64,000 nucleotides of DNA from Streptosporangiaceae bacterium (lineage in GTDB: Bacteria; Actinomycetota; Actinomycetes; Streptosporangiales; Streptosporangiaceae), in NCBI GenBank assembly GCA_036375995.1, contig DASVBE010000095.1, forward strand, positions 6,245 to 70,244. The letters are read 5' to 3'. The notes under the pieces are model-generated. The model was given only the letters and a program-made list of their open reading frames with translations. It made no database searches and was not told where the DNA came from. Positions within the stretch are counted from its first letter, which is position 1. Each line of letters opens with the position of its first letter. The position numbers were made by a program, and so were the translations under genes. Shown in pieces: positions 1 through 64,000 of the stretch.

Positions 1-1790
1 CGGCGCAAGGCGGCCAGTTCCAGGGGCGGGAGCCGATCCAAGTCGGCTTCGCCCCGTCGGCCCCGCAGTCGCGGGTCACCATTTTCTTCCGCTGGCTGAT
101 GATCATCCCGCACGCGATCGTGCTGTATTTCGTGCAGATCGGCGCGGCCTTCGTGTTCTTCATCGGCTGGTGGGCAGCGCTGTTCACGGGCCGCCTGCCG
201 GACTCGTTCGCCGAGTTCCTGACCGGGACCCTGCGCTGGTACACCCGGGTGCACGGCTACCAGTCGCTGCTCTACGACGCGTACCCGCCGTTCACCTTCG
301 ACGACACGGACTACCCGCTGCGGCTGGCCACCCGGCCGGGCCGGCTGAACCGGGCCGCGGTGTTCTTCCGGATCATCCTGATCTTCCCGGCCTTCCTGCT
401 GACCGCGCTGATCCTCTACGGCCAGGTCATCTGCGGGCTCGTCATCTGGCTGATCGTGCTGATCACCGGGCGGATGCCGGAGTCGCTGTACCAGGCGTCC
501 GCCGCGGTGGTCCGCTGGTTCGCCCGGGTCCAGGGCTTCTACTGGATGCTGACCAGCGAGTACCCGGGTGGCCTGTTCGGCGATCCGGCGGGCAGTGTCC
601 AGGGCGGCGCGGCCAACGGCAGCTTCGCGCCCGGCGGGTTCGGCCAGCCGGACCAGGGCGGCTACGGGCAGCAGCAGCAGGCCTACGGCCAGCAGGCAGG
701 CTACGGGCAGCCCGCGTACGGACAGCAGGCGGGCTACGGCCAGCAGCCGGGCTACGGCCAGCAGCCCGGTTACGGCCAGCCGGGCTACGGGCAGCAGCAG
801 GCTTACGGCCAGCAGCCGGGCTACGGCCAGGCCGGTGACCCGTACGCGGCGCAGGCCACGCCCGGCTACGGCACGCCGCCGCAGCCGGCCGACCCGTACG
901 CGGCGCCCGGCGCGCCCGGAGCCCTCGGCGCCCCTGGCTCGGCCACCGCCGCGGGCGCGGTCCCGCAGGGCGGCTGGACCGCGCAGGCCGACCCCAGCTA
1001 CGGCCCCGCCGTCCCCGGCCAGCCCTACGGCACCGGGTCCGGCTACGAGATGAACGCCCCTGGCTACCAGGCCGCGCCCGGCTACGGCACGACCCCCTAC
1101 AGCCCCGCCGGCGGCTACGGCCAGGTGGCCATGGCCAACCAGGACCAGTGGGCGGTGCGCGGCGCCCCGCCGTGGCCGCTGGTGCTGTCCGACGGCGCCA
1201 AGAAGCTCGTCGCGCTGTTCATCGGCCTGGGCCCGCTGGTCATCGTCGGTGTCGCGATCCTGGCCGTCGCGGTCAGCTCCGCCACCCAGACCAGCGTGAA
1301 CCAGAGCCTGGACTCGCTCGGCCAGCCGACGGTCAGCCAGGGCACCGGCACGGACTCAGGCAACGGCTCCGGCAGCAACGGCTCGGGCACCACCGGGGGC
1401 GCCCCCCTGACCAGGCAGCAGGCCCTGCACCAGACCCAGGCCGTGTTCCACAAGTTCAGCAACGCGATGACGACCTACGCGCACGCCGAGTCGACCTGCG
1501 GCAGCGGCGACCTGAGCTGCGTGACCCAGGGCGCGCTGGGCGCGCAGAAGGCGTTCGCGGCGATGGCGGACAGCCTGCGGGCGATGTCGATGCCCTCCGC
1601 GGCGTCCCGGACGGCCAACACGAGGTTCATCCAGGACCTGCACCAGGGCCACACGTTCTTCCACAGCCTGTCCAGTGCCACCACCGCGACCCAGTACCTG
1701 GACCGGACGGCGAAATTCCCGCTGCCGACCTACCTCAGCAAGCTGTCCAAGGACTACGGGCACCTGATCGTGGCCATTGAAACCGGATGA
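1..1790 (+). CDS. DUF4389-family membrane protein with Q/G/Y-rich repeat region and extra C-terminal domain (5' end outside window)
   Basis: The frame of ORF 99..1790 stays open back to nt 3. The blocks ...[21 protein letters not shown]... and ...[16 protein letters not shown]...GRMPESL... look like the paired DUF4389 membrane hairpins, so the true start is upstream of the window. These are followed by GYGQQ-type repeats, a TM helix ([23 protein letters not shown]) and a Cys-containing C-terminal domain. TGA stop. Confidence 0.75.
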
Positions 1791-1799
1791 GACCCGGTA

Positions 1800-1825
1800 G
1801 CTGATCTCAGCGAGCTGATCTCAGC
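1800..1825. repeat. Two tandem copies of the 12-bp palindrome GCTGATCTCAGC (1800..1811, 1814..1825) at a convergent gene junction
   Basis: Read directly: g-ctgatctcag-c ga g-ctgatc-tcagc. The second copy contains the TGA stop (1821..1823, minus strand) of the permease gene. Confidence 0.8.
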
Positions 1826-2666
1826 GGCCGGCCAGGCCCGCCTGCTCCCCGGCAGGCGCGGCCCGGCCGGCCGATCGCGTTACCGCCCCGGAGCCGGCCA
1901 CCCGCGCGGCCAGCCCGACCGGGATCAGCGTGAGCAGGATGACGACCGAGACCACCGCGTTGACCTCGGGCAGCTGCTGGCCGAGCCGGATCGCGCCGAA
2001 GATCCACAGCGGCAGCGTGTTCTGCGCGCCCGCGGTGAACACGGTGACGATGACCTCGTCGAAGGACAGCGCGAAGGCCAGCAGAGCGCCGGAGATCAGC
2101 GCCGTGCCCACCATCGGCAGCGTAATCAGCCGGGCCGTCTGCCAGCCGCGGGCGCCCAGGTCAGCGGACGCCTCGGAGAGCGATCCCGGGACCCGGCGGA
2201 GCCTGGCCACCATGTTGTTGTAGACCACCACGATGCAGAACGTGGCGTGCCCGATCACGATGGTCAGGATCGACAGCCCGGTCCCGGTGAACGAGAAGAA
2301 CGAGCTCAGCGCGATGCCGGTGACGATGCCGGGCAGCGCCAGCGGCAGCACCAGCAGGAACGAGACCGTCTCGCGGCCGAAGAACGCGAACGAGTGCACC
2401 GCGTAGGCCACCATCGAGCCGAGCCCCAGGGCGATCACGGTGGCCAGCAGCCCGACCTTGAGGGACAGCAGGAACGCCTGCCGGACGTCGGGGTCGTGCC
2501 AGGCGACCGAGAACCAGCGGAGGGTGAACCCGGAGATCGGCCAGCTCTGCACGGTGGACTTGTCGAACGCGTACAGGAAGATCAGCGCGATCGGCACGAA
2601 CAGGAACAGCAGCACGAGCACGACCCAGATGCGCAGCGCGATACGCAGCCCGCGGGATTCCATCAC
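1821..2666 (-). CDS. ABC transporter permease (PotC/PotI-like, polyamine-type)
   Basis: 281-aa multi-TM ORF. EAA-loop-like segment ...LSEASADLGARGWQTARLITLPMV... Starts 10 nt after the stop of the preceding permease gene. Confidence 0.85.
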   Translation of the reverse strand: MMESRGLRIALRIWVVLVLLFLFVPIALIFLYAFDKSTVQSWPISGFTLRWFSVAWHDPDVRQAFLLSLKVGLLATVIALGLGSMVAYAVHSFAFFGRETVSFLLVLPLALPGIVTGIALSSFFSFTGTGLSILTIVIGHATFCIVVVYNNMVARLRRVPGSLSEASADLGARGWQTARLITLPMVGTALISGALLAFALSFDEVIVTVFTAGAQNTLPLWIFGAIRLGQQLPEVNAVVSVVILLTLIPVGLAARVAGSGAVTRSAGRAAPAGEQAGLAGR

Positions 2667-2676
2667 AGGGCCCCCA

Positions 2677-3615
2677 TCACAGAGCCCGGAACGCGCCGGC
2701 CGCGCGGGCCAGGAGCAGGTAGATGGCCATGATGACGATCGGGATCAGCGCCATCGCGGCCCCGAACGGCACGTTGTTGGCGATGCCCACGCTCTGCTCG
2801 ATGACGTTGCCCATGAAGTTCGACCCGGACCCGCCGATCAGGATCGGGGTGATGAAGTCGCCCAGCGTCAGCGAGAACGTGAAGATCGACCCGGCCACCA
2901 CCCCGGGCAGGATCAGCGGCAGGATCACCAGCCGGGTGGTCCGCCAGGTCCGCGCGCCGAGGTCCTGCGAGGCCTCGATCTGCGACGGCGGGATGCGCTC
3001 CAGCGCCGCGTAGATCGGCACGACCATGAACGGCAGCCACACGTAGCAGAACACGATGAACACGGCCGGGTTGGAGTAGATCAGGCTGACCGGGCCGACG
3101 CCCACCTTGCCCAGCGACCAGTTGAGCAGCCCGTCGTGGGTGAAGATCAGCAGCCAGGCGTAGACCTTGGCCAGGTAACTGGCCCACAGCGGGAGCAGGA
3201 TCGCCACGTACAGGAACGTCCGGGTGGGCCGGCTGGCGATCCTGGCCATGTAGTAGGCGAACGGCAGCGCGATGATCGCGTCCACGATCGTCACCCCGGC
3301 GGCCATCCCGACCGTGCGCAGCACGATGTCCCGGTAGGCCGCGGTCTGGAAGATCAGCGTGAAGTTGTTGAGGTTCCAGACCTGCTCGATGTTCGAGGTG
3401 AACGCGTTGATCCGCCAGAACGCGGTGATCAGCAGCACGACCAGCGCGGCCAGGTAGATCAGCACGAACCAGGCCAGCGCCGGGGTGAGCAGCAGCGATG
3501 CCCGGGCCCACGGCCGGCGCCACAGCACCGCCGAGACCCGGGGCCAGCGCCCGGCCAGATCCTGGCCGGGCGCCCCGCCCTCGGCGGCCGGGCCCGCGCC
3601 TTGCGCAGCGGTCAC
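2677..3615 (-). CDS. ABC transporter permease (PotB/PotH-like)
   Basis: Multi-TM ORF with EAA-loop-like IEASQDLGARTWRTTRLVILPLILPG. GTG at 3615 lies 2 nt after the binding-protein stop. The longer track ORF to 3654 overlaps the upstream gene and was not used. Confidence 0.8.
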   Translation of the reverse strand: MTAAQGAGPAAEGGAPGQDLAGRWPRVSAVLWRRPWARASLLLTPALAWFVLIYLAALVVLLITAFWRINAFTSNIEQVWNLNNFTLIFQTAAYRDIVLRTVGMAAGVTIVDAIIALPFAYYMARIASRPTRTFLYVAILLPLWASYLAKVYAWLLIFTHDGLLNWSLGKVGVGPVSLIYSNPAVFIVFCYVWLPFMVVPIYAALERIPPSQIEASQDLGARTWRTTRLVILPLILPGVVAGSIFTFSLTLGDFITPILIGGSGSNFMGNVIEQSVGIANNVPFGAAMALIPIVIMAIYLLLARAAGAFRAL

Positions 3616-3617
3616 GG

Positions 3618-4859
3618 CTACCCGGTGACCTGGGTGGTCCAGGCCTGCTGCCACTCCGCGTACGGTACGCAGTTCTGCTGGCCGTTATCGCAGGTGGCGA
3701 CCGGGGTCTTCCACAGCGAGATCGAGTCGAAGTAGCTCTGCGGCGCGTTCGCGTGGTACAGCTCGCATGACCCGGCCTGGATCTTGTTCATGAACGGGCA
3801 GGCCAGCTTGTTGTCCGGGGTCTCCCCGTAGTTGACCGCCTGCTGGGCCTGCACCTTGGGAGTGCTGATGTAGCGCATCCACAGGTACGCGCAGTTCGGG
3901 TGCGGGGCCTTGGCGGCCAGCATCCAGGAGTCCGCCCAGCCGGTCGCGCCCTCGGACGGGACCACCGACCCGATCGGGAACTTGGCGTCGGTCAGCGCGC
4001 TGACCTGGTACGGCCAGCCCGCGCCGAGCGTCACGTCGCCGTTCTTGAACGCCGAGATCTCCTGCGAGGCCAGGCCCCAGTACTTCTTGATCAGCGGGCG
4101 CTGGTCGGCCAGCAGCTTGACCGCGGCCTGGAACTGCGGCTGGGTCAGCTCGTACGGGTCGGTGATCTTCAGCGACGGGTCGTGGGTCTTCAGGTACAGC
4201 GCCGCGTCGGCGATCTGGATCGGGTTGTCCGGCACCGTGACCTGGCCCTTGTACTTCGAGTCGTACAGCACGCTCCACGACGTCGGCGCGGTCGTGAAGG
4301 CCTTCTTGCTGTACATCAGCACGTTCGGGCCCCACTGCAGGGAGACCCCGTAGTGCACGCCGTTGACGGTGTTGAAGGCCGGCGCCTGGAAGGCCGGGAA
4401 GAAGTCCTTGACCTCGGGGATCAGGCTCATGTTCACCGGGTGCGCGTCGCCCGCGTAGATGATCCGCAGGTCCGCGTCGCCGGACGAGGAGACCATGTCG
4501 TACTGGCCGTTGCCGCCGTTCTTCATCAGCGTGACCATCTGGTCCGAGGTGCCCGCGTAGGTGGCGTGCACCTGGCAGTCGGACTGCTGCTCGAATGGCT
4601 TGACCCACTGCGGCTCGAGGTAGCCCTCCCAGGCGATCAGGTTGAGCGTGCCCTCGCCCTGGCCGATCTTCTGCAGCACCGGCAGGTTCGCGGTCGGCAC
4701 CTGCGGCGCCCCTCCGCCGCTGGCCGCACTGCTCCCGCCGCCGGCCGCCGGGGGCGCGGCGCCGCCGCTGCTGCCGCAGGCCGCCGCCAGCAGACCCGCT
4801 GCGGCCACAACCAGTGCGCTCCGCGCCGCGCGGGAAAATGTCCCCATCCCAGGCATCAT
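3618..4859 (-). CDS. ABC transporter substrate-binding lipoprotein (PotD/PotF-like)
   Basis: 413-aa ORF. Signal peptide with lipobox ...VVAAAGLLAAAC-GSSGG. Periplasmic-binding-protein-like body. First gene after the ATPase in a 4-gene co-directional operon. Confidence 0.8.
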   Translation of the reverse strand: MMPGMGTFSRAARSALVVAAAGLLAAACGSSGGAAPPAAGGGSSAASGGGAPQVPTANLPVLQKIGQGEGTLNLIAWEGYLEPQWVKPFEQQSDCQVHATYAGTSDQMVTLMKNGGNGQYDMVSSSGDADLRIIYAGDAHPVNMSLIPEVKDFFPAFQAPAFNTVNGVHYGVSLQWGPNVLMYSKKAFTTAPTSWSVLYDSKYKGQVTVPDNPIQIADAALYLKTHDPSLKITDPYELTQPQFQAAVKLLADQRPLIKKYWGLASQEISAFKNGDVTLGAGWPYQVSALTDAKFPIGSVVPSEGATGWADSWMLAAKAPHPNCAYLWMRYISTPKVQAQQAVNYGETPDNKLACPFMNKIQAGSCELYHANAPQSYFDSISLWKTPVATCDNGQQNCVPYAEWQQAWTTQVTG

Positions 4860-4865
4860 CGGTGC

Positions 4866-5972
4866 CTACCTTTCCTGTCGGCCCGGATCGCCGTGATCCG
4901 GGCCAGGCCCCTGCCGCACGGTAAACGCCTGCTCGCTGTGCCAGGCCAGGCGGACCCGGGAGCCGCGCAGCCCGCCCGGCTCAGCCGGGGCCGTCTCGTT
5001 CTGCCGGGCGACCACCAGCTGGCCGCCGCGGTCCAGGTCAACCACATACCGCGTCATCACGCCGACGTAGCTCACGTCCTGCACCTGGCCGGCCTCCACG
5101 GTGGCGCCGTCCGGCGCTTCCTCGTCGCCGGTCAGCAGCCGGATCTTCTCCGGCCGCACGGTGATCTGCCTGCCGTCCCGCTCGATCAGGTTCGAGATGC
5201 CGATGAACCCGGCCACGAACGCGGTCGCGGGCCGCTCGTACACCTCGAGCGGCGCGCCGACCTGCTCGATCTGGCCCTGGTGCAGGACCGCGATCCGGTC
5301 GCTCATCGACAGCGCTTCTTCCTGGTCGTGGGTCACGTACACGAACGTGATGCCCACTTCGCGCTGCACGTGCTGCAGCTCGAGCTGCATTTCCTGGCGC
5401 AGCTTGAGGTCCAGCGCGCCGAGCGGCTCGTCGAGCAGCAGCAGCTCCGGCTGGTTCACGATGGCCCGGGCCAGCGCGACCCGCTGCCGCTGGCCGCCGG
5501 ACAGCTGCGTGGGCTTGCGGTCGCCGAGCCCGCCGAGCCGGACCATCTCCAGCGCCTGGCCGGCCTTCTCCCGGCGCTCGGCCCTGGGCACCCGCTTGAC
5601 CCGCAGCCCGTACTCGATGTTCTGCGCCACGGTCATGTGCGGGAACAGCGCGTAGTCCTGGAACACGGTGTTCACGTTCCGTGCGTAGGGCGGCACCGAG
5701 GTCACGTCCCGGCCGCCCAGCTCGAGCCGCCCGCCGTCGGGATGCTCGAACCCGGCGATCAGGCGCAGCAGTGTGGTCTTTCCGGACCCGGACGGGCCGA
5801 GCAGGGTGAAGAACTCCCCGGCCTCGATGTCCAGGTCGACGCCGTCCAGCGCGGTTACCGGGCCGTACCGCTTGCGCATGCCGGTCACGCGGACAGCCGG
5901 CGCGGCCGCGGCCCCGCTGCCCGCCGCGGCCGGCCGCGAGGCGGCGGGATTCGCGATCATTCGGCTCGTCAT
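4866..5972 (-). CDS. ABC transporter ATP-binding protein (PotA-like)
   Basis: Walker A GPSGSGKTT, signature LSGGQRQRVALARA, Walker B LLLLDEP, plus a C-terminal regulatory domain. ATG at 5972 (MTSRMIANP...) was chosen; the track ORF start at 6095 is unsupported. Confidence 0.85.
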   Translation of the reverse strand: MTSRMIANPAASRPAAAGSGAAAAPAVRVTGMRKRYGPVTALDGVDLDIEAGEFFTLLGPSGSGKTTLLRLIAGFEHPDGGRLELGGRDVTSVPPYARNVNTVFQDYALFPHMTVAQNIEYGLRVKRVPRAERREKAGQALEMVRLGGLGDRKPTQLSGGQRQRVALARAIVNQPELLLLDEPLGALDLKLRQEMQLELQHVQREVGITFVYVTHDQEEALSMSDRIAVLHQGQIEQVGAPLEVYERPATAFVAGFIGISNLIERDGRQITVRPEKIRLLTGDEEAPDGATVEAGQVQDVSYVGVMTRYVVDLDRGGQLVVARQNETAPAEPGGLRGSRVRLAWHSEQAFTVRQGPGPDHGDPGRQER

Positions 5973-6109
5973 ATCATGCTCGGCGCTAGCCCCGCAAACG
6001 CCGGGAACCGCCTGGCCATCGTGCCTTTTCGCGGCGCTCCCCGCTCCCTGGTTTCTGCTGCGGCAAGATTGTCGGCAGGAGCCATCCGGCAGCAAAGGAG
6101 CAAACCGCT

Positions 6110-6619
6110 ATGGCCGGGAAGCATCCGGATGATTCGCACAGCGCTCCGGGCACCAGCAGCGTCAGCGACGTCCGGCTGCTGGCCGCCCAGCTGTTCAACG
6201 AGACCTGGCGGCTGATGGGCCTGCCGGACCGCAGCCAGGACGACATCAGCCGCATGATCGGCGCGGCGCACGCGTCCCGGTTCCACTGGTCCCAGGTCCC
6301 CGGGCACACCCCGGCGCACCTGGCCCGCGGCGACTGGCTGATCTCCCGGGTGTACGCCGAGCTCAGGCGGGCCGAGCCGGCCCTGTTCCACGCCCGCCTG
6401 GTGCTGGATACCTGCCAGGAGAACGGCATCGGCGACTGGGACCTGGCCTTCGCTTACGAGGCCCTGGCCCGGGCGCACGCCGTGGCCGGCGAGCGCGGCC
6501 GCGCCCGTGAGTACACCGACCAGGCGCTGGCCGCGGCCAAGGACATCGCCCAGAACCCGGACCGCGAGCTGCTGCTCGGCGACCTGGAGACGATCCCCGG
6601 CCAGCGCCGCTACTGGTAG
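6110..6619 (+). CDS. Hypothetical protein (helical, family not recognised)
   Basis: 169-aa ORF with AAGGAG about 8 nt upstream of the ATG. GC3-rich codons. Divergent from the ABC operon. Confidence 0.6.
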   Translation: MAGKHPDDSHSAPGTSSVSDVRLLAAQLFNETWRLMGLPDRSQDDISRMIGAAHASRFHWSQVPGHTPAHLARGDWLISRVYAELRRAEPALFHARLVLDTCQENGIGDWDLAFAYEALARAHAVAGERGRAREYTDQALAAAKDIAQNPDRELLLGDLETIPGQRRYW

Positions 6620-6666
6620 GCCGGTCGGGCTCGCAGCCTGCCCCGTTCTTAGGAAATACAGCCCTG

Positions 6667-6690
6667 AGGATTACGGTGCCGGGGGCGCGG
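6667..6690. repeat. Left copy of inverted repeat AGGATTACGGTGCCGGGGGCGCGG
   Basis: The reverse complement of 7483..7505 matches 23/24 positions, with one G indel. Lies 8 nt beyond the Clp_N gene stop. Confidence 0.9.
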
Positions 6691-6698
6691 GCCCACCG

Positions 6699-7175
6699 TC
6701 ACGGCGAAGCCAGCGCGCGGGCGATCAGCGCGGGCCGGTCGACCCCGGCCAGGTCCAGCGCCCGCGGCACGCTGCCGACCCGGGCGTTGAGCAGGCCGAC
6801 CAGCACGTGCCGCGGCTCGATCCGGTTCTCAGGACCGCCCCGGGCCGCGGCCACCGCCCGGTGCAGCACCCACCTGGCCGACGCGCCGAGCCGCGGCTTG
6901 CGCCCGGGGAGGGAGGACGACCGGGGCATCCGCCCGGCGGCCAGCCGCACCCCCACCAGGGCCAGCGACCGCTCGACGTCGGCGGCCAGCGCGATGCGCA
7001 CCGCGTCATGGTCGAGGCCGGCCTCGGCCAGCAGGTCCCGGGCCCGGCCGCCCTGCGGCGCGGTCAGGGCCAGCAGCATGTGCTCCGCCTCGATCGACGG
7101 TGACTGATCGGCCACCGCCTCGGCCTGCGCCAGCCGCAGCACGACCCGCACAAACCTGCCGTCGGTCCCCATCAT
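6699..7175 (-). CDS. Clp N-terminal (Clp R) domain-only protein
   Basis: Two Clp_N repeats: ...SIEAEHMLLALTAP...DLLAEAGLD... and ...IEPRHVLVGLLNARVGSVPRALDLAGVD... No AAA+ module. ATGA start/stop overlap with the upstream HTH gene. Confidence 0.75.
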   Translation of the reverse strand: MMGTDGRFVRVVLRLAQAEAVADQSPSIEAEHMLLALTAPQGGRARDLLAEAGLDHDAVRIALAADVERSLALVGVRLAAGRMPRSSSLPGRKPRLGASARWVLHRAVAAARGGPENRIEPRHVLVGLLNARVGSVPRALDLAGVDRPALIARALASP

Positions 7176-7405
7176 GGCTTCCTCCTCGGGGAAATTCCGG
7201 CCGCGGCCAGGCGGTGGCTGTGCTTCTTGTGCACGGCCTGGCGGGTGACGCCGAGGGCCTCGGCGACCTCGGACCAGCTCCAGCCGGTCCCGATGGCCTG
7301 CTCGACGGCCGCGTCCTCGAGCCGGTCGGCCAGCCGTCGCAGGGCGACGACCGCGGCCAGCCCGTCCCCCGGGTCGCCGGTCTCCTGAACCTCGATCTGC
7401 GGCAT
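7172..7405 (-). CDS. Small helix-turn-helix DNA-binding protein
   Basis: 77-aa ORF with HTH ...GWSWSEVAEALGVTRQAVHKKH... The ATG at 7405 sits immediately downstream of a promoter-like -35/-10 pair. Confidence 0.7.
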   Translation of the reverse strand: MPQIEVQETGDPGDGLAAVVALRRLADRLEDAAVEQAIGTGWSWSEVAEALGVTRQAVHKKHSHRLAAAGISPRRKP

Positions 7406-7450
7406 GCTAGCAACTTAAGTTGACATCCCCGAAGTTGTCAACTTAGGTTG
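7406..7450 (-). promoter_or_regulatory. Leaderless-type promoter overlapped by two 12-bp palindromic operators
   Basis: The minus strand reads TTGACA (7441..7436), 18 nt, TAAGTT (7417..7412), 6 nt, ATG. The palindromes are CAACTTAAGTTG (7411..7422, perfect) and CAACTTAGGTTG (7439..7450, 1 mismatch), with centres 28 bp apart. Confidence 0.6.
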
Positions 7451-7482
7451 CGCCGGGATGGCCGGCCGCGGTGGATGACGGA

Positions 7483-7505
7483 CCGCGCCCCGGCACCGTA
7501 ATCCT
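7483..7505. repeat. Right copy of inverted repeat (CCGCGCCCCGGCACCGTAATCCT)
   Basis: Reverse complement of 6667..6690 with a single-G indel. Lies upstream of the HTH promoter and 40 nt from the luxR-type gene stop. Confidence 0.9.
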
Positions 7506-7545
7506 TAATCAAGAGGCCTGAAGAGACCCTGGCCCGCGTTCCGGA

Positions 7546-8358
7546 CTAGATGGCGCCGATCCGCAGGGCGTAGGAGACCGCGTGGGTGCGGTTGCGCAGC
7601 TGCAGCCGTGTGGTCAGGTCCTGCAGGATCTTCTTGATGGTCCGCTCGGAGTACCGCAGCCGGGCCGCGATCTGCGCCGTGTCCTGCCCGTCGGCGAGCA
7701 GCCGGAGTACGTCGATCTCGCGCTCGGACAGGCCGCCAGGGCCCGGCCCGGCGCCGGCGCAGGCGGCCGCGGTGGGCTCGTGCCGGGTCAGCCGGGCCTC
7801 GTCCACCAGCCAGCGGGCCACCGTGGACGGCAGGATGGCCCGGCCCGCGTGGCTGGCCTGCACCGCCTGGGCGACGAGCTCGGCGGTGAGCCCGCGCCAG
7901 GGCAGGATGCTGACCACGCCGCAGCCGATCAGCGGGCCCAGCAGGGCCTCCCGGATCGGGTCCGCCACCAGGACGACGCACCGAGCCGGATGGCCGGCCT
8001 GCCCGGCCAGGCTGGTCAGCTCGGCCAGCAGACCGCCGCTCAGCGTAGTGGCCAGCGCCAGGATTACGTCGCCCCGGTGCGACGGCAGCACGTGCCGCAC
8101 GCCCAGCTCCGGCCTGGCCCTCAGCTGCGCGATGATCGGGGTCGCCGCGGCCGGGTCATCGGTGACCACGCCCATGCCGACCGGATCGGCCGCCCGCCGG
8201 ATGCTCACCGGCGCCTGCCGCAACGCTTCTCTTACCGCCGTCACTACGCTCCCCGTCAGCCCGTCCGCTGCCGGCCCGCCAGCCGTCAGCACGGTCTCCC
8301 GCCGTTCGCACGCATCCCCGGCGGGAATCGGCGTTCGCACCTGATGTGCGATATACAA
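7546..8358 (-). CDS. LuxR/FixJ-family transcriptional regulator with atypical receiver-like N-terminus
   Basis: C-terminal HTH LSEREIDVLRLLADGQDTAQIAARLRYSERTIKKILQDLTTRLQLRNRTHAVSYALRIGAI. No clear phospho-acceptor signature seen in the N-terminal part. Start uncertain. Confidence 0.75.
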   Translation of the reverse strand: MYIAHQVRTPIPAGDACERRETVLTAGGPAADGLTGSVVTAVREALRQAPVSIRRAADPVGMGVVTDDPAAATPIIAQLRARPELGVRHVLPSHRGDVILALATTLSGGLLAELTSLAGQAGHPARCVVLVADPIREALLGPLIGCGVVSILPWRGLTAELVAQAVQASHAGRAILPSTVARWLVDEARLTRHEPTAAACAGAGPGPGGLSEREIDVLRLLADGQDTAQIAARLRYSERTIKKILQDLTTRLQLRNRTHAVSYALRIGAI

Positions 8359-8425
8359 CCTCGTACTACGTACCGGGCGCGGGCTGAGTTCACGCGGCCG
8401 GGGCCCTTCGCCCGGCCGCCGCTGT

Positions 8426-9469
8426 TCAGGCTGGTCCCGCGGCCGGGGCGGCCAGCCGGAACGCGCGGCGGTAGGCGGTCGGGGTGGTCGCCACCCGCCG
8501 GGCGAAGTGCTCGCGCAGCGCGGCCGCGGTGCTGAACCCGCTGCGCACCGCGACCTGCTCGACCGGCAGGCCGGTGCGCTCCAGCAGCTGGCGGGCGGCC
8601 AGCACCCGCTGGTCCAGCAGCCACTGCGCGGGAGTGGTGCCGGTCTCCTCCCGGAACCGGCGGGCGAACGTCCGGGTGGACACGCCCGCCCGGCGGGCCA
8701 GCACGGCCACGCTCAGGTCCGCGCCGAGGTTCTCCAGGGCCCAGGCCCGGGTGGCAGCCAGGCCCGGCGCTCCGCGGTCCCCGCTGACCGCGGGCACCGG
8801 ATGGCGGATGAACTGCGCCTGGCCGCCGTCCCGGTGCGGCGCGACCACGGTCCGCCGGGCCAGCCGCGCGGCCAGGTCCGCGCCGTGGTCCCGGCGGATC
8901 ACGTGCAGGCACAGGTCGAGCCCGGCGGCCACGCCGGCGCTGGTCAGGATCTGCCCCTCGTCCACGTAGAGGACGGCCGGGTCGACGGTCACCGCGGGGA
9001 ACTGCCGGGCCAGGGCGGCTGCCCAGCCCCAGTGCGTGGCGGCCCGGCGGCCGTCCAGCAGGCCGGCGTAGGCCAGCACGAACGCGCCGGTGCACACGGA
9101 CATGATCCGGGCGCCGCGGGCGGCGGCGGCGCTGAGCGCGGCCAGCACGGGGCCGGGCGGGCGGTCAAGGATCTCGGTGCCCGGGACCACGATCGTGTCC
9201 GCGGTCGCCAGCAGGCGCAGGCCGCCGCCCGCGATGATGTCGAGCCCGGTCGAGCTGGTCAGCGGGCCGGGCTCGGGGCCGGCCACCGCGTAGCTGTACC
9301 AGGGGTGGCCGCAGTGGCCGAACAAGTGGGTGGGCGCGGCGAGGTCGAGAAGGACGACGCCGGGCAGGGCCAGGGTCACGACCCGGTGCGGCGCGGGCGG
9401 CGCGGGCGGGAGCGCGGTGCCGCCCGGCTCGGCGGGCGCGGCGGGCGGCCAGGGCCAGTCTGCTGGCAT
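8426..9469 (-). CDS. GlxA-type AraC-family regulator (DJ-1/PfpI-like domain + AraC HTH)
   Basis: ...[26 protein letters not shown]... followed by ...[48 protein letters not shown]... Internal ATG at 9469 (MPADWPW...) chosen. The track ORF extends to 9691 across the divergent promoter. Confidence 0.8.
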   Translation of the reverse strand: [347 protein letters not shown]

Positions 9470-9536
9470 GAATCCGATGATCGTTGTCTTTCCTGCCACT
9501 GTCTGGGCTCGGATGGCGGGCGTGAGGATGGCTTCC

Positions 9537-10175
9537 ATGACCGACACCAACGGCGCCCGGGCGCCGCTTCCCGACGTTGACGTGCTGTTCTTCGACGGCT
9601 TCGACGAGCTCGACTCGATTGGCCCGTGGGAGGTGCTGTCCGCAGCCGGATTCCCGGTCCGGGCTGCGGGCCTCCCCGGCGAGGCCGGCACCGTGCGCGC
9701 CTCGAACGGGCTGCGGGTGGCGGTCGACGGCCTGCTCGGCGACGCCCCGGGCCTGGTGGTCGTGCCGGGCGGCGGCTACTGGGACCCGGGCGCCGGGGTG
9801 CGCCAGCAGATCGCCGACGGCGCGCTGCCCGCCCGGCTGGCCGCGCTGCACGCCGCGGGCACCGTGCTGGCCTCGGTGTGCACGGGCGCGATGCTGCTGT
9901 CCGCCGCGGGCCTGCTCAAGGACCGCCCGGTGGTCACCAACAAGCTGGCCCTCGGCCTGCTGGCCCGCGACGGCGCGCAGGTCCGCCAGGAGGCCAGGGT
10001 GGTCGACGACGGCGACATCATCACCGCGGGCGGCCCGATGGCCGGCATCGACCTGGCCGTGCGCATCGTAGAGCGCTACCTGGGCCCGGACGCGGCGCTG
10101 GCGGCGGCGGGCCGCCTCGAGCACGAGCAGCGCGGCCCGGTCCTCGTCACCGCCCGCGCCCGGGCCGCCGTTTAG
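9537..10175 (+). CDS. DJ-1/PfpI family protein
   Basis: ...VDVLFFDGFDELDSIGPWEVL... and the nucleophile-elbow motif ...LASVCTGAMLLSAAGLL... ATG at 9537. Divergent from the GlxA-type regulator. Confidence 0.8.
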   Translation: MTDTNGARAPLPDVDVLFFDGFDELDSIGPWEVLSAAGFPVRAAGLPGEAGTVRASNGLRVAVDGLLGDAPGLVVVPGGGYWDPGAGVRQQIADGALPARLAALHAAGTVLASVCTGAMLLSAAGLLKDRPVVTNKLALGLLARDGAQVRQEARVVDDGDIITAGGPMAGIDLAVRIVERYLGPDAALAAAGRLEHEQRGPVLVTARARAAV

Positions 10176-10753
10176 CGGCGGGTGAGCTTCCAGGCGGCCG
10201 GGAGCAGGGCCGCCGCGATGGCGGCCTTGATGGCGTCGCCGATGAGGAACGGCGTGAGGCCCAGGGAGATCGTCTCGGCCGGGCCGGTATGCAGGTCGAT
10301 GGCCAGCCAGGTCAGGCCGAACGCGTACAGGGCCACCTCGCCGGCGAGCATGGCCGGGACGGAGGTCCGCAGACGGCGGTCGGCCCGGCGCTCGGCCAGG
10401 AAGCCGCACAGCGCGGCGCAGACCACGAAGCCGACGATGTAACCGAACGACGCGCTGGCGTAGCCGCTGGAGTGCCCGGCGAACCAGGGCACCCCGGCCA
10501 CCCCGGCCAGCGTGTAGACCAGCATCGCGGCGGTGCCGCGCAGCCAGCCGAGCGCGGTGCCGGACAGCAGGACGGCCAGGGTCTGGCCGGTCACCGGGAC
10601 CGGCGTGAACGACAGGTGGAACGAAACCTGCGCCAGCAGACCGGTCAGCCCGGCCGCGCCGGCCACCAGCAGGACGTCGCGGACCAGAGCGCCGGGCAGC
10701 AGATCGGCCAGAACCAGGGGATGGTGCCCCGGCCGGGCGGTCACGTCAGACAC
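10172..10753 (-). CDS. bioY: Biotin transporter BioY
   Basis: ...FTPVPVTGQTLAVLLSGTALG...GYIVGFVVCA...PFLIGDAIKAAIAA... GTG at 10753 preceded by GGAGGA (10767..10762). The TAA stop overlaps the convergent TAG of the DJ-1 gene. Confidence 0.85.
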   Translation of the reverse strand: MSDVTARPGHHPLVLADLLPGALVRDVLLVAGAAGLTGLLAQVSFHLSFTPVPVTGQTLAVLLSGTALGWLRGTAAMLVYTLAGVAGVPWFAGHSSGYASASFGYIVGFVVCAALCGFLAERRADRRLRTSVPAMLAGEVALYAFGLTWLAIDLHTGPAETISLGLTPFLIGDAIKAAIAAALLPAAWKLTRR

Positions 10754-10856
10754 GAACGAGTTCCTCCGTACGGACGGGTCGGCAACGGTGACGCGGGCCG
10801 GGCCGGCCGGCCCGGCAAGAGTACAGAACCGGCCCGGCCCGCGGGAGAATCGGGTT

Positions 10857-11324
10857 ATGGATGTCGCGGACACCTTCGGGTTCCTGCTCGGGGCCTGGCG
10901 GGTGAGCCGGTCGATCGAGGACCGGCTGGCGGGGATGACCGGGTCCTTCGAGGGGTCAGCGCTGCTGGTGATCCCGCCGGAGTGGCAGGCCCGCGGCGTG
11001 TGGGCGCGCTACGACGAGACCGGCACCCTGCAGTTCGGCGGCCACAGCGGCCCGGCCAGCCGGACGCTGGGCTACATGCGGCGCTACGACGGCACGGTGG
11101 CGGTGTTCTTCCCCGACGGCCGCCCCTACATCGACCTCGACCTGCGGACCGGGTCCTGCGAACGGGACCACCCGTGCCGCGAGGACACGTACCACCTCAC
11201 GTTCACCGTCCGCTCCCTAGACGAATTCGAAGAACACTGGGAAGTCCAGGGCCCGGACAAGAACTACAGCGCCATAACCACCCTCCGCCGCGAACCCCCC
11301 GACCCCCAAGGTCTGACACCATGA
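10857..11324 (+). CDS. Conserved hypothetical protein (DUF6314-like by recollection)
   Basis: ATG at 10857 (MDVADTFGFLLGAWRVSRSIEDRLAG...). ...LQFGGHSGPASRTLGY...FFPDGRPYIDLDLRTG...HPCREDTY... resembles that family. The upstream part of track ORF 10533.. lies antisense to bioY and was not used. Confidence 0.6.
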   Translation: MDVADTFGFLLGAWRVSRSIEDRLAGMTGSFEGSALLVIPPEWQARGVWARYDETGTLQFGGHSGPASRTLGYMRRYDGTVAVFFPDGRPYIDLDLRTGSCERDHPCREDTYHLTFTVRSLDEFEEHWEVQGPDKNYSAITTLRREPPDPQGLTP

Positions 11325-11582
11325 TCAACAGCGCCGCCAGGTGGAAGCCTGGTCGACGCCCCTGCGGACCCGGACCGACCGGTTGATCAACTCACGCAGC
11401 ACATCCTGGTCCACATCATCGAGGCGCTTGCGGTACAGGCAGCCCTTTCCGGTCTTGTGCGGGCCCAGCACGGGCCACTCAAACCACGGCCCGCAACCCG
11501 TGCCGTGGGGGTCCGGGGGCTCGGGCCCCCGGGAAAGCACCGCGGCCCACCCGGAAGGTGCCCAAAGGGCACCGACCAGCAT
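11325..11582 (-). pseudogene. Possible C-terminal remnant of a DUF1801 (YdhG-like) gene abutting the ssrA 3' end
   Basis: Only the last ~35 aa (...PHKTGKGCLYRKRLDDVDQDVLRELINRSV...) resemble the DUF1801 C-terminus. The N-terminal 45 aa are low-complexity, and the ORF runs up to 12 nt from the tmRNA gene. Confidence 0.3.
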
Positions 11583-11593
11583 GGGCCGGCTCG

Positions 11594-11967
11594 TGGAGGT
11601 GGCGGGAATCGAACCCGCGTCCTTCGGTACTTCACCAGGGCTTCTCCGGGCGCAGCCTGCACTAGCTTTTCTCAGCCCCGGCGTTCACGCAGGCAAGTCG
11701 CCGACGGGCTCAGTCACTGTTTGGTGTCCTGCCTAGCCCCGTGACCGGGCTGGACAGTTGATCCTCCTAGCTGATGCCAGGCTCCGGGCCGGAGGAACTC
11801 CCGGGCTGACAGACTTCCTACCTAGCGGTTATCAGGCCGCGAGGCGGACGTCAGTGCGCGTTACATTGGCACTTGAATTTTGCGGTCACGGGATTAACGA
11901 GGGCACAACCGCAACCCTCGGCCCGCTTCCCCTGGATCGACTACCGAAGTCGAAACCGATCACCCCC
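11594..11967 (-). ncRNA. ssrA: tmRNA (ssrA)
   Basis: The minus strand starts GGGGGTGATCGGTTTCGACTTCGGTAGTCGATCCAGGGGAAGCGGGCCGAGG and ends ...GCGGGTTCGATTCCCGCCACCTCCA. The acceptor stem GGGGGUG/CACCUCC contains the G3:U alanine identity pair, and there is a T-arm GGTTCGATTCC. The tag reading frame is GCC AAT GTA ACG CGC ACT GAC GTC CGC CTC GCG GCC TGA TAA (ANVTRTDVRLAA). CCA is not encoded. smpB lies upstream on the same strand. Confidence 0.93.
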
Positions 11968-12065
11968 TATGGAGTTGTACCGGCGGGAACGACTGCCGGA
12001 GCAGGCGACACCGCCATGATCGACGTTACCCGATCCTGACCCCGGCAGCTAATCCAGAATCTGGG

Positions 12066-15000
12066 CTACGAAGCAGCCGGCAGGTTCTCCAGGAACGCCC
12101 GGGCCACCGGCGCGGCCGACGAGCTCGCCGACTTCGTCAGCTCCAGCACCGCGAACGCCACCCCGCCGCGGTACCCGACGAACCACGCCGCGCGCAGGCC
12201 ATGGTGCCTGGGACCCAGCCCCACGTTGCCGACCTGCCCGAAGACCGCCTGACCGCGCACGTTGGCGGACCGCGCCGCCCCGCTGGTCACCGTCTGCCGC
12301 ATCAGCGACCGCAGCGACGTCAGCACCGCGGCGGAGAACGGGCGGTTCGGGCCGGGCCCCGGCGACGGCGGGTTGGTCACCAGGACCGGGTGGTGCCAGC
12401 TCCCGGACTGCACCACGCCGGCCATCAGGGCCATCTGCAGCGGGCTGAGCGTCACCCGGCCCGCCCCGATCGTGTCCGCGGCCAGCTGCGGGACGCTGCC
12501 TGGCGTGGGCGCCGACCCGGCGCTGGCCGGGACCGGCAGCTGCCAGGGTGCCCCGATGCCGAAGTTCTTCGCCGCGCTGGTCAGCTGGGCGCTGGTCAGC
12601 CGGAGCGACAGGGTGGCGAACGCGGTCGAGCAGCCCGCGGCGAAGTCCGTGCTGAACGCCGGCTCGGGGCCGAGCCCCCGCTGCCTCGGATGGTTGGTGA
12701 AGGTCCGCCCGCCGACCTCGCTCGTGGCCATGCACGGGATCCGCGCGTTGACGTTGAAGCCGTCGCTGATCAGCGCGGCCGTGGAGACCAGGCTGAAGGC
12801 CTGGCCCGGCCGGTAGGCCCCATTCAGCGGGCTGACCTCGGGCATCCGGTGCCCCCGGTGGGTCGCCACCGCGAGGATCCGGCCGGTCGAGGGGTCGATG
12901 GCGACCAGCGCCACGGAGCCGTGCAGCGACTTGACCGCCTGGGTGGCGGCGTCCTGCACGCCCGGGTCGATGGTGGTCCGGACCGGCTGCCCCGCGTGAC
13001 CGGACCAGCGGGCCAGCACGGACATCTGGCGGCCGGCCGCGTTCTCCGCCACCACGCTGGTCGACGGCATGCCGACCAGCGTGCGCTGGAAGGCCTGCTG
13101 CAGGCCGGACAGGCCGACCGTGGCGCCCGGCTGGTAGGAAACCCCGTTGTTGCGGAGCACAGTCGCGGTCTCGGTGCCGACCCGCCCCACCACCGAACTG
13201 GCCGTGCTGTCGAACAACCGCAGCATGGCCCGCTTGATCTGCAGGCCGGGCACCTTCCTGAGCTGATGGCGCAGCCGGTGATACGCGTGCGGCGTGAACC
13301 TGGCCAGCTCGAAGAACTGCTTGGACGGCGCGGCCAGGATGTCGCCGTAGACCTCGTTGACGTCCAGGCCGGTCACGGCGGCGAGCGCGGCCGCGGTCCG
13401 GTACGGGCTCTCCAGGCTGGTGGGCATGACCCCGGCGACGAACACCCGGGTCCGCTTGGCCAGCGGCCGGCCGGCCGCATCGAGCAGCGGGGCCCGCCGC
13501 GGGGTCGTGGTGACCACGGCCAGCCGGTATCCGGGCTTCAGCGCGGGGTTGATCACGCTCGGGCTCCACACGACCTTCCACGTCGAGTGGATCCGGCGCA
13601 GCGTGAACACGCCTTCGTAGCGCCACGGCGCGCCACTGCGACCCAGGTCGATCGCGGCGTGGAAGTGCGCCTCGCCGACGTCACCGTGCCGGGTGATGTG
13701 GCCCATCTGCAGGGTGATGTCGGCCGCGTCGAGCTGCCGGTAGGCGGTCCGCAACTGGCTGGTGACCGCGTCCGGGATACCCGTGGTGTACGTGGCCGCC
13801 TCGTGGTAGTGGCCTTCCTCCCAGGCGAGCAGGAAGGCCTGCACGGTCGGCTCGACGGACGGATCCGGCGTGCTCGCCGTCACCAGCAGGTAGCCCAGCA
13901 GCCCGGCCAGCACGACGATGATGACCGCCTTCTTCGGTGTCACCCGCGGCCGCTTGACGGCGGGCCGGCCCGTCGTGGCGGGCTTCTTCGCCGGCGGCGC
14001 CCCCGGTGGCCGGCCGCCAGCCGGCCCAGGCGGTGCAGTTGGTCCAGGCGGCGCAGCCGGCCCGGACGGCGCAGTTGGCCCGGACGGCGCAGCCGGCGGG
14101 GCAGACGGCCCGCCCGGCGCGACGGGCGTCCTGGCCGGGGCCGCAGGCGGCGCGGCGGGCGCCAGCGCGGACAGCCCGGGGCCGGCCACGAGCTTGTCGC
14201 CGACCGGATGACCGGGTCGAGGGCTGACTTCCGGCGGCGCCACTGAGTTTGACCGGGTTACGGTTGGCGGCCCGCTGATCGGCATCCCGGGCGGGATCTG
14301 GCTGATCGGCGGCTGCGCCGTCAGGGACCAGTCGCCCTGCGTGATCGCCCCGGTCAGCGGACTGGCCTGCGGCTGGCCCACCGCCGGGGCCCGCGGGTCC
14401 GGTCCGGCCCCGGCCACGCCGCCCGCCCCCAGGTCATCAGCCCCCAGGTCATCAGCCCGCAACGGACCCGCAGCGGCCCGGCGCACAAAGCCCTGGCGGC
14501 CCAGATCCTGACCGGCCGCAGCCGGGCGCGGATCGCCCGGGCCCGCCGGGCCCGGCTCAGGCACAGACGGGCGCACGCCACCCCGGCTGGCCGGGTCCTG
14601 ACCAGGTGCGGCCGGGCGCACACCGCCCGGGCCCGCCAGGCCGGGCTCAGACCCAGACGGGCGCACACCACGCCGGCTGGCCGGGTCCTGACCAGGTGCG
14701 GCCGAACGCACACCACCCGGGCCCGCCAGGCCGGGCTCAGACCCAGACGGGCGCACACCACCCCGGCTGGCCGGGTCCTGACCAGGTGCGGCCGGGCGCA
14801 CACCGGCCGGGCTAGCCGGGTTCTGCCCGGCAGCACGCCCACTTCGCTCAGGCCGCCCGGCCGCGCTCCCGGCAGACCGCCCCGAGGGGGGCAGCTGCGG
14901 CGACAGGCTGGCCGGGGACCGCGGGGCCGCCGGCGGCCGGCCGGGCGGTGGCGCAGTCCAGCTGGACGGCACCGACGGCGGCGTGCTCGTGCGTGGCCGG

Positions 15001-16025
15001 GCCGGCTCAAACGGCCCGCGCATGGCGTCATCCGCCAGCGGCGCTTCCTCCGCCGGCGATGACTCCCCCGCCAGCGGCAGCGCCCCAGCGGCAGGCACCG
15101 GGCCCCAGCCAGATGACCGCCCGGCCGGCGTCCCCGGCTCGGTCGCGGCCGATTGCCCCGGACCTGGCTGGCCAGCTCGGGGCGGGACCGACAGCGACGG
15201 GTCCCAGCCAGCAGGCGAGGCGGACGCAGACGCCGCCCCAGCGCCCGGCCGCCCAGAACCTGGCTCCCCAGACCCTGGCCGGCCAGCCCGCGGCGGCACC
15301 GACAGCGACGGGTCCCAGCCAGCAGCCGAGGCCGACGCAGACGCCGCCCCAGCACCCGGCCGCCCAGAACCTGGCTGGCCGGATCGCGGCGGGACCGACG
15401 GCGGTGGGTCGGCGGGCGGCGGGGCGGGCCAGGCGGAGGGGCTGCGGGCGGGCTGCCCGGCGGGTGGCGTGGTGGCCTGCGGAGCCTGGCTGGGGGTCGG
15501 CTGGGCCGGGCCGGAAGGTTCGGGGAACCACGGGGTGGGCTGCGGCGGGAGCCAGGCGCGCGGGGTAGTGGCTCGGGTGCTGCCGAAGGCGGCGGGCGGG
15601 CCGTCGTGATCATCACCGCCGAGCGGCGGCTGGACCGTGTCGTTGCCCAGCGCGCCGGGGCCAGCCAGGCCGTTCCCCGGCCGCCCGGGCCCATCCAGGC
15701 CGTGCCCGTCCAGACCGTGCTCAGCCGAACCGTGCTCAGCCGAACCGTGCCCGGCCGCCCCGTGGCCCGAGCCATTCGGGTGCGGGCTGGTGACGGCCCA
15801 GCCGGGCGGCCGCGTGCCAGGCGCTGTGCTGCCAGGCGCTGTGCTGCCAGTCCCCGTGCTGCCCGCCGCCGTGCTGCCTGGCCCTGTGCTGCCTGGCCCT
15901 GTGCCGCCGGAGGCCGGGCCAGCGGGGGAATTCGCGGCAGGCGGAGTCTCCGCCCCGTCCTGGTCAGGGCGGGCCGGCCGGACCGGCGCGGCGTGTGAGC
16001 CGCGCTTACGCATGCGCGCCATCAC
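12066..16025 (-). CDS. PBP-fold membrane protein (NTF2-like MecA_N + class-B transpeptidase fold) with substituted catalytic motifs and ~700-aa Pro-rich repeat N-terminus
   Basis: Single uninterrupted 1319-codon ORF that starts (GTG 16025 / ATG 16022) 11 nt after the smpB stop. TM helix AVIIVVLAGLLGYLLVTAS at about residue 700. ...PTVQAFLLAWEEGHYHEAA... (MecA_N-like) and ...VALVAIDPSTGRILAVATH... (transpeptidase fold). The catalytic boxes read PGQAFS, GCSTAF and GQVGNV. The true start within the low-complexity region is uncertain. Confidence 0.75.
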   Translation of the reverse strand: MMARMRKRGSHAAPVRPARPDQDGAETPPAANSPAGPASGGTGPGSTGPGSTAAGSTGTGSTAPGSTAPGTRPPGWAVTSPHPNGSGHGAAGHGSAEHGSAEHGLDGHGLDGPGRPGNGLAGPGALGNDTVQPPLGGDDHDGPPAAFGSTRATTPRAWLPPQPTPWFPEPSGPAQPTPSQAPQATTPPAGQPARSPSAWPAPPPADPPPSVPPRSGQPGSGRPGAGAASASASAAGWDPSLSVPPRAGRPGSGEPGSGRPGAGAASASASPAGWDPSLSVPPRAGQPGPGQSAATEPGTPAGRSSGWGPVPAAGALPLAGESSPAEEAPLADDAMRGPFEPARPRTSTPPSVPSSWTAPPPGRPPAAPRSPASLSPQLPPSGRSAGSAAGRPERSGRAAGQNPASPAGVRPAAPGQDPASRGGVRPSGSEPGLAGPGGVRSAAPGQDPASRRGVRPSGSEPGLAGPGGVRPAAPGQDPASRGGVRPSVPEPGPAGPGDPRPAAAGQDLGRQGFVRRAAAGPLRADDLGADDLGAGGVAGAGPDPRAPAVGQPQASPLTGAITQGDWSLTAQPPISQIPPGMPISGPPTVTRSNSVAPPEVSPRPGHPVGDKLVAGPGLSALAPAAPPAAPARTPVAPGGPSAPPAAPSGPTAPSGPAAPPGPTAPPGPAGGRPPGAPPAKKPATTGRPAVKRPRVTPKKAVIIVVLAGLLGYLLVTASTPDPSVEPTVQAFLLAWEEGHYHEAATYTTGIPDAVTSQLRTAYRQLDAADITLQMGHITRHGDVGEAHFHAAIDLGRSGAPWRYEGVFTLRRIHSTWKVVWSPSVINPALKPGYRLAVVTTTPRRAPLLDAAGRPLAKRTRVFVAGVMPTSLESPYRTAAALAAVTGLDVNEVYGDILAAPSKQFFELARFTPHAYHRLRHQLRKVPGLQIKRAMLRLFDSTASSVVGRVGTETATVLRNNGVSYQPGATVGLSGLQQAFQRTLVGMPSTSVVAENAAGRQMSVLARWSGHAGQPVRTTIDPGVQDAATQAVKSLHGSVALVAIDPSTGRILAVATHRGHRMPEVSPLNGAYRPGQAFSLVSTAALISDGFNVNARIPCMATSEVGGRTFTNHPRQRGLGPEPAFSTDFAAGCSTAFATLSLRLTSAQLTSAAKNFGIGAPWQLPVPASAGSAPTPGSVPQLAADTIGAGRVTLSPLQMALMAGVVQSGSWHHPVLVTNPPSPGPGPNRPFSAAVLTSLRSLMRQTVTSGAARSANVRGQAVFGQVGNVGLGPRHHGLRAAWFVGYRGGVAFAVLELTKSASSSAAPVARAFLENLPAAS
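14536..14805. repeat. 3 x 90-bp tandem repeat inside the PBP-like gene (30-aa unit GVR.AAPGQDPASR.GVRPSGSEPGLAGPG)
   Basis: Units at 14536..14625, 14626..14715 and 14716..14805 differ by a few substitutions. They are in frame with the ORF. Confidence 0.9.
15181..15410. repeat. ~2.2 copies of a 96-111-bp tandem repeat inside the PBP-like gene (unit ...ASASASAAGWDPSLSVPPRAGRPGSG...)
   Basis: 15181..15291 and 15292..15387 are near-identical apart from a 15-bp indel. A partial third unit follows. Confidence 0.8.
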
Positions 16026-16036
16026 TCGCCACTGGT

Positions 16037-16501
16037 CTACCTACGCCGCCGCAACGCACGGTCAACCTCCCTGGCCGCGTCCCGCGCCGCGAGGTCATGA
16101 CGTTTGTCGTAGGACCTCTTGCCGCGGGCGAGCGCCAACTCGACCTTGGCCTTGCCGTCCTTGAAGTACAGGGCCAACGGAACCAGCGTCAGGCCACGCT
16201 CGGCGGTCTGGCTGGCGAGCTTGTCGATTTCCCTACGGTGCATCAGCAGCTTACGTGTGCGGCGCGGCTCATGGTTGGTCCACGTGCCCTGCGTGTACTC
16301 CGGGATGTGCACGTTGTGGAGCCATACCTCATGGTCGGATATCTGCCCGAAGCCATCGGTGAGCGACGCGCGCCCGGCACGCAGTGATTTCACCTCGGTC
16401 CCGGTCAGCACCAGGCCAGCCTCGTAGACCTCTTCGATGTGGTAGTCGTGCCTGGCGCGCCGGTTCCTGGCAATCATTTTCAGGCCCTGATCGGCTGCCA
16501 C
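16037..16501 (-). CDS. smpB: SsrA-binding protein SmpB
   Basis: ...[34 protein letters not shown]...[29 protein letters not shown]... Canonical position after ftsX. Confidence 0.95.
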
Positions 16502-16523
16502 GGTTCTCCTGTCCGCTGGGCGG

Positions 16524-17438
16524 TCACGCCCGCAGGTAGCGGCGGAGCGTCAGGAGCGACGTGGCGCCGGTCAGCACCACGCCGATGATCATCGCGAGAA
16601 CGATGACCTCGACCAGGTCGGTGGCGCTCAGCTGGACGTTGAAGGGGAAGTACTGCTGCAGCGTATCGAGCCAGAGCGACTTGACCCCAATCAGCAGCCC
16701 GGCCGCGACCAGCCAGCCGAACAGCCCCGCGATGATCCCCTCGACCAGGAAGGGCAGCTGAACGTAGAAGTTCGAGGCGCCGACCAGGCGCATGATGCTG
16801 GTCTCCCGGCGCCGGTTGAAGGCCGACAGCCGGATCGTGTTGGCGACCAGCAGGATCGCCGCGATGATCAGGATGATGGCGATAATCACCACGGCGTTCC
16901 TGGCGCCGTTGAGCAGCTTGTAGAACTTGTCCAGGATCGACGAGTCGTCCACGACCTGGTCCACCCCGTCGCGGCCGTCCACGGTCTGCGCCACGACCGG
17001 GAAGTCCGTCTGCGTGTTCCTGAGCTTGACCTGGAACGAGTCCGGGATGTCGCCCTTGGACACGGAGTTGACGAACGACTGGTTCTGCGAGAACTCCTGG
17101 CGGAACCGGGAGTACGCCTCTTCCTGCGACTCGTATCTGACGCTGACCACCTGCGGCTTCAGCTTCTTCAGGTCGGCCAGGATCTGGGCCCGCTCGGCGG
17201 CGGTGGCCGCGCCGTTGTGCTCGCACTGCGGGCTGACGCTGGACCTGGTGCAGAGGTAGATCGACAGCTGAACCCGGCCCTGCCAGTAGGTCCTGGTGTT
17301 GTCCACCTGCTTGACGAACAGCAGGCCGGTGCCGAGCAGGGACAGGCTGATCGCGACGACCACGACCAACGCGATCGTCATGGTCAGGTTCCGCCTCAGG
17401 CCAATCCAGACCTCATGGAAGACGAACTGCGCACGCAT
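16524..17438 (-). CDS. ftsX: Cell division permease-like protein FtsX
   Basis: 304 aa. N-terminal TM, a large extracytoplasmic loop and three C-terminal TMs (...[26 protein letters not shown]...). Follows ftsE. Confidence 0.93.
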
Positions 17439-17476
17439 GTGACGATCCTTCGGTAGTTCCCTCGCCGGGTCCCCGG

Positions 17477-18166
17477 TCAGTAAGCCTGACCGTAGACCCC
17501 TCGGGACTGGTCGCGGACGACCTTGCCGTACTCGAGCTCGATGACCCGCTTGCGCATGGAGTCGACGATCGCGGCGTCGTGCGTGGCCATGACGACGGTC
17601 GTGCCGGTGCGGTTGATGCGGTCGAGGACCTTCATGATGCCGATCGAGGTGGCCGGGTCGATGTTCCCGGTGGGCTCGTCGGCGAGCAGGATCATCGGGC
17701 GGTTGACGAACGCCCGGGCCATGGCGACCCGCTGCTGCTCGCCGCCGGACAGCTCGTCGGGCATCCGGTCGCGCTTGCCCTCCAGGCCGACCAGGTCGAT
17801 GACCTCCGGCACGACCTTGCGGATGAACCGCCGGGGCTTGCCGATGACCTCGAGGGCGAACGCGATGTTCTGGTAGACGTTCTTGTTCGGCAGCAGCCGG
17901 AAGTCCTGGAACACGCAGCCGATCCGGCGCCGCAGGTGCGGCACCTTCCAGTTCGTGAGCCGGGCGAGGTCCTTCCCGGCCACATGAATCCGGCCGCCGG
18001 TGGGCCGCTCCTCCTTCAGCACCAGCCGGAGGAAGGTCGACTTGCCCGACCCCGACGGGCCAACCAGGAAGACGAACTCGCCCTTCTCGACGTCAAGGTT
18101 GACGTTCTCGAGGGCAGGCCGGTTCTGGTTGGGGTACGTCTTAGTGACGTTGTCGAAGTGGATCAC
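17477..18166 (-). CDS. ftsE: Cell division ATP-binding protein FtsE
   Basis: Walker [10 protein letters not shown], signature [14 protein letters not shown], Walker [13 protein letters not shown]. 229 aa. Confidence 0.95.
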
Positions 18167-18318
18167 AGGCCCATCGCAGCGCTCGACGATAGTGCGGAGG
18201 CGTCCCGGAGCCGCAGCATCCCGGTTTGGCCTCGGGCCAGTCTAGGGGGAAACTGGTCAGGAGGACCCAACATCGGCGAAGTGAACCCCGGCCGGGACAC
18301 CGGCCAGAGGGGACCAAG

Positions 18319-18498
18319 ATGAGCTGCGAACATCTCATCTGCGCGGCGTGCGCCGGACCTGTGGCAGAAGGTAATTGCCCGGTCTGCCAGGCCGCACGGG
18401 CAAATGTCCACCACCACGGCAGCGCGCTGCGGATGCCGCTGATTGTCGTCACGCTGGCCGCGCTGCTGATCTTGCTCGCCATGCACCTGGCCCAGTAA
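18319..18498 (+). CDS. Small zinc-ribbon-like protein with C-terminal TM anchor
   Basis: ATG at 18319 preceded by AGAGGGGA. MSCEHLICAACAGPVAEGNCPVCQAA... (CxxC...CxxC) followed by the hydrophobic tail PLIVVTLAALLILLAMHLAQ. The upstream 31 codons of the track ORF were not used. Confidence 0.5.
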   Translation: MSCEHLICAACAGPVAEGNCPVCQAARANVHHHGSALRMPLIVVTLAALLILLAMHLAQ

Positions 18499-18534
18499 GG
18501 CCGGGGGTCACGGCCAGGGGCAGCGCCCCGGGGG

Positions 18535-19638
18535 TTACGAACCCTGCTGGCGCAGCCAGCGGATCTCGGCATCGATGAACTCATCGATCTCGCCGTCCAT
18601 CACCGCCGCCGTGTTACCGGTTTCCACCCCGGTCCGCACGTCCTTGATGTTCTGGTAGGGGTGCAGTACGTAGTTGCGGATCTGGGTGCCCCAGCTCGTG
18701 GTGGTCGCACCGCGCAGCTCGGCCATCTTGGCCGCCTGCTCCTCGCGTTTGCGCTCCAGCAGCTTGGCCTGCAGCACCGTCATCGCGCTGGCCCGGTTCT
18801 GGATCTGGCTGCGCTCGTTCTGGCAGGACACCACGATCCCGCTCGGCAGGTGGGTGATCCGCACCGCCGAGTCGGTGGTGTTCACGCCCTGGCCGCCGGG
18901 ACCGCTGGACCGGTACACGTCGACCCGCAGCTCGTCGTCCGGGATGTCGATGTGGTCGGCCCGCTGCACCACCGGGATCACGTCCACGCCCGCGAACGAG
19001 GTCTGGCGGCGGCCCTGGTTGTCGTACTTGGAGATCCGCACCATCCGGTGCGTGCCGTGCTCGCCGCGCAGCGTGCCGTAGGCGTACGGGGCCTTGACCG
19101 CGAACGTGGTGGACTTGATCCCGGCTTCTTCCGCGTAGGAGGTGTCGTAGACCTCGGTCGGGTAGCCGTGCCGCTCGGCCCAGCGCAGGTAGATGCGCTG
19201 CAGGCCCTCCGCCCAGTCGGCCGCGTCGGCCCCGCCGGCCTGCGCGTTGATGGTGATCAGGGCCTCCCGCGAGTCGTACTCGCCGGACATCAGCGTCCTG
19301 ATCTCCAGCTGGTCCATCTCCTTGCGCAGCGCGGCCAGGTCCCGCTCGGCCTCGGCCCGGGCGGCCTCGTCGTTCTCGCTGTCGGACAGCTCGAACATGA
19401 TCATCGTGTCGTCGAGCCGCTGCCGCAGGCTGGCCAGCCGGGACAGCTCGCTGTCCAGGTAGGACAGCCGCCGGGTGACCGCCTGACCCTGCTCCTGGTC
19501 CTCCCACAGGGCCGGATCGGCGGCGCGTTCGCGCAGCGCGTCGGCTTCCTTGCTCATCGCGCTCGGGTCGAGCACAGCTTCCACACTGGAGAGTTTCGCC
19601 GTCAGTTCGGCGATCTCGCCGGCGGGGTCGGTGGCCAT
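18535..19638 (-). CDS. prfB: Peptide chain release factor 2 (single ORF, no frameshift site) with variant SKY tripeptide
   Basis: 367 aa. GGQ loop [22 protein letters not shown]. ...[24 protein letters not shown]... C-terminus ...[22 protein letters not shown]... Canonical neighbourhood with ftsE/ftsX/smpB. Confidence 0.93.
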
Positions 19639-19769
19639 GGCGGAAGCCTACGTCAGAAGAGGGGGTCAGATTTCCATACTGGTGTGGCACAAGTGACTCA
19701 GCTGGACACCGTGCCTACCTGGGCGGGCCACCGGGCCGGCCGCCGTGACCAGCCCGGGGCCTGCCGTGG

Positions 19770-22700
19770 TCAGTCGGGCAGCCGGCTGGCGCTGACCAGG
19801 GTGCGGATCGCCCGCACCGCCACCGACAGCATGGCCACGGTGAACACGTCGCTCTCCCAGATCTCGGTCAGCGTCTGGCCGGCCCGGATCACCGCCGACT
19901 CGTTCCGCCGGGCCCAGGCCAGCAGCCGCTGCTCCGGGGTGCCGCCCGAGCCGGTCACCATCAGCACGTCCTTGGCCAGCGCGGCGTGCGAGGCGTACAG
20001 ATCGTCGCGCAGCGCCCCGCGGGCCATCGTGCTCCACCGGTCGTCCCTGGGCAGCGCGGTGATCCGGTCCCGGAGCCGGCCGATCTGCAGCCGGTCGGAC
20101 AGGTCGAAGTAGACCTCCGCGGCCTCCTCCACCGGCCGCTTGGCCGACCTGGCCACCTGGACGATGTCGAACGCCGAGTAGCCGGGCACCATCGCCGAGA
20201 CCCGGTCGGCTAGGTCGTCGGGCACGCCCTTGGCGGTCAGCGCGAGGCGCCGCTCCTCGAACCCGGTCACGTCGCGGCCGGCCAGCAGCTTGGGCACGTT
20301 GGCCGCGACCGCGGCCATGCCGTCGGCGAAGAAGTCGACCGTGGGCTGGATGCCGAACGGCGGGCGGCGGTTGGCCAGCAGCCACCGGACCGCTCGCTCG
20401 GTCAGCTTCCGGCCCTCGAGCAGCATCTGGATCTGCACGGTCGTGTCGACCTGGCCGTCCAGGGCCTCGACCTGGGCCCAGAAGTCCGGCATCTGGTACA
20501 CGTCCCTGGCCACCAGCCAGGCCCGGGTGATGTCCGGGACGGACGCCCCGGTCTCCTCGGTCTGCCGGAACAGCGACGAGATACCGGACCGGTCGATCAT
20601 GTCGTTGACCACCGCGGTGGTGATGATCTCCCGGTGCAGCCGGTGCGGCGGCATCAGGTCGGCGAACCGCTCCCGCATCGGCTCCGGGAAGTAGCTGGTC
20701 AGCACCCGGCGCAGGTAGGGGTCGTCGGGCACGTTGGAGGCCAGCACGTCCTGCGCGGTGGCGATCTTGGTGTGCGCGAGCAGCACGGAGAACTCGGGCA
20801 CGGTCAGGCCCGCCCCGGCCGACCGGCGCTCGGCCAGCTCCCGGTCGCCGGGCAGCACGTCCAGCCGCCGGTGCACCCGCCGGTCCCGCTCCAGCTTCCT
20901 GATGTACCTGGCGTGCACGTGCAGCATCGACGGGGCCTGCGCGCGGGCCAGCGCCAGCGTCCGGTTCTGCTGGTAGTTGTGCGCCAGCACGAGCGCGGCG
21001 ACCTCGTCGGTCATCTCGTGCAGCAGCCGGCTCCGGTCGGCCGCGGACAGGTCGCCCGCGTCCATCGCGGCGGCCAGCACGATCTTCATGTTGACCTCGT
21101 GGTCGGAGGTGTCCACCCCGGCCGAGTTGTCGATGAAGTCGGTGTTGACCAGCCCGCCGGCCAGCGCGTACTCGATCCTGGCCTCCTGGGTCAGGCCCAG
21201 GTTGCCGCCCTCCCCGACCACCCGGGCGCGCAGCGCGATGGCGTCGATCCTGACGCTGTCGTTGGACCGGTCCCCCACGTCCGCGTGGCTCTGGGTGCTG
21301 GCCTTCACGTAGGTGCCGATGCCGCCGTTCCACAGCAGGTCGACCGGCGCCGCCAGGATCGCCGAGACCAGCTGGTCCGGGGTCAGCGAGGAGGCGTCGC
21401 TGTCCAGCCCGAGCACCGCAGCGACCTGCGGGGTCAGCCGGACCGACTTGGCGGTGCGCGGCCACACCCCGCCGCCCGCCGAGATCAGCGCCGGGTCGTA
21501 GTCCGCCCACGACGACCGGGGCAGCGCGAACAGCCGGGCCCGCTCGGCGAAGCTGACCGCCGGGTCGGGGTCCGGGTCGATGAACACGTGCCGGTGGTCG
21601 AACGCGGCGATCAGCCTGATGTGCTCGGACCGCAGCATGCCGTTGCCGAACACGTCGCCGGACATGTCGCCGACGCCCACCACGGTGAAGTCGTGCGCCG
21701 CGGTGTCCAGGCCCAGGGTCTGGAAGCCGAACTTCACCGACTCCCACGCCCCGCGCGCGGTGATGCCCATCTTCTTGTGGTCGTAGCCATCCGAGCCGCC
21801 GGACGCGAACGCGTCGCCGAGCCAGAACCCGTAGCCCGTGGCGATCTCGTTGGCGGTGTCGGAGAACGTGGCCGTGCCCTTGTCCGCGGCCACCACCAGG
21901 TACGGGTCATCGCCGTCGTGCCTGGCCACCCGCGGGGGCGGCACCACCTTCCCGGCGGACAGGTTGTCGGTGATGTCCAGCATGGCCGAGATGAACATCT
22001 TGTAGCAGGTCAGCACCTCGGCGCCGACCGCGTCGCGATCCGGTGAGGCGGGCAGCTGCTTGCACACGAAGCCGCCCTTGGCGCCGGACGGCACGATGAC
22101 CGAGTTCTTGACCTCCTGCGCCTTGGCCAGCCCGAGGACCTCGGTGCGGAAGTCCTCCGGCCGCTCGGACCAGCGCAGCCCGCCCCGCGCCACGTGCGCG
22201 AACCGCAGGTGCACGCCCTCGAACCGGGGCGAGTAGACGAACAGCTCGAAGCGCGGCCGGGGCGCGGGCAGGTCGGGCACCTCGGCCGGGTCCAGCTTGA
22301 CCGCGAAGTAGGGCAGGCCCGCGCCGGGCTCCGGCTCCTCCTGGAAGTAGTTGGTCCGCAGCGTGGCGCGGATCAGCGCCCAGACCGCCCGCAGGATCCG
22401 GTCCTGGTCCAGGCTGGCCACCTCGTCGAGCTCGCCGCTGATCTCCTCGGCGATGGCCTCGCTCCGCTCGGACTGCCCGGGCTTCCGGTCCGGGTCGAAC
22501 CGGGACTCGAACAGCGTGACCAGCAGCCGCGTCACGGTCACGTTGGACCGCAGCACCCGGGCGATGTAGTTCTGGCTGAACGAGGTGCCCGCCTGCCGCA
22601 GATACCGGGCGTAACCGCGCAGGACCACCACCTGACGCCAGGTCAGCGCGGCGTCCAGAACCAGCGCGTTGAAGTCGTCGTCCTCGGTCCGGCCGCGCCA

Positions 22701-24716
22701 CAGCGCGTCCAGCGCCCCTTCGAGCAGCGGCCGGACCGCCTCCAGCGAGGCCGCGGGCCGGCCCGGCGCACCAGGCGAGCTGCGCCGCAGCCCGAAGTCG
22801 TAGATCCAGAACGGCGACTTGCCGCCGTTCGCGGCGAACTCGTACGGGTGCTCGTCGACCACGTCGACGCCCATGTGCTGGAGCCGGGGCAGGACGTCGG
22901 TCAGGGTCAGCGGCGCCTGCGTCCGGTAGATGGTCAGCCGCCACACCCGCGGCGCGTGCTGCTCGCTGGCCGCGGACCCGGTGGACAGCCCGTCTTCAGC
23001 CGGCTCAGTCCCGGCCGGCACGCCGCCCACGAACCCCTCGGACTCCCACAGCTCGAACGCGGTGTCCTGGCCCGACTCCCGCAGCGCGGCGATCCTGGCC
23101 AGGTCGCTGGCCGCGGCCGCGGCGGGCACGTCGGCCTTGTAGGTGTCCGGGATCGCGTCGTCGCACAGCGCGAGCATCGACCGGGCCGCGGCCGCGCCCA
23201 TCACCCGGCGGGTCTCCTCAGCGAGGTCGTCGTCCCAGGACCGGATGGCCGCGACCAGCTGCCGTTCCAGGGCGGCCTCGTCCGCGTCGGGCAGCGTCCT
23301 GCCGCGGCCCGCCCGCACCACGATGTGCAGCCGGGACACCGCCGACTCGCCGACCATCACGCTGTAGCCGACCGACTCGCCGCCGAGCGCCTGGCGCAGG
23401 ATCTCCTGGGCACGCAGCCGGATCCCGGTGGTGTACCGGTCCCTGGGCATGTAGATCAGGCAGGACATGTACCGGCCGTAGGGGTCCTTGCGCAGGAACA
23501 GCCGGGTCTGCTTGCGGTCCCGCAGCCGCAGCACGCCGTCCGCGATCGGGATCAGGTCCGGCACCGGGGCCTGGAACAGCTCCTCGCGCGGGTAGTTCTC
23601 CAGGAACTCGGCCAGGTCGTTGCCGTCGTGGCTGTCCGCGGCCAGGCCGGTGGCGGCCAGCACCCCGGCCAGCTTGCGGCGCAGCACCGGGATCCGGGTG
23701 ATGCTCTCGGAGTACGCCGAGTGCGTGTACAGCCCGAGGAACCGCTGCTCGCCGGTCACCTTGCCGTCCGGGCTGAACCGCTTGACCGCGACGTAGTCCA
23801 GGTAGTGCGGCCGGTGCACGGTGGACATCGAGTTGGCCTTGGTCAGGATCAGCAGCCGCGGCTCGGTGGCCCTGGCCCGCACCTCGGGCGGCAGCGCGGC
23901 GAACGCGCTCGACGCCTGCCGGTCGTGCCGCAGGATGCCGAGCCCGGTGCCGGGCACCGCGGACAGCTGCATCCCGTCCGCCCCGTCGACCAGGTCGTAC
24001 TCGCGGTAGCCGAGGAACGTGAAGTGCCCGTCGGCCAGCCAGCGCAGCAGCGCCTCTATCTCGCCCGCCGATTCGGCGTCATCGCCGGCCGGCGGCGCGG
24101 CCAGGGCCAGTGAGTCGGCCAGGGCCAGGGCCCGGGCGCGCATCTTCGGGTAGTCCTCGACCGCGGCCCGCACGTCGCCGAGCACCCGCTCCAGGTCGGC
24201 GGCCAGTTCCGCGGCCTCGCCCGGCCCGGACAGCGCGCTCGTCTCCAGGTGGATCCACGACTCCTTGATCTCGTCGTGGGTGGCCGGTGACCCGTCGGAC
24301 ACCCCGAGCACGCCGTGCATCGTGCCGCCGACGTCCCTGATCACCCGCAGCTGCGGGTGGATGACCTCGTGCACCTCCAGGCCGCACCGGTGCACCGCCA
24401 TCAGCACCGAGTCCACCAGGTAGGGCATGTCGTCGGTGACGATGTCTATGGTGGTCCCGGTCGGCTCCAGCGCGGCCGGCCCGGCGGCCTGCACCCGGAC
24501 CACGGGCCGGCCCTGCGGCCGGAGCGCGGCGAACGCGGCCTGCTCCATGGCCACCGCCGCGACTCGCTCGGCCCCCGCCTCGGCGAGGTCCTCCACGGCC
24601 ACGTGCCGGTAATAGGCGTCCAGGAAGCGGGGAACGTCACCGACCCCGGTGTCGGTGCGTCCCACCCGGGCGGCTTGGGCCAGCAGGGACTTCTTACCGC
24701 CGGAGTTGTCCGTCAT
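19770..24716 (-). CDS. gdh: NAD-specific glutamate dehydrogenase, large (about 180 kDa) class
   Basis: 1648-aa ORF with the characteristic long N-terminal regulatory region and catalytic core (...VVAADKGTATFSD...GITARGAWESVKF...GDMSGDVFGNGML...). Confidence 0.9.
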   Translation of the reverse strand: MTDNSGGKKSLLAQAARVGRTDTGVGDVPRFLDAYYRHVAVEDLAEAGAERVAAVAMEQAAFAALRPQGRPVVRVQAAGPAALEPTGTTIDIVTDDMPYLVDSVLMAVHRCGLEVHEVIHPQLRVIRDVGGTMHGVLGVSDGSPATHDEIKESWIHLETSALSGPGEAAELAADLERVLGDVRAAVEDYPKMRARALALADSLALAAPPAGDDAESAGEIEALLRWLADGHFTFLGYREYDLVDGADGMQLSAVPGTGLGILRHDRQASSAFAALPPEVRARATEPRLLILTKANSMSTVHRPHYLDYVAVKRFSPDGKVTGEQRFLGLYTHSAYSESITRIPVLRRKLAGVLAATGLAADSHDGNDLAEFLENYPREELFQAPVPDLIPIADGVLRLRDRKQTRLFLRKDPYGRYMSCLIYMPRDRYTTGIRLRAQEILRQALGGESVGYSVMVGESAVSRLHIVVRAGRGRTLPDADEAALERQLVAAIRSWDDDLAEETRRVMGAAAARSMLALCDDAIPDTYKADVPAAAAASDLARIAALRESGQDTAFELWESEGFVGGVPAGTEPAEDGLSTGSAASEQHAPRVWRLTIYRTQAPLTLTDVLPRLQHMGVDVVDEHPYEFAANGGKSPFWIYDFGLRRSSPGAPGRPAASLEAVRPLLEGALDALWRGRTEDDDFNALVLDAALTWRQVVVLRGYARYLRQAGTSFSQNYIARVLRSNVTVTRLLVTLFESRFDPDRKPGQSERSEAIAEEISGELDEVASLDQDRILRAVWALIRATLRTNYFQEEPEPGAGLPYFAVKLDPAEVPDLPAPRPRFELFVYSPRFEGVHLRFAHVARGGLRWSERPEDFRTEVLGLAKAQEVKNSVIVPSGAKGGFVCKQLPASPDRDAVGAEVLTCYKMFISAMLDITDNLSAGKVVPPPRVARHDGDDPYLVVAADKGTATFSDTANEIATGYGFWLGDAFASGGSDGYDHKKMGITARGAWESVKFGFQTLGLDTAAHDFTVVGVGDMSGDVFGNGMLRSEHIRLIAAFDHRHVFIDPDPDPAVSFAERARLFALPRSSWADYDPALISAGGGVWPRTAKSVRLTPQVAAVLGLDSDASSLTPDQLVSAILAAPVDLLWNGGIGTYVKASTQSHADVGDRSNDSVRIDAIALRARVVGEGGNLGLTQEARIEYALAGGLVNTDFIDNSAGVDTSDHEVNMKIVLAAAMDAGDLSAADRSRLLHEMTDEVAALVLAHNYQQNRTLALARAQAPSMLHVHARYIRKLERDRRVHRRLDVLPGDRELAERRSAGAGLTVPEFSVLLAHTKIATAQDVLASNVPDDPYLRRVLTSYFPEPMRERFADLMPPHRLHREIITTAVVNDMIDRSGISSLFRQTEETGASVPDITRAWLVARDVYQMPDFWAQVEALDGQVDTTVQIQMLLEGRKLTERAVRWLLANRRPPFGIQPTVDFFADGMAAVAANVPKLLAGRDVTGFEERRLALTAKGVPDDLADRVSAMVPGYSAFDIVQVARSAKRPVEEAAEVYFDLSDRLQIGRLRDRITALPRDDRWSTMARGALRDDLYASHAALAKDVLMVTGSGGTPEQRLLAWARRNESAVIRAGQTLTEIWESDVFTVAMLSVAVRAIRTLVSASRLPD

Positions 24717-24758
24717 CCCGAGAATCCTTTTCCCGTACGGGCCGCGCCGTTGCGGCCG

Positions 24759-25560
24759 CTAGAGCCAATCTCGCAGGTCCCAGAGCAACGGGTAATACCG
24801 CAGCGGAACCCGCTGGTGGAGGTAGGGAGCGCCGGTCGAGCCGCCGGTTCCTGACTTGGTGCCGATCTGCCGTTCCACCATCTGGACGTGCCTGGCTCGC
24901 CACAACCCCGCTATTTCATCATGAGTCAGCAGGTCCTCGGCGAGCTGCCACTCCTCATCGTGCTTGGCCCGGTCCCTGGCCACGGTGACGAGCGACGCCA
25001 GGATCTCGTTGTCGTCACCGACCGGCAGCCCGCGGGCGCGCAGCACGACCAGGAACGCGTCCCACAGCGACGGCTCGGCCAGCCGGCGGGCCAGCCGGTC
25101 CCGCTCGGCGCCGGTCAGCTGCCGGAACCGGCGGACGAACCCGGGGTCCTTCAGCCCGGACAGGAACTCCAGCTCGCGGAACTGCACCGACTGGAACCCG
25201 CTGGCCGGCGCCAGCGCGGCCCGGAACTCGACGAAGTCCTGCGGGGTCATGGTCTCCAGCACATCGACCTGGCGGACCAGCAGCTCCTCGATCACGTGGG
25301 TGCGGCGCAGCAGGTGCCGGGCCCGCCAGGTCTCGCCGGAGAGCATCGCGTCCCGCACCGCGGTCAGCTCGTACAGCAGCTGGGCGAACCACAGCTCGTA
25401 GCACTGGTGCACGGTGATGAACAGCAGCTCGTCGTGGGCGGGCGGCTGGCTCTGCGGCAGCTGCTGGGCGAGCAGCTCGGCCAGCCGCAGGTAGCTTCCG
25501 TAGGTCAGCTTGCCGCCTTCCTCGCCGAAGCTGCGGGGCGGCACCGGGGGGCGGCTCACC
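24759..25560 (-). CDS. kynA: Tryptophan 2,3-dioxygenase
   Basis: ...LTYGSYLRLAELL...HDELLFITVHQCYELWF...SGFQSVQFRELEF...WRARHVQMVERQIGTKSGTGGSTGAPYL... GTG at 25560 overlaps the upstream gene stop (GTGA). The track ORF extension to 26018 was not used. Confidence 0.88.
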
Positions 25561-27601
25561 GCGGGTCCTGCGGCACGTAGTGGGCCAGTACCTCCGGGTT
25601 CGCCAGCGAATCCGGGTCGGCGGCCTGCGCCAGCGGTGTGCCCAGCAGGATCTTGCGCACCGGCACCTCCAGTTTCTTGCCGGACAGCGTGCGCGGGATG
25701 CCGGGCACCAGGTGGATCTCGTCCGGCGCGTGCCGGGGCGACAGCTCGGCTCGCAGCGCGGCCCGGATCCGGCCCGCCAGCGCGTCGTCCAGCACGGCCC
25801 CGGCGGCCAGCACCACGTACAGCACCAGCCGGCCCTCGGTGCCGAGCTGCCCGGTGTCCACCACCAGGCTGTCGGTGACCTCCGGCATCCGCTCGATCAC
25901 CCGGTAGAACTCCGAGGTGCCCATCCGGACCCCGCCGCGGTTCAGCGTGGCGTCGGACCGGCCGTAGATCACGCTGCCGCCGTCGGGCAGGAACATGATC
26001 CAGTCGCCGTGCCGCCACACCCCCGGGTAGTCGGCGAAGTAACTGGCCCGGTACCGCTCACCGTCCGGGTCGTTCCAGAACCCGACCGGCATGGACGGCA
26101 TGGGCGCGGTCACGACCAGCTCGCCGACCTCGCCGGTCACCGGCTTTCCCGCCGCGTCGAAGGCCTCCACCTGGGCGCCGAGGAACCGCCCGGCGATGAT
26201 CCCGGCGCGGACCGGGAGCAGCGGGCTGGACCCGACGAACCCCGTGCAGACATCCGTCCCCCCGGACATCGAGCCGAGAATCAGGTCCCGCTGGACACTG
26301 CCGTATACCCAGCTAAAACCTTCGGGTGGCAGCGGCGAGCCGGTAGACCCGATGCCCCGCAGCCGGGAGAGGTCATACTCAGCACCGGGCGTGATCCCGG
26401 CCTTGGCGCAGGCCAGCAGGTACGGGGCGCCGGTACCGGCGTAGGTCGTCCCGGTCTCGGCGATCAGCTGCCACAGTGAACCGGCCGCCGGGTAGGCGGG
26501 CGCGCCGTCGTACAGCACGATCGCCACCCCCGTGAGCAGCCCGCTGGCCAGGTAGTTCCACATCATCCAGCCGGTGGTGGTGAGCCAGAAGAACACGTCC
26601 CCGGGGCGGAGGTCCTGGTAGAACGACAGGGCCTTGAGGTGCTCGAGGACGATCCCGCCGTGGCCGTGCACGATCGGCTTGGGCAGGCCGGTGGTGCCCG
26701 AGGAGTACAGCACCCACAGCGGGTGCTCGAACGGCACCGGCGTGAACGAGGTCTGCTGCGGCGGGTTCGGCCCGCCCAGGCCGTCCCAGGCCAGCACCGT
26801 CAGGCCGGCCAGGTCCAGCGGCGCGGTGCCCGGCCCGTCCGGCTCGCCGGTCAGCACCACCGCGCTGAGCCCGGGCAGCTGCGCCGCGATCCTGGCCACC
26901 TCGGCCCGCCGGTCGTAGGCCTTGCCGTTGTACCGGTAGCCGGGCGAGGCGACCAGCACCTTCGGCGAGATCTGCGCGAACCGGTCGATGACGCTGGTCG
27001 CGCCGAAATCCGGCGAGCAGGACGACCAGACCGCGCCGAGGCTGGCCGCGGCGAGCATGGCGATCAGCGCCTCGGGCACGTTCGGCAGGTAGCCGCCGAC
27101 CCGGTCGCCGGTGCGCACGCCGGCCCCGGCCAGCCCCGCGGCCACCCGGGCCACCTCCCGGTCCAGCTCGCCGTAGGTCAGCTCGCTGCGGCGGCTGTCC
27201 TCGCCGCGGTAGAGCACGGCGGTCCGGCCCGGTTCTGTGCGGGCGGTCAGCAGCGCCTGCCGGGCGTAGTTCAGGGTGGCGCCGGGGAACCAGTGCACGT
27301 CCGGCATGATCCCGCCGGTCAGCACGGGGCCGTCGCCGCGCTCGCCGGCCACGCCGAAGTAGTCCCACAGCGAGCCCCAGAACCCGGCCAGGTCGGTGAC
27401 CGACCATTCCCACAGCTCCTGGCCGGGGTCCAGGTGCAGCCCGCGCTGATCGGCCAGCCAGCGGGCGTAGTGCGCGAGCCTGCTGGCCGCGGCGGACTCC
27501 GCGGTCGGCTCCCACAGCACGGCGCCATAGTCCGGTCCGGCGTAAGCCGCCGCCAGTTCCGCGGACCCGAACGGGGCGCCGGTGTGATCGTCAATGGGCA
27601 T
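25556..27601 (-). CDS. Acetoacetate-CoA ligase (acetoacetyl-CoA synthetase)
   Basis: 681 aa. AMP-binding motif LYSSGTTGLPKPIVHGHGG. N-terminal ...LWEPTAES...LAHYARWL... typical of acetoacetyl-CoA synthetases. ...GRSDATLNRGGVRMGTSEFY... Confidence 0.88.
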   Translation of the reverse strand: MPIDDHTGAPFGSAELAAAYAGPDYGAVLWEPTAESAAASRLAHYARWLADQRGLHLDPGQELWEWSVTDLAGFWGSLWDYFGVAGERGDGPVLTGGIMPDVHWFPGATLNYARQALLTARTEPGRTAVLYRGEDSRRSELTYGELDREVARVAAGLAGAGVRTGDRVGGYLPNVPEALIAMLAAASLGAVWSSCSPDFGATSVIDRFAQISPKVLVASPGYRYNGKAYDRRAEVARIAAQLPGLSAVVLTGEPDGPGTAPLDLAGLTVLAWDGLGGPNPPQQTSFTPVPFEHPLWVLYSSGTTGLPKPIVHGHGGIVLEHLKALSFYQDLRPGDVFFWLTTTGWMMWNYLASGLLTGVAIVLYDGAPAYPAAGSLWQLIAETGTTYAGTGAPYLLACAKAGITPGAEYDLSRLRGIGSTGSPLPPEGFSWVYGSVQRDLILGSMSGGTDVCTGFVGSSPLLPVRAGIIAGRFLGAQVEAFDAAGKPVTGEVGELVVTAPMPSMPVGFWNDPDGERYRASYFADYPGVWRHGDWIMFLPDGGSVIYGRSDATLNRGGVRMGTSEFYRVIERMPEVTDSLVVDTGQLGTEGRLVLYVVLAAGAVLDDALAGRIRAALRAELSPRHAPDEIHLVPGIPRTLSGKKLEVPVRKILLGTPLAQAADPDSLANPEVLAHYVPQDPR

Positions 27602-27730
27602 GGCCCCAGCATGCGAGGTACATCGCCGGGCCGCAACGACACATCAGGATGGATTACGGAAGGTGCCCGGCGACCCACCCGGTTCTGGCCTGCCGGGCAT
27701 GGGCGCGGGCGGCACGGGTACGCCTGCGCC

Positions 27731-28570
27731 ATGAGCAGGTTGCGTGACAGCGTGCGCCGCCGGCGCGGGACCGCTGAATCCGTCCCCCCGCAGGCCCTTT
27801 CGCCGGCTTCCCCGGCTTCCCCGGCTTCCCCGGGCGCGCCGGACGAACCGGACCTGGCCGGGGAGTTCGCCGAGCTGGCCGGCGAGCTGCCCGGTGCCGA
27901 CGAGACCCGGCAGCGCCGGGCGCTGGCCGCGGCCCGCCGCAGGGTCGCCAGGAGCGGCGCCGTCACCTGGCACGGCGCCCGGTCGGCCGGGCACTGGATG
28001 GCCGAGCAGGTGATCTCGATGGCGCCGCGGGTCCCGGTCAGGGACGTGGCCACGCTGCGCCGGCAATACCCCGGTAAGACCCCTGAGGAGCTGGCCGACG
28101 TCGTGATCCGCCAGGCCGCCCGGACCGCGGCCGGGATCGGCGCGGCCGTGGGCGCCGCCTCGGTGCTGCCGATGATGCCTGCCATGCCGGTGGAGGTGAC
28201 CACCGAGACGCTGGCCCTGGTCGCCATCGAGCTGAAGATGATCGCCGAACTGCACGAGGTGTACGGGCTGCGCGCACCGGGCTCGGCGATCGAGCGGATG
28301 ACCGCCTACGTCGGGTCGTGGGCCCGGCGGAGCGGGGTGGTCGGCCTCGCCCCGGGCGGGATCCTCCTGGCCGTGGGCTCGCCGCTGCGCCGCCGGCTGC
28401 AGCGGCGGCTGCTGGCCCGGGCCAGCCGCAGCGCCATCTCGCTCGGCCCGCTGCTGACCGGGATGGCCGCCGGGGCGTGGCTGAACCAGAGCGAGACCCG
28501 CAAGCTCGGCCAGGACATCAGGAACGACCTGCGGCACCGGTCCCCGTCGGCCGGGCGCTGGCCCAGCTAG
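27731..28570 (+). CDS. Hypothetical membrane-associated protein (EcsC-like by recollection)
   Basis: ATG at 27731. ...TLRRQYPGKTPEELADVVIRQAARTAAGIGAAVGA...LALVAIELKMIAELHEVYG... Contains a 3 x 9-bp SPA repeat. The upstream 364 codons of the track ORF are antisense shadow. Confidence 0.6.
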   Translation: MSRLRDSVRRRRGTAESVPPQALSPASPASPASPGAPDEPDLAGEFAELAGELPGADETRQRRALAAARRRVARSGAVTWHGARSAGHWMAEQVISMAPRVPVRDVATLRRQYPGKTPEELADVVIRQAARTAAGIGAAVGAASVLPMMPAMPVEVTTETLALVAIELKMIAELHEVYGLRAPGSAIERMTAYVGSWARRSGVVGLAPGGILLAVGSPLRRRLQRRLLARASRSAISLGPLLTGMAAGAWLNQSETRKLGQDIRNDLRHRSPSAGRWPS

Positions 28571-28599
28571 CGCGCGGCCAGCCCGCGGCTGACGCGCCG

Positions 28600-29349
28600 C
28601 TAGCCCGCCGAGGGCATGGTCAGCAGCCCGATGCCGCGCAGCACGGCGGGCACGTCGGCCAGGTCCGGCAGCACCAGGTCAGCGCCGGCCGCGAGCAGGT
28701 CGCTCTCCGTGGACCGGCCGGTGGCCACGGCCACGCTGCGGGCCCCGCCCCGTTTCGCCGCCGCCACGTCCCTGACCGAGTCGCCGACGTAGACCGTGTT
28801 GCGCTCGGTGAACGCCTTGCCGTACTTCTCCGCGGCCCGGCCCCGGGCCATCATCACCAGCGCGCCCTTGGGGTAGCTCTCCGAGCCGTACCCGCCGACC
28901 TCGAAGTCGAAGTAGCTCGCCAGGCCGAAGGCGGCCAGCTTGGCCACCGCGTTGGGCCGGATCGTGCCGGTCAGCACGGACTGCACGACCACGTCCGGCC
29001 GGCTGGCCAGGGTCTCGACCGCCTGGGCGGCTCCGGGCAGCAGGCGGCCCTGCCCGGTCAGGTCGCCCTGGCGGGCCGCGAACGCGCCGGCCAGCGCGTC
29101 GTAGAAGGCGGTCAGGAGCGCGTCGCCGCCGTCGTCTTCGGTGCCGGCGCCGGCGCCGATGCCAGTGCCGGTGCCAGTGCCGGCGTCGTTGCGGGCCAGC
29201 GCGTCGAAGAAGATCTCCGACTCGCTCTGCCCGGCGAACTGCGGCAGCTGGATCAGCCGCCGCCCGGTGACCTGCTGGAACGCGTCGGCGTAGGCGGCCC
29301 TGGTGACCCGGTTGACGTCGACCAGGGTCAGGTCGATGTTCCAGAGCAC
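28600..29349 (-). CDS. HAD-superfamily hydrolase-like protein (motif I reads N-x-D)
   Basis: GTG start. VLWNIDLTLVD (motif I position), ...VLTGT... and ...VYVGDSVRDVAAAKRGGA... (motifs III/IV). Gly/Thr/Ala-rich insertion. Confidence 0.75.
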   Translation of the reverse strand: MLWNIDLTLVDVNRVTRAAYADAFQQVTGRRLIQLPQFAGQSESEIFFDALARNDAGTGTGTGIGAGAGTEDDGGDALLTAFYDALAGAFAARQGDLTGQGRLLPGAAQAVETLASRPDVVVQSVLTGTIRPNAVAKLAAFGLASYFDFEVGGYGSESYPKGALVMMARGRAAEKYGKAFTERNTVYVGDSVRDVAAAKRGGARSVAVATGRSTESDLLAAGADLVLPDLADVPAVLRGIGLLTMPSAG

Positions 29350-29436
29350 GAGGCAGCGAATGAGGGCCTCCGGGGCGTCACAGCCAAAGGAACGGTGAAG
29401 AGCACAGCGAGAGTACCGCCCCGGCGGCCGCCCGGC

Positions 29437-31065
29437 TCAGCCCATGTGCGGATACCGGTAGTCGACCGGCGGCACGAACAGCTCCTTGATGGTCCGCGGG
29501 CTGGCCCAGCGGGTCAGGTTGAGCATCGAGCCGGCCTTGTCGTTGGTGCCGCTGGCCCGGCCGCCGCCGAACGGCTGCTGGCCGACCACCGCGCCGGTGG
29601 GCTTGTCGTTGATGTAGAAGTTGCCGGCCGCGAACCGCAGCTTCTCCGTCGCCGCGGCGATCGCGGCCCGGTCCTGGGCGATGATCGCGCCGGTCAGCGC
29701 GTATGGCGACACGTCGCCGGCCTGGGCCAGCACCTCGTCGTACCGCGCGTCGTCGTACACGTGCACGGCCAGGATCGGGCCGAAGTACTCGGTGGTGAAC
29801 ACCTCGTCGGCCGGGTCGGTGCAGGCCAGCACCGTCGGCTCGACGAAGTACCCGTCCTGTCCGTGCACCTCGCCGCCGGTCAGCACGGTCACCGACGGGG
29901 TGGCCTTGGCCCGGGCCAGCGCGGCGGTGTGCTTGGCCAGCGCACGGTCGTCGATCACCGCGCCCATGAACAGCGAGAAGTCAGCGGACACGTCGCCCAC
30001 GGTGAGCCCGGCGGCCTGGGCCACGAAGTCGTCGCCCATCCGGTCCCACACCGACCGGGCCACGTAGGCCCGGGACGCCGCCGAGCACTTCTGGCCCTGG
30101 TACTCGAACGCGCCCCGGATCAGCGCGGTGGCCAGCACCGCTGGGTCGGCCGACGGGTGCGCGATGACGAAGTCCTTGCCGCCGGTCTCGCCGACCAGCC
30201 GCGGGTAGCTGCGGTAGCCGGCGATGTTCTCCCCGACCGTCCGCCACAGGTGCTGGAACGTGCCGGTGGACCCGGTGAAGTGGATGCCGGCCAGGTCCGG
30301 CGCGGTCAGCGCGACCCGGGACACCGCGGCGCCGTCGCCGGTGACCAGGTTGATCACGCCGGGCGGCAGCCCGGCCGCCTCCAGCAGCCGCATCAGGTAG
30401 TGCGCGGACAGCTGCTGGGTGGGGGACGGCTTCCACACCACGACGTTGCCCATCAGGGCCGGGGCGGTGGGCAGGTTGCCGGCGATCGAGGTGAAGTTGA
30501 ACGGGGTGATGGCCAGCACGAAGCCCTCGAGCGGCCGGTACTCGAGGCGGTTCCAGGCACTGGTGGTTGAGGACGGCTGCTCGGCGAGTAGCTGGCGGCC
30601 GAAGTGCACGTTGTACCGCCAGAAGTCGATCAGCTCGCAGGCGGCGTCGATCTCGGCCTGGAACGGCGACTTGGACTGGCCCAGCACGGTGGCCGCGTTG
30701 ATCGTGGCCCGCCACGGGCCGGCCAGCAGCTCGGCGGCCTTGAGCAGGACCGCGGCCCGGTCGTCGTAGGACAGCGCCCGCCAGCCCGGCGCGGCCGCCC
30801 GGGCCGCGTCGATCGCGGCGGCCACCTCGGCGTCGGTGACGTTGCCCAGGTCACCGAGCACATGCTGGTGGTGGTGCGGCTGGACGACGGCGATCCGGTC
30901 GCCGCTGCCCATCCGCTGCTGGCCGCCGATCGTCATGGTCAGCTCGGCCCGTTCGCCGGCCAGCTCCTTGACCCTGGCCTCCAGCGCGGCGCGCTCGGCG
31001 CTGCCCGGGGCGTAGGTCCTGACCGGCTCGTTGACCGGCGGCGGAACGTTGGTGACGGCATCCAT
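29437..31065 (-). CDS. pruA: L-glutamate gamma-semialdehyde (1-pyrroline-5-carboxylate) dehydrogenase
   Basis: ATG at 31065 (MDAVTNVPPPVNEPVRTYAPGS...) with GGGAGG upstream. Aldehyde dehydrogenase catalytic ...VGETGGKDF... and ...YQGQKCSAASRAYV... The track ORF extension to 31581 was not used. Confidence 0.9.
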   Translation of the reverse strand: MDAVTNVPPPVNEPVRTYAPGSAERAALEARVKELAGERAELTMTIGGQQRMGSGDRIAVVQPHHHQHVLGDLGNVTDAEVAAAIDAARAAAPGWRALSYDDRAAVLLKAAELLAGPWRATINAATVLGQSKSPFQAEIDAACELIDFWRYNVHFGRQLLAEQPSSTTSAWNRLEYRPLEGFVLAITPFNFTSIAGNLPTAPALMGNVVVWKPSPTQQLSAHYLMRLLEAAGLPPGVINLVTGDGAAVSRVALTAPDLAGIHFTGSTGTFQHLWRTVGENIAGYRSYPRLVGETGGKDFVIAHPSADPAVLATALIRGAFEYQGQKCSAASRAYVARSVWDRMGDDFVAQAAGLTVGDVSADFSLFMGAVIDDRALAKHTAALARAKATPSVTVLTGGEVHGQDGYFVEPTVLACTDPADEVFTTEYFGPILAVHVYDDARYDEVLAQAGDVSPYALTGAIIAQDRAAIAAATEKLRFAAGNFYINDKPTGAVVGQQPFGGGRASGTNDKAGSMLNLTRWASPRTIKELFVPPVDYRYPHMG

Positions 31066-31151
31066 ACGGCTCGGCCTCCCTGCGCTCGCTGACGTCGATG
31101 GCAGCATTCTCATCGTCGCACGGCAGAGTGCGGGCGCAACCGGCCCGGGGG

Positions 31152-31200
31152 CAGTGCTGGCCGGGGCCAGTGCTGGCCGGGTCAGCGCTGGCCGGGTCAG
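31152..31200. repeat. 3 x 15/16-bp direct repeat (CAGYGCTGGCCGGGK)
   Basis: cagtgctggccgggg-c-cagtgctggccgggt-cagcgctggccgggt-cag. The last unit contains the TGA stop of gene 31197..31691. Lies 87-135 bp upstream of the pruA ATG. Confidence 0.85.
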
Positions 31201-31691
31201 GCGACCAGGTACTGCAGTTCCTGGCGGGCGTACCACATCAGCTCGTGGCCCTCCGCGCCGTCCACGGTGAACCGGGCGTCGTCGTCGCCCTCGTCGGCCT
31301 TGGCCAGCGCGGCCACCGCGGCCCGGATGTCGTCCACCGCGACCACGTCGTCCACGTGCCCGGACACCACCAGGCTGACCGGAACCTCGCCGCTGACCTC
31401 GACCGCGGCCGGGTCGGCGGCCCCGCTGACCGCCTTGACCCGCTCGTCCGGGATCTCCACCGCGAGCACGACCCGGCGCGGCGGCGCGTCCGGCTCCTCG
31501 GCCAGCCGCCGCAGCGACGCCCGGGCCGCCTGGGCCATCGCCACGTACTCGAGTTCCTCGAGGTCCCCGCTCCTGTACCACTCGCGCAGCGCCGGGGTGA
31601 CCGCGAAACCGCGCAGCGGCGGATCGCCCACCTCAGAACGGCCGAGCACCGCTGCCAGCGCTGGCAACGTGCCGGGAAGGTAAACGCGCAT
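31197..31691 (-). CDS. Conserved hypothetical acidic protein
   Basis: 164-aa ORF (MRVYLPGTLPALAAVL...FAVTPALREWY...ELEYVAMAQAA...). GC3-rich. Family name not recalled with confidence. Confidence 0.6.
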   Translation of the reverse strand: MRVYLPGTLPALAAVLGRSEVGDPPLRGFAVTPALREWYRSGDLEELEYVAMAQAARASLRRLAEEPDAPPRRVVLAVEIPDERVKAVSGAADPAAVEVSGEVPVSLVVSGHVDDVVAVDDIRAAVAALAKADEGDDDARFTVDGAEGHELMWYARQELQYLVA

Positions 31692-31840
31692 CGGGTCCCC
31701 ATACGGTGCGGCCGCGCTCCCGCGGCGGCGTCACGCTTCCTAGTGAAGCAGGAAGGAGACCAGAGTGTGCCACCATCGGCGGCCGGCCGGCCCGGATTTA
31801 ACGCCGGCGTGACCAGATAGATGAATCCGGCGGACCGGGC

Positions 31841-32008
31841 GTTAGGGCCTGTCTCGGAGTCCCGGGTCGATCAGGGAGCGGGCATCCCGCGCCCGGCTGG
31901 CAAGGCGGAGGAGGAGCCAATAGCGGAGCTATTGGCAACGACGACAACGCCGCCAGCCGGGATGCGGGGGCCCGCGAGCCGGCCGGGGACTCCGAGACAG
32001 GCCCTAAC
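31841..32008. mobile_element. 168-bp MITE-like imperfect palindrome with 23-bp perfect terminal inverted repeats
   Basis: GTTAGGGCCTGTCTCGGAGTCCC (31841..31863) is the exact reverse complement of 31986..32008. The arms are partially complementary, with a central perfect hairpin GCCAATAGC-gga-GCTATTGGC (31916..31936). TTA/TAA lies at the ends (possible TA duplication). Confidence 0.6.
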
Positions 32009-32462
32009 TGCCGTTCCGGCGCGGCCCCGGCGGGTGGCGGGCCAGCGCGTCGGTAACCGCGGTGACGGCGGCGTCCAGCGGCTCGTGCTCCCACACCCGG
32101 ACGACCTCCCAGCCCGCCGCGGCCAGCGCGGCGTCGGCGGCCCGGTCGCGTTCCACGTTCCGCAGCAGCTTGGGGTTCCAGTAGCCGGTATTGACCGCGG
32201 GCTTGCTGCCGTGATCGGGGCAGCAGTGCCAGAAGCAGCCGTCCACGAACACCGCGACCCGGCGCGCGGTGAACACGATGTCCGGCCGGACCCGTGCCCC
32301 GCTCTCCAGGTCGAGCCGCAGGTCCTTGCGGTAGCGGTAGCCGCGGCCGTGCAGGGCCCGGCGCAGCGCCAGCTCGGGCTTGGTGTCGCGGCGGCGGATC
32401 GCCGCCATGTTGGCCGACCGGCCGGGGCTGGACGGGTAGGGATACTCGGCCACGGACGCCAA
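32004..32462 (-). CDS. vsr: Very short patch repair endonuclease (Vsr)
   Basis: ...RRRDTKPELALRRALHGRGYRYRKD...RPDIVFTARRVAVFVDGCFWHCCPDHG...NTGYWNPKLLRNVERDR...GWEVVRVWEHE... The TAG stop lies inside the terminal repeat of the palindromic element. Confidence 0.88.
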   Translation of the reverse strand: MASVAEYPYPSSPGRSANMAAIRRRDTKPELALRRALHGRGYRYRKDLRLDLESGARVRPDIVFTARRVAVFVDGCFWHCCPDHGSKPAVNTGYWNPKLLRNVERDRAADAALAAAGWEVVRVWEHEPLDAAVTAVTDALARHPPGPRRNGS

Positions 32463-32535
32463 CGCTAGAGCAGTGACCGCCGTGGCGTCACGTGGTCAGT
32501 GCGTGGGGTGGTCAGAGCGTAAGGCGGGCAGCGCG

Positions 32536-33198
32536 TCAGGGGGACAGCGCCTCAGGGGGAATGGCCAGCAATTCGGACAGCCGGGCGATGGTGCCGACGA
32601 GCTCCCGGTGGTGGATGCCGGTCATCCCGATGGCCTCGGCCGCGGCGATGTTGCGGTCGATGTCGTCGATGAACACGCACTGCTCAGGCGGCAGGCCGAG
32701 CAGCCCGGCCGCGTGCCAGAAGATGCGCTCCTCGGGCTTGCGCATGCCGGTGTCACCGGAGATCACCACCGCGTCGAACAGCTCGCCGAACTGCTCCCGC
32801 GGGTAGCTCCACCGGCCCCAGGAGTTGGACAGCAGCGCGGTCTGGAACCCGGCCCGGCGGATCCCGCGGAGCACCGCGTGCATCCCCTCGTCCGGCCGCA
32901 TGGCGTGGAACATCCGGGTCAGCAGCCCGTCCGCGATCACCGGCGTGCCGTCGGCCATCGCGATCTCGGCCGCCAGCAGGCGCTCGAACTCCTCGTCCGT
33001 GCACTCGCCGCGCTCCAGCAGGTGGATCGGGTTCGGCGGGCCGTCCTCGTCGTAGGCGTGCAGCACCCAGGACCGCATCACCTCGGTGTAGCGTTCCCGG
33101 TCCACGCCCTCGGCGATGATCCAGGCGTTGATGGTCTCGGTGATCGGGCTGGTCATCACGCCGCCCCAGTCCGTGATCACGGCGCGCACCTCGGTCAC
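32536..33198 (-). CDS. HAD-superfamily hydrolase (subfamily IA-like)
   Basis: GTG start. ...AVITDWGGVMT... (motif I variant), ...ALLSNSW..., ...CVFIDDIDRNIAAAEAIGM... Confidence 0.8.
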   Translation of the reverse strand: MTEVRAVITDWGGVMTSPITETINAWIIAEGVDRERYTEVMRSWVLHAYDEDGPPNPIHLLERGECTDEEFERLLAAEIAMADGTPVIADGLLTRMFHAMRPDEGMHAVLRGIRRAGFQTALLSNSWGRWSYPREQFGELFDAVVISGDTGMRKPEERIFWHAAGLLGLPPEQCVFIDDIDRNIAAAEAIGMTGIHHRELVGTIARLSELLAIPPEALSP

Positions 33199-33227
33199 GC
33201 CCCCATGCTAGGCGACGCCTACTTACC

Positions 33228-33305
33228 ACTCCCGCCCCAGCCCACCATGTTCCGCCGCCCTTCCCCCCACCGCCGTTCCCCCCGCCCCCGCCCTGTCACA
33301 CCCCG
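33228..33305 (-). other. G-run-rich tract on the minus strand (C-runs on plus) upstream of the HAD-vsr genes
   Basis: The plus strand reads ...ccactcccgccccagcccacc...gcccttccccccaccgccgttccccccgcccccgccctgtcacacccc. That gives at least 8 runs of 3 or more G on the minus strand within about 80 nt. Confidence 0.6.
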
Positions 33306-33413
33306 AGAGCGATCGATGTTACGTCGCTTAGCTTCTTGGCGGCTGGGGTTGGTGGGACTGCAGCGGGACGCGCGCTGGCTGCCGGGCCGGGCGGGGCTGG
33401 CAGAATCGCGGGC

Positions 33414-34166
33414 ATGACTGGAGTAGCTGTCGTGACCGGGGCCAGCAGCGGGATCGGGGCGGCCACTGCGGTCCGGCTGGCCGAGGCCGGCTACCACGTG
33501 GTGGCCGCGGCCCGGCGGTCGGACCGGATCGAGGCGCTGGCCGAGCAGATCCGCGGCAAGGGCGGCCGGGCCGAGGCCAGGACGCTGGACGTGACCGACC
33601 GGGCCGCGGTGGACGCGCTGGCCGCCTCGCTCGACCGCTGCGATGTGCTGGTCGCCAACGCGGGCGGAGCGGTGGGCGGCGACCAGATCGCGGACGGGTC
33701 GCCGGACGACTGGCGAGCCATGTACGAGGTGAATGTGCTCGGCACGCTGCACGTCACCCAGGCTCTGCTGCCCGCGCTGGTGGCCAGCGGGGCGGGCACG
33801 GTCGTGGTGATGGGATCGACAGCCGGGTTCGTGGCGTACGAGGGCGGCGGCGGGTACGTCGCGGCCAAGCACGGTGCGCACGCGCTGGCCGCCACGCTGC
33901 GGCTGGAGCTCTACGACAAGCCGGTCCGGGTGATCGAGATCGCGCCCGGCATGGTGAAGACCGACGAGTTCGCGCTGAACCGCTTCCGCGGCGACGCCGG
34001 CAAGGCCGCGGCGGTCTACGCCGGGGTGGCCGAGCCGCTCACCGCCGACGACGTGGCCGACGCGGTGACCTGGGCGGTGACCAGGCCCGCGCACTTCAAC
34101 GTGGACCTGATGGTGATCCGGCCGCGGGCCCAGGCGGCCCAGCACAAGGTGTACCGCGAGGGATAG
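33414..34166 (+). CDS. SDR-family oxidoreductase
   Basis: ATG at 33414. TGASSGIGAATA cofactor motif, catalytic YVAAKHG (YxxxK), ...NAGG... Confidence 0.88.
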   Translation: MTGVAVVTGASSGIGAATAVRLAEAGYHVVAAARRSDRIEALAEQIRGKGGRAEARTLDVTDRAAVDALAASLDRCDVLVANAGGAVGGDQIADGSPDDWRAMYEVNVLGTLHVTQALLPALVASGAGTVVVMGSTAGFVAYEGGGGYVAAKHGAHALAATLRLELYDKPVRVIEIAPGMVKTDEFALNRFRGDAGKAAAVYAGVAEPLTADDVADAVTWAVTRPAHFNVDLMVIRPRAQAAQHKVYREG

Positions 34167-34185
34167 CCGGTGCAGGAGTAGCCGG

Positions 34186-35460
34186 TTACGGCCCGGCGAA
34201 GACCTGACGGCCCGCGATCCAGGTCGCCCGGGTCCGCAGGTCGTCGCCCAGCCAGGCCAGGTCGGCGGCGGCCCCGGGGGCGAGCCGGCCCAGCCAGGGG
34301 CAGCCGATCAGGTCCGCGGGCACCCGGGTGGCGGCGGTGACCGCGGTGGGCAGCGGCACGCCGATGGCCACCAGGTTCGCCACCGCCTGGTCCAGCCGCA
34401 GCGCGGAGCCGGCCAGCGTGCCGTCGGCCCGTACCGGCGCCGGGACCACGTCCGGCAGTGCCGGACCCGGGGCTGGGTCCGCGTCCGGGTTCGGGCCCGG
34501 GCCTGCGGGTGCGCCGGGCGGCGGCCCGGCCAGGCCGAGCGGCGGGGCGTCGTGCATCTCGACCGGCTCGCCGCCCAGGCGGTGGCGGCGGCCCGGCGGC
34601 TGACCCGCGCTGGCCACCGCGTCGGTGACCAGGAAGATCCGGCCCGGGGCCGTGGCGAACGCGATCAGGCAGGCGGCCGCGGACACGTGCCGCAGGTCCG
34701 CGATCAGCCCGCTGGTCAGCCGGGGGTCGGTGAGCGCCTGGCCGACCACGCCGGGTTCCCGGTGCCGCAACGGCGACTGGGCGTTGTACAGGTGGGTGAC
34801 CATCCGCGCGCCGGCCTGCGCCGCCGCGCTGACCTGGGCCGCGGTCGCATCGCTGTGGCCCACGCTGACCCGCACCCCGGCCGCGGCCAGCCGCGCCACG
34901 GCGTCAAGCCCGCCGGGCGTCTCCGGGGCCAGCGTGACCACGGCCAGCGCCGGGCCCGCGGCTTCCATCAGCATGGTGACCGCGTCCGGCGACGGCGGGA
35001 TGATCGCGTCGGCCTGGTGCGCGCCGCGCCGGGACGGCGCCAGGAACGGGCCCTCCAGGTGCAGGCCGAGCACCCGGGCCCCGCCCGGCGGCAGGCCGTC
35101 GATGATGGCCGCCGCGGACCGGGCCGCGGCGGCCAGGTCCGGCAGCGGCGCGGTGATCAGCGTGGGCAGGTACGCGGTGGTCCCGGTCTCGGGCAGCCGC
35201 CGGCTGACCGCCGCCCAGCGGTCCGCGCCCGCGTCCTGGAAGCTGACCCCGAAGTACCCGTTGATCTGCAGGTCGACCAGGCCGGGCACGAGCACCCCGT
35301 GGTCCAGCGCCAGGCTGGGCCGGCGCGGCGGCGGGCCCTGGCCCACCTCGGTGATCACCCCGCCGGTCACGTCCACGTACCCGGGGGTGAGGACCGCCAC
35401 GGCCGGCCCGGCGAGCGGGCCCGCGGTGGCCGGGATGACCCGGGGCGCGGAGATCAGCAT
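34186..35460 (-). CDS. N-acetylglucosamine-6-phosphate deacetylase-like amidohydrolase
   Basis: ...PGLVDLQINGYFGV...LGLHLEGPFL...SVGHSDA...THLYNA... NagA-type motifs. Contains a Pro-rich insertion (...GPPPGAPAGPGPNPDADPAPGP...). Confidence 0.75.
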   Translation of the reverse strand: MLISAPRVIPATAGPLAGPAVAVLTPGYVDVTGGVITEVGQGPPPRRPSLALDHGVLVPGLVDLQINGYFGVSFQDAGADRWAAVSRRLPETGTTAYLPTLITAPLPDLAAAARSAAAIIDGLPPGGARVLGLHLEGPFLAPSRRGAHQADAIIPPSPDAVTMLMEAAGPALAVVTLAPETPGGLDAVARLAAAGVRVSVGHSDATAAQVSAAAQAGARMVTHLYNAQSPLRHREPGVVGQALTDPRLTSGLIADLRHVSAAACLIAFATAPGRIFLVTDAVASAGQPPGRRHRLGGEPVEMHDAPPLGLAGPPPGAPAGPGPNPDADPAPGPALPDVVPAPVRADGTLAGSALRLDQAVANLVAIGVPLPTAVTAATRVPADLIGCPWLGRLAPGAAADLAWLGDDLRTRATWIAGRQVFAGP

Positions 35461-35490
35461 GGGCTGGCCAGCGTAACGCGGCCGCCGGGC

Positions 35491-36489
35491 TCAGCCCGCT
35501 CCCCCCGCCCCGGCCAGCCCGGTCACGGTCCGCCGCGCGGCGGACCGCTGCGCCCTGGCGACCGAGCTGAGCAGGGCCCGCATCTCCCTGGCCACCCAGG
35601 TGGACCGCTCCATCATCGCGACATGCCCGGTCTGCGGCAGCACCACGACCCGGGCGCGCTGGAACGTCCGGGCTGCCCGGCCGGCCAGGGCCGAGCGGAC
35701 CAGCCGGTCGTGGCTGCCGTACAGCACCAGCGTGGGCGCGCTGATCCGGGCCGCGTCCCGCCACAGCGAGCGCGGGCCGTGCCGGGTGTACTCGGCGACC
35801 AGGCCGCGGGCGGACGCGACCATCACCGCGTGCCGGTAGTCGAGTTCGTCCCGGCGCATCACCTCGGCGGCCGCCTCGGCGTACCTGACCGGGTGGATCA
35901 GGGACGGGTCCGCGTACACGTCCTTGACCACGGTGGCCGTCCTGACCTCGGCGGGGATCAGGTCGAACCGGCGCAGCAGCCAGGCCCCCAGGCCGGGCGC
36001 GCAGAGCACGGAGACCCGCAGCGGCAGCGGCCGCGGCCACAGGTCGGGCAGCGCGGGCGAGATCAGCGTCAGCGTGCGGATCAGGTCCGGGCGCAGCGCG
36101 GCGACCCGGGTGCAGACCGCGCCGCCGAGCGAGTTGCCGACCAGGTGCACCGGCCAGTTATGGCGCTGCTCGATCAGCCCGATGACGGACCGGGCCCGGC
36201 CGGTGACCGAGTAATCGCCGTCGGCCGGCACCGGCGAGTAGCCGAATCCCGGCAGGTCAAGCGCCTCCCCGTGGAGTGCGGGCAGGTCCGGCTTGCTGCC
36301 GCCCGCGGCCGGGCGGCGGAGCACATCCATCAGGTCGGTCCAGTTGGTGCTCGCCCCGCCCAGGCCGTGCACGAACACCGCGGGCTGAGCGTTCTCGGAC
36401 AGGGCGGGCGCGGACCGCACGAAGACACTGCCACCGTCCGGCAATCCGACGAACTCCCCTGGCCAGACCGGAACCGGCTCGGTCGTCAT
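35491..36489 (-). CDS. Alpha/beta hydrolase
   Basis: ...VFVHGLGGASTNW... and nucleophile elbow HLVGNSLGGAV. 332 aa. Confidence 0.82.
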   Translation of the reverse strand: MTTEPVPVWPGEFVGLPDGGSVFVRSAPALSENAQPAVFVHGLGGASTNWTDLMDVLRRPAAGGSKPDLPALHGEALDLPGFGYSPVPADGDYSVTGRARSVIGLIEQRHNWPVHLVGNSLGGAVCTRVAALRPDLIRTLTLISPALPDLWPRPLPLRVSVLCAPGLGAWLLRRFDLIPAEVRTATVVKDVYADPSLIHPVRYAEAAAEVMRRDELDYRHAVMVASARGLVAEYTRHGPRSLWRDAARISAPTLVLYGSHDRLVRSALAGRAARTFQRARVVVLPQTGHVAMMERSTWVAREMRALLSSVARAQRSAARRTVTGLAGAGGAG

Positions 36490-36580
36490 CCAGATACCCC
36501 TTGTTCATCCCCGCTTGGCTGATGCCGAGCCTAACTCCGGAAACCGGGGGTGCGTCCAGGTCAGCCGGCCTCCTCAGCCG

Positions 36581-37507
36581 TCAGGCGCTGGCCCGGCGGC
36601 GGGTCCGGCGCCGGTCGGGGGCGGCCTGCTCCTCGTCGGCCGCCGCCTTGGCCGCCGCGGGCTTCGTGGTCCGGCCGGTCCTGGACGGGCTGGCCGCCTT
36701 GCCCGGGCCGTCGGCGCGGCCGCGGCCGGACCGGCCGTCCTTGGCCGCGGCGATGCTGGCCTTCAGCGCGTCGGCCAGGCTGACCGGCTCGTCGTCGGCC
36801 GCCTTGCCGTTCTGCGGCTGGATCACGTCGCGGCCCTCGACCTTGGCCTCGACCAGCTCGGTCAGCGCTTCCCTGTACCCGTCGTGGTGGGCTTCCGGGT
36901 CGAAATCCTGGCTCATCGAGTCGATCAGCGAGGCGGCCATCTTCAGTTCCTGGGTGCGGACGTTGATGTCCTGCTCGAGGAAACCGAAGTCGGGAACCCG
37001 GACCTCGTCCGGCCACAGCAGCGTCTCCAGCACCAGGACCCCGTCCCGGCTGCGCAGCACGGCCAGCGATTCCCGCTGGCGCAGCGCCACCTGCACGACG
37101 GCGACCTTGCCCGACCGCTCCATGGCGTCGCGCAGGAGCACGTAGGCCCGGGCGCCGGAGTTCTCCGGCTCGACGAAGTAGCTGCGGGCCAGCAGGATCG
37201 GGTCGATGTCGGTCTCGGGCGCGAAGTAGAGCACCTCGATGCTGCGCAGGGTGGGCAGCGGCAGGTCGGCCATGTCGTCGTCGGTCAGCACCACGATCTC
37301 GCCGCTGGGCAGCTCGAAGCCCTTGGCGATGTCCTCGTAGGGCACTTCCTCGCCGTCCAGCGAGCAGACCCGGCGGAACCGGATCCGGCCGCCGTCCTCG
37401 CGGTGGACCTGACGGAACGTGATGTCCTTCTGCTCGGTCGCGGTGTACAGCTTGACCGGGATGGTGACCAGGCCGAAGGAGATCGAGCCCTTCCACATGC
37501 TGCGCAT
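36581..37507 (-). CDS. ku: Non-homologous end joining protein Ku
   Basis: MRSMWKGSISFGLVTIPVKLYTAT...ITFRQVH... Ku core, followed by a basic Lys/Arg/Ala-rich C-terminal tail. Confidence 0.92.
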   Translation of the reverse strand: MRSMWKGSISFGLVTIPVKLYTATEQKDITFRQVHREDGGRIRFRRVCSLDGEEVPYEDIAKGFELPSGEIVVLTDDDMADLPLPTLRSIEVLYFAPETDIDPILLARSYFVEPENSGARAYVLLRDAMERSGKVAVVQVALRQRESLAVLRSRDGVLVLETLLWPDEVRVPDFGFLEQDINVRTQELKMAASLIDSMSQDFDPEAHHDGYREALTELVEAKVEGRDVIQPQNGKAADDEPVSLADALKASIAAAKDGRSGRGRADGPGKAASPSRTGRTTKPAAAKAAADEEQAAPDRRRTRRRASA

Positions 37508-37555
37508 GGTGACTCCCTACCCGGTCGCGGTGCTGATACCAGCAGTGTTGCCCGG

Positions 37556-37574
37556 ATTGCCGTGATCAGGCAAT
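37556..37574. promoter_or_regulatory. 19-bp perfect palindrome ATTGCCGTGATCAGGCAAT in the ku/TetR divergent intergenic region
   Basis: Read directly. Lies 49 bp from the ku ATG and 113 bp from the TetR start. Candidate operator. Confidence 0.45.
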
Positions 37575-37686
37575 TTGGGGTTGCGGGCGGAACGGGCCGT
37601 CCGCGGGCCGGATGCCGAAGCCGGTCCAGCTACCCGCCGTAAGATAAACAAGGTTCCGGCCCATCCGACGAGTCGGGGAGACAGGT

Positions 37687-38310
37687 GTGAGCGCAACGCG
37701 GCAGGCCCGCCCAGCAGGCTCGCGGCTGCCTCGGCAGGCCCGCCGACGGCAGTTGCTCGGCGCGGCCCAGGAAGTGTTCGTTGCGCAGGGCTACCACGCA
37801 GCGGCCATGGACGACATCGCCGACCGCGCCGGGGTCAGCAAGCCCGTGCTGTACCAGCACTTCCCCGGCAAGCTCGAGCTCTACCTGGCGCTGCTGGACG
37901 AGAGCGCGGAGAAGCTCACCGCGATCGTCCGCGACGCGCTGTCCTCCACCACCGAGAACCGGGAGCGGGTGCCCGCCACGTTCCGGGCGTTCTTCGACTT
38001 CGTCGGCGACGAGGGCGAGGCGTTCCGGCTGGTGTTCGAGTCAGACCTGAGCAACGAGCCCGCGGTGCGGGCCAGGCTGGAGCGCAGCACGCACGAGTGC
38101 GCCAGCATGATCAGCCAGTTCATACGCGAAGACGCGGGCGTCGGCGAGGCCGAGGCGTACCTGCTCGGCATCGCGCTGGCCGGGATGGCCCAGGTCAGCT
38201 CCCGGTACTGGCTGAGCACCGGACGGGCGATCCCGCAGGATGCGGCCGAGCAGCTGCTGGCCCGCCTGGCCTGGCGAGGCATCAGCGGCTGGCCGATGAC
38301 CGAGCGCTGA
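37687..38310 (+). CDS. TetR-family transcriptional regulator
   Basis: GTG start. ...RRRQLLGAAQEVFVAQGYHAAAMDDIADRAGVSKPVLYQHFPGK... The pairing with a DUF3107 gene is conserved in actinobacteria. Confidence 0.9.
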   Translation: MSATRQARPAGSRLPRQARRRQLLGAAQEVFVAQGYHAAAMDDIADRAGVSKPVLYQHFPGKLELYLALLDESAEKLTAIVRDALSSTTENRERVPATFRAFFDFVGDEGEAFRLVFESDLSNEPAVRARLERSTHECASMISQFIREDAGVGEAEAYLLGIALAGMAQVSSRYWLSTGRAIPQDAAEQLLARLAWRGISGWPMTER

Positions 38311-38417
38311 GCCGCGGCCGGAGTGGCGTTTCGCTCGCGGCGTAGCTGATCGAAGGCGGACGGGAGTCTCCCGGCCACGGACCGGGGTTAGCCTCGAAAC
38401 GAGGCGAGAGGAGTGCC

Positions 38418-38639
38418 GTGGAAGTCAAGATCGGTATCCAGAACGTGGCCCGGGAGCTCGTGGTCGAAACCACCACGACGTACGAGGAAGTCGAGGCCGC
38501 CCTGGCCGCGGCGGTGAAGGCCGAGGCGGGCATCTTCATCCTGCAGGACGAGAAGGGCCGCCGGGTCATGGTGCCGGCCGACAAGATCGCTTACGTCGAG
38601 TACTCCGGCTCCGAGTCCCGCCGCGTCGGCTTCGGCTGA
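38418..38639 (+). CDS. DUF3107 protein (TB9.4-like)
   Basis: MEVKIGIQNVARELVVETTTTYEEVEAAL...ILQDEKGRRVMVPADKIAYVEY... GAGAGGAG upstream of the GTG. Confidence 0.88.
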   Translation: MEVKIGIQNVARELVVETTTTYEEVEAALAAAVKAEAGIFILQDEKGRRVMVPADKIAYVEYSGSESRRVGFG

Positions 38640-38845
38640 GCAGAGAGTCATCCCGATCCTGGCTAAGCCTTAACCGCCGGCGCAGCCGGCCCACCGAGGG
38701 ACGGCCGGCGGAGCCAGCAGTACTGGCTCGTGGCGGGCCGCGGCGCTGTTTTCCTGACGAGCGATGAGGCGCGACGAAGGAGCGCCGAGGGAGCGAGGAG
38801 GGAAGGCAGCGCCTTCCAGCGGCCTGGAGCGAGCGGCTAGCACAG

Positions 38846-39577
38846 CTAGGGTTCCAGGCCCAGGGCAGCCATCCGGCGGGCGTGGGCGTCGGTGAGGTCG
38901 GCGAACATCCGGCCTATGTCGCCCAGGCTGGCCGAGCCGCCGGTGAGCAGCCGGGCCAGCGGGGCGCGCTCGGCGGCCACCCGCTGCGCCTGGCCGAGCG
39001 CTTCGCCGACCAGGCGGCGTGCCCACAGCGCGAGCCGTCCGGCCACCCGGGGGTCGGCCTCGATCGCCGCCCGGACCCGGGCTATGACGAATCCGGCGTA
39101 CCCGGTGTCCGCCAGCACGTCGGCGACCAGGGCCTTGGTCTCCGGGTCCAGCAGGCCGGCGACCTGGCCGTAGAAGTCGGCCGCCACCCCGGCGCCTACG
39201 TACGCCTTGACCAGGCCCTCCAGCCAGTCAGCCGGCACGGTGCGGGCGTGGAACGCGTCGATCGCGGCCATGAACGGCTGCATGGCCAGGGCGGGATCCG
39301 CGGCGGACCGCTCGATCCGCGCCCGGGCCAGCTGGAAGTGCCCGAACTCGGCCACCGCCAGGCCGGCCAGGGCCGCCTTGTCGTCGATTGACTCGGCCAG
39401 CGCCGCATCTTCCGACATCCGGAAGAACGCCGTCAGCGAGCCGTAGGCGAGAAGCCCCAGCAGGTCGATGACCCCATCGGCGGCAGGCGCCGGGATGTCT
39501 GCAGCCGTCACGCTGGCAGCGTAACAACGGGACGCCCCGCCGAGGGCCCGCGCGCGCAGCAGGCCTGCGCCGATCAC
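38846..39577 (-). CDS. Ferritin-like fold protein
   Basis: 243-aa helical ORF (...LLGLLAYGSLTAFFRMSEDAA...AVAEFGHFQL...). Conserved neighbour of the DUF3107/DEAD-box locus. Start may be internal. Confidence 0.65.
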   Translation of the reverse strand: MIGAGLLRARALGGASRCYAASVTAADIPAPAADGVIDLLGLLAYGSLTAFFRMSEDAALAESIDDKAALAGLAVAEFGHFQLARARIERSAADPALAMQPFMAAIDAFHARTVPADWLEGLVKAYVGAGVAADFYGQVAGLLDPETKALVADVLADTGYAGFVIARVRAAIEADPRVAGRLALWARRLVGEALGQAQRVAAERAPLARLLTGGSASLGDIGRMFADLTDAHARRMAALGLEP

Positions 39578-39871
39578 GCTTTGCTAGACTGCCGGTATCC
39601 GCTGCAGGAATGCGGTAAGCCCCCGGGCGCGTTCTTGTGGATGTCGTGAACTTTGTGACAGCTGGCACGGTGTCCGCCGGAAGCCGGTGATTGCTCAGGT
39701 GCCACTACCGGCACCCTCCGCGAGCATCCGGCCCGCGCCGCGCCAGGGCTGGCAGGCCCATTCTGCCAGCGGAGACTTGTGCTTAACCCGCGCTGGAGAC
39801 GCCGGGCGCGCCAATGCGCCCAGCGGCCGCGGGCCCACTGATGGAGGCTGGAAGCCCTGACTACCGAGATA

Positions 39872-41665
39872 GTGCATAACGTGCCGGGCGAGGACCCGGC
39901 ACTTCCCGACAATCCGACCGCCGGCGGCCCCGCCGCCGATGAGCTCAGCGGTTTCGCGCCGCCGAGCGACACCGCTGACCTGACCCCGGCCACCAGCCAC
40001 GGCACCGCCCTGGTGACCGTCGTGACCGCCCGGGCGGCGGCACCGGACGCCGCAGTACCCCCCGTGCCCGCCCAGCCGGCCGAGCAGACCTTCGCCGAGC
40101 TCGGGGTGACCGAGGGCATCTGCGCCGCGCTGGCCGACGCCGGGATCCTCACCGCGTTCCCGATCCAGTCGCTGGCCCTGCCCATCGCGCTGGCCGGCCA
40201 GGACATCATCGGCCAGGCCCGCACCGGCACCGGCAAGACCCTGGCCTTCGGCATCCCGCTGATCGAGCAACTGAGCCGGTCCGGCACCCGGACGCCGAAG
40301 GCGCCACGGGCGCTGGTCGTGGTGCCGACCCGGGAGCTGGCCATCCAGGTCGCCGAGGACCTGCGCACCGCCGGGGCCCGGTCCGGCCTCCGCGTGGTGA
40401 CGCTGTACGGCGGCCGCGCCTACGAGCCGCAGATCGAAGCGCTGGCCTCGGTCGACATCGTGGTCAGCACCCCGGGCCGGCTGCTCGACCTGGAGCGGCA
40501 GCGCCACCTGGACCTGTCCCAGACCGGCGCGCTGGTGCTGGACGAGGCCGACAAGATGCTCGACCTGGGTTTCCTGCCGGACGTCGAGCGGATCCTGCGG
40601 CTTACCCCGCCGAACCGGCAGACCATGCTGTTCTCCGCCACGATGCCCGGCGAAATTGTCACCCTGGCCCGGCGGCATCTGCGCCGGCCCACGCACGTGC
40701 GGGCCGAGCAGCACGACGAGCCGGCCAGCGTGCCCACCACCGAGCAGCACGTGTTCCGCGCCCACCAGATGGACAAGATCGAGGTGCTGGCCCGGCTGCT
40801 GCAGGCCGAGGGCCGTGGCCTGACGATCGTGTTCTGCCGGACCAAGAGGTCCGCCGACCAGGTGGCCGGGGCACTGACCACGCGCGGCTTCGCCGCCGCG
40901 GCGGTGCACGGCGACCTGGGCCAGGGCCAGCGCGAGCGAGCTATGCGGGCGTTCCGCAACGGCAAGGTCGACGTGCTGGTGGCCACCGACGTGGCCGCCC
41001 GAGGCCTGGACGTCGACGACGTCACGCACGTGGTGAACTACGAGTGCCCCGAGGACGACAAGGCTTACCTGCACCGGATCGGCCGGACCGGCCGGGCCGG
41101 CCGGTCCGGCGTGGCGGTCACCTTCGTGGACTGGCACGACCTGCAGCGGTGGAAGCTGATCAGCGACACCCTCGGGCTCGACAAGCCGGAGCCCGCGGAG
41201 ACCTACTCGACCTCCGATCACCTGTTCAGCGCGCTGAACATCCCGGCCGGCGTGACCGGCGTGCTGCCCCGCGCCCAGCGGGAGAGGGCCGGCCTGGACG
41301 CCGAGGAACTCGAGGACATCGGCGAGACCGGGAAGACCCGGTCGCAGGCCGGGCATGGCAGCGGGCACGACCGTGGCGGTCGCGGCGGCCGCGGCGCAGA
41401 CGGCGGCCGGGAGCCGGTCCGGCGCAGCAGCCGGGTCCGGCGCCGGACCCGGGGCGGCGCGCCGCTGACCGGCCACGGCGACGGGGACGACAGCACGTCT
41501 TCGCCGGCGGCGGACGGCAACGTCACGGTGGCGGCCGGGGAGCCGGCCAGGCCCGGGGCGGGCGCCGACGGCCAGGCCGCCCCGGCGCGGCGCCGCCGTC
41601 GCCGGCCGCGCGGCTCCGGGTCCCGCCCGGCCAGTGCGCCCCAGCCCAGTGGTGACATTCAGTAA
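39872..41665 (+). CDS. DEAD-box ATP-dependent RNA helicase (RhlE-like) with disordered N- and C-terminal tails
   Basis: Q-motif ...TFAELGV...FPIQ, Walker A AQARTGTGKT, DEAD (VLDEADKMLD), SAT, HRIGRTGRAG. Arg/Gly-rich C-tail. 294-nt hairpin-rich upstream region. Confidence 0.92.
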   Translation: MHNVPGEDPALPDNPTAGGPAADELSGFAPPSDTADLTPATSHGTALVTVVTARAAAPDAAVPPVPAQPAEQTFAELGVTEGICAALADAGILTAFPIQSLALPIALAGQDIIGQARTGTGKTLAFGIPLIEQLSRSGTRTPKAPRALVVVPTRELAIQVAEDLRTAGARSGLRVVTLYGGRAYEPQIEALASVDIVVSTPGRLLDLERQRHLDLSQTGALVLDEADKMLDLGFLPDVERILRLTPPNRQTMLFSATMPGEIVTLARRHLRRPTHVRAEQHDEPASVPTTEQHVFRAHQMDKIEVLARLLQAEGRGLTIVFCRTKRSADQVAGALTTRGFAAAAVHGDLGQGQRERAMRAFRNGKVDVLVATDVAARGLDVDDVTHVVNYECPEDDKAYLHRIGRTGRAGRSGVAVTFVDWHDLQRWKLISDTLGLDKPEPAETYSTSDHLFSALNIPAGVTGVLPRAQRERAGLDAEELEDIGETGKTRSQAGHGSGHDRGGRGGRGADGGREPVRRSSRVRRRTRGGAPLTGHGDGDDSTSSPAADGNVTVAAGEPARPGAGADGQAAPARRRRRRPRGSGSRPASAPQPSGDIQ

Positions 41666-41778
41666 CAACCGCAGTCAGTGATGAGCCGGTCGCGGGGCGC
41701 TGAAATCCGGGTGATATCTGCGGATTCTGGTGCATCCACCGGCATTATCTGCCGGTTCGGCGGGTAAGCTGCGCACCC

Positions 41779-42834
41779 GTGAGCACTCCACGGGCGCTCG
41801 ATCTGCCCGACCGAGTACGGAAGGTCACGATCGAGACCGGCCGGGGGTCCTTCGCCGCCCTGGAGGCCATGCCCGGCCGCGGGGTCTGCGAGCGGCGGCC
41901 CGCCGTGCTGGTGCCTGGCTATACCGGCAGCAAGGAAGATTTCCTCGCCGTGCTGCAGCCGCTGGCCGCGGCCGGCCGCCGGGTGGTGGCCATCGACCTG
42001 CGCGGCCAGTACGAGACCGCGGCGGCGGCCAGCCCGGCGGGGTACGCGCCGGACGCGCTGGCCGCCGACGTCATCGCGGTGGCCGCCGAGGTCAGCCAGC
42101 AGGACGGCGGCGTGCACCTGGTCGGCCACTCGTTCGGCGGGCTGATTGCCCGGCAGGCGGCGCTGGCCCCGGGACCCGGGTTCTGCTCGCTGACGCTGCT
42201 CGGCTCGGGCCCGGCCGGCCTGAGTGGAGCGCGGGCCGAGGCGGTCCAGTCCCTGCTGGCCCAGCTCACCGGGGACCGGCCAGAGCAGCTCCCGCAGCGG
42301 ATCGCCCAGATCTGGGAGCACCACCTGGAGCCGCAGGCAACCGCCGAGGGCGTGCCCATGCCGATCATCGGCTTCCTGCGCGACCGGCTGATCCGGACCA
42401 GCGCGGCAGGCCTGATCGCGATGGGCGAGTACCTGCTGGCCGCGCCGGACCGGACCGCCGCGCTGGCCGAGCTGAGCAGCGCGCCGGTGCTCGTGCTGTA
42501 CGGAGAGAACGACGACGCCTGGCCGCCTGAGGTACAGGACCAGATGGCCAAGCGGCTCGGCGCGGAGCGGGTATGCATCCCGGCGGCCGCGCATTCACCC
42601 GCGGTGGAGGCCCCGGAGACCACGGCCGGCACGCTGACCGCGTTCTGGAACTCGGCCGAGGCCGCGGACCGGCGCCGCCGGGCCGGTTCCGATCAGGAGC
42701 CCGCCGGCGGGGCGTCCGCGGCGTCCTCCGGGCGGGCCGGGGCTGGCACCGATGGGGCCGGCAACGGCGGAGCGGGCCGGGCCGGGTCCGGCCGGGTGAA
42801 CTCGTCGGCCAGCCCGTCCCACGGCCGTCGCTGA
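41779..42834 (+). CDS. Alpha/beta hydrolase
   Basis: ...VLVPGYTGSKEDF... and nucleophile elbow HLVGHSFGGLIA. Low-complexity C-terminal tail of about 60 aa. Confidence 0.8.
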   Translation: MSTPRALDLPDRVRKVTIETGRGSFAALEAMPGRGVCERRPAVLVPGYTGSKEDFLAVLQPLAAAGRRVVAIDLRGQYETAAAASPAGYAPDALAADVIAVAAEVSQQDGGVHLVGHSFGGLIARQAALAPGPGFCSLTLLGSGPAGLSGARAEAVQSLLAQLTGDRPEQLPQRIAQIWEHHLEPQATAEGVPMPIIGFLRDRLIRTSAAGLIAMGEYLLAAPDRTAALAELSSAPVLVLYGENDDAWPPEVQDQMAKRLGAERVCIPAAAHSPAVEAPETTAGTLTAFWNSAEAADRRRRAGSDQEPAGGASAASSGRAGAGTDGAGNGGAGRAGSGRVNSSASPSHGRR

Positions 42835-43670
42835 TCGGCGGCGGCCTGGCCCTCGGGGCAGTGCGCACGGAAGTCACACCAGCCGCAGGCCGGCCCGGTC
42901 TGCGGCGGGAACACCCGGTCGAGCCCGGCCGGGCCGGCCCGGTAGCTCTCGTCGGCCGCGGCGCACTCCTCGGCGATGTCCTCGGCCCGGGACAGGTGCC
43001 GCTGCAGCGACTCCGGGGTGTGCGTCCAGCCGATCACCGTGCCCAGGGTGACCTGGTGCAGTTCCACGCGGTAGCAGGGCTGCCGCAGCACCCGGCCCGC
43101 GGCCAGCGCGTACAGCGCCAGGGCCAGTGAGCTGCGGGCGTCGTCGGTGGTCAGCGGGCGCCGCCCGGTCTTGTAGTCGACCACGACCAGCTCGGTAGCC
43201 AGGCCCGGGCCGTCCGCCGCGCCGGGGCCGGCCGGGCGGCGGTCCAGCCGGTCGATCCGGCCGGACAGCGCGATCACGTCCGTGCGGGTGGCCACGGTCC
43301 GCTCCACCCCGGCCGGCTCGGCCGCCGGGTCGAGCCCCGCGGTGTACTGCTCGACGATCTCGCGGGCCCACTCCCGGCACGCATCGGACTGCGCCTGACC
43401 AGCGTAACCCTCACTAATCCAGCCGTCGGTGAGCAGCCGCCCAGCGGCGCCCGGGCGGCGCTCCGAGCGGGGCAGCCGCCACCAGCCCGCGAGCGCGTTG
43501 TGCACGCTTGCGCCCAGGCTGTTGTGCGCCCACGGCGGGCCCTTGGGCGGCGGCGGCCGGTCCAGGTAGGTCATCCGGTACCGGCGCGGGCAGTCCAGCC
43601 AGGTGCTCAGCCGGGTCGGCGTGCACGGGTACAGCCGCCGCGGCATGCCCTCGAAGCCGAGCTGCTCCAC
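42693..43670 (-). CDS. PD-(D/E)XK (RecB/Cas4-like) nuclease with C-terminal Cys cluster
   Basis: ...LSTWLDCPRRYRMTYL..., ...VVVDYKTGR... and ...CGWCDFRAHCP... Pro-rich tail overlaps the convergent hydrolase gene. Confidence 0.8.
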   Translation of the reverse strand: MEQLGFEGMPRRLYPCTPTRLSTWLDCPRRYRMTYLDRPPPPKGPPWAHNSLGASVHNALAGWWRLPRSERRPGAAGRLLTDGWISEGYAGQAQSDACREWAREIVEQYTAGLDPAAEPAGVERTVATRTDVIALSGRIDRLDRRPAGPGAADGPGLATELVVVDYKTGRRPLTTDDARSSLALALYALAAGRVLRQPCYRVELHQVTLGTVIGWTHTPESLQRHLSRAEDIAEECAAADESYRAGPAGLDRVFPPQTGPACGWCDFRAHCPEGQAAADQRRPWDGLADEFTRPDPARPAPPLPAPSVPAPARPEDAADAPPAGS

Positions 43671-43685
43671 TAGGACACGGCCCCG

Positions 43686-44354
43686 TCAGTCCTCGTCGTC
43701 GTCCGGGCCGGCGGCCAGGCCGGCGTCCGGCCCGGCGGAGACCCAGGAGTCGAAGTTCTTCTCCGCGGCGGCGACGGTGAACTCCGGGCCGTGCCCGGGC
43801 AGCACCCGGGTCTCCGGCGCCAGCGTGAGCAGGTTCTCGCCAATCGAGCTCAGCTGGCGCGCGAAGTTGGAGAAGCCGTCATCGCTGGTCACCAGGCCGT
43901 CGGCGGCCAGCAGGTCACCGCAGAAGACGGCGTCGAGCTCCTCGCAGTACAGGCACACCGAGCCCGCGCTGTGCCCGGGGGTGTGCAGCACCTCGAGGGT
44001 GACGTCGGCCACCTCGAACACGCCGCCGTCCTCGATCTCGATGTCCGGGTCGTGGCGGCCGTGCACCTCGCGCCAGGACAGCCGGTCCGCGTTGTGGACG
44101 GCGACCGGGGCCTCGTCCCGATCGGCGACCTCGAACGCCGCGGTGGCGTGCCCGGCGTGGCCGTGCGTGCAGATCACGGCGAGGATCTCGCGCTCGCCGG
44201 CGGCGGCCAGCACGGCCTCGGCGTCGGTGCCGGGGTCCACGACGATGACTTCCTCGTCGTCCCCGATGATCCAGGTGTTCACCCCGGCGGTGACCACCTG
44301 GTCAATGCGGGCTGCCATGCGGTCCTGCCTTTCCTGCCCGGTGCGCGGGCCCAT
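43686..44354 (-). CDS. MBL-fold metallo-hydrolase (motif reads H-x-H-x-G-H)
   Basis: ...NTWIIGDDEEVIVVDPG...ICTHGHAGHA...LHTPGHSAGSVCL...FCGDLL... Confidence 0.82.
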   Translation of the reverse strand: MGPRTGQERQDRMAARIDQVVTAGVNTWIIGDDEEVIVVDPGTDAEAVLAAAGEREILAVICTHGHAGHATAAFEVADRDEAPVAVHNADRLSWREVHGRHDPDIEIEDGGVFEVADVTLEVLHTPGHSAGSVCLYCEELDAVFCGDLLAADGLVTSDDGFSNFARQLSSIGENLLTLAPETRVLPGHGPEFTVAAAEKNFDSWVSAGPDAGLAAGPDDDED

Positions 44355-44376
44355 TGTCTCAGGCGGCGGGAATGGC

Positions 44377-45225
44377 TCAGCGCCCCGTTTCCGGAACAGC
44401 GCCGGTAGCCAGCGAAATCAGGCGTTCGTACTGATGCGGCGCGATGGTATCGCAGCCGATCCGGTCTCCGGTCTGCGTCCCGTGATCGTCGCTGCCGCCG
44501 GTGGCCACCAGACCGAGATCGGCGGCCAGCGCGGCCAGCGCAGCCTGGTCTTCCGCGGTGTGCTCGGGGTGGCTGACCTCGATCCCGGCCAGCCCGGCCG
44601 CGGCAAGCGCCGCGATCGACTCGTCACTCATCCGCAGGGCCCGGCCCCCGGTGCGCGGATGGGCCAGCACGGCCACCCCGCCCGCGCCGCGGACCAGGCC
44701 GACCGCATCCGCCGGGTCGGGGGCGTGGCGGGTCACATGCGCCCGGCCGCCATGACCCAGCCACTGCGGGCCGAAGGCCTCGTCCCAGGTGCGCACCGCC
44801 CCGACGGCCAGCAGGACGCGGGCGATGTGCGGACGGCCCACCACCCCGCCGCCCGCCATCGCGGTGACCTGCTCCCAGGTCACCGGAACGCCGAGGTCCA
44901 CCAGGCGGGCGACCACGGCCCGGGCCCGCTGCTGCCGGCCCGCGCGGATCCGCGCGCACTCGGCGGCCAGCCGTGGCTCGTCCGGGTCGAACAGGTAGGC
45001 CAGCAGGTGCACGCTGCGGCCGTCCTGGCGGCAGGACATCTCCATCCCGGGGATCAGGGTCAGCCCGGCGGGCAGGAACTGACGGGCCGGGGCGTGCCCG
45101 GTCACCGTGTCATGGTCGGTCAGCGCAACCGCGTCCAGCCCGGCCGCGCGGGCCCTGGCCATCACCTCGGCGGGCGGCCGGGTACCGTCGGAGGCGTTGC
45201 TGTGACAGTGCAGGTCGGCGCGCAC
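44377..45225 (-). CDS. PHP-domain phosphoesterase
   Basis: GTG start. MRADLHCHSNASDG...ALTDHDT...AHP... Confidence 0.85.
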   Translation of the reverse strand: MRADLHCHSNASDGTRPPAEVMARARAAGLDAVALTDHDTVTGHAPARQFLPAGLTLIPGMEMSCRQDGRSVHLLAYLFDPDEPRLAAECARIRAGRQQRARAVVARLVDLGVPVTWEQVTAMAGGGVVGRPHIARVLLAVGAVRTWDEAFGPQWLGHGGRAHVTRHAPDPADAVGLVRGAGGVAVLAHPRTGGRALRMSDESIAALAAAGLAGIEVSHPEHTAEDQAALAALAADLGLVATGGSDDHGTQTGDRIGCDTIAPHQYERLISLATGAVPETGR

Positions 45226-45246
45226 GCAAGGACTTTAGCCTGACCA

Positions 45247-45684
45247 ATGGACCATACTGGCCGCGTGACAGGGCGCTCGGTGCCGTGCGTGGGGGCGGTG
45301 ATCACCGACGCGGCGGGCCGGCTGCTGCTGATCCAGCGCGGGCACGACCCGGGCCGCGGGCTGTGGTCGATCCCTGGCGGCCGGGTCGAGGACGGCGAGA
45401 CCGACGCGGCGGCGCTGGTCCGCGAGGTTCGCGAGGAGACCGGGCTGCAGGTCACCGCGGGCCCGCTGGCCGGCATGGTGACAAGGCCGGGCGGGAACGG
45501 CACCACGTTCGAGATCCGCGACTACGCCGCGGTGATCACCGGCGGCACGCTGGCCGCCGGTGACGACGCGGCAGACGTGCGGTGGGCCAGCCCGGTGGAA
45601 CTGGACCGGATGGAGGCCAGGGCGCAGCTGAGCCCCGGGCTGCTGGCCGCGCTGCGGTCCTGGGGCGTGGTCGGCCCGGCGTAG
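45247..45684 (+). CDS. NUDIX hydrolase
   Basis: Nudix box [24 protein letters not shown]. Confidence 0.88.
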
Positions 45685-45709
45685 CGCGGCCGGCGGGCAC
45701 GGGGGCCGG

Positions 45710-46654
45710 TCAGCCCGGCACGGTGCCCTGGGTCGGGGTGAGCCCGGCGGCGCGGCCGCGGGCCGCGGTCACCAGGGCCAGCTTGCGGGAGGCCTCGTCG
45801 ATCATCTGCCCGTCCAGCAGGGCCGCGCCGCGCTGCTCGCCGGTGTAGTGCGCATACGCGGCGAGGATCCGCTCGGCCCGGTCGTAGTCCTGCTGGCTGG
45901 GTGAGAACGCCTCGTTGACCGGGCCGACCTGGCCCGGGTGCAGCACCCACTTGCCGTCGAAGCCGAGCGCCGCGACGCTGGCCGCGGCCCGGGCCAGGCC
46001 CTCGGTGTCGGCGATGGCCGCGTACGGCCCGTCGATGGCCTGCAGGCCGTGCGCCCGCGCGGCGACCAGCAGCCGCAGCAGCGGGTAGTGGAACGCGTCG
46101 CCGCCGGCGTAGCCGGCCGGCTGAGCGCCGATATCCAGGGACCGCATGCCCAGGCTGGCCATGAAGTCCGCGGGGCCGAAGACCAGCGCGGCGAGCCGGG
46201 GCGAGGCGGCGGCGATGGCGTCCACCGCGGCCAGCCCACGGGCGTCCTCGATCTGCGCCTCGATGCCGATCGCGCCGGCCGGGTAGCCCATGGCCTGCTC
46301 GATCTGGCCGAGCAGCAGGTCCAGCCAGACCACGTGCCCGGGCCCGGTCACCTTGGGCAGCACGATCGCGTCCAGGTGCGGCCCGGCCTGCTCCACCACG
46401 TCGACGACGTCGCGGTAGGCCCAGGCCGTGGTGGCGTCGTTGATCCGGACGGCTATCACCCGGCCGCCCCAGCCGCCGTCGCGCAGCGCCTGGACGACGA
46501 CGCGGCGGGCGGCGGGCTTGGCGGCCGGCGCGACCGCGTCCTCCAGGTCGAGGAACACCTCGTCCACCGGCAGGCCCTGGGCCTTGGCGATGAACCGCGG
46601 GCTGCTGCCCGGCACCGCCAGGCAGGACCGCCGGGGCCGGGCGGCAGGCTGCAT
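45710..46654 (-). CDS. HpcH/HpaI aldolase / citrate lyase beta-subunit (CitE)-like CoA ester lyase
   Basis: ...RSCLAVPGSSPRFIAKA...DEVFLDLEDAVAP...GFDGKWVLHPGQV... Confidence 0.82.
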   Translation of the reverse strand: MQPAARPRRSCLAVPGSSPRFIAKAQGLPVDEVFLDLEDAVAPAAKPAARRVVVQALRDGGWGGRVIAVRINDATTAWAYRDVVDVVEQAGPHLDAIVLPKVTGPGHVVWLDLLLGQIEQAMGYPAGAIGIEAQIEDARGLAAVDAIAAASPRLAALVFGPADFMASLGMRSLDIGAQPAGYAGGDAFHYPLLRLLVAARAHGLQAIDGPYAAIADTEGLARAAASVAALGFDGKWVLHPGQVGPVNEAFSPSQQDYDRAERILAAYAHYTGEQRGAALLDGQMIDEASRKLALVTAARGRAAGLTPTQGTVPG

Positions 46655-46765
46655 GACCGGAGGCTAGCAGCCACCCGGCCGCCTGCCGTCGGCAGCCGAC
46701 GGGACCTTCGCCTCTTCAGCAGGTGGAGGTGGGCTGTCACGGTGGCGGACGAGGGGTGATAGGCG

Positions 46766-47248
46766 ATGTTGCCGAGCAAGGCGCGGCGGTGGCTGTACCG
46801 CCAGCGGCACGCGAGCGGTCTGGCCCGGACGCTCAACGCGGCGCAGGCCCGGCTGGCAGCGGCCGGTGCCGGGCCGAAGTGGCTGGTCACGGTCGAGGTC
46901 ACCGGGCGGCGCACCGGCAAAACGATCTCTTTCCCGGCGGTCGTCGCCGACTACGAGAACGGCCGGTATCTGGTCTCGATGCTCGGCGAGGACACCAGCT
47001 GGGTGCGCAACGTGCGCGCGGCCGGGGGGCATGCCGTGCTGCGTCATGGCGGCCGGGAACCGGTCGTGCTGCGCGAAGTCGCGGCCGACCGCCGTGCGCC
47101 GATCCTCCGCTGCTACCTCCAGCGCGCAACGGGCGCGAGGGCGCACATCCCGGTCGACTACCGGGCTCCCGTCGAGGCGTTCGAGCCAATCGCGGCGCAG
47201 TACCCGGTGTTCCGGATAACGCCGTCCAGCGATCCGGCCCGGCAGTGA
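46766..47248 (+). CDS. Nitroreductase-family deazaflavin (F420)-dependent oxidoreductase (DUF385)
   Basis: ...LVTVEVTGRRTGKTISFPAVVADYENGRYLVSMLGEDTSWVRNVRAAGG... is a typical DUF385 core. Confidence 0.78.
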   Translation: MLPSKARRWLYRQRHASGLARTLNAAQARLAAAGAGPKWLVTVEVTGRRTGKTISFPAVVADYENGRYLVSMLGEDTSWVRNVRAAGGHAVLRHGGREPVVLREVAADRRAPILRCYLQRATGARAHIPVDYRAPVEAFEPIAAQYPVFRITPSSDPARQ

Positions 47249-48351
47249 TCCAGCGCAGCAGCGGGGGTGCCGGGCCGCCGACGCCGATCGAGAACGCCAC
47301 CGCGGGGCTGGCTCCGCCCGGCCTGGCCGCGGCCGTCGTGTCCACCGACGGTGCAGCCGAAATCGTCACCAGCGGCCTGGCTGATGTCCGCACCCTGCGG
47401 CCGGTCACCGCGCACACGACCTTCCTGTGGTTCTCGATGACCAAGATCGTGACTGCCACGGCCGTGATGATGCTCGCCGACCGCGGTGCTCTGGACCTGG
47501 ATGCGCCGGTTGCCGGGCACGTTCCCGGGTTGCGGGTGCTGCGCGGTCCCGGCTCGGCGATTACCGCGCGTCACCTGCTGTCGCACTCTTCCGGGCTGGC
47601 GAACCCGCCGCCGGTTCGCTGGGTGCGGCCAGCGGGGGCACCGCCGCCCGACGCCACGGTGTTCCTCGACCGCCTGCTGCACCGGCACCGGCGGCTCCGG
47701 TTCCGGCCGGGGGAGAAAGCGTCCTACAGCAATCTCGGCTATCTCGTCCTCGGGGAGCTCATCACCTCGTGCGCCGGGCAGCCCTTCTGCGAGTTCGTCC
47801 GGAGCGAGCTGCTCGAGCCGCTGGGGATGAGCCGCACCGGTTTCGAGCACGCCCAGGCGCCCGCCGACGCCGCAACCGGCTACTGGCGGCTTCCGCCGGG
47901 AGGGCGGGCCGCGCTGCGCCTGATGCTCCCGCCGGGGATCGTCGGCCCGCACACCCGTGGCCTGGTGTCCTTCCGGCCGTTTTACGTGAACGGGCCACCG
48001 TACGGCGGGCTCGTCGGCGACGTCCACGACGCCGCCCGGTTCCTGGCGCTTCACCTCGGCGGCGGGGCCGCCTTCGGCCAGCGCTTGCTGTCCGCCGAGT
48101 CCGCCATCGCGATGCGCACGCTCACCACCAAGGGCAGGCGGCTGACCACCGGCCTGGGCTGGTGGCGGCGGCACGAGCCGGATGACGCCGGCGGCCTGGT
48201 CGAGCACCTCGGCGGTGGCGGCGCCTACCGGAACCTGATGCGGTTGTACCCGGCCAGCGGGCAGGCCGTCGTGATGTTCGGGAACCTCACCCGCTACCCG
48301 GTGGAGGACCTGGCCCGTACGGTTCTCGCGGCTGGGTCTGCCGTTCCCTAG
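47245..48351 (+). CDS. Serine hydrolase (class C beta-lactamase / PBP4* family)
   Basis: GTG at 47245 overlaps the upstream stop (GTGA). SxxK = FSMTKIV. ...YSNLGYLVLGE... (YxN). The track ORF extension from 46723 was not used. Confidence 0.8.
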   Translation: MIQRSSGGAGPPTPIENATAGLAPPGLAAAVVSTDGAAEIVTSGLADVRTLRPVTAHTTFLWFSMTKIVTATAVMMLADRGALDLDAPVAGHVPGLRVLRGPGSAITARHLLSHSSGLANPPPVRWVRPAGAPPPDATVFLDRLLHRHRRLRFRPGEKASYSNLGYLVLGELITSCAGQPFCEFVRSELLEPLGMSRTGFEHAQAPADAATGYWRLPPGGRAALRLMLPPGIVGPHTRGLVSFRPFYVNGPPYGGLVGDVHDAARFLALHLGGGAAFGQRLLSAESAIAMRTLTTKGRRLTTGLGWWRRHEPDDAGGLVEHLGGGGAYRNLMRLYPASGQAVVMFGNLTRYPVEDLARTVLAAGSAVP

Positions 48352-48719
48352 CCAGCCGCGGCGGCGGTGTCCGGCTGGAACAGCCCGATGATGTTGCCCT
48401 CGGGGTCGAGGATGTACGCGGACCACCCCACGCCGGGAACCGGCAGCTTGCCCTGGGCGACCTTGCCGCCATCGCGCTGGACCCGCTGCAGCGCATCGTC
48501 GATGTCCTCGACTCCCACCGTCAGAACCGGGTGGCGGTGCAGGTCGCTGCGGCTGATGAGCGCGCCGTTGGCGCCAGGCTCGTCGTCCATGCCCGCTCGC
48601 ACCAGCCAGTACTGCTGAGCTCCGAATTCCGAGATCTCCCAGCCGAGGGCATCCCGGTAGAACCCGGCGGCCCGGCCGGGGTCATCCACGGGAATCTCGA
48701 AGTGCACGACCTTTGGCAT
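48348..48719 (-). CDS. VOC (glyoxalase/bleomycin-resistance) family protein
   Basis: MPKVVHFEIPVDDPGRAAGFYRDALGWE...GVGWSAYILDPEGNIIGLFQ. The stop overlaps the convergent stop as CTAG. Confidence 0.85.
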   Translation of the reverse strand: MPKVVHFEIPVDDPGRAAGFYRDALGWEISEFGAQQYWLVRAGMDDEPGANGALISRSDLHRHPVLTVGVEDIDDALQRVQRDGGKVAQGKLPVPGVGWSAYILDPEGNIIGLFQPDTAAAAG

Positions 48720-48804
48720 GACGTTCCCCTTTCAGCTCACGGCTCATGCTCAGCCCCCGGGGCCCCGGCGGGAAGGGCAGAAGGTCCCGTCTCCAGCCAG
48801 CTCA

Positions 48805-49611
48805 CTACCAGCCGTCCTTGCGGGCGCGGGCCTCGTAGAGCAGCACCGAGGCGGAGACCGACACGTTCAGCGAGTCGGCGGTGCCGAGCATCGGCACCGA
48901 GATCTTCGTAAAGCCCTCCGCCTGCCAGGCCGGGGCCAGGCCGTACCGCTCGCTGCCGACCACCAGCGCGGTCCGCCCGGTGTAGTCGGCGTCCCGGTAG
49001 CTGACGGCGCCGCCGGTCTCGGCCAGGTAGACCGTGGCCCCGGCGCCGCGCAGCCAGCCGATGGCCTCGGCGACCTCGGCGAACTCCAGGGCCGGGACGG
49101 TCATGCTCATGCCCTGGCTGCTGCGCAGCACCTTGGGGTGGGTCAGCCGGGTCCGCCGGTTGGTCAGCACCAGGCAGTCCGCGGCGCACGCGTCCAGGGT
49201 GCGGATCAGCGTGCCCAGGTTGCCGGGGATCTCCATCCCGTCCGCGACCAGGATCAGCGCGTCCGGGCGGAGCCGCACCGTGCCCGGCTCCCAGTCCGGC
49301 AGCTGGGCGGCGGACAGCAGGCCGTCCGGGCTGGGCCGCTCGGCCAGCCGGTCCAGGGTCCTGGCCGAGACCTGATAAGCCCGGCGGGCCCGGGCGGCCA
49401 GCTCCGGCGCGCGGGTGCGGGCCTCGTCGGAGTAGGCGGCCTCCGGGCACCACAGGAACGTGTCCAGCCGGGCGGCGGAGGCCAGCAGCAGGTTGTGCTC
49501 CCACAGGCCCTCGGCGACGAACATCCGCCGGGGCAGGCCGGTCCGGTTGCGCTGGATGTCCCGTATCAGCTCGGCCGCGGGATGCCGCAGGCCAATCGGC
49601 TGGAGATCCAT
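48805..49611 (-). CDS. TrmH/SpoU-family RNA 2'-O-methyltransferase (TsnR/NshR-like architecture)
   Basis: ATG at 49611. ...LVADGMEIPGNLGTLIRTLDA...LVVGSERYGL...ISVPMLGTADSLNVSVSASVLLYE... The track ORF extension to 50565 is antisense shadow of mrp. Confidence 0.78.
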   Translation of the reverse strand: MDLQPIGLRHPAAELIRDIQRNRTGLPRRMFVAEGLWEHNLLLASAARLDTFLWCPEAAYSDEARTRAPELAARARRAYQVSARTLDRLAERPSPDGLLSAAQLPDWEPGTVRLRPDALILVADGMEIPGNLGTLIRTLDACAADCLVLTNRRTRLTHPKVLRSSQGMSMTVPALEFAEVAEAIGWLRGAGATVYLAETGGAVSYRDADYTGRTALVVGSERYGLAPAWQAEGFTKISVPMLGTADSLNVSVSASVLLYEARARKDGW

Positions 49612-49683
49612 GCCCGGTATTTTCTCCCGCCCGGCAGGACGGTCGCGGTCCGGCGGCCCCGGCAGGGTTCGTACCATGGAGCC

Positions 49684-50829
49684 ATGGCAACCCCATCTGG
49701 CGTCCCGCCGACCACTGAGCAGGTCAATGAGGCGCTTTCCCGGGTCAACGACCCGGAGATCCACCGTCCCATCACCGAACTTGGCATGGTCAAGGGGGTG
49801 GAGGTCAGCCCGGACGGCGCCGTGCAGGTGGACGTCTGGCTGACCGTGGCCGGCTGCCCGATGCGGGAGACCATCACCCGTGAGGTCACCGCCGCGGTGA
49901 GCAAGCTGCCCGGGGTGACCGGCGTCCAGGTCGGCCTGGACGTGATGAGCGAGGAGCAGCGCCGCGCGCTGCAGAGCCAGCTGCGCGGCGGCCGCCCGGA
50001 ACGGCAGAACCCGTTCGCCAAGGACACCTCGCTGACCCGGGTGTTCGCGGTGGCCAGCGGCAAGGGCGGCGTCGGCAAGTCGTCGGTCACGGTGAACGTG
50101 GCCGCAGCCCTGGCCGCGAGCGGGCAGCGGGTCGGCGTGCTGGACGCGGACATGTACGGCTTCTCGGTGCCGCGCATGCTCGGGGTGACCGGGCTGCCCA
50201 CCCAGGTGGAGAAGATGATCATGCCGCCGTCGGCGCACGGCGTGAAGGTCATCTCGGTTGGCATGTTCACCAAGGCCAACGAGCCGGTGCCGTGGCGCGG
50301 CCCGATCCTGCACCGGGCGCTGGAGCAGTTCCTCGGCGACGTTTTCTGGGGCGACCTGGATGTGCTGCTGCTCGACCTGCCGCCGGGCACCGGCGACGTG
50401 GCGATCTCGGTCGGCCAGCTGCTGCCCAACGCGGAGCTGCTGGTGGTGACCACGCCGCAGGTGGCCGCCGCGGAAGTGGCCGAGCGGGCCGGGGCGCTCG
50501 CCCCGCAGCTGCATCAGCAGGTGGCCGGGGTCATCGAGAACATGTCGTACCTGCCCTGCCCGCACTGCGGGGACCGGATCGAGCTGTACGGCTCGGGCGG
50601 CGGGCAGGCCGTGGCGGACGAGCTGACCAGGCTCATCGGCACCCGGGTGCCGCTGCTCGGGCAGGTGCCGCAGGAGATCGCGCTGCGCGAGGGCGGGGAC
50701 GCGGGCCGGCCGCTGGTGCTCAGCAACCCGGACTCCGAGGCGGCCAAGCAGCTGACCATCATCGCGGACCAGCTGGCGAACCGGCGCCGCGGGCTGGCCG
50801 GGCGCCGGCTGGGCATCACGCCGGTCTAG
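49684..50829 (+). CDS. mrp: Mrp/NBP35 (ApbC) Fe-S cluster carrier ATPase
   Basis: N-terminal DUF59-like ...VNDPEIHRPITELGMV..., deviant Walker A ASGKGGVGKSS, and CPHC in ...YLPCPHCGDRIELYG... Confidence 0.92.
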   Translation: MATPSGVPPTTEQVNEALSRVNDPEIHRPITELGMVKGVEVSPDGAVQVDVWLTVAGCPMRETITREVTAAVSKLPGVTGVQVGLDVMSEEQRRALQSQLRGGRPERQNPFAKDTSLTRVFAVASGKGGVGKSSVTVNVAAALAASGQRVGVLDADMYGFSVPRMLGVTGLPTQVEKMIMPPSAHGVKVISVGMFTKANEPVPWRGPILHRALEQFLGDVFWGDLDVLLLDLPPGTGDVAISVGQLLPNAELLVVTTPQVAAAEVAERAGALAPQLHQQVAGVIENMSYLPCPHCGDRIELYGSGGGQAVADELTRLIGTRVPLLGQVPQEIALREGGDAGRPLVLSNPDSEAAKQLTIIADQLANRRRGLAGRRLGITPV

Positions 50830-50851
50830 GGGGCGCGGCCCGCGGCCGCCG

Positions 50852-51211
50852 CTAGGTCGCGTCGATGTCGTACGGGGGCCGCTCCCCCGGGGTCAGCGTT
50901 TCCACCGGCGACTGGTACGGCGACGGCGAGTAGGCCGCGTCGGCCGCCGCGGCTGTGGCCGCGTCCTCGTTCAGGTCGTCGAGCAGGTGCTTGCGCACGA
51001 AGTTCTTCGGGTGCAGGTCGGCGATCTCGAAGTCGCTGAACTCGGGGCCCAGATTCTCCCGCAGGTCGGCCTGGGCGCCCTCGGCCAGGCGCCGCAGCTC
51101 GCGGATGGCCCGGCCCGCCTGGGCGGCGAACTTCGGCAGCTGGTCCGGACCGAAGATCAGCAGCGCCAGCACGCCAAGGACCAGCAGCTTGGGAAGGGAC
51201 AGATCGAACAC
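50852..51211 (-). CDS. tatB: Sec-independent translocase component TatB
   Basis: GTG start. MFDLSLPKLLVLGVLALLIFGPDQLPKFAAQAGRAIRELRR... (TM + amphipathic helix), then an acidic tail. Position between mrp and the sigE cluster as in mycobacteria. Confidence 0.85.
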   Translation of the reverse strand: MFDLSLPKLLVLGVLALLIFGPDQLPKFAAQAGRAIRELRRLAEGAQADLRENLGPEFSDFEIADLHPKNFVRKHLLDDLNEDAATAAAADAAYSPSPYQSPVETLTPGERPPYDIDAT

Positions 51212-51337
51212 GGTCGGTGCTCCAGCCTCGGGCTAGGCGGGCCCAGTCGAGGCCTGCCTGCAACCAATGTAAACCGTCCAGGGAGGCCGGGCCGCGGGCA
51301 CGGCCGGTAACGGCCCTCCGTGAGCTATTCGGGGCCG

Positions 51338-52483
51338 TCAGCGGAACGGGTTGGCCCAGGAGGCCAGCCGCTTCAGGCCGTGCGCGATCCGCCCCCAGAA
51401 CCCGCGCGGCGGGTCGTGCGGCATGGCCGCCACCACCGAGCTGACCACGGCGGGCGGTGCCGCGGCGATGACCGTGTACACGAAGCCGTGCGCCGACCAG
51501 GACAGGCTGCGCTGGTCCGGGTCACTGGAGTAGACCTCGTGGCCGGACACGCTGATCTCCCGCCAGCCGGGCAGCACCACCGGCAGCGCGCCGCGCTGCA
51601 CGAAGACCGACACCACCGACAGCCCGTCGGAGTAGTCCAGGTCGACGACCTGCGACGTGCGGTGCGCGGCCAGCAGGCGGAGGCCGCCGGGCAGCCCACT
51701 GGGGGCCGGCCAGCCCTGACCGCGCAGCGTGTCCAGCTGCGCCGCGGTCAGCTTCGCCGGCCACTGGCCGACGCTCTGCGCAGGCATCCCGGCCAGCGCG
51801 GTGGCACCGAAGCGAAGGTCGAGGAAGGTGTCCTCGCTGATCAAAGCGCTGCTGGTGTCGAAGGTCTCCCGGCGCAGCAGCAGCTTGGTCCCCCGGTCCA
51901 GCCAGAACCTGGCCGCCAGGCTGCCGTCCGGCCGGGTCAGCTGCACGATCCGGGCCGGGCGGCCGGCCACCTGGCCACGGCTGGTGGCGGCGATGGAGTA
52001 GTGCGCCTGGATCAGGTCGACCATCTGCTGGCTGATGCCGAGCACGCCGTCCGGATCCTGCACGGTGGGCGAGGTGGCGGTGGCCGACCCGGCCACGCTG
52101 GGGCCGTCAAGCCCGGCGGCCAGCGCGGCCGGGATGGAGCCCATGCTGGTCGTGTTCGCCCGGACGCTGCCGTTGCGCGGATGCCAGACCTGGATCAGCG
52201 ACATGCTCGGGCCCCGGGGGCCCCACCAGGCGACCAGCTGCTCGCCGCCGTAGGGCACGGCCAGGGCGGCGCTGGCGGCCGCGGAGAGCAGGCGCAGCCC
52301 GGCCCGGGCCGCCGCGGTGCTGACCGTCAGCGGGCGGGGCGCAGCGGGCTCGGACCCGCGGTCCGCGGGCGCAGGGCCGACCGCGGAGTCCACCAGAGTC
52401 ACCGCGGCGAGTGCCGCGGTGAGAAGCCCGAGGGCCAGGCCGGCGCCGGAGAGCCGGCGGCCCGGGGGGATCAGCGTGATCAC
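51338..52483 (-). CDS. MucB/RseB-like protein
   Basis: GTG at 52483 overlaps the anti-sigma stop (GTGA). Signal/TM LALGLLTAALAAVTLV. ...ARFWLDRGTKLLLRRETFD...VVDLDYSDGLSVVSVFVQRGALP... resembles the RseB family. Confidence 0.65.
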   Translation of the reverse strand: MITLIPPGRRLSGAGLALGLLTAALAAVTLVDSAVGPAPADRGSEPAAPRPLTVSTAAARAGLRLLSAAASAALAVPYGGEQLVAWWGPRGPSMSLIQVWHPRNGSVRANTTSMGSIPAALAAGLDGPSVAGSATATSPTVQDPDGVLGISQQMVDLIQAHYSIAATSRGQVAGRPARIVQLTRPDGSLAARFWLDRGTKLLLRRETFDTSSALISEDTFLDLRFGATALAGMPAQSVGQWPAKLTAAQLDTLRGQGWPAPSGLPGGLRLLAAHRTSQVVDLDYSDGLSVVSVFVQRGALPVVLPGWREISVSGHEVYSSDPDQRSLSWSAHGFVYTVIAAAPPAVVSSVVAAMPHDPPRGFWGRIAHGLKRLASWANPFR

Positions 52484-53004
52484 GGCTCGTGCGGGCCGAG
52501 CTTGACCACGGGGGAGGCGACGGGCAGCACCACCGGGACCTCGCCGGTCGTGATCTCGTGCTGCATCATGAACACGTCGACCGACGGGGTGACCTGCGGG
52601 CCCGGCTGGCCGTCGCTGCCGCCCGCGGCGAACGCGGCCGCGCCCAGCCCGACCACTAGGAACGCGACGGCGCCGGCTACTACGGTGCGCCCGGGCCGCA
52701 GTTCCCGCGGGCCGGCCACGGCGACCGGGAACGCGGCGGGCCACGACCACCCGGCGTCGCGGCCCGGCTCGCCAAACGCGAAGCCGGCCGAGGCCAGGTT
52801 CATCAGCCGGCGGGTCAGCGCGGGGTCACCGTCGTCCGCCGGGTCGCCGCCGAGGGAGTTCATCCGCCGCTTCAGCGTGCGCAGCGCGCTGGCTTCCCGG
52901 CGGCACAGCTCACAGCCGGCCAGGTGCGCCAGCACCCGGTCCTGCTCGGCCTCGGTCAGCTCGCCGTCGATCAGCGCGGACAGCCGCCGCCCGAGATGGC
53001 TCAC
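52480..53004 (-). CDS. Zinc-binding anti-sigma factor (ZAS, RseA-like)
   Basis: GTG at 53004 overlaps the sigE stop (GTGA). HLAGCELC = H-x3-C-x2-C. Central [22 protein letters not shown]. Confidence 0.8.
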
Positions 53005-53636
53005 AGCGGGCCTCCCTGCGGCAGCGGGAAGGCCGGGGCCACCCGCGGGGCCGGGGTGGTGTGCCGCGGCCTGCGATGCTCGAGCGCGACCCGGAGCTGA
53101 GCCCGGCCGCGGTGGATCCGGCTGCGCACGGTGCCGAGCTTCACGCCCAGCGTGTCGGCGATCTCCTCGTACGACAGGCCCTCGATGTCGCACAGGATGA
53201 CCGCGGCCCGGTACTCGGGGGCGAGGCCCTTCAGCGCGGCCTGGATGTCGTCGTCCAGGTGCCGCTCGTCGAAAGCCTCGGCCGGGGTCGGCTCCTTGCC
53301 GCCGAGCCGTGCCGCCGCGTCGTCGGCCAGCCCCTCGAACCGGATCCGCTGCTTGCGCCGTGCCGAGTCGAGGAAGAGATTCGTGGTGATGCGGTGCAGC
53401 CAGCCCTCGAACGTGCCGGGCGTGTAGCTGGGCAGCGAGCGGAACACCCGCATGAACACTTCCTGGGTCAGGTCCTCGGCGTCATGCGAGTTCCCGGTCA
53501 GCCGGTAAGCCAGCCGGTACACCCGGGCCGAGTGATCTTTGACGACCTGCTCCCAGGAGGGCGGAGTCCACCCCTCCCCGTCCGGCCCGGTCTCGGGCGC
53601 GGCGAGTGCGGTCGGCATGGCCCCTGCACGGTTCAC
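53001..53636 (-). CDS. sigE: ECF RNA polymerase sigma factor SigE
   Basis: ...[34 protein letters not shown]... (region 2) and ...[27 protein letters not shown] (region 4). Synteny with anti-sigma, tatB, mrp and the O-methyltransferase. Confidence 0.9.
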
Positions 53637-53857
53637 GGTGATCCTGGTCTTCCTTCCGCTACGGGTCGCTTACTGACCATTCCAACACCGGACGGGGCCC
53701 TGGGCTTCCGCGGACAGCCGGTTTTTGCCATCACCAGACACCTGGGTAACGGCCAGAGCACCGGACTGGTTCCCGCGAACCCGCAGGCAGCCGCTAGGCT
53801 GCGGGTCACGAGCCAGCGGCGGGACCCGCCACGGTCCCGCGCTCCCCCAGCCCGCCC

Positions 53858-54541
53858 GTGCCCCCTCCGGAGGACGTCATCGCCAGCGAAGAGGACCCCC
53901 TGACCTATGTCGAGGAGTTTCTCCCCGAGGACGACGTGCTGCGGGCGACCAGGGTCAGCGCCGTGGAAACCGGCGGAGCCGAGCCGGTTACCCCGGCCAC
54001 CGGCGCGGCGCTGCGGTTCATCGCGGCGGCCATCGGCGCCCGGGCGGTGGTCGAGATCGGCACCGGGTGCGGCACGTCGGGAATCTGGCTGCTCCGGGGC
54101 ATGGCCGACGGCGGCGTGCTGACCAGCGTCGACTCCGAGCCTGAGCATCAGCGGCTGGCCCGCCGCGCGTTCGGCGAGGCCGGCTTCGCGTCCGGCCGCT
54201 ACCGGCTGATCAGCGGCCGGGCGCTGGAGGTGCTGCCGCGGCTCGCCGACGGCGCGTACGACATCGTGTTCTGCGACGCCGACCGGCAGGAGTACCCGGA
54301 CTACCTGATCGCGGCGCTGCGGCTGCTGCGGCCGGGCGGGATCGTGGCCTTCGACGACGCGCTGTGGCGCGGCCGGGTCACCGACGACCTGTGGCGGGAG
54401 CGGACCACGATCAGGAACCCCGGCGACCCCGGCGCCGCCGCGGTCCGCGAACTGCGCGAGCAGGTGCGGTCCGACGACCGGCTGGTGCCGCTGCTGCTGC
54501 CGACCGGCCAGGGGCTCCTGGCCGCGGTCCGGCGAGCTTAG
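53858..54541 (+). CDS. Class I SAM-dependent O-methyltransferase (caffeoyl-CoA OMT-like)
   Basis: GTG start. ...AVVEIGTGCGTSGIWLL...YDIVFCDADRQEYPDY...LRPGGIVAFDDALW... Confidence 0.88.
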   Translation: MPPPEDVIASEEDPLTYVEEFLPEDDVLRATRVSAVETGGAEPVTPATGAALRFIAAAIGARAVVEIGTGCGTSGIWLLRGMADGGVLTSVDSEPEHQRLARRAFGEAGFASGRYRLISGRALEVLPRLADGAYDIVFCDADRQEYPDYLIAALRLLRPGGIVAFDDALWRGRVTDDLWRERTTIRNPGDPGAAAVRELREQVRSDDRLVPLLLPTGQGLLAAVRRA

Positions 54542-54557
54542 GGCCTGTCTCAGACCG

Positions 54558-54579
54558 CCGGGCGGGCCAGCCCGCCCGG
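54558..54579. terminator. GC-rich hairpin between convergent OMT and pepA genes
   Basis: CCGGGCGGG-ccag-CCCGCCCGG is a perfect 9-bp stem. It ends 1 nt before the pepA stop codon. Confidence 0.4.
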
Positions 54580-56118
54580 TCAGCCGGCCCGGTCGGTCAG
54601 CCAGCGCAGCAGCAGCCGGGTGCCGAACCCGGTGGCGCCCCGGGTGATCTCGCCGTCGTCGGAGCCGGCCCGGGCGGCGCCGGCCACGTCCAGGTGGGCC
54701 CACGGCCGGCCGCCGGAGAACTCACGCAGGAACAGGGCGGCGGCGATGGACCCGGCGTAGGAGCCGGCCGTGCCGGGCCGGGCCACGTGGGCCAGGTCGG
54801 CAACGGGCGAGTCGAGGGCGTCGGTGTAGTCCTGCACCAGCGGCATGCGCCACAGCCGGTCGCCGCTGGCCTGCCCGGCGGCCAGCAGCCCGGCGGCGAC
54901 CCTGTCGTCGGTCGCGTACAGCGCGCCCAGGCTGGTGCCCAGCGCGACCCGGGCCGCGCCGGTCAGCGTGGCGATGTCGACCAGCGCGTCGGGCTGGTGC
55001 ACCGCGTCGGCGTAGGCCAGTGCGTCGGCCAGCACCAGACGGCCCTCGGCGTCGGTGTTCAGCACCTCGACCGTGCGGCCGCCGTAGTGGGTGATCACGT
55101 CGCCGGGCCGGTAGGCCGAGCCGGACGGGAGGTTCTCGGCCGCCGCGATCAGGCCGGTGACCCGGGCCGTGACGCCCAGTTCGGCCAGCGCGGAGAGCAC
55201 CGCGATCACCACGGCGCCGCCGGCCATGTCGGTCTTCATCAGCTTCATGCCGTCGTTGGGCTTGAGCGACAGCCCGCCGCTGTCGAACGTGATGCCCTTG
55301 CCGGCCAGCACGATGTGAGCCTGCGCGCCGTCGGGCCGGTAGGTCAGCTCGATCAGCCGGGGCGGCCGGGCGGAGCCCGAGCCCACCGCGAGCAGGCCGC
55401 CGAAGCCGTCCGCGGCCAGCGCGTCCTCGTCCCAGATGCGGCAGCCCAGGCCCGCCGCGGCGGCGGCCTGCTCGGCCTGGGCGGCCAGCCAGGCTGGGCC
55501 CTTCACCGCGGACGGGGTGTTGGTCAGGTCCCGGGCCAGGGCCACCGCGCGGGCGATGACCTGAGCCCGGTCCACCGCCGCGGCCAGCGGGCCGCCTGCG
55601 GCCGCCGCGCCCGCCGGGGCGAGCAGCTGCACCTGGCCGGGGCGGGACGCGCCGTTGCCGGACTTCAGCGAGAACGTGTAGCCGCCGAGCAGGATGCCCT
55701 CGGTGAGGGCCTGGGCGGCGGCCGGCCCTGGCAGCGCCGAGGCCGCGGTGGTGACGATGGACTTGCCGTGCGCGGCCCGGCGGCCCAGCGCGGCCCCGGC
55801 CCGGCGCAGCGCGGCCGGGGACTGGTCACCCACGCCGAGCAGGAGCAGCCGGGTGCGGGCAGCGTTGAGGCCGAGGGCGGACTCGGCGGTCTCGCCGGGG
55901 CGGCCCGCCAGCTCGGCGGCCGCGATCACCGCGGCGGCCCCGCCCGCGGGCAGGTACGGGTCAAGCTCCGGGCGGCCACCGGACAGGTCGTCCGGGCCGA
56001 CCGGCACGGCAAACAGATCAGGGACGGGCGCTTCGCCCGCGGCCAGCGCCGCCAGGAAACCGCCGGCCAGGGGCTGCCCGTCCGCGGGCCTGAGCCCGAC
56101 GGGGATCTCGATAGGCAA
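54580..56118 (-). CDS. pepA: Leucyl aminopeptidase (M17)
   Basis: ...VGKGITFDSGGLSLKP...MKTDMAGGA...NTDAEGRLVLADAL... The TTG start at 56118 is 3 nt after the DUF3117 gene stop. Confidence 0.9.
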   Translation of the reverse strand: MPIEIPVGLRPADGQPLAGGFLAALAAGEAPVPDLFAVPVGPDDLSGGRPELDPYLPAGGAAAVIAAAELAGRPGETAESALGLNAARTRLLLLGVGDQSPAALRRAGAALGRRAAHGKSIVTTAASALPGPAAAQALTEGILLGGYTFSLKSGNGASRPGQVQLLAPAGAAAAGGPLAAAVDRAQVIARAVALARDLTNTPSAVKGPAWLAAQAEQAAAAAGLGCRIWDEDALAADGFGGLLAVGSGSARPPRLIELTYRPDGAQAHIVLAGKGITFDSGGLSLKPNDGMKLMKTDMAGGAVVIAVLSALAELGVTARVTGLIAAAENLPSGSAYRPGDVITHYGGRTVEVLNTDAEGRLVLADALAYADAVHQPDALVDIATLTGAARVALGTSLGALYATDDRVAAGLLAAGQASGDRLWRMPLVQDYTDALDSPVADLAHVARPGTAGSYAGSIAAALFLREFSGGRPWAHLDVAGAARAGSDDGEITRGATGFGTRLLLRWLTDRAG

Positions 56119-56121
56119 CGG

Positions 56122-56289
56122 TCAGCCGGTAGCCGACTTGAGCGCATCCCCGAGGGCCGCCGCTTCGGTGGCGGACAGCTCGACCACGAGGCGGCCGCCG
56201 CCCTCTAGCGGTACGCGCATGACGATGCCGCGGCCCTCCTTGGTCACTTCAAGCGGACCGTCTCCCGTCCGCGGCTTCATCGCCGCCAT
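56122..56289 (-). CDS. DUF3117 small protein
   Basis: ATG at 56289. MAAMKPRTGDGPLEVTKEGRGIVMRVPLEGGGRLVVELSATEAAALGDALKSATG is a highly conserved actinobacterial 55-mer. The track ORF extension to 56382 was not used. Confidence 0.88.
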   Translation of the reverse strand: MAAMKPRTGDGPLEVTKEGRGIVMRVPLEGGGRLVVELSATEAAALGDALKSATG

Positions 56290-56480
56290 CCTGACTCCCC
56301 TTCCCGCCGCGAGACCGAACGGAACTACCCAGAACCCGCGGCACCAGAGCTCTGGCAACCTGGCGGGACCGGCCTGCCACAACCATGATGATCAGTACCT
56401 CTATTATCCAGAGTTCAGGCCCCGCATGGTAACGATCAGCATTCCAGCATGGACAGATAGGTTTTTCGCGGACCCCAGGC

Positions 56481-57296
56481 ATGGACGCCAGATCAGCGCT
56501 CTTCGACCTCTACGGTGATCACCTGCGCTCGCGCGGGGCCAAGGCCCCGGTCGCCGCGCTGGTCAGGCTGCTGGCGCCGCTCGGCATCGCGGCACCGGCC
56601 GTGCGCACCGCGGTTTCCCGGATGGCGCGGCAGGGCTGGCTGGAGCCGGTCCGGCTGGCCGACGGCCCCGGATACGCGCTGACGCCGCGCGCGGTCCGGC
56701 GGCTGGACGAGGCGGCCGAGCGGATTTACCGGCACGGCGAGCCGTCCTGGGACGGCCAGTGGCACATGATTGTGGTCGCGCCGGTACGCGACCGGGCCTG
56801 CCGGGAGCGGCTCCGGGCCGGTCTCGGTTACCTCGGCTACGCCGCGATCGGCGAGACGAGCTGGATCAGCCCGCGGCCGTCGCCCGAACTGGAGCCGCTG
56901 CTGCGGGCCGAGCGGGTACGCGCCGAGCGGTTCACCGCGCAGTACGACGGGGACCCGGCCGGCCTGCTGGCCCGGGCCTGGGACCTGGACGGCCTGGCGC
57001 ACGCCTACACGGGCTGGCTGACCGAGGCGGCCGGGCTGGTGGCGGGCCTGGGCCCGGACGCGCCGGATGAGCAGGTTTTCGCGGTGCGCAGCAAGCTCGT
57101 GCACGAGTGGCGGAAGTTCCTGTTCACCGACCCGGGCCTGCCTGCCGCGCTGCTGCCCGCCCAGTGGCCGGGGCGGCGGGCGGCGGCGCTGTTCGAGGCG
57201 GAGTCGGCCCGGCTGCTGCCGGCCGCCGCCGCGTTCGTGGACAGCTGCCTGCGCCCGCACGGCACCGGCGCGGGCCGCCCGTCCGCCCATAACTGA
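56481..57296 (+). CDS. PaaX-family transcriptional regulator
   Basis: ...SALFDLYGDHLRSRG...VRLLAPLGIAAPAVRTAVSRMARQGWL...WISP...KFLFTDPGLP... No paa catabolic genes in the window. Confidence 0.8.
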   Translation: MDARSALFDLYGDHLRSRGAKAPVAALVRLLAPLGIAAPAVRTAVSRMARQGWLEPVRLADGPGYALTPRAVRRLDEAAERIYRHGEPSWDGQWHMIVVAPVRDRACRERLRAGLGYLGYAAIGETSWISPRPSPELEPLLRAERVRAERFTAQYDGDPAGLLARAWDLDGLAHAYTGWLTEAAGLVAGLGPDAPDEQVFAVRSKLVHEWRKFLFTDPGLPAALLPAQWPGRRAAALFEAESARLLPAAAAFVDSCLRPHGTGAGRPSAHN

Positions 57297-57297
57297 T

Positions 57298-57341
57298 CGA
57301 AGTGCCGTCGCCTGGCGCAGAAGGCAAGCGGCGGCACTTCG
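57298..57341 (+). terminator. Hairpin immediately after paaX-like gene
   Basis: CGAAGTGCCG(T)CGCC...GGCG-GCACTTCG with about a 12-bp stem. No clear T-tract. Confidence 0.35.
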
Positions 57342-57484
57342 GTCACATCAGGCCGGGGGGCAGGCGGCTCCGATCTGCGGAGTGGGTACTGGGCCACTGC
57401 CGTATTCCTTAAGGCAGGAGCACGGCGGGGCGGGCGGCTACGGCGGTCCGGCAGGCTACCGCCGGCCGAACCGCTCCAGGTGGC

Positions 57485-58399
57485 TCAGATCCAGGCGACG
57501 GCCCACGGCTCGAGCTCCTCGTGCGAGCAGACGATCTCCTCGGTCACGTCCACCAGATCGGTGATCGGGCGGCGCCGGTAGCTGCCGTCCGCGTGCTTCC
57601 ACGAGACGTAGTTGCGCTGCACCCAGATCGTCAGGTCGCGGGTGACGGACAGGACCGACATGCCGGTCTCCGGCTCGTCGACCCGGACCAGGCGGCCGCC
57701 GATGCCGCGCTCGGTGAGCATGGCCTCCAGCTCGTTGATCGCCTCCCAGGAGGTGACCACCGGGCGGTGCGAGCGGGTCGAGTCGCAGGCCGGGGGCAGC
57801 CGCAGCGAGAACCAGACCACCTTGCCCGGGACCTTCCAGCTGCCGAGCCGGGACCTGGTGGGGTGATAGCCCCACTGGCCGGCCGACAGGCCGTTGACGA
57901 CCTGAAGCCCGCGGCCGTTGGTCGAGTCGAGCTTGTGCGCCTTGGGGTCCGGGATCTGGCCGGTCTTCCAGCCCTGCTGGGAGTCGAAGACCTTGCAGAC
58001 CAGCTCACAGCGGGCGCCCGAGCCGCGCAGGTACAGCCAGATCTCGGGGAAGCCGGTAACCGGGCGCTGACGGCCCGCGCCGAACTCCACGTTGCCCTGG
58101 GAGTGCATGGTGTTCGCAGCAAGTTCGCTGGCCATGGTGATGCCGTCGTGGACTAGGTCCCCGGGCATTCCCATTCCCGCAACAGCCTCGCGGAACAGGT
58201 GGCGGGCGGCGCCGGCACAGCTACCGTCCAGGGGAAGCGGCCTGGCGAAGCACCCACCCGAGCGCACACTGAGCTGCACACGGGTCTGCGGTGCCGTCGC
58301 GAAGGCCTCGGCCACCGGTGCTGCCAGGAAACCATCGGACGATGGCCGACCTGGCCCGCCGGGCCGGTCCTCCCCGCTGTCCGCGGGCGACGGTAACAT
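57485..58399 (-). CDS. ATP-binding protein (SpoIIAB/HATPase-like, WhiJ-locus type) fused to an unrecognised ~100-aa C-terminal domain
   Basis: ATG at 58399 preceded by GGAGGAG. ...ARHLFREAV...ITMASELAANTMHS...STNGRGLQVVNGLSAGQWGY...VVWFSL... then a 101-aa extension. The 42 upstream codons of the track ORF are AT-rich promoter DNA. Confidence 0.7.
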   Translation of the reverse strand: MLPSPADSGEDRPGGPGRPSSDGFLAAPVAEAFATAPQTRVQLSVRSGGCFARPLPLDGSCAGAARHLFREAVAGMGMPGDLVHDGITMASELAANTMHSQGNVEFGAGRQRPVTGFPEIWLYLRGSGARCELVCKVFDSQQGWKTGQIPDPKAHKLDSTNGRGLQVVNGLSAGQWGYHPTRSRLGSWKVPGKVVWFSLRLPPACDSTRSHRPVVTSWEAINELEAMLTERGIGGRLVRVDEPETGMSVLSVTRDLTIWVQRNYVSWKHADGSYRRRPITDLVDVTEEIVCSHEELEPWAVAWI

Positions 58400-58424
58400 G
58401 CTCCTCCGCCTTCGCGACTTAGGT

Positions 58425-58441
58425 ATCTGTGAAGCACAGAT
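58425..58441. promoter_or_regulatory. 17-bp perfect palindrome ATCTGTGAAGCACAGAT overlapping a CATAAT -10-like box upstream of the ATPase gene
   Basis: Read directly. The minus strand reads ...ACTCATAATCTGTGCTTCACAGATACC... about 25-40 nt upstream of the ATG at 58399. Confidence 0.45.
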
Positions 58442-58687
58442 TATGAGTCGTTCGGCCGTCTTCGCAATGGCCTCAGCCGAAAATGCCCAGATTTCAGGGG
58501 AATCAGATAGTAACGGGACGGGCACAGTCGTGTCACCCCGGTCCGTGGCATCTTGGCTCCCTGCCGCCCCACAGACACCTCCAGGCGTCAGGAAGGCGCT
58601 CTAGTGCTGCTCACGGGCTCGCGTGTACAGTCGCAGTCGCGGCAGTCCCCTCATCAGGCCTGCCGGGCCTTGAGACAGGCTGGCAAA

Positions 58688-58724
58688 GGAGAACCCCCCA
58701 GGGCTGCATCCCGGGGGGTTCTCC
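58688..58724 (-). terminator. Intrinsic terminator-like hairpin after the XRE-DUF397 operon
   Basis: GGAGAACCCCCC-(13 nt)-GGGGGGTTCTCC is a 12-bp perfect stem. On the minus strand it is followed by TTTGCC. Lies 16 nt downstream of the DUF397 TAA stop. Confidence 0.6.
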
Positions 58725-58739
58725 GTCTGTTGGTGGCGC

Positions 58740-58946
58740 TTAGCCAGCCAGATCAAACCGGCCGGACTTGAGATCGGCGAGGAACGCCGCGAACGCCACG
58801 CGATCCACCACGTGCGCACCGGCCTCGGGGCGGGTGCTGTCACGGAGGGCGGTAACGCCGGGAAGGTTGGCGGCGATCTCCACGCAGCCCCCGTTGTGGG
58901 CACTCATCGTGGACTTGCGCCAGGCTGCTTGAGACAGGTCGGTCAT
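58740..58946 (-). CDS. DUF397 protein
   Basis: MTDLSQAAWRKSTMSAHNGGCVEIAANLPGVTALRDSTRPEAGAHVVDRVAFAAFLADLKSGRFD. An alternative upstream ATG at 58973 overlaps the XRE gene. Confidence 0.85.
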   Translation of the reverse strand: MTDLSQAAWRKSTMSAHNGGCVEIAANLPGVTALRDSTRPEAGAHVVDRVAFAAFLADLKSGRFDLAG

Positions 58947-58953
58947 GGTGTGC

Positions 58954-59805
58954 TCACTCCAGTTGCTCGGCAAGTTGCCTGAGGAAGGCCGCGGTGTCGG
59001 CAGGCTCTAATGCCCCGTCCCGAGCGCGGCTGAAGGCCTCTTCGTAGGCGCTGACGGAATCCGCGCTGCTCACCTCCTCGATCGCGTAGTCGGTTTCCAT
59101 GAACACGAGACTCGGCTCCCCGTTCGGAAAGCTGAAGATATTGATCATGGAAAGCATGCCGGGGTAGGGGCCGTCGGCGAACCGCTGGATGCGCAGCTCG
59201 ACGTTGGGCCGACCGCCGATCTCGGCCAGGTGCGCGATCTGCTCGTACTGGTCGGCACGGGTGCCCCAGCGGAACAGCAGGGCGGCTTCGGTGATCACCG
59301 CAGCCACCTTGGGGGCCGTCGGCCCGGTACGGGTGAGGATCTCCTGCCGGCGCAGCCGGGTCTCCAGCGCCTTCTGCCGCCAGGCGGGCGACCGCGGGCC
59401 CGTGCGCAGGCCGGCTTCCACGTAGGCGGCGGTCTGCAGGAGACCAGGCAGGATCAGCGGCATGAACACGCGGATCTGACTGGCATCGTTCTCGAAGCCG
59501 GGGAACTCGTTGCCGAAGATCTCCGGGTACTCCCGCCACCACGGCCGGGCGCGGGCCCGGATGGCCAGGTCCTCGAGCTCGTCCTGAACGGTGGTATCAG
59601 CGTTGTAGATCCGCAGCAGGTCGCGGATATCGCTCATCTCGGGGCGCTTCCACTGATTGGCCTCAAAACGGCCAACCTTGCCCCGGCCCCAGTTCAGGAT
59701 GTCGCACACATGGTTGGCGGTGTAACCGCTGGCTACCCTGAGCTCGGCGAGCCGACGGGACAGCCGCCGTTTGGCGATTGTGGCGCCGTAGGCGTCGTCC
59801 GTCAT
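58954..59805 (-). CDS. XRE-family (WhiJ-like) helix-turn-helix regulator
   Basis: ...IAKRRLSRRLAELRVASGYTANHVCDILNWGRGKVGRFEA... is the N-terminal HTH. The long C-terminal domain is typical of the Streptomyces WhiJ/AbaA-type XRE proteins that pair with DUF397. Confidence 0.85.
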   Translation of the reverse strand: MTDDAYGATIAKRRLSRRLAELRVASGYTANHVCDILNWGRGKVGRFEANQWKRPEMSDIRDLLRIYNADTTVQDELEDLAIRARARPWWREYPEIFGNEFPGFENDASQIRVFMPLILPGLLQTAAYVEAGLRTGPRSPAWRQKALETRLRRQEILTRTGPTAPKVAAVITEAALLFRWGTRADQYEQIAHLAEIGGRPNVELRIQRFADGPYPGMLSMINIFSFPNGEPSLVFMETDYAIEEVSSADSVSAYEEAFSRARDGALEPADTAAFLRQLAEQLE

Positions 59806-59856
59806 CCGCGATCTCCCTCTTGACAGGGCATCCCATCTAGCATACCGCTACTTAAG

Positions 59857-59869
59857 TTGTGATTCACAA
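59857..59869. promoter_or_regulatory. 13-bp palindrome TTGTGATTCACAA in AT-richer promoter region of the XRE gene
   Basis: Read directly. It overlaps ACTTAAGTTG (59850..59859), a 10-mer also present in the operator at 7412..7421. Confidence 0.4.
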
Positions 59870-59950
59870 ACCTTATCATCGCTGGTGGCCGGTACCCGGA
59901 AATATCACCAGATCAGGGCGGTCTTAACAGGGTTAGCGGATATGCCCAGA

Positions 59951-60229
59951 TCAGCGGGCTGCGTCGTCGAACTCGCCCTTGCGCACGCCGTCCAGGAAGC
60001 AGACCCACTCGTGCCGGTCGTACACCAGAACGCGCTGCTCCGGGTCCCCGGTGACCCGCAGCAGCACCCAGCCGCCGGGCTGGTTCTGGTCGGCCACGAG
60101 AGCGATCTCGATGCTGCCGTCACCAGCACCGGACCGCTGCCAGTCCAGCGTGGCCAGCTCGACGCCAAGGGTGTCGGCAGCGGGCTTGCGGGTGCGGGGG
60201 GTTCTGGCCAGTTCTGGGTGGCTCGTCAT
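59951..60229 (-). CDS. DUF397 protein (second copy)
   Basis: ...LDWQRSGAGDGSIEIALVADQNQPGGWVLLRVTGDPEQRVLVYDRHEWVCFLDGVRKGEFD. ATGA overlap with the upstream methyltransferase gene. Confidence 0.8.
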   Translation of the reverse strand: MTSHPELARTPRTRKPAADTLGVELATLDWQRSGAGDGSIEIALVADQNQPGGWVLLRVTGDPEQRVLVYDRHEWVCFLDGVRKGEFDDAAR

Positions 60230-61053
60230 ATCCGCCGGGCCACACCACAGTAGAGAATGCGCGACCCGTCGGAATCAGCGGCGCGCTCGTCCTCGGCGCC
60301 CCAGCTGCCGGCGAAGGTCAGGCCGGGCTTGGCGCCGGCGAACGGAGACACCAGCGCGAAGCCCTCGAAGAGCCGCTCGACCTCGGCCCGGGTGCGCAGG
60401 TGCATGGGGAAGGGGGTGCGGGCGTAGGCGTCGTTAATAGCCTGAACCGCCGCGGGTGGCAGCCGGTCCGCGGTGCAGTGCGAGATGGCCACGTAGCTGC
60501 CGGGGACCATCGCCGCGTGGTAGCGCGCCATCAGCTGCCACGGGTCGGTCTCGTCGTCCACGAACTGCAGCACGCCGGTCAGCAGCAGCCCGAGGGGCTG
60601 GGTCAGGTCGATCAGCTCGGTGAACGCGGGCTCGGCGAACAGCTGCTCCGGCTCGCGCATGTCGCCCTCGATGACCGCGGTCCGCGCGGTGCCGTTCAGC
60701 GTCCTGCGGGCGTAGTCCAGGACCATCGGGTCGTTGTCCACGTAGACCAGCCGGGCGTCGGGCGCCAGCTGCCGCACGGCCTCATGCGTGGTGCCCTGGG
60801 TGGGCAGCCCCGAGCCGAGATCGAGGAACTGGCGGACGCCGTGCTCACTGGCCATCCAGCGGGCCGCGCGGTGGTGGAAGCCGCGGTTCGCCCAGGCCGC
60901 GTCGCTGAGCTCGGGCAGCCGGCGGCGCAGCTCCTCGGCGACCTCCCGGTCGACCGGGAAGTAGCTGGTCCCGCCCAGGTAGTAGTTGTAGAGGCGAGCC
61001 GGGGTGGGCATGGTCGGATCGACGCCCGGCGGCGCCTGCTCCGACTCGGTCAT
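60226..61053 (-). CDS. SAM-dependent methyltransferase (DUF574 family)
   Basis: ATG at 61053 preceded by GGAGGT. ...PTPARLYNYYLGGTSYFPVDREVAEEL...RQFLDLGSGLPT...VYVDNDPMVL... is typical of DUF574. Confidence 0.82.
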   Translation of the reverse strand: MTESEQAPPGVDPTMPTPARLYNYYLGGTSYFPVDREVAEELRRRLPELSDAAWANRGFHHRAARWMASEHGVRQFLDLGSGLPTQGTTHEAVRQLAPDARLVYVDNDPMVLDYARRTLNGTARTAVIEGDMREPEQLFAEPAFTELIDLTQPLGLLLTGVLQFVDDETDPWQLMARYHAAMVPGSYVAISHCTADRLPPAAVQAINDAYARTPFPMHLRTRAEVERLFEGFALVSPFAGAKPGLTFAGSWGAEDERAADSDGSRILYCGVARRI

Positions 61054-61598
61054 GTGACCTCCATGAGATCTTGCGCAGGCATCAGGGCGGGGCTGTCCCG
61101 ATACCATGATCGGCGGAACTCACCGGGCCCCTGGCGTGCGGGGTGCCGGCCGGCTGGTGGCCAGTCCGGCTGACCGCGCCGTGTTCCGGGCCCGCTGCCC
61201 TCCCCCGGGCTGAGATGCCCCAGCACCCCAGCACGTCACGCAAGTACCGTTGCTGCCAGATAGTAACGACTCTGCAGCCCGGGTGCCGACTTTGGCACAT
61301 TTGCGGGCCAGGCAGAGGGCTGAGCGGCGGGCCGGGATTGGCCATCTGGCCTCCATTGGGACATTACGGCCAGTCTGACATCTTCCACGTCATCCTCAAA
61401 TCGTTTGCTTACCCAGCCCATGGGGGTGGCCTGAGCTGCGGGGGCCTGGCCGGGCGGCGGGCCCGGGCGGGCTGGCGGGAGCCGGGCGGCGGCGCTGAAT
61501 AACGGTTATGGCGCCGGGCGGCGGGGTTAACGGCGGCCGATTCAGCGCGCTGGCGATGGCCGAATCGGGCACGGAGAGTGCTCACATGGTGAACGTTG

Positions 61599-62135
61599 TC
61601 AGCGGCGAAAGGCGCAGGCTTGCAGGTGGTCGTTGACCACCCCGGTGGCCTGCATGGCCGCGTAGGCGGTGACCGGGCCGGTGAAGGTGAAGCCGGCCCG
61701 CTTGAGCTCGCGGGACAGCGCCTTGGAGGCAGGTGTCCAGGCGGGGACGTCGGCGAGCGTTACCGGCGCCGGATGGTCGTCGGCGGCGTATTGCCAGACC
61801 AGCGCGGACAGGCCGCCGGGCAGGCTCAGCGCGGCCCGGGCGTTGGTGATCGCGGCGTCGATCTTGGCCCGGTTCCTGACGATGCCCGCGTCCGCCAGCA
61901 GCCGGTCCCGGTCCTGCGGCCCGAACGCGGCGACCGTGGCCAGGTCGAAGCCGGCGAACGCGGCCCGGAATGCGGCCCGCTTGCGCAGGATCGTCAGCCA
62001 GGACAGGCCGGACTGGAAGGCCTCCAGGCAGAACCGCTCGAACATGGCCTCGTCGCCGCGCACCGGTGTGCCCCACTCGGTGTCGTGGTAGGCCTGCAGG
62101 TCGGCGGTAGACAAGGCCCAGGGGCAGCGGGCCAG
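61599..62135 (-). CDS. tag: DNA-3-methyladenine glycosylase I (Tag); start codon non-canonical or unresolved
   Basis: ...(L)ARCPWALSTADLQAYHDTEWGTP...FQSGLSWLTILRKR...GIVRNRAKI...FTGPVTAYAAMQATGVVNDHLQACAF. The track ORF starts at TTG 62114, downstream of the Zn-ligand Cys. CTG 62135 (or CTG 62177) is the nearest in-frame candidate. Confidence 0.8.
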   Translation of the reverse strand: MARCPWALSTADLQAYHDTEWGTPVRGDEAMFERFCLEAFQSGLSWLTILRKRAAFRAAFAGFDLATVAAFGPQDRDRLLADAGIVRNRAKIDAAITNARAALSLPGGLSALVWQYAADDHPAPVTLADVPAWTPASKALSRELKRAGFTFTGPVTAYAAMQATGVVNDHLQACAFRR

Positions 62136-62173
62136 CCCGTCGGGCCCGGTTTCGGCACCCCGGCCCGGCGTGG

Positions 62174-63301
62174 TCAGGGCTGCTCCCCGGGGTCGTGGGC
62201 GGTGTCGTAGGGGCCGGCGGCGGGGTCGTGGGCGTCGGCGGGGTGCGGGGCGGCGGCGGGCGGTGCGTCGTCCTGGGCGGCCGGCTGCTCGGTGCGCCGC
62301 TGCCAGACCAGCCAGGGGTTGGCCTCCGCGCTGGGCTCCGGTGCCCCCGGCCGGTCGGCCAGTTCCCGGTGCAGCACGCTCGGCCGGGACGGCATCGAGC
62401 CCTGAATCGGCCCGTGGGTTCCGGCTGAGGGGCCGGGCGGGGCCTGGGGGTCCGTGGGGGCGGGTGCGGCCGTCCGGGACGGCGCTGGCCGGGACGGCGC
62501 TGGCCGGGACGGCAGCTGTCCTGACGGCTGGGCGGGCCTAGACGGCAGCCCGGCGGCCGGCGGCCCGGCGGGGCCCGCCGGGGTGGCGGTCTGGGTCTGG
62601 TCCTGGCCGCTCAGGGGAATGTGCGGCATGGAGCTGTTCGGCATGGGCTCGGGGAGCAGCGACCCGGCCTTGGTGGTGGCCTTCGGCGGCCAGGACGAAA
62701 CGGGCCGGGACGGCAGCGGCGACGCGGACGCCTGCGCCTGCGGGTGCTGCGGCGTCTGCCACGGGACGCCCGCGGGTGGCGCGGCGGGCGGTTCCGCGGG
62801 CAGCCGGGCGGGCGGCCTGGTCGGCGGCCTGGTCGGCAGGCCGGCCTTGGTCACCGGACCGGTCACCGGCCCACTGGCGTCGGGCTGTGGACCGGCCCCG
62901 AAGCCGGGCCCCGGCGGCGGCTCTGGCCGCATGGTGTCGGCCCGCAGCGCGGGGTCGGCCCGCGTTGCGGGATCCGCGCACGGTCCGGGGTCGGCCCGCA
63001 GCGCCGGGCTGGTCCGGACCGGGAGCTGCTCGGCAAGCTGGCGGCGCAGGGTGGCGATCTCCACCTCGCGTTCGGAGATAGCCCGGGCAATCTGGCCGAA
63101 CGCCGCGTCGGTGGCCTCCCGGTGGTAGCCGAACAGCGCAGTTGGCGGCCGCATCAGCGCCACGTCGGTCGAGGTGACCTCGTCCAGCTCGACCGGCCGG
63201 TAGTCGGCCTCGGCTGGGTCAAGCTCGCCGCCGCGGCCCACCGCAACGGCAATGACGCCAATCAGGATGACGGCGGCGACAGCGAGCAGGACCACGGGCA
63301 C
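62174..63301 (-). CDS. DivIVA-domain membrane protein with long Pro-rich C-terminal tail
   Basis: GTG at 63301 (or 63295). TM PVVLLAVAAVILIGVIAVAV, then ...DVALMRPPTALFGYHREATDAAFGQIARAISEREVEIATLRRQLAE..., then about 270 aa of Pro/Ala/Ser-rich tail. The upstream part of the 596-aa track ORF is antisense to the FolP-like gene. Confidence 0.7.
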   Translation of the reverse strand: MPVVLLAVAAVILIGVIAVAVGRGGELDPAEADYRPVELDEVTSTDVALMRPPTALFGYHREATDAAFGQIARAISEREVEIATLRRQLAEQLPVRTSPALRADPGPCADPATRADPALRADTMRPEPPPGPGFGAGPQPDASGPVTGPVTKAGLPTRPPTRPPARLPAEPPAAPPAGVPWQTPQHPQAQASASPLPSRPVSSWPPKATTKAGSLLPEPMPNSSMPHIPLSGQDQTQTATPAGPAGPPAAGLPSRPAQPSGQLPSRPAPSRPAPSRTAAPAPTDPQAPPGPSAGTHGPIQGSMPSRPSVLHRELADRPGAPEPSAEANPWLVWQRRTEQPAAQDDAPPAAAPHPADAHDPAAGPYDTAHDPGEQP

Positions 63302-63327
63302 AGAAGAAATCGTGCCATGCTCCAGCC

Positions 63328-63960
63328 ATGAACAGGACCTCAGCGCGGCCGCCCGGCCGGCGAACCGCGCTGATGGTGGTCGCGGACACGGCCGCGGCGG
63401 CGAGCAGCGCGGTGGATGAGGGAGCGGACCTGATCGACCTGACCGGCGCGGCTCCGGCCGAGGTCGCCGCGTTCCGGCAGGCACATCCCGGCATCCCGGT
63501 CTGCGCGGACGGGGACGGCGGTCAGGCCGGCCTGACCAGGGACCCGGCCGTCGCGGCCGCCAGCGGCGCCCGGCTGATCTGCGCCCGCCAGGAAGAAGCC
63601 GCACGGTCCGGCCTGCCGCCGGAGCGGCTGCTGATCGAGACCTCCCCAGCCGGCCTGATGGCCGCGCTGGCCGGCGGCTACCCGGTCCTGGTGGACCTGC
63701 CCGGCACCGGCGCCCGGCCCGGCCTGACGTTCCCGGACGACGGGACAGCCCCGGACGACGGGACAGCCCTGGACGAGGCCGCTGTACCGGGGGACGGGCC
63801 GCCGGGGCCGGCGGCGCTGGCCGTGGCGGCGCTGAGCGGGTGGCTGGGGGCGGCCGCGGTGCGGACGCGCCACCCGCAGCCCGTGCGGCGCGCCCTGGAC
63901 CTGACCGATTCGGTGCGCGGGGTGCGCCCACCCGCGCGGACCGTACGCGGGCTGGCCTGA
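63328..63960 (+). CDS. Short dihydropteroate-synthase-like (FolP2-like, pterin-binding fold) protein, probably non-catalytic
   Basis: 210 aa. C-terminal ...LSGWLGAAAVRTRHPQPVRRALDLTDSVRG resembles the DHPS C-terminus. The N-terminal DHPS motifs are not recognisable. In-frame 18-bp duplication (PDDGTA x2). The position next to the DivIVA-like gene and tag mirrors the mycobacterial folP2 region as I recall it. Confidence 0.45.
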   Translation: MNRTSARPPGRRTALMVVADTAAAASSAVDEGADLIDLTGAAPAEVAAFRQAHPGIPVCADGDGGQAGLTRDPAVAAASGARLICARQEEAARSGLPPERLLIETSPAGLMAALAGGYPVLVDLPGTGARPGLTFPDDGTAPDDGTALDEAAVPGDGPPGPAALAVAALSGWLGAAAVRTRHPQPVRRALDLTDSVRGVRPPARTVRGLA

Positions 63961-64000
63961 GCACCGACCGCGCCTGAACCCCGGCCGTGCCTGAGCCCGG

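Follow-up and report, generated by a model that had tools for sequence, protein, structure and literature searches.

A predicted pseudoenzyme with a MecA_N-type class B PBP fold, encoded next to smpB in Streptosporangiaceae and related actinomycetes

Class B PBPs whose ectodomain combines an NTF2-like MecA_N domain with PBP_dimer and transpeptidase domains behind an N-terminal anchor include E. faecium PBP5, S. aureus PBP2a (MecA) and B. subtilis PBP3 (PbpC), all of them active, beta-lactam-acylatable proteins with SxxK, SxN and KTG boxes and short cytoplasmic tails. Among actinobacterial proteins of this general type, literature searches found functional studies of mycobacterial PBP-lipo alone (MAB_3167c / Rv2864c type), a class B PBP lipoprotein of septal peptidoglycan synthesis whose S364A allele, which is catalytically dead, fails to complement (PMC9170245), so that a non-catalytic role is not a given for the lineage. 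The closest active relatives of the protein described here, themselves uncharacterised, come from uncultured Streptosporangiales and Frankiaceae MAGs (P0455, P0484, P0498); they share with it 35-40% identity, the domain order and a location downstream of smpB, and have a lipobox and intact PGSTFK, SCNTAF and GKTGTAE motifs. Rv2864c of M. tuberculosis is not known to be adjacent to smpB. The window analysed, a stretch of 64,000 nucleotides from a Streptosporangiaceae bacterium (Table 1), encodes a protein that differs from these in having all three boxes replaced, including the catalytic Ser that PBP-lipo needs, and in carrying a TM anchor preceded by a 695-aa arm. PBP-lipo can be likened to this lineage tentatively and by description, as a class B PBP of actinobacteria with a (hypothetical) lipoprotein anchor, the anchor type of the nearest active relatives and of the inactive sister clade.

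The reading frame opens with a GTG, and its second codon is an ATG; since a conserved N-terminal peptide begins at this ATG (16022), translation probably starts there and yields a product of 1318 aa. The preliminary description of the ORF thus stands as regards its extent and is shifted by one codon as regards its start, and every other coordinate it gave, including the gaps to smpB and ssrA and the positions of the three motifs, is exact. Across orthologous loci the gap between smpB and the PBP gene is 3-19 nt, and in the window the two genes are probably co-transcribed and translationally coupled.

Table 1. Features of the locus, in window coordinates (residue numbers count from the GTG).
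Feature	Coordinates	Strand	Remarks
Whole ORF	12066..16025	-	1319 codons from GTG 16025; catalytically dead class B PBP with long N-terminal arm
smpB	16037..16501	-	11 nt upstream of ORF; stop at 16037-16039
ssrA (tmRNA)	11591..11967	-	Rfam RF00023, 154.7 bits; 98 nt downstream of ORF
ftsX	16524..17438	-	upstream of smpB
ftsE	17477..18166	-	upstream of ftsX
prfB	18535..19638	-	upstream of ftsE
prfB-ftsE-ftsX backbone upstream of smpB	16524..19638	-	conserved; context only
Predicted cytoplasmic low-complexity arm	13929..16025	-	residues 1-699; P/A/G/S 66%
Conserved N-terminal peptide MARMRKRGSHAAP	15984..16022	-	family consensus M.R...RG[AS]HA; right after smpB stop
GST(G/A)P pentapeptide repeats	15816..15899	-	15-nt period, about 6 copies
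Unit of ~32-37 aa, two copies (SVPPR.G.PGSG...ASASA.GWDPSL)	15192..15398	-	
90-nt (30-aa) tandem repeat GVRPAAPGQDPASRGGVRPSGSEPGLAGPG	14506..14812	-	3.4 copies, 90% matches; absent from L001
Single TM helix AVIIVVLAGLLGYLLVTA	13875..13928	-	residues 700-717; basic KRPRVTPKK on N-terminal side
NTF2-like MecA_N domain	13530..13853	-	residues 725-832; Pfam PF05223, E 1.1e-7; pLDDT >85 in model
PBP_dimer (pedestal) domain	13020..13508	-	residues 840-1002; Pfam PF03717, E 5.2e-13
Transpeptidase-fold domain, catalytically degenerate	12090..12911	-	residues 1039-1312; Pfam PF00905, E 4.7e-18
Former SxxK box, now Q1075-A-F-S1078 (PGQAFS)	12792..12803	-	S-T-F-K in same columns of active relatives
Former SxN box, now G1131-C-S1133 (GCSTAF)	12627..12635	-	S-C-N in active relatives
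Former KTG box, now Q1264-V-G1266 (GQVGNV)	12228..12236	-	K-T-G in active relatives

Profile searches and structure prediction bear out the MecA_N-type class B PBP fold that had been suspected from the sequence. PBP5, PBP2a and PBP3 are the best PDB sequence matches (E 4.6e-17) at only 16-20% identity, NCBIfam equivalog scores all fall far below cut-off, and the AF2 model (pLDDT 92.9, pTM 0.88) matches the same three proteins over its full length in Foldseek (E about 1e-35, TM 0.6-0.7). The positive-inside rule, applied to the basic flank of the TM helix, suggests an N-in topology. Among the top fold matches are structures of PBP2a with a peptidoglycan analogue or muramic acid at the allosteric site (3zg5, 3zfz), a site outside the active site that we count as a precedent for a binding role.

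The claim that all three catalytic boxes are replaced, made earlier by eye, holds in the register set by motif-intact relatives: PGQAFS, GCSTAF and GQVGNV align column for column with PGSTFK, SCNTAF and GKTGTA, which leaves SxxK without its nucleophile Ser or its Lys, SxN without Ser or Asn, and KTG without Lys or Thr. Because all three are replaced, a canonical acyl-enzyme mechanism is ruled out for the protein, and on alignment and predicted structure the gene product is a pseudoenzyme that keeps a complete MecA_N-type class B PBP fold without its catalytic residues. Of the 135 columns conserved at 90% or more in the active clade, the TM-anchored clade retains 90, and every catalytic position is altered. 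Judged from such comparisons, the loss is not decay: each of the 120 closest clusters has the same substitutions, orthologues from cultured genera show a degeneration of their own (see below), the TM clade conserves the residues that have taken the place of the catalytic ones (Q1075 0.97, Q1264 1.0, V1265 0.93, G1266 1.0), GC3 across the folded part is 0.92-1.0 (about 0.96), and dN/dS against L001 is 0.34. Conservation of the KTG-box replacement is poor in the lipoprotein clade, which weakens the case for a conserved ligand cleft family-wide.

The protein is a member of a conserved, unstudied family of "dead" PBPs from Streptosporangiaceae and related uncultured actinomycetes; in line with the earlier remark that no characterised homologue was known, literature searches found no published account of the inactive family. 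Most cultured Streptosporangiaceae genera and many MAGs carry orthologues, all of them with degenerate boxes, and the full-length ORF is intact in hundreds of clusters; those of at least 15 cultured genera have degenerate boxes of their own (G[TS]AFS / GCVTAL / GVA(A/S)), and the sister clade from cultured Streptosporangiaceae consists of lipoproteins without a cytoplasmic part. In a neighbour-joining tree that carries no support values, the degenerate forms make up one clade nested among active lipoprotein class B PBPs, and the forms with TM helix and tail are derived. Among the five nearest active relatives examined, all lipoproteins with intact motifs, three lie downstream of smpB (P0455, P0484 and P0498; two directly, the third after one ORF) and two elsewhere (P0467, P0528); in the three of these loci that were scanned for RNA, ssrA follows, with further genes between PBP and ssrA in those of P0455 and P0484. 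The preliminary description saw the gene as inserted between smpB and ssrA, an event ruled out by these smpB-linked active relatives: the position is inherited, and an enzyme that was already at the locus gave rise to the pseudoenzyme.

We put at roughly 0.6 the probability that the protein belongs to an inherited, smpB-linked pseudoenzyme clade, here with an expanded tail, that acts by binding as a cell-wall scaffold or sensor; such a non-catalytic function is our best inference. The ancestor would have been an active lipoprotein class B PBP already downstream of smpB, whose lipoprotein anchor was later exchanged, within the clade, for a TM helix and a cytoplasmic tail bearing the basic N-terminal peptide, a tail that in this genome would have been lengthened to about 695 aa by in-frame repeat expansion. 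Peptidoglycan cross-linking would have been abandoned in favour of binding. Outside the cell, the remodelled, still conserved cleft, the NTF2 and pedestal lobes, or both may bind peptidoglycan or a wall-synthesis protein; inside, the N-terminal peptide may dock a partner in the cytoplasm, the disordered arm serving as a flexible tether, and the result would be a scaffold or sensor for cell-wall growth or division, expressed with smpB. Since the sister clade lacks a cytoplasmic part altogether, whatever core function there is must lie outside the cytoplasm, with the tail as an add-on.

A more specific role, as a dedicated FtsEX partner whose dead ectodomain contacts the extracellular domain of FtsX or a hydrolase and so couples septal hydrolysis to synthesis, we consider unlikely. 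The gene is co-oriented and directly downstream of ftsE-ftsX-smpB in 12 of the 12 inactive loci examined, and PBP-lipo, the closest characterised type, works at the septum (PMC9170245). However, the prfB-ftsE-ftsX-smpB backbone, on which the preliminary description built its FtsEX argument, recurs, irrespective of the PBP gene, in each of the 14 related loci that reach far enough upstream, and gives no link between the protein and FtsX; moreover, two of the five active relatives are located elsewhere, and between ftsX and the PBP gene lies smpB, joined in some genomes by an S41 protease gene or a further ORF.

Slightly less probable still is a partnership with a SEDS glycosyltransferase (RodA/FtsW), in which the protein would have kept its TM and pedestal interface as an activator and dropped transpeptidase chemistry. 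Pedestals of class B PBPs activate SEDS polymerases, B. subtilis copes with a catalytically inactive PBP2B, and the present protein keeps its pedestal, which is modelled with confidence, in a clade that has a TM helix. Against this, members of the sister clade and of basal branches are anchored as lipoproteins and have no TM helix, no SEDS gene was found in the neighbourhood, and MecA_N-type class B PBPs are not established SEDS partners.

That the arm lies outside the protein, with translation starting just before the TM helix and 2.1 kb of repeat-rich spacer after smpB, is improbable. A GTG one codon ahead of the juxtamembrane segment could serve such a start, and a short isoform may begin there; GC3 is lower in the arm (0.68-0.92) than in the folded part, stop-free frames are common in DNA of 80% GC, and several gene callers took short forms for close relatives, such as P0001 at 615 aa. 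Yet the arm frame alone of the six is free of stops over its 695 codons, the others having 4-17 each, and only 0.12% of shuffles are open in it; the corresponding stretches of L002-L005 (81-357 aa) are likewise open in frame. A MAR.R.RG[SA]HA peptide begins 3-30 nt past the stop codon of smpB in seven loci, namely this one and L001-L006, and 48 of the TM clade's 65 gene-called arms have it; TRF arrays have periods of 15, 18, 30, 36, 45 and 90 nt (one row of 16, a weak period-8 one scoring 40, is not a multiple of three), and the short gene calls come from L001, which is visibly frameshifted. The arm is thus very probably translated from just after smpB, as first described.

Most TM-anchored relatives have a tail of about 58 aa, so the long arm claimed earlier, very probably translated in this protein, is no family trait; its ~695 aa are an extreme expansion. 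Its composition is P 22%, A 17%, G 17% and S 10% over 699 aa, and its dN/dS is relaxed (0.3-0.66, measured against an error-prone MAG). The 95%-identical L001 is without about 240 aa of the repeats and has no counterpart of 152 nt (15204..15355) inside the two-copy unit. The N-terminal peptide, M.R(T)..RG[AS]HA, resembles in position and charge, by analogy only, the mini-domains bound by GpsB; Actinobacteria are not known to have GpsB and have DivIVA/Wag31 instead. The mini-domains of Firmicute PBPs that dock to GpsB are Arg-rich and N-terminal (SRxxR(R/K), TRxxYR), and membrane proximity matters for them (PMC6335420), whereas the motif here lies 50-690 residues from the membrane.

It is very improbable that the protein is still an enzyme, working in the old cleft through a different nucleophile or as a non-covalent hydrolase. 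The strong conservation of the replacement residues in the TM clade would suit this, as would the Thr or Ser often found at the nucleophile position in the lipoprotein clade (GTAFS, GSAFS); but neither clade retains the general-base Lys, the SxN pair or the Lys and Thr of KTG, and acylation is impossible on a Gln standing where the nucleophile was. That the gene is decaying or a product of faulty assembly, as the loss of every catalytic motif and a repeat-rich, possibly mis-assembled arm with fewer repeats in L001 might suggest, is effectively refuted for the folded part by the hundreds of intact full-length clusters and by the codon usage, constraint, model confidence and core conservation given above.

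The PBP-like gene, its neighbours in the window and the domains and substituted residues of its product are collected in the table below; residue arithmetic on the translated frame reproduced every coordinate of the preliminary description exactly, including those of the three motif remnants. A promoter and terminator scan of 11300..19800 gave no signal above shuffled sequence, so that operon structure here is judged from the gap sizes. Between 10000 and 20000, the G+C content of the PBP-like gene is 71-82% versus 64-66% for smpB, ftsX and ftsE, a gap that stems from amino-acid composition, itself extreme in the N-terminal arm, while the GC3 of ftsX and ftsE (~0.96) is similar to that of the folded part (0.92-1.0). 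The genes 3' of ssrA encode a DUF6314 protein, BioY, a DJ-1/AraC regulator and a LuxR regulator, and none of these downstream genes is an integrase gene; an integrated island as the reason for the ssrA-adjacent position was rejected, given this absence and the same position in distant relatives. The protein, with its extracytoplasmic cell-wall domains, resembles neither SmpB or tmRNA nor any ribosome-rescue factor in sequence or structure, and adjacency is its sole relation to trans-translation (SmpB-tmRNA).

Features of the PBP-like gene, its neighbours (nucleotides of the window) and its product (residues)
Feature	Position	Strand	Details
PBP-like ORF	12066..16025	-	1319 codons; GTG, then ATG
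smpB	16037..16501	-	PF01668, E 8e-63; ends 11 nt upstream of PBP-like ORF
ftsX	16524..17438	-	
ftsE	17477..18166	-	
prfB	18535..19638	-	
tmRNA (ssrA)	11591..11967	-	Rfam, 154.7 bits; 98 nt downstream of PBP-like ORF
TM helix	residues 700-717		N-terminal membrane anchor
MecA_N (PF05223)	residues 725-832		32.6 bits versus cut-off of 22
PBP_dimer (PF03717)	residues 840-1002		Pfam, above gathering score
Transpeptidase (PF00905)	residues 1039-1312		Pfam, above gathering score
Substitution	residue 1075		active-clade Ser, here Gln
Substitution	residue 1078		active-clade Lys, here Ser (family majority Thr)
Substitution	residue 1131		active-clade Ser, here Gly (family majority Ala)
Substitution	residue 1133		active-clade Asn, here Ser
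Substitution	residue 1264		active-clade Lys, here Gln
Substitution	residue 1265		active-clade Thr, here Val

By fold, the protein belongs with the MecA_N-type class B PBPs. It has the class B architecture of N-terminal anchor, pedestal and penicilloyl-serine transferase fold, and the NTF2-like domain preceding the pedestal places it in the MecA_N subgroup (PBP2a, PBP5fm and BsPBP3 type); instead of the lipobox Cys and signal peptide of a lipoprotein, the window protein has a TM helix preceded by a 699-aa arm. Each of the NCBIfam equivalogs compared (pbp2_mrdA, PBP4(5)_Efaec, MecA, SpoVD and FtsI) scored far under its curated cut-off, the best being TIGR03423 (pbp2_mrdA) at 134.5 bits versus 455, with PBP4_5_Efaec at 83.4 versus 700. 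By sequence, the best match of known structure is E. faecium PBP5 (E 4.6e-17), in an alignment that stops just before the SxxK region. An AF2 model from 125 diverse relatives reached a mean pLDDT of 92.9 and a pTM of 0.88 and, in Foldseek, matched PBP5fm, MRSA PBP2a and B. subtilis PBP3 over its own full length (E ~1e-35, TM 0.6-0.7, 16-20% identity); Pfam, model and Foldseek thus bear out the class B fold with a MecA_N-type domain proposed in the preliminary description. A model from 40 close homologues (pLDDT 54, transpeptidase core <50) was dismissed as a shallow-alignment artefact because of the score obtained with the diverse set.

As an enzyme, judged by its sequence, the protein appears to fall outside the class on every catalytic count. 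Searched by profile, 1.84 billion representatives yielded 1193 proteins at E<1e-30, and motif register was checked in an alignment of the best 150 of these 1193 relatives, where the PGSTFK, SCNTAF and GKTGTA boxes of relatives (from about E 1e-150 down) share exact columns with PGQAFS, GCSTAF and GQVGNV in the query. The profile alignment proposed as a check for intact boxes therefore upheld the claim that all three are replaced: QAFS stands where active relatives have STFK, with neither the nucleophile Ser nor the general-base Lys, GCS occupies the columns of SCN, and QVGN those of KTGT. In the 125-sequence alignment, 90 of the 135 columns that are at least 90% conserved in active relatives are kept in the query's clade, and the catalytic positions are all changed. 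With every one of them altered, canonical acyl-enzyme chemistry would be excluded, and covalent beta-lactam binding, the operational definition of a PBP, is predicted to be negative because the nucleophile Ser is missing. Two cysteines, C1098 (~12730..12732) and C1132 (12628..12632 region), never vary across the active clade and the two inactive ones; C1132 is the central position of the old S-C-N box, and the pair possibly forms a structural disulfide kept through the loss of catalysis.

The gene is a member of a conserved family and is not decayed. The 120 nearest clusters, most of them metagenomic and 53-95% identical, without exception carry PGQAF[TS] and [AG]C.TAF, and nearly all carry GQVG. 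Seeding another search with the Acrocarpospora orthologue (38% identity) added named orthologues from Acrocarpospora, Herbidospora, Microbispora, Microtetraspora, Planotetraspora, Sphaerimonospora, Sphaerisporangium, Streptosporangium, Planomonospora, Planobispora, Nonomuraea, Sinosporangium, Spongiactinospora, Thermobispora and Thermostaphylospora, which are labelled in the database only as 'penicillin-binding transpeptidase domain-containing protein'. These are lipoproteins of ~625 aa with the lipobox L(T/A)(A/G)C, and have degenerated differently from the window protein (G[TS]AFS, GCVTAL, GV(A/T)(A/S)). The GC3 of 0.92-1.0 in the folded part is one further sign of constraint, and dN/dS against L001, a 95%-identical MAG locus, is another at 0.34; the corresponding value for the arm is of limited use, as the L001 reference carries frameshift errors. 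The replacement residues are nearly invariant in the TM clade, the inactive relatives with a TM helix and cytoplasmic tail, a hint that constraint still acts on the old cleft. The pseudo-PBP family is real, widespread and unstudied, and the expanded tail in the window genome is unusual within it: our literature search met no description of an smpB-linked or catalytically dead class B PBP family, the Ogawara review tabulates missing motifs for beta-lactamases and, in text searches, gave no mention of the present PBP family (PMC6273383), and an M. leprae interaction preprint mentions neither PBP-lipo nor FtsX. Some active relatives found by the profile search (P0351, P0352, P0354, P0358, P0382, P0396 and P0415; ~1050-1067 aa) have a ~400-aa C-terminal extension past the transpeptidase domain.

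A comparison of related loci, along the lines of the genome survey suggested in the preliminary description, indicates how the gene came to its place. In 12/12 inactive loci examined (comprising the window, L001-L007, Thermobispora L081, Nonomuraea L082 and L088) the gene directly follows smpB with gaps of 3-19 nt, prfB-ftsE-ftsX lie upstream of smpB wherever the contig reaches, and each of the loci searched for RNA has a tmRNA downstream. Among the nearest active relatives, five were looked at, which all have intact motifs and lipoboxes, and three of the five are likewise at smpB: P0455 (a Streptosporangiales MAG), which overlaps the smpB stop by 8 nt, P0484 (a Frankiaceae MAG), and P0498, with one ORF between; P0467 and P0528 are located elsewhere. 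A neighbour-joining tree, built without support values, gathers all degenerate forms into one clade nested among active lipoprotein class B PBPs, with partly degenerate forms such as P0291 (GSAFE / SCN / GKTGT) basal in it, the lipoprotein pseudo-forms paraphyletic and the TM-plus-tail clade derived. From the shared smpB position and this tree it follows that the gene was not 'inserted' between smpB and ssrA, as had been supposed; the position beside smpB is inherited, and an enzyme that already occupied this site was stripped of its catalysis and afterwards exchanged its anchor. Nor is the proposed argument from FtsEX supported: the ftsEX neighbourhood belongs to the conserved backbone and offers no functional link specific to the gene. 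An Amidohydro_2 gene comes after the active smpB-linked PBP genes of L083-L086, immediately in L084 and L086 and one gene further on in L083, and an S41 (PDZ) protease gene lies between ftsX and smpB in some of these genomes; the inactive-clade loci have neither. In L086, a 236-aa ORF without a Pfam match (3294..4004) lies between smpB and the PBP gene and overlaps both by a few bases.

The cytoplasmic part of the window protein is of low complexity and has no Pfam domain. Its arm (residues 1-699) is 66% Pro/Ala/Gly/Ser and is built of several repeat families, namely GST.P pentapeptides, GHG-type units, a duplicated ~37-aa unit, a 30-aa unit in 3.4 copies and PSGPTAP-like units; the periods of TRF arrays are multiples of three, save one weak period-8 row. 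The arm frame is the sole stop-free one of six and is open in only 0.12% of shuffles, and in L002, L003, L004 and L005 the gap from smpB to the TM helix is likewise one open frame, with arms of 323, 195, 81 and 357 aa, respectively. A conserved peptide opens these arms (MARMRKRGSHAAP in the window, MARIRRRGSHA(A/S) in L002, L003 and L005, and MARTHSRGAHAG in L004), with the consensus M.RT..RGAHAG(K/R)P in 48/65 gene-called arms, and fixes the start at ATG 16022; an RG[AS]HA N-terminal motif was found in no other window protein. The open frame, those of the relatives and the shared starting peptide are sequence-level evidence that the arm is translated, and a GTG immediately ahead of the TM helix would allow a minor short isoform as well. 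With a usual family tail of ~58 aa and the longest other members seen at ~950 aa in total, the window arm is an extreme case. L001 lacks ~240 aa of it, among them the 30-aa array and a portion of the 37-aa duplication, so the expansion should be recent; alternatively, the repeats collapsed in the L001 MAG. Taken as recent expansion, so large a difference between proteins whose folded domains are 95% identical makes the tail a case of fast disordered-region growth by in-frame repeat expansion. Trp residues of the arm recur in a short pattern, [SA].W[PDGT]P (15426..15443 plus seven further Trp positions). Its frequent form SPSAWP reappears in L002, L003 and L005, whose disordered arms otherwise do not align; [SA].W[PDGT]P is a candidate short linear motif.

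A full class B fold devoid of catalytic residues, long conserved in the smpB neighbourhood and furnished with a TM helix and a tail with a conserved tip, is what the analysis establishes, and such a protein would act through binding, not catalysis. Its identity and history as a pseudoenzyme are very probable, a specific binding or scaffold mechanism is tentative, and the two combined are given a probability of roughly 0.6. The lipoprotein sister clade has no cytoplasmic part, so the core function must be extracytoplasmic and the tail a later addition. Two precedents may be relevant to a binding role: PBP2a, the closest fold, binds peptidoglycan at an allosteric site separate from its active site (the Foldseek matches include entries 3zg5 and 3zfz), and Firmicute PBPs dock the adaptor GpsB via Arg-rich N-terminal mini-domains (PMC6335420). 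A scaffold role is, however, not automatic for the lineage, since a catalytically dead S364A allele of M. abscessus PBP-lipo gives no complementation (PMC9170245); PBP-lipo is a putative lipoprotein, whereas the window protein is TM-anchored and a lipobox is found in the sister clade and active relatives. Sensors of the BlaR1/MecR1 type have an acylatable Ser and a cytoplasmic zinc-protease domain, and the window protein has neither. It is an unlikely, more far-reaching proposal that the smpB-linked dead PBPs form a new class of PBP-derived transmembrane regulators, whose ectodomain would sense the state of peptidoglycan or, without catalysis, retain a wall enzyme and, in the TM clade, would be wired to cytoplasmic growth or division machinery (which would be, for example, DivIVA/Wag31, FtsZ-associated proteins or Ser/Thr-kinase signalling) by a conserved, Arg-rich docking peptide at the N-terminus of an evolvable disordered tether, the tether length (~50 to 695 aa) tuning reach or promoting clustering.

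Penicillin-binding proteins are defined by a catalytic serine. That a whole fold has been kept and all catalytic residues dropped, under long purifying selection and across Streptosporangiaceae and relatives, argues for a second, non-enzymatic job of the class B scaffold in actinobacterial wall growth. The natural series at one inherited locus runs from active enzyme through partly degenerate forms and dead lipoprotein to a dead TM-anchored form with a tail in the cytoplasm, and it opens the question to experiment in cultured genera, among them Thermobispora, Nonomuraea, Streptosporangium and Microbispora. Family members carry the names 'penicillin-binding transpeptidase domain-containing protein' or 'FtsI/PBP2', and a tally of beta-lactam targets would take them in, although by their motifs they presumably cannot be such targets. 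The family resolves no long-standing question alone; it is surprising to a cell-wall specialist and easily testable in cultured relatives.

The ssrA end of the locus has features of its own. ARAGORN detected no tmRNA in the window, versus the clear Rfam match; the 3' end of the gene reads ...CACCTCCACGA, and the terminal CCA is apparently not encoded, in the window and in L001 alike. In L001, a ~460-bp block of ssrA and its upstream region (L001 8162..8624, window 11591..12053) is inverted relative to the PBP-like gene and follows 283 nt of a ~60-nt tandem repeat that the window lacks, while the 276 nt after ssrA in the window (11315..11590) have no counterpart in L001; either a genuine rearrangement or an assembly error may lie behind this. 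By eye, the tag frame of the window tmRNA would encode ANVTRTDVRLAA, followed by two stops.

Follow-up and report, generated by a model that had tools for sequence, protein, structure and literature searches.

A natural Ser-Lys-Tyr variant of the release factor 2 reading head in Streptosporangiaceae and other bacterial lineages

Textbooks assign the stop-codon specificity of release factor 2 (RF2) to its Ser-Pro-Phe (SPF) 'tripeptide anticodon'. In the 64-kb stretch of Streptosporangiaceae DNA analysed here (the window; G+C content 72.9%), the prfB gene, which encodes peptide chain release factor 2, occupies positions 18535..19638 of the minus strand, on which the features given below with coordinates also lie. 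It specifies a 367-residue protein from a single open reading frame, without a +1 frameshift and ending in a TAA stop codon. At the site of the tripeptide an earlier note had read Ser-Lys-Tyr (SKY), which raises the question of whether the protein is a genuine RF2 and what such a reading head means for termination. Reading the reverse complement of positions 18950..19110 gave the same residues, with the codons TCC (19032-19030), AAG (19029-19027) and TAC (19026-19024) specifying S203-K204-Y205, equivalent to S205-P206-F207 of E. coli RF2, whose numbering is used from here on unless stated otherwise. The identical protein in the NCBI database is HEX6854998.1, from a soil metagenome-assembled genome (MAG) labelled 'Streptosporangiaceae bacterium'.

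RF2 was the top match of the window protein in a phmmer search of all PDB chains (9fy1_8, E = 6e-95), and the SKY segment aligned column for column and without gaps with 'vriSPFdssgrr' of that chain, bearing out the view that SKY stands at the positions homologous to SPF. The window protein scored 469.6 bits with the NCBIfam prfB model TIGR00020, whose cutoff is 370, and Pfam matched PCRF (PF03462) to its residues 29-218 and RF-1 (PF00472) to its residues 229-335. The recognition-loop segment (18994..19050; E. coli positions 199-217) has the length seen in canonical RF2, with no indel relative to E. coli, helix alpha-5 retains the Gly-Gly pair (GG) of its N-terminal tip, and the GGQ catalytic motif (18889..18897, window residues 248-250) is intact. 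We rejected RF1 identity, since RF1 models scored the protein at 246-253 bits, below their cutoffs of 400-423 (TIGR00019, 246.5 against 423.25), and the motif is S-K-Y, not PxT. RFH (prfH) identity was likewise rejected, with 97.9 bits for TIGR03072 against a cutoff of 166.65, and with domain 1, GG and a full-length loop all present. SKY proteins of the Glycomyces and Patulibacter types displayed the same pattern of TIGR00020, RF1 and RFH scores. The window protein does fail the classical RF2 diagnostic SP[F/Y]; of SPF it retains only the Ser, with Lys in place of Pro and Tyr in place of Phe. Because SPF is a diagnostic of the family and not the basis of orthology, we nevertheless filed the protein as RF2; judged from its sequence, it is orthologous to RF2 and differs in its discriminator.

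The genes surrounding prfB were also those that the earlier note had named. Directly downstream lies ftsE, encoding an ABC ATPase (17477..18166; Pfam ABC_tran), followed by ftsX (16524..17438; Pfam FtsX_ECD and FtsX), smpB (16037..16501; Pfam SmpB, 211 bits) and the tmRNA gene ssrA (11591..11967; Rfam RF00023, 154.7 bits), and the upstream neighbour encodes a 1648-residue NAD-glutamate dehydrogenase (Pfam). The order prfB-ftsE-ftsX-smpB is that expected of the syntenic housekeeping prfB that the gene had been taken for.

Published work bears directly on how such a tripeptide should be read. Ser205 contacts the second base of the stop codon and T215 the third (PMC5776981), and within the tripeptide it is Ser, not the third residue, that discriminates (PMC3472500). 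SPY is reported for roughly one eubacterium in three (PMC3472500), and the RF2 anticodon has been written SP(F/Y), with its proline called universal in RF2 in a 2006 survey (Baranov et al. 2006, PMC1586002). The proposal that the tripeptide as a whole 'defines' UGA/UAA specificity is too strong, since this work assigns the direct second-base contact to Ser205 only and treats Phe and Tyr as interchangeable. Pro206 was invariant in all 282 SPF-type sequences that we tabulated, which, together with its reported universality, suggests that this position is normally under strong constraint. Our statements on contacts of Pro206 and Phe207 draw on secondary statements and on covariation. In a literature search we found no paper joining SKY with SPF and release factor; on this ground, and given that the proline was called universal in 2006, the S-K-Y RF2 is a new and undescribed natural variant.

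We compared the variant with known factors. It shares with canonical RF2 its full length, domains 1-4, both Pfam domains, GGQ, the alpha-5 GG, the loop length, Ser205, V202, R213, T215, its chromosomal position and a TIGR00020 score above cutoff, and differs in the middle Lys for Pro, in a third-position Tyr that is a minor known alternative, and in linked changes at positions 139 (Val to Ala) and 201 (Leu to Met). Human mtRF1a, an RF1-type factor, has the tripeptide PKT, again with a middle Lys. The PKN tripeptide of Plasmodium falciparum pRF1 (PMC3472500) similarly indicates that a middle Lys is compatible with codon-specific release; RF1, however, is the other paralogue, reading UAA and UAG, and its middle position is naturally variable. 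The putative anticodon of RFH is S-X-Y, and so resembles SKY in its Ser, variable residue and Tyr, but RFH lacks domain 1 (about 200 residues in total), has GP for GG and has a recognition loop three residues shorter (PMC1586002). The window RF2, in contrast, has domain 1, GG and the full-length loop, and PDB RFH chains matched it at only E = 1e-15, compared with 6e-95 for RF2 chains.

SKY proved to be widespread. In a collection of 5.8 billion proteins, the best 120 homologues (83-98% identity) all carried it, and the best 150 representatives of 50%-identity clusters included 133 SPF, 9 SKY, 2 SPT and 2 SPY sequences, one each of SEF, SQF and SAF, and 2 with a gapped loop. A survey of 185,579 GTDB species genomes, using a degenerate DNA pattern for V-R-x-S-K-Y-D-x3-R-R-x-T-x-F, returned at least 119 SKY loci, with every listed locus encoding RF2. 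The listed loci form three sequence groups, which we refer to as A, B and C. Among the matches listed, identity to the window protein is 69-91% in group A, 62-64% in group B and 44-53% in group C. Group A, the clade to which the MAG of the window belongs, contains the cultured Trebonia kvetii 15TR583 and at least about 100 MAGs designated Streptosporangiaceae, Trebonia sp. or 'uncultured Actinomycetota', group B contains Glycomyces species and Phytomonospora, and group C consists of 'Solirubrobacteraceae' MAGs.

Queries from the two more distant groups resolved their membership further. With a Glycomyces RF2 as the query, SKY was found in Glycomyces, Haloglycomyces, Salininema, Stackebrandtia, Actinorhabdospora and Phytomonospora, and SQY in Natronoglycomyces albus, every named Glycomycetaceae RF2 in this search being one or the other; the next-best matches, from Streptomyces, Micromonosporaceae, Dactylosporangium, Kribbella and others, were all SPF. 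With a group-C query, the group proved to be the Patulibacter clade; it comprises 16 SKY and 3 SKF sequences, and a MAG of P. minatonensis is among the sources of the SKF sequences. I204 and A216 of this query recur in two SPY sequences at 71-74% identity to it, one of which also has the DSQG loop of group C; SPF relatives of the group at 73-76% identity read VRLSPFDSANRRQTSF. Two further RF2s with a middle Lys, from JGI metagenomes, were S-K-F on a His214 background (VRLSKFDAAHRRHTSF, 41% GC; VRKSKFDSSGRRHTSF, 60% GC), and no S-K-Y was seen there on that background. Fixation of SKY extends to well over a hundred species-level genomes, among them those of the cultured Trebonia kvetii, Glycomyces, Stackebrandtia, Haloglycomyces, Salininema and Phytomonospora.

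To place the three groups relative to SPF-type proteins, we used distance trees only, built by neighbour joining from 152 RF2s with the nine columns around the motif masked and with 200 bootstrap replicates. Groups A, B and C were supported in 200/200, 198/200 and 200/200 replicates, respectively; group C was joined to an SPF sequence (P0261) in all 200, and an exclusive A+B clade appeared in none (0/200). In the NCBI taxonomy, the groups fall into three orders and two classes, A in Streptosporangiales/Treboniaceae, B in Glycomycetales and C in Thermoleophilia/Solirubrobacterales/Patulibacteraceae. The residues flanking the tripeptide differ as well, reading THRM..SFAGVD in group A, THRV..(G/A)FAAVE in group B and VHRL..AFAGVE in group C. 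Together, the bootstrapped trees, the taxonomy and the flanking residues of these sequences indicate that SKY was gained independently at least three times. A single origin common to A and B, by descent or by transfer, was not supported, given the 0/200 count (neighbour joining only) and given that group B shares 67-70% identity with SPF sequences and only 62-64% with group A.

A path between the two tripeptides can be followed in present-day proteins. The one-step intermediates SPY, SAY, SQY, SQF and SKF all occur in nature, and single-nucleotide changes lead from TTC to TAC (Phe to Tyr) and from CCG through CAG to AAG (Pro to Gln to Lys). The existence of natural SQF, SQY and SAY forms shows that the intermediate states are viable.

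We then compared SPF- and SKY-type actinomycete RF2s residue by residue. Unchanged between them are G137-G138 and D140 at the alpha-5 tip, where U1 is read, V202, R203, I204, S205, D208, R212, R213, Q214 (His in E. coli), T215, F217 and the loop length; the acidic patch at 167, 170 and 172, in which mutations make enterobacterial RF2 omnipotent, reads D167, Y170 and E172 in both types. Every reported codon contact (S205, G137/G138, D/E140, V202, R213, Q/H214 and T215) is therefore kept. The substitutions P206K and F207Y are common to all three groups, L201M/V is found in groups A and B, and S216A/G in groups B and C, while in group C the switch from SPF to SKY went together with L204I and with DSQG replacing DSAN in the loop. 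The window protein has Met199 at the position of L201 (19042..19044), where the change from Leu to Met or Val co-varies with a third-position Tyr in Actinomycetes. Since L201M/V is also present in two intermediates, one of them 92% identical to a Streptomyces SPF protein, it tracks Tyr207. At the alpha-5 tip, in the motif GGADAADW, the window protein has Ala137 (19228..19230), which aligns with T139 of E. coli RF2. V139A is found in groups A and B, with Ala in 158 of 159 SKY proteins and Val in 100 of 100 SPF-type actinomycete RF2s, and because the SPY and SAY intermediates keep Val, this change tracks Lys206. From the alignments, this looks like second-shell repacking around unchanged codon contacts.

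We consider it probable that the gene encodes the ordinary, essential RF2 of an uncultured, Trebonia-related actinomycete from soil, which carries SKY and terminates at UGA and UAA as usual, with its second shell repacked. The retention of Ser and of an aromatic residue, and a use of stop codons like that of relatives, argue for a normally specific UGA/UAA factor. SPF would have drifted, or been selected, to SKY in the ancestor of the Trebonia-related clade. Phe to Tyr would be the known neutral SP(F/Y) alternative, accommodated by Leu201 to Met or Val, and Pro to Lys would be a second-shell change reached through single-nucleotide steps and accommodated by Val139 to Ala at the neighbouring alpha-5 tip. 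As far as covariation can indicate, the Lys206 side chain would point away from the bases, to solvent or to the 16S h34/C1054 backbone; codon specificity would be kept, and Lys206 would at most tune affinity.

Stop-codon use was examined in both types of genome. TGA is the commonest stop codon of the window, as had been claimed, with 33 TGA, 15 TAG and 3 TAA among 51 GC3-supported open reading frames. In 21-kb loci of SKY genomes, TGA ended 17 of the 28 genes called for Glycomyces albus and 12 of the 19 called for Stackebrandtia, compared with 11/19 and 18/20 called genes in SPF controls. TGA remains the main stop codon in SKY lineages. A crude figure of 37% TGA, obtained from redundant 8-kb loci, had suggested TGA avoidance in Glycomycetaceae; we discarded it as an artefact of non-independent orthologous genes, the called genes of the 21-kb loci giving 61-63%. 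No sign of recoding was found within the 64-kb window. Since SKY is a lineage trait in genera that still use mainly TGA, it does not point to a change of the genetic code. The earlier note had implied a singular anomaly with likely genome-wide effects on decoding, which is at odds with the fixation of SKY in more than 100 species-level genomes with a TGA majority. It had also allowed that SKY might be common in normally terminating relatives; our survey found precisely this, and the tripeptide is a lineage trait.

An unlikely, though not negligible, alternative is that Lys206, with Tyr207, is adaptive and alters the reading of the stop signal, such that the kinetics or fidelity of termination differ genome-wide in SKY lineages. 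Under this account, Lys206 might, for example, gain an electrostatic interaction with mRNA or with the backbone of 16S h34/C1054. Such a contact might make termination at UGA more efficient, change how far the nucleotide following the stop codon matters, or loosen specificity in the direction of UAG or UGG. The SPF loop abuts the 30S head near C1054 (bioRxiv 600445), so Lys206 could make such a contact. Pro has been replaced by Lys in at least three SKY lineages, in the SKF proteins of Patulibacter relatives and in two unrelated metagenomic SKF proteins; Lys has been strictly fixed once gained, and compensatory changes lie in the U1-reading tip of alpha-5. This repeated replacement by Lys hints at selection rather than drift. 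RF2 mutations that increase charge boost release at UAG and UGG (PMC7530605), and among those near the motif E167K, E170K and E172K do so in E. coli and Salmonella. S205P, for its part, weakens UGA reading, and F207T and E167K make RF2 omnipotent (PMC11903333).

The resemblance between SKY and these E. coli and Salmonella mutants (S205P, F207T, E167K, E170K and E172K) is that all lie in or near the loop and that several add positive charge. The mutants, however, alter the contact Ser, exchange the aromatic residue for Thr or replace a conserved Glu, and they carry fitness costs, whereas SKY, fixed in lineages that thrive, retains both the Ser and an aromatic residue. An adaptive Lys206 is opposed by the unchanged state of all known direct codon-contact residues and by stop-codon use in SKY lineages that resembles that of SPF relatives, with a TGA majority and both TAG and TAA in use; the window is likewise free of recoding signs. 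In addition, K/F and K/Y interchange within one clade at 91-93% identity (Patulibacter), and Q, A and E occupy the middle position in other lineages, which suggests a tolerant position and not a new and precise role. In its most specific form, namely that Lys206 is a convergently selected new contact between RF2 and the ribosome or mRNA, next to the U1-reading alpha-5 tip and 16S C1054, which measurably changes termination in the three lineages, the proposal is slightly more doubtful still. If it is true, natural SKY RF2s would be functionally distinct release factors, not neutral variants.

Much less plausible is the idea that housekeeping falls to a canonical SPF RF2 encoded elsewhere in the genome and that the SKY copy is a paralogue, either dispensable or specialised. 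Two RF2 entries each for Phytomonospora endophytica, Phytomonospora sp. NPDC050363 and Dactylosporangium sucinum would be compatible with it, but both RF2 genes of Phytomonospora are SKY, which makes a canonical back-up copy in SKY genomes unlikely. Position argues against a paralogue too, since SKY genes stand at the conserved prfB-ftsE-ftsX-smpB or secA-prfB site that is held by SPF genes in relatives. The former arrangement was present in 87 of 105 listed group-A loci and 9 of 10 listed group-B loci, the rest being cut by block ends. In Stackebrandtia albiflava (SKY), the extended order DUF6912-Aldedh-Trp_dioxygenase-Pkinase-prfB-ftsE-ftsX-M23-smpB is shared with Dactylosporangium vinaceum and Actinocatenispora rupis, both SPF, and a SKY locus of Patulibacter type has the order CtaG-hpf-secA-prfB in common with the locus of its SPF relative. 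By position, the SKY gene and SPF-type prfB are orthologues.

A small gene was also seen between Pkinase and prfB, with a PadR match only in the Dactylosporangium and Actinocatenispora loci.

The SKY gene also behaves as a maintained housekeeping gene. The tripeptide codons vary synonymously (TCC/TCG/TCT/AGC, AAG/AAA and TAC/TAT) while the amino acids are invariant, including in at least 105 group-A loci, and dN/dS of the window prfB against close relatives is 0.16-0.20; SKY prfB is under purifying selection. This value, of about 0.2, and a score above the prfB cutoff both count against a specialised paralogue, as do the facts that none of the 82 SPF matches to the Glycomyces query bears a Glycomycetaceae name and that the 64-kb window has no second release factor homologue. 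We infer that SKY genomes have prfA and lack a second, SPF-type prfB. Finally, a sequencing, assembly or binning artefact of a MAG is so improbable as to be disregarded: the window does come from such a genome, and several nanopore MAG loci have a frameshifted prfB, but the same residues recur in hundreds of independent assemblies, isolate genomes included, throughout the best 120 homologues and at no fewer than 119 genome loci, with synonymous variants beneath conserved amino acids, and, as the earlier note had reasoned, three nucleotide changes would be needed, so that a base-call error is insufficient.

The SKY RF2s show directly that nature can dispense with every residue of the tripeptide except Ser. 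They also call for caution in annotation, as any classification of RF2 that relies on the SPF motif would mislabel SKY proteins. The natural mutational path from SPF through SPY and S[Q/A]Y to SKY, with L201M/V and V139A, is ready for work on epistasis in the reading head, and the cultured Glycomyces, Stackebrandtia, Trebonia and Patulibacter offer hosts in which to study how a positive charge beside the codon relates to the efficiency and fidelity of termination. SKY is, in this sense, a convergent and cultivable natural experiment on the head that reads the stop codon.

Among the RF2 genes of group B (Glycomycetaceae, Phytomonospora and Actinorhabdospora), the codon for Ser205 (E. coli RF2 numbering, as for all residues below) was AGC in six of the ten loci counted and TCG in the other four (L017, L026, L045, L050, L057, L065, L067, L078, L089 and L097, all from DNA-pattern scans). 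The serine codon family is switched between these loci at a residue that is itself invariant and essential. Glycomycetaceae carry Ser-Lys-Tyr (SKY) apart from the lineage of Natronoglycomyces albus, where the RF2 protein P0285, and also P0287, combines S-Q-Y with N139 and a DTQK loop. Either this S-Q-Y tripeptide is an intermediate state, or it arose secondarily from the Lys form.

Some actinomycete genomes, including those of Phytomonospora and Dactylosporangium sucinum, encode two full-length RF2 proteins. Both copies are SKY in the Phytomonospora pairs (P0299/P0305 and P0301/P0302), and both are SPF in the D. sucinum pair (P0361/P0379). A 391-aa protein of Bailinhaonella thermotolerans annotated as RF2 (P0147, WP_119930273.1) has the tripeptide S-E-F and a divergent loop, 'RVHISEFDTQRRRQTGF'. 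P0147 shares only 48% identity with the window protein; it could be a diverged paralogue, the second prfB gene in a Streptosporangiales genome.

RF2s of the Trebonia type (group A), sharing 80-81% identity with the window protein, were also found in metagenome-assembled genomes (MAGs) assigned to Gemmatimonadota (L113) and Solibacteraceae (L055), and the contigs concerned are probably mis-binned. In five loci from Microflora Danica long-read MAGs (L003, L023, L062, L088 and L098), prfB is broken across two to three reading frames; these breaks look like long-read indel errors, not programmed frameshifts.

In a His214 background, as in E. coli RF2, S-K-F is carried by two unrelated RF2s that are not of the actinobacterial type, both on JGI metagenome contigs (L127, 7526-7573; L128, 657-704) and with GC contents of 41% and 60%. 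A search of 241 million metagenome records turned up no S-K-Y with His214.

In the window, Rfam detects a full-length tmRNA at 11591..11967 on the minus strand (154.7 bits), but across all 64 kb ARAGORN called neither tRNA nor tmRNA genes. Between smpB and ssrA, on the same strand, lies a 1319-aa ORF (12066..16025) whose class-B penicillin-binding-protein domains (MecA_N, PBP_dimer and Transpeptidase) are confined to residues 725-1312. The N-terminal ~720 residues gave no Pfam match and are encoded with an unusually high second-position GC, and the real start of this ORF may lie far downstream of the called one.

Finally, the natural RF2s P0151 and P0179, which are cluster representatives from Logan contigs, have the tripeptide S-P-T ('RISPTDAKKRRQTTF'). 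Since the F207T variant of E. coli RF2 is reported to recognise all three stop codons (PMC11903333), the organisms encoding P0151 and P0179 might, by analogy, use an omnipotent RF2 or have no prfA.
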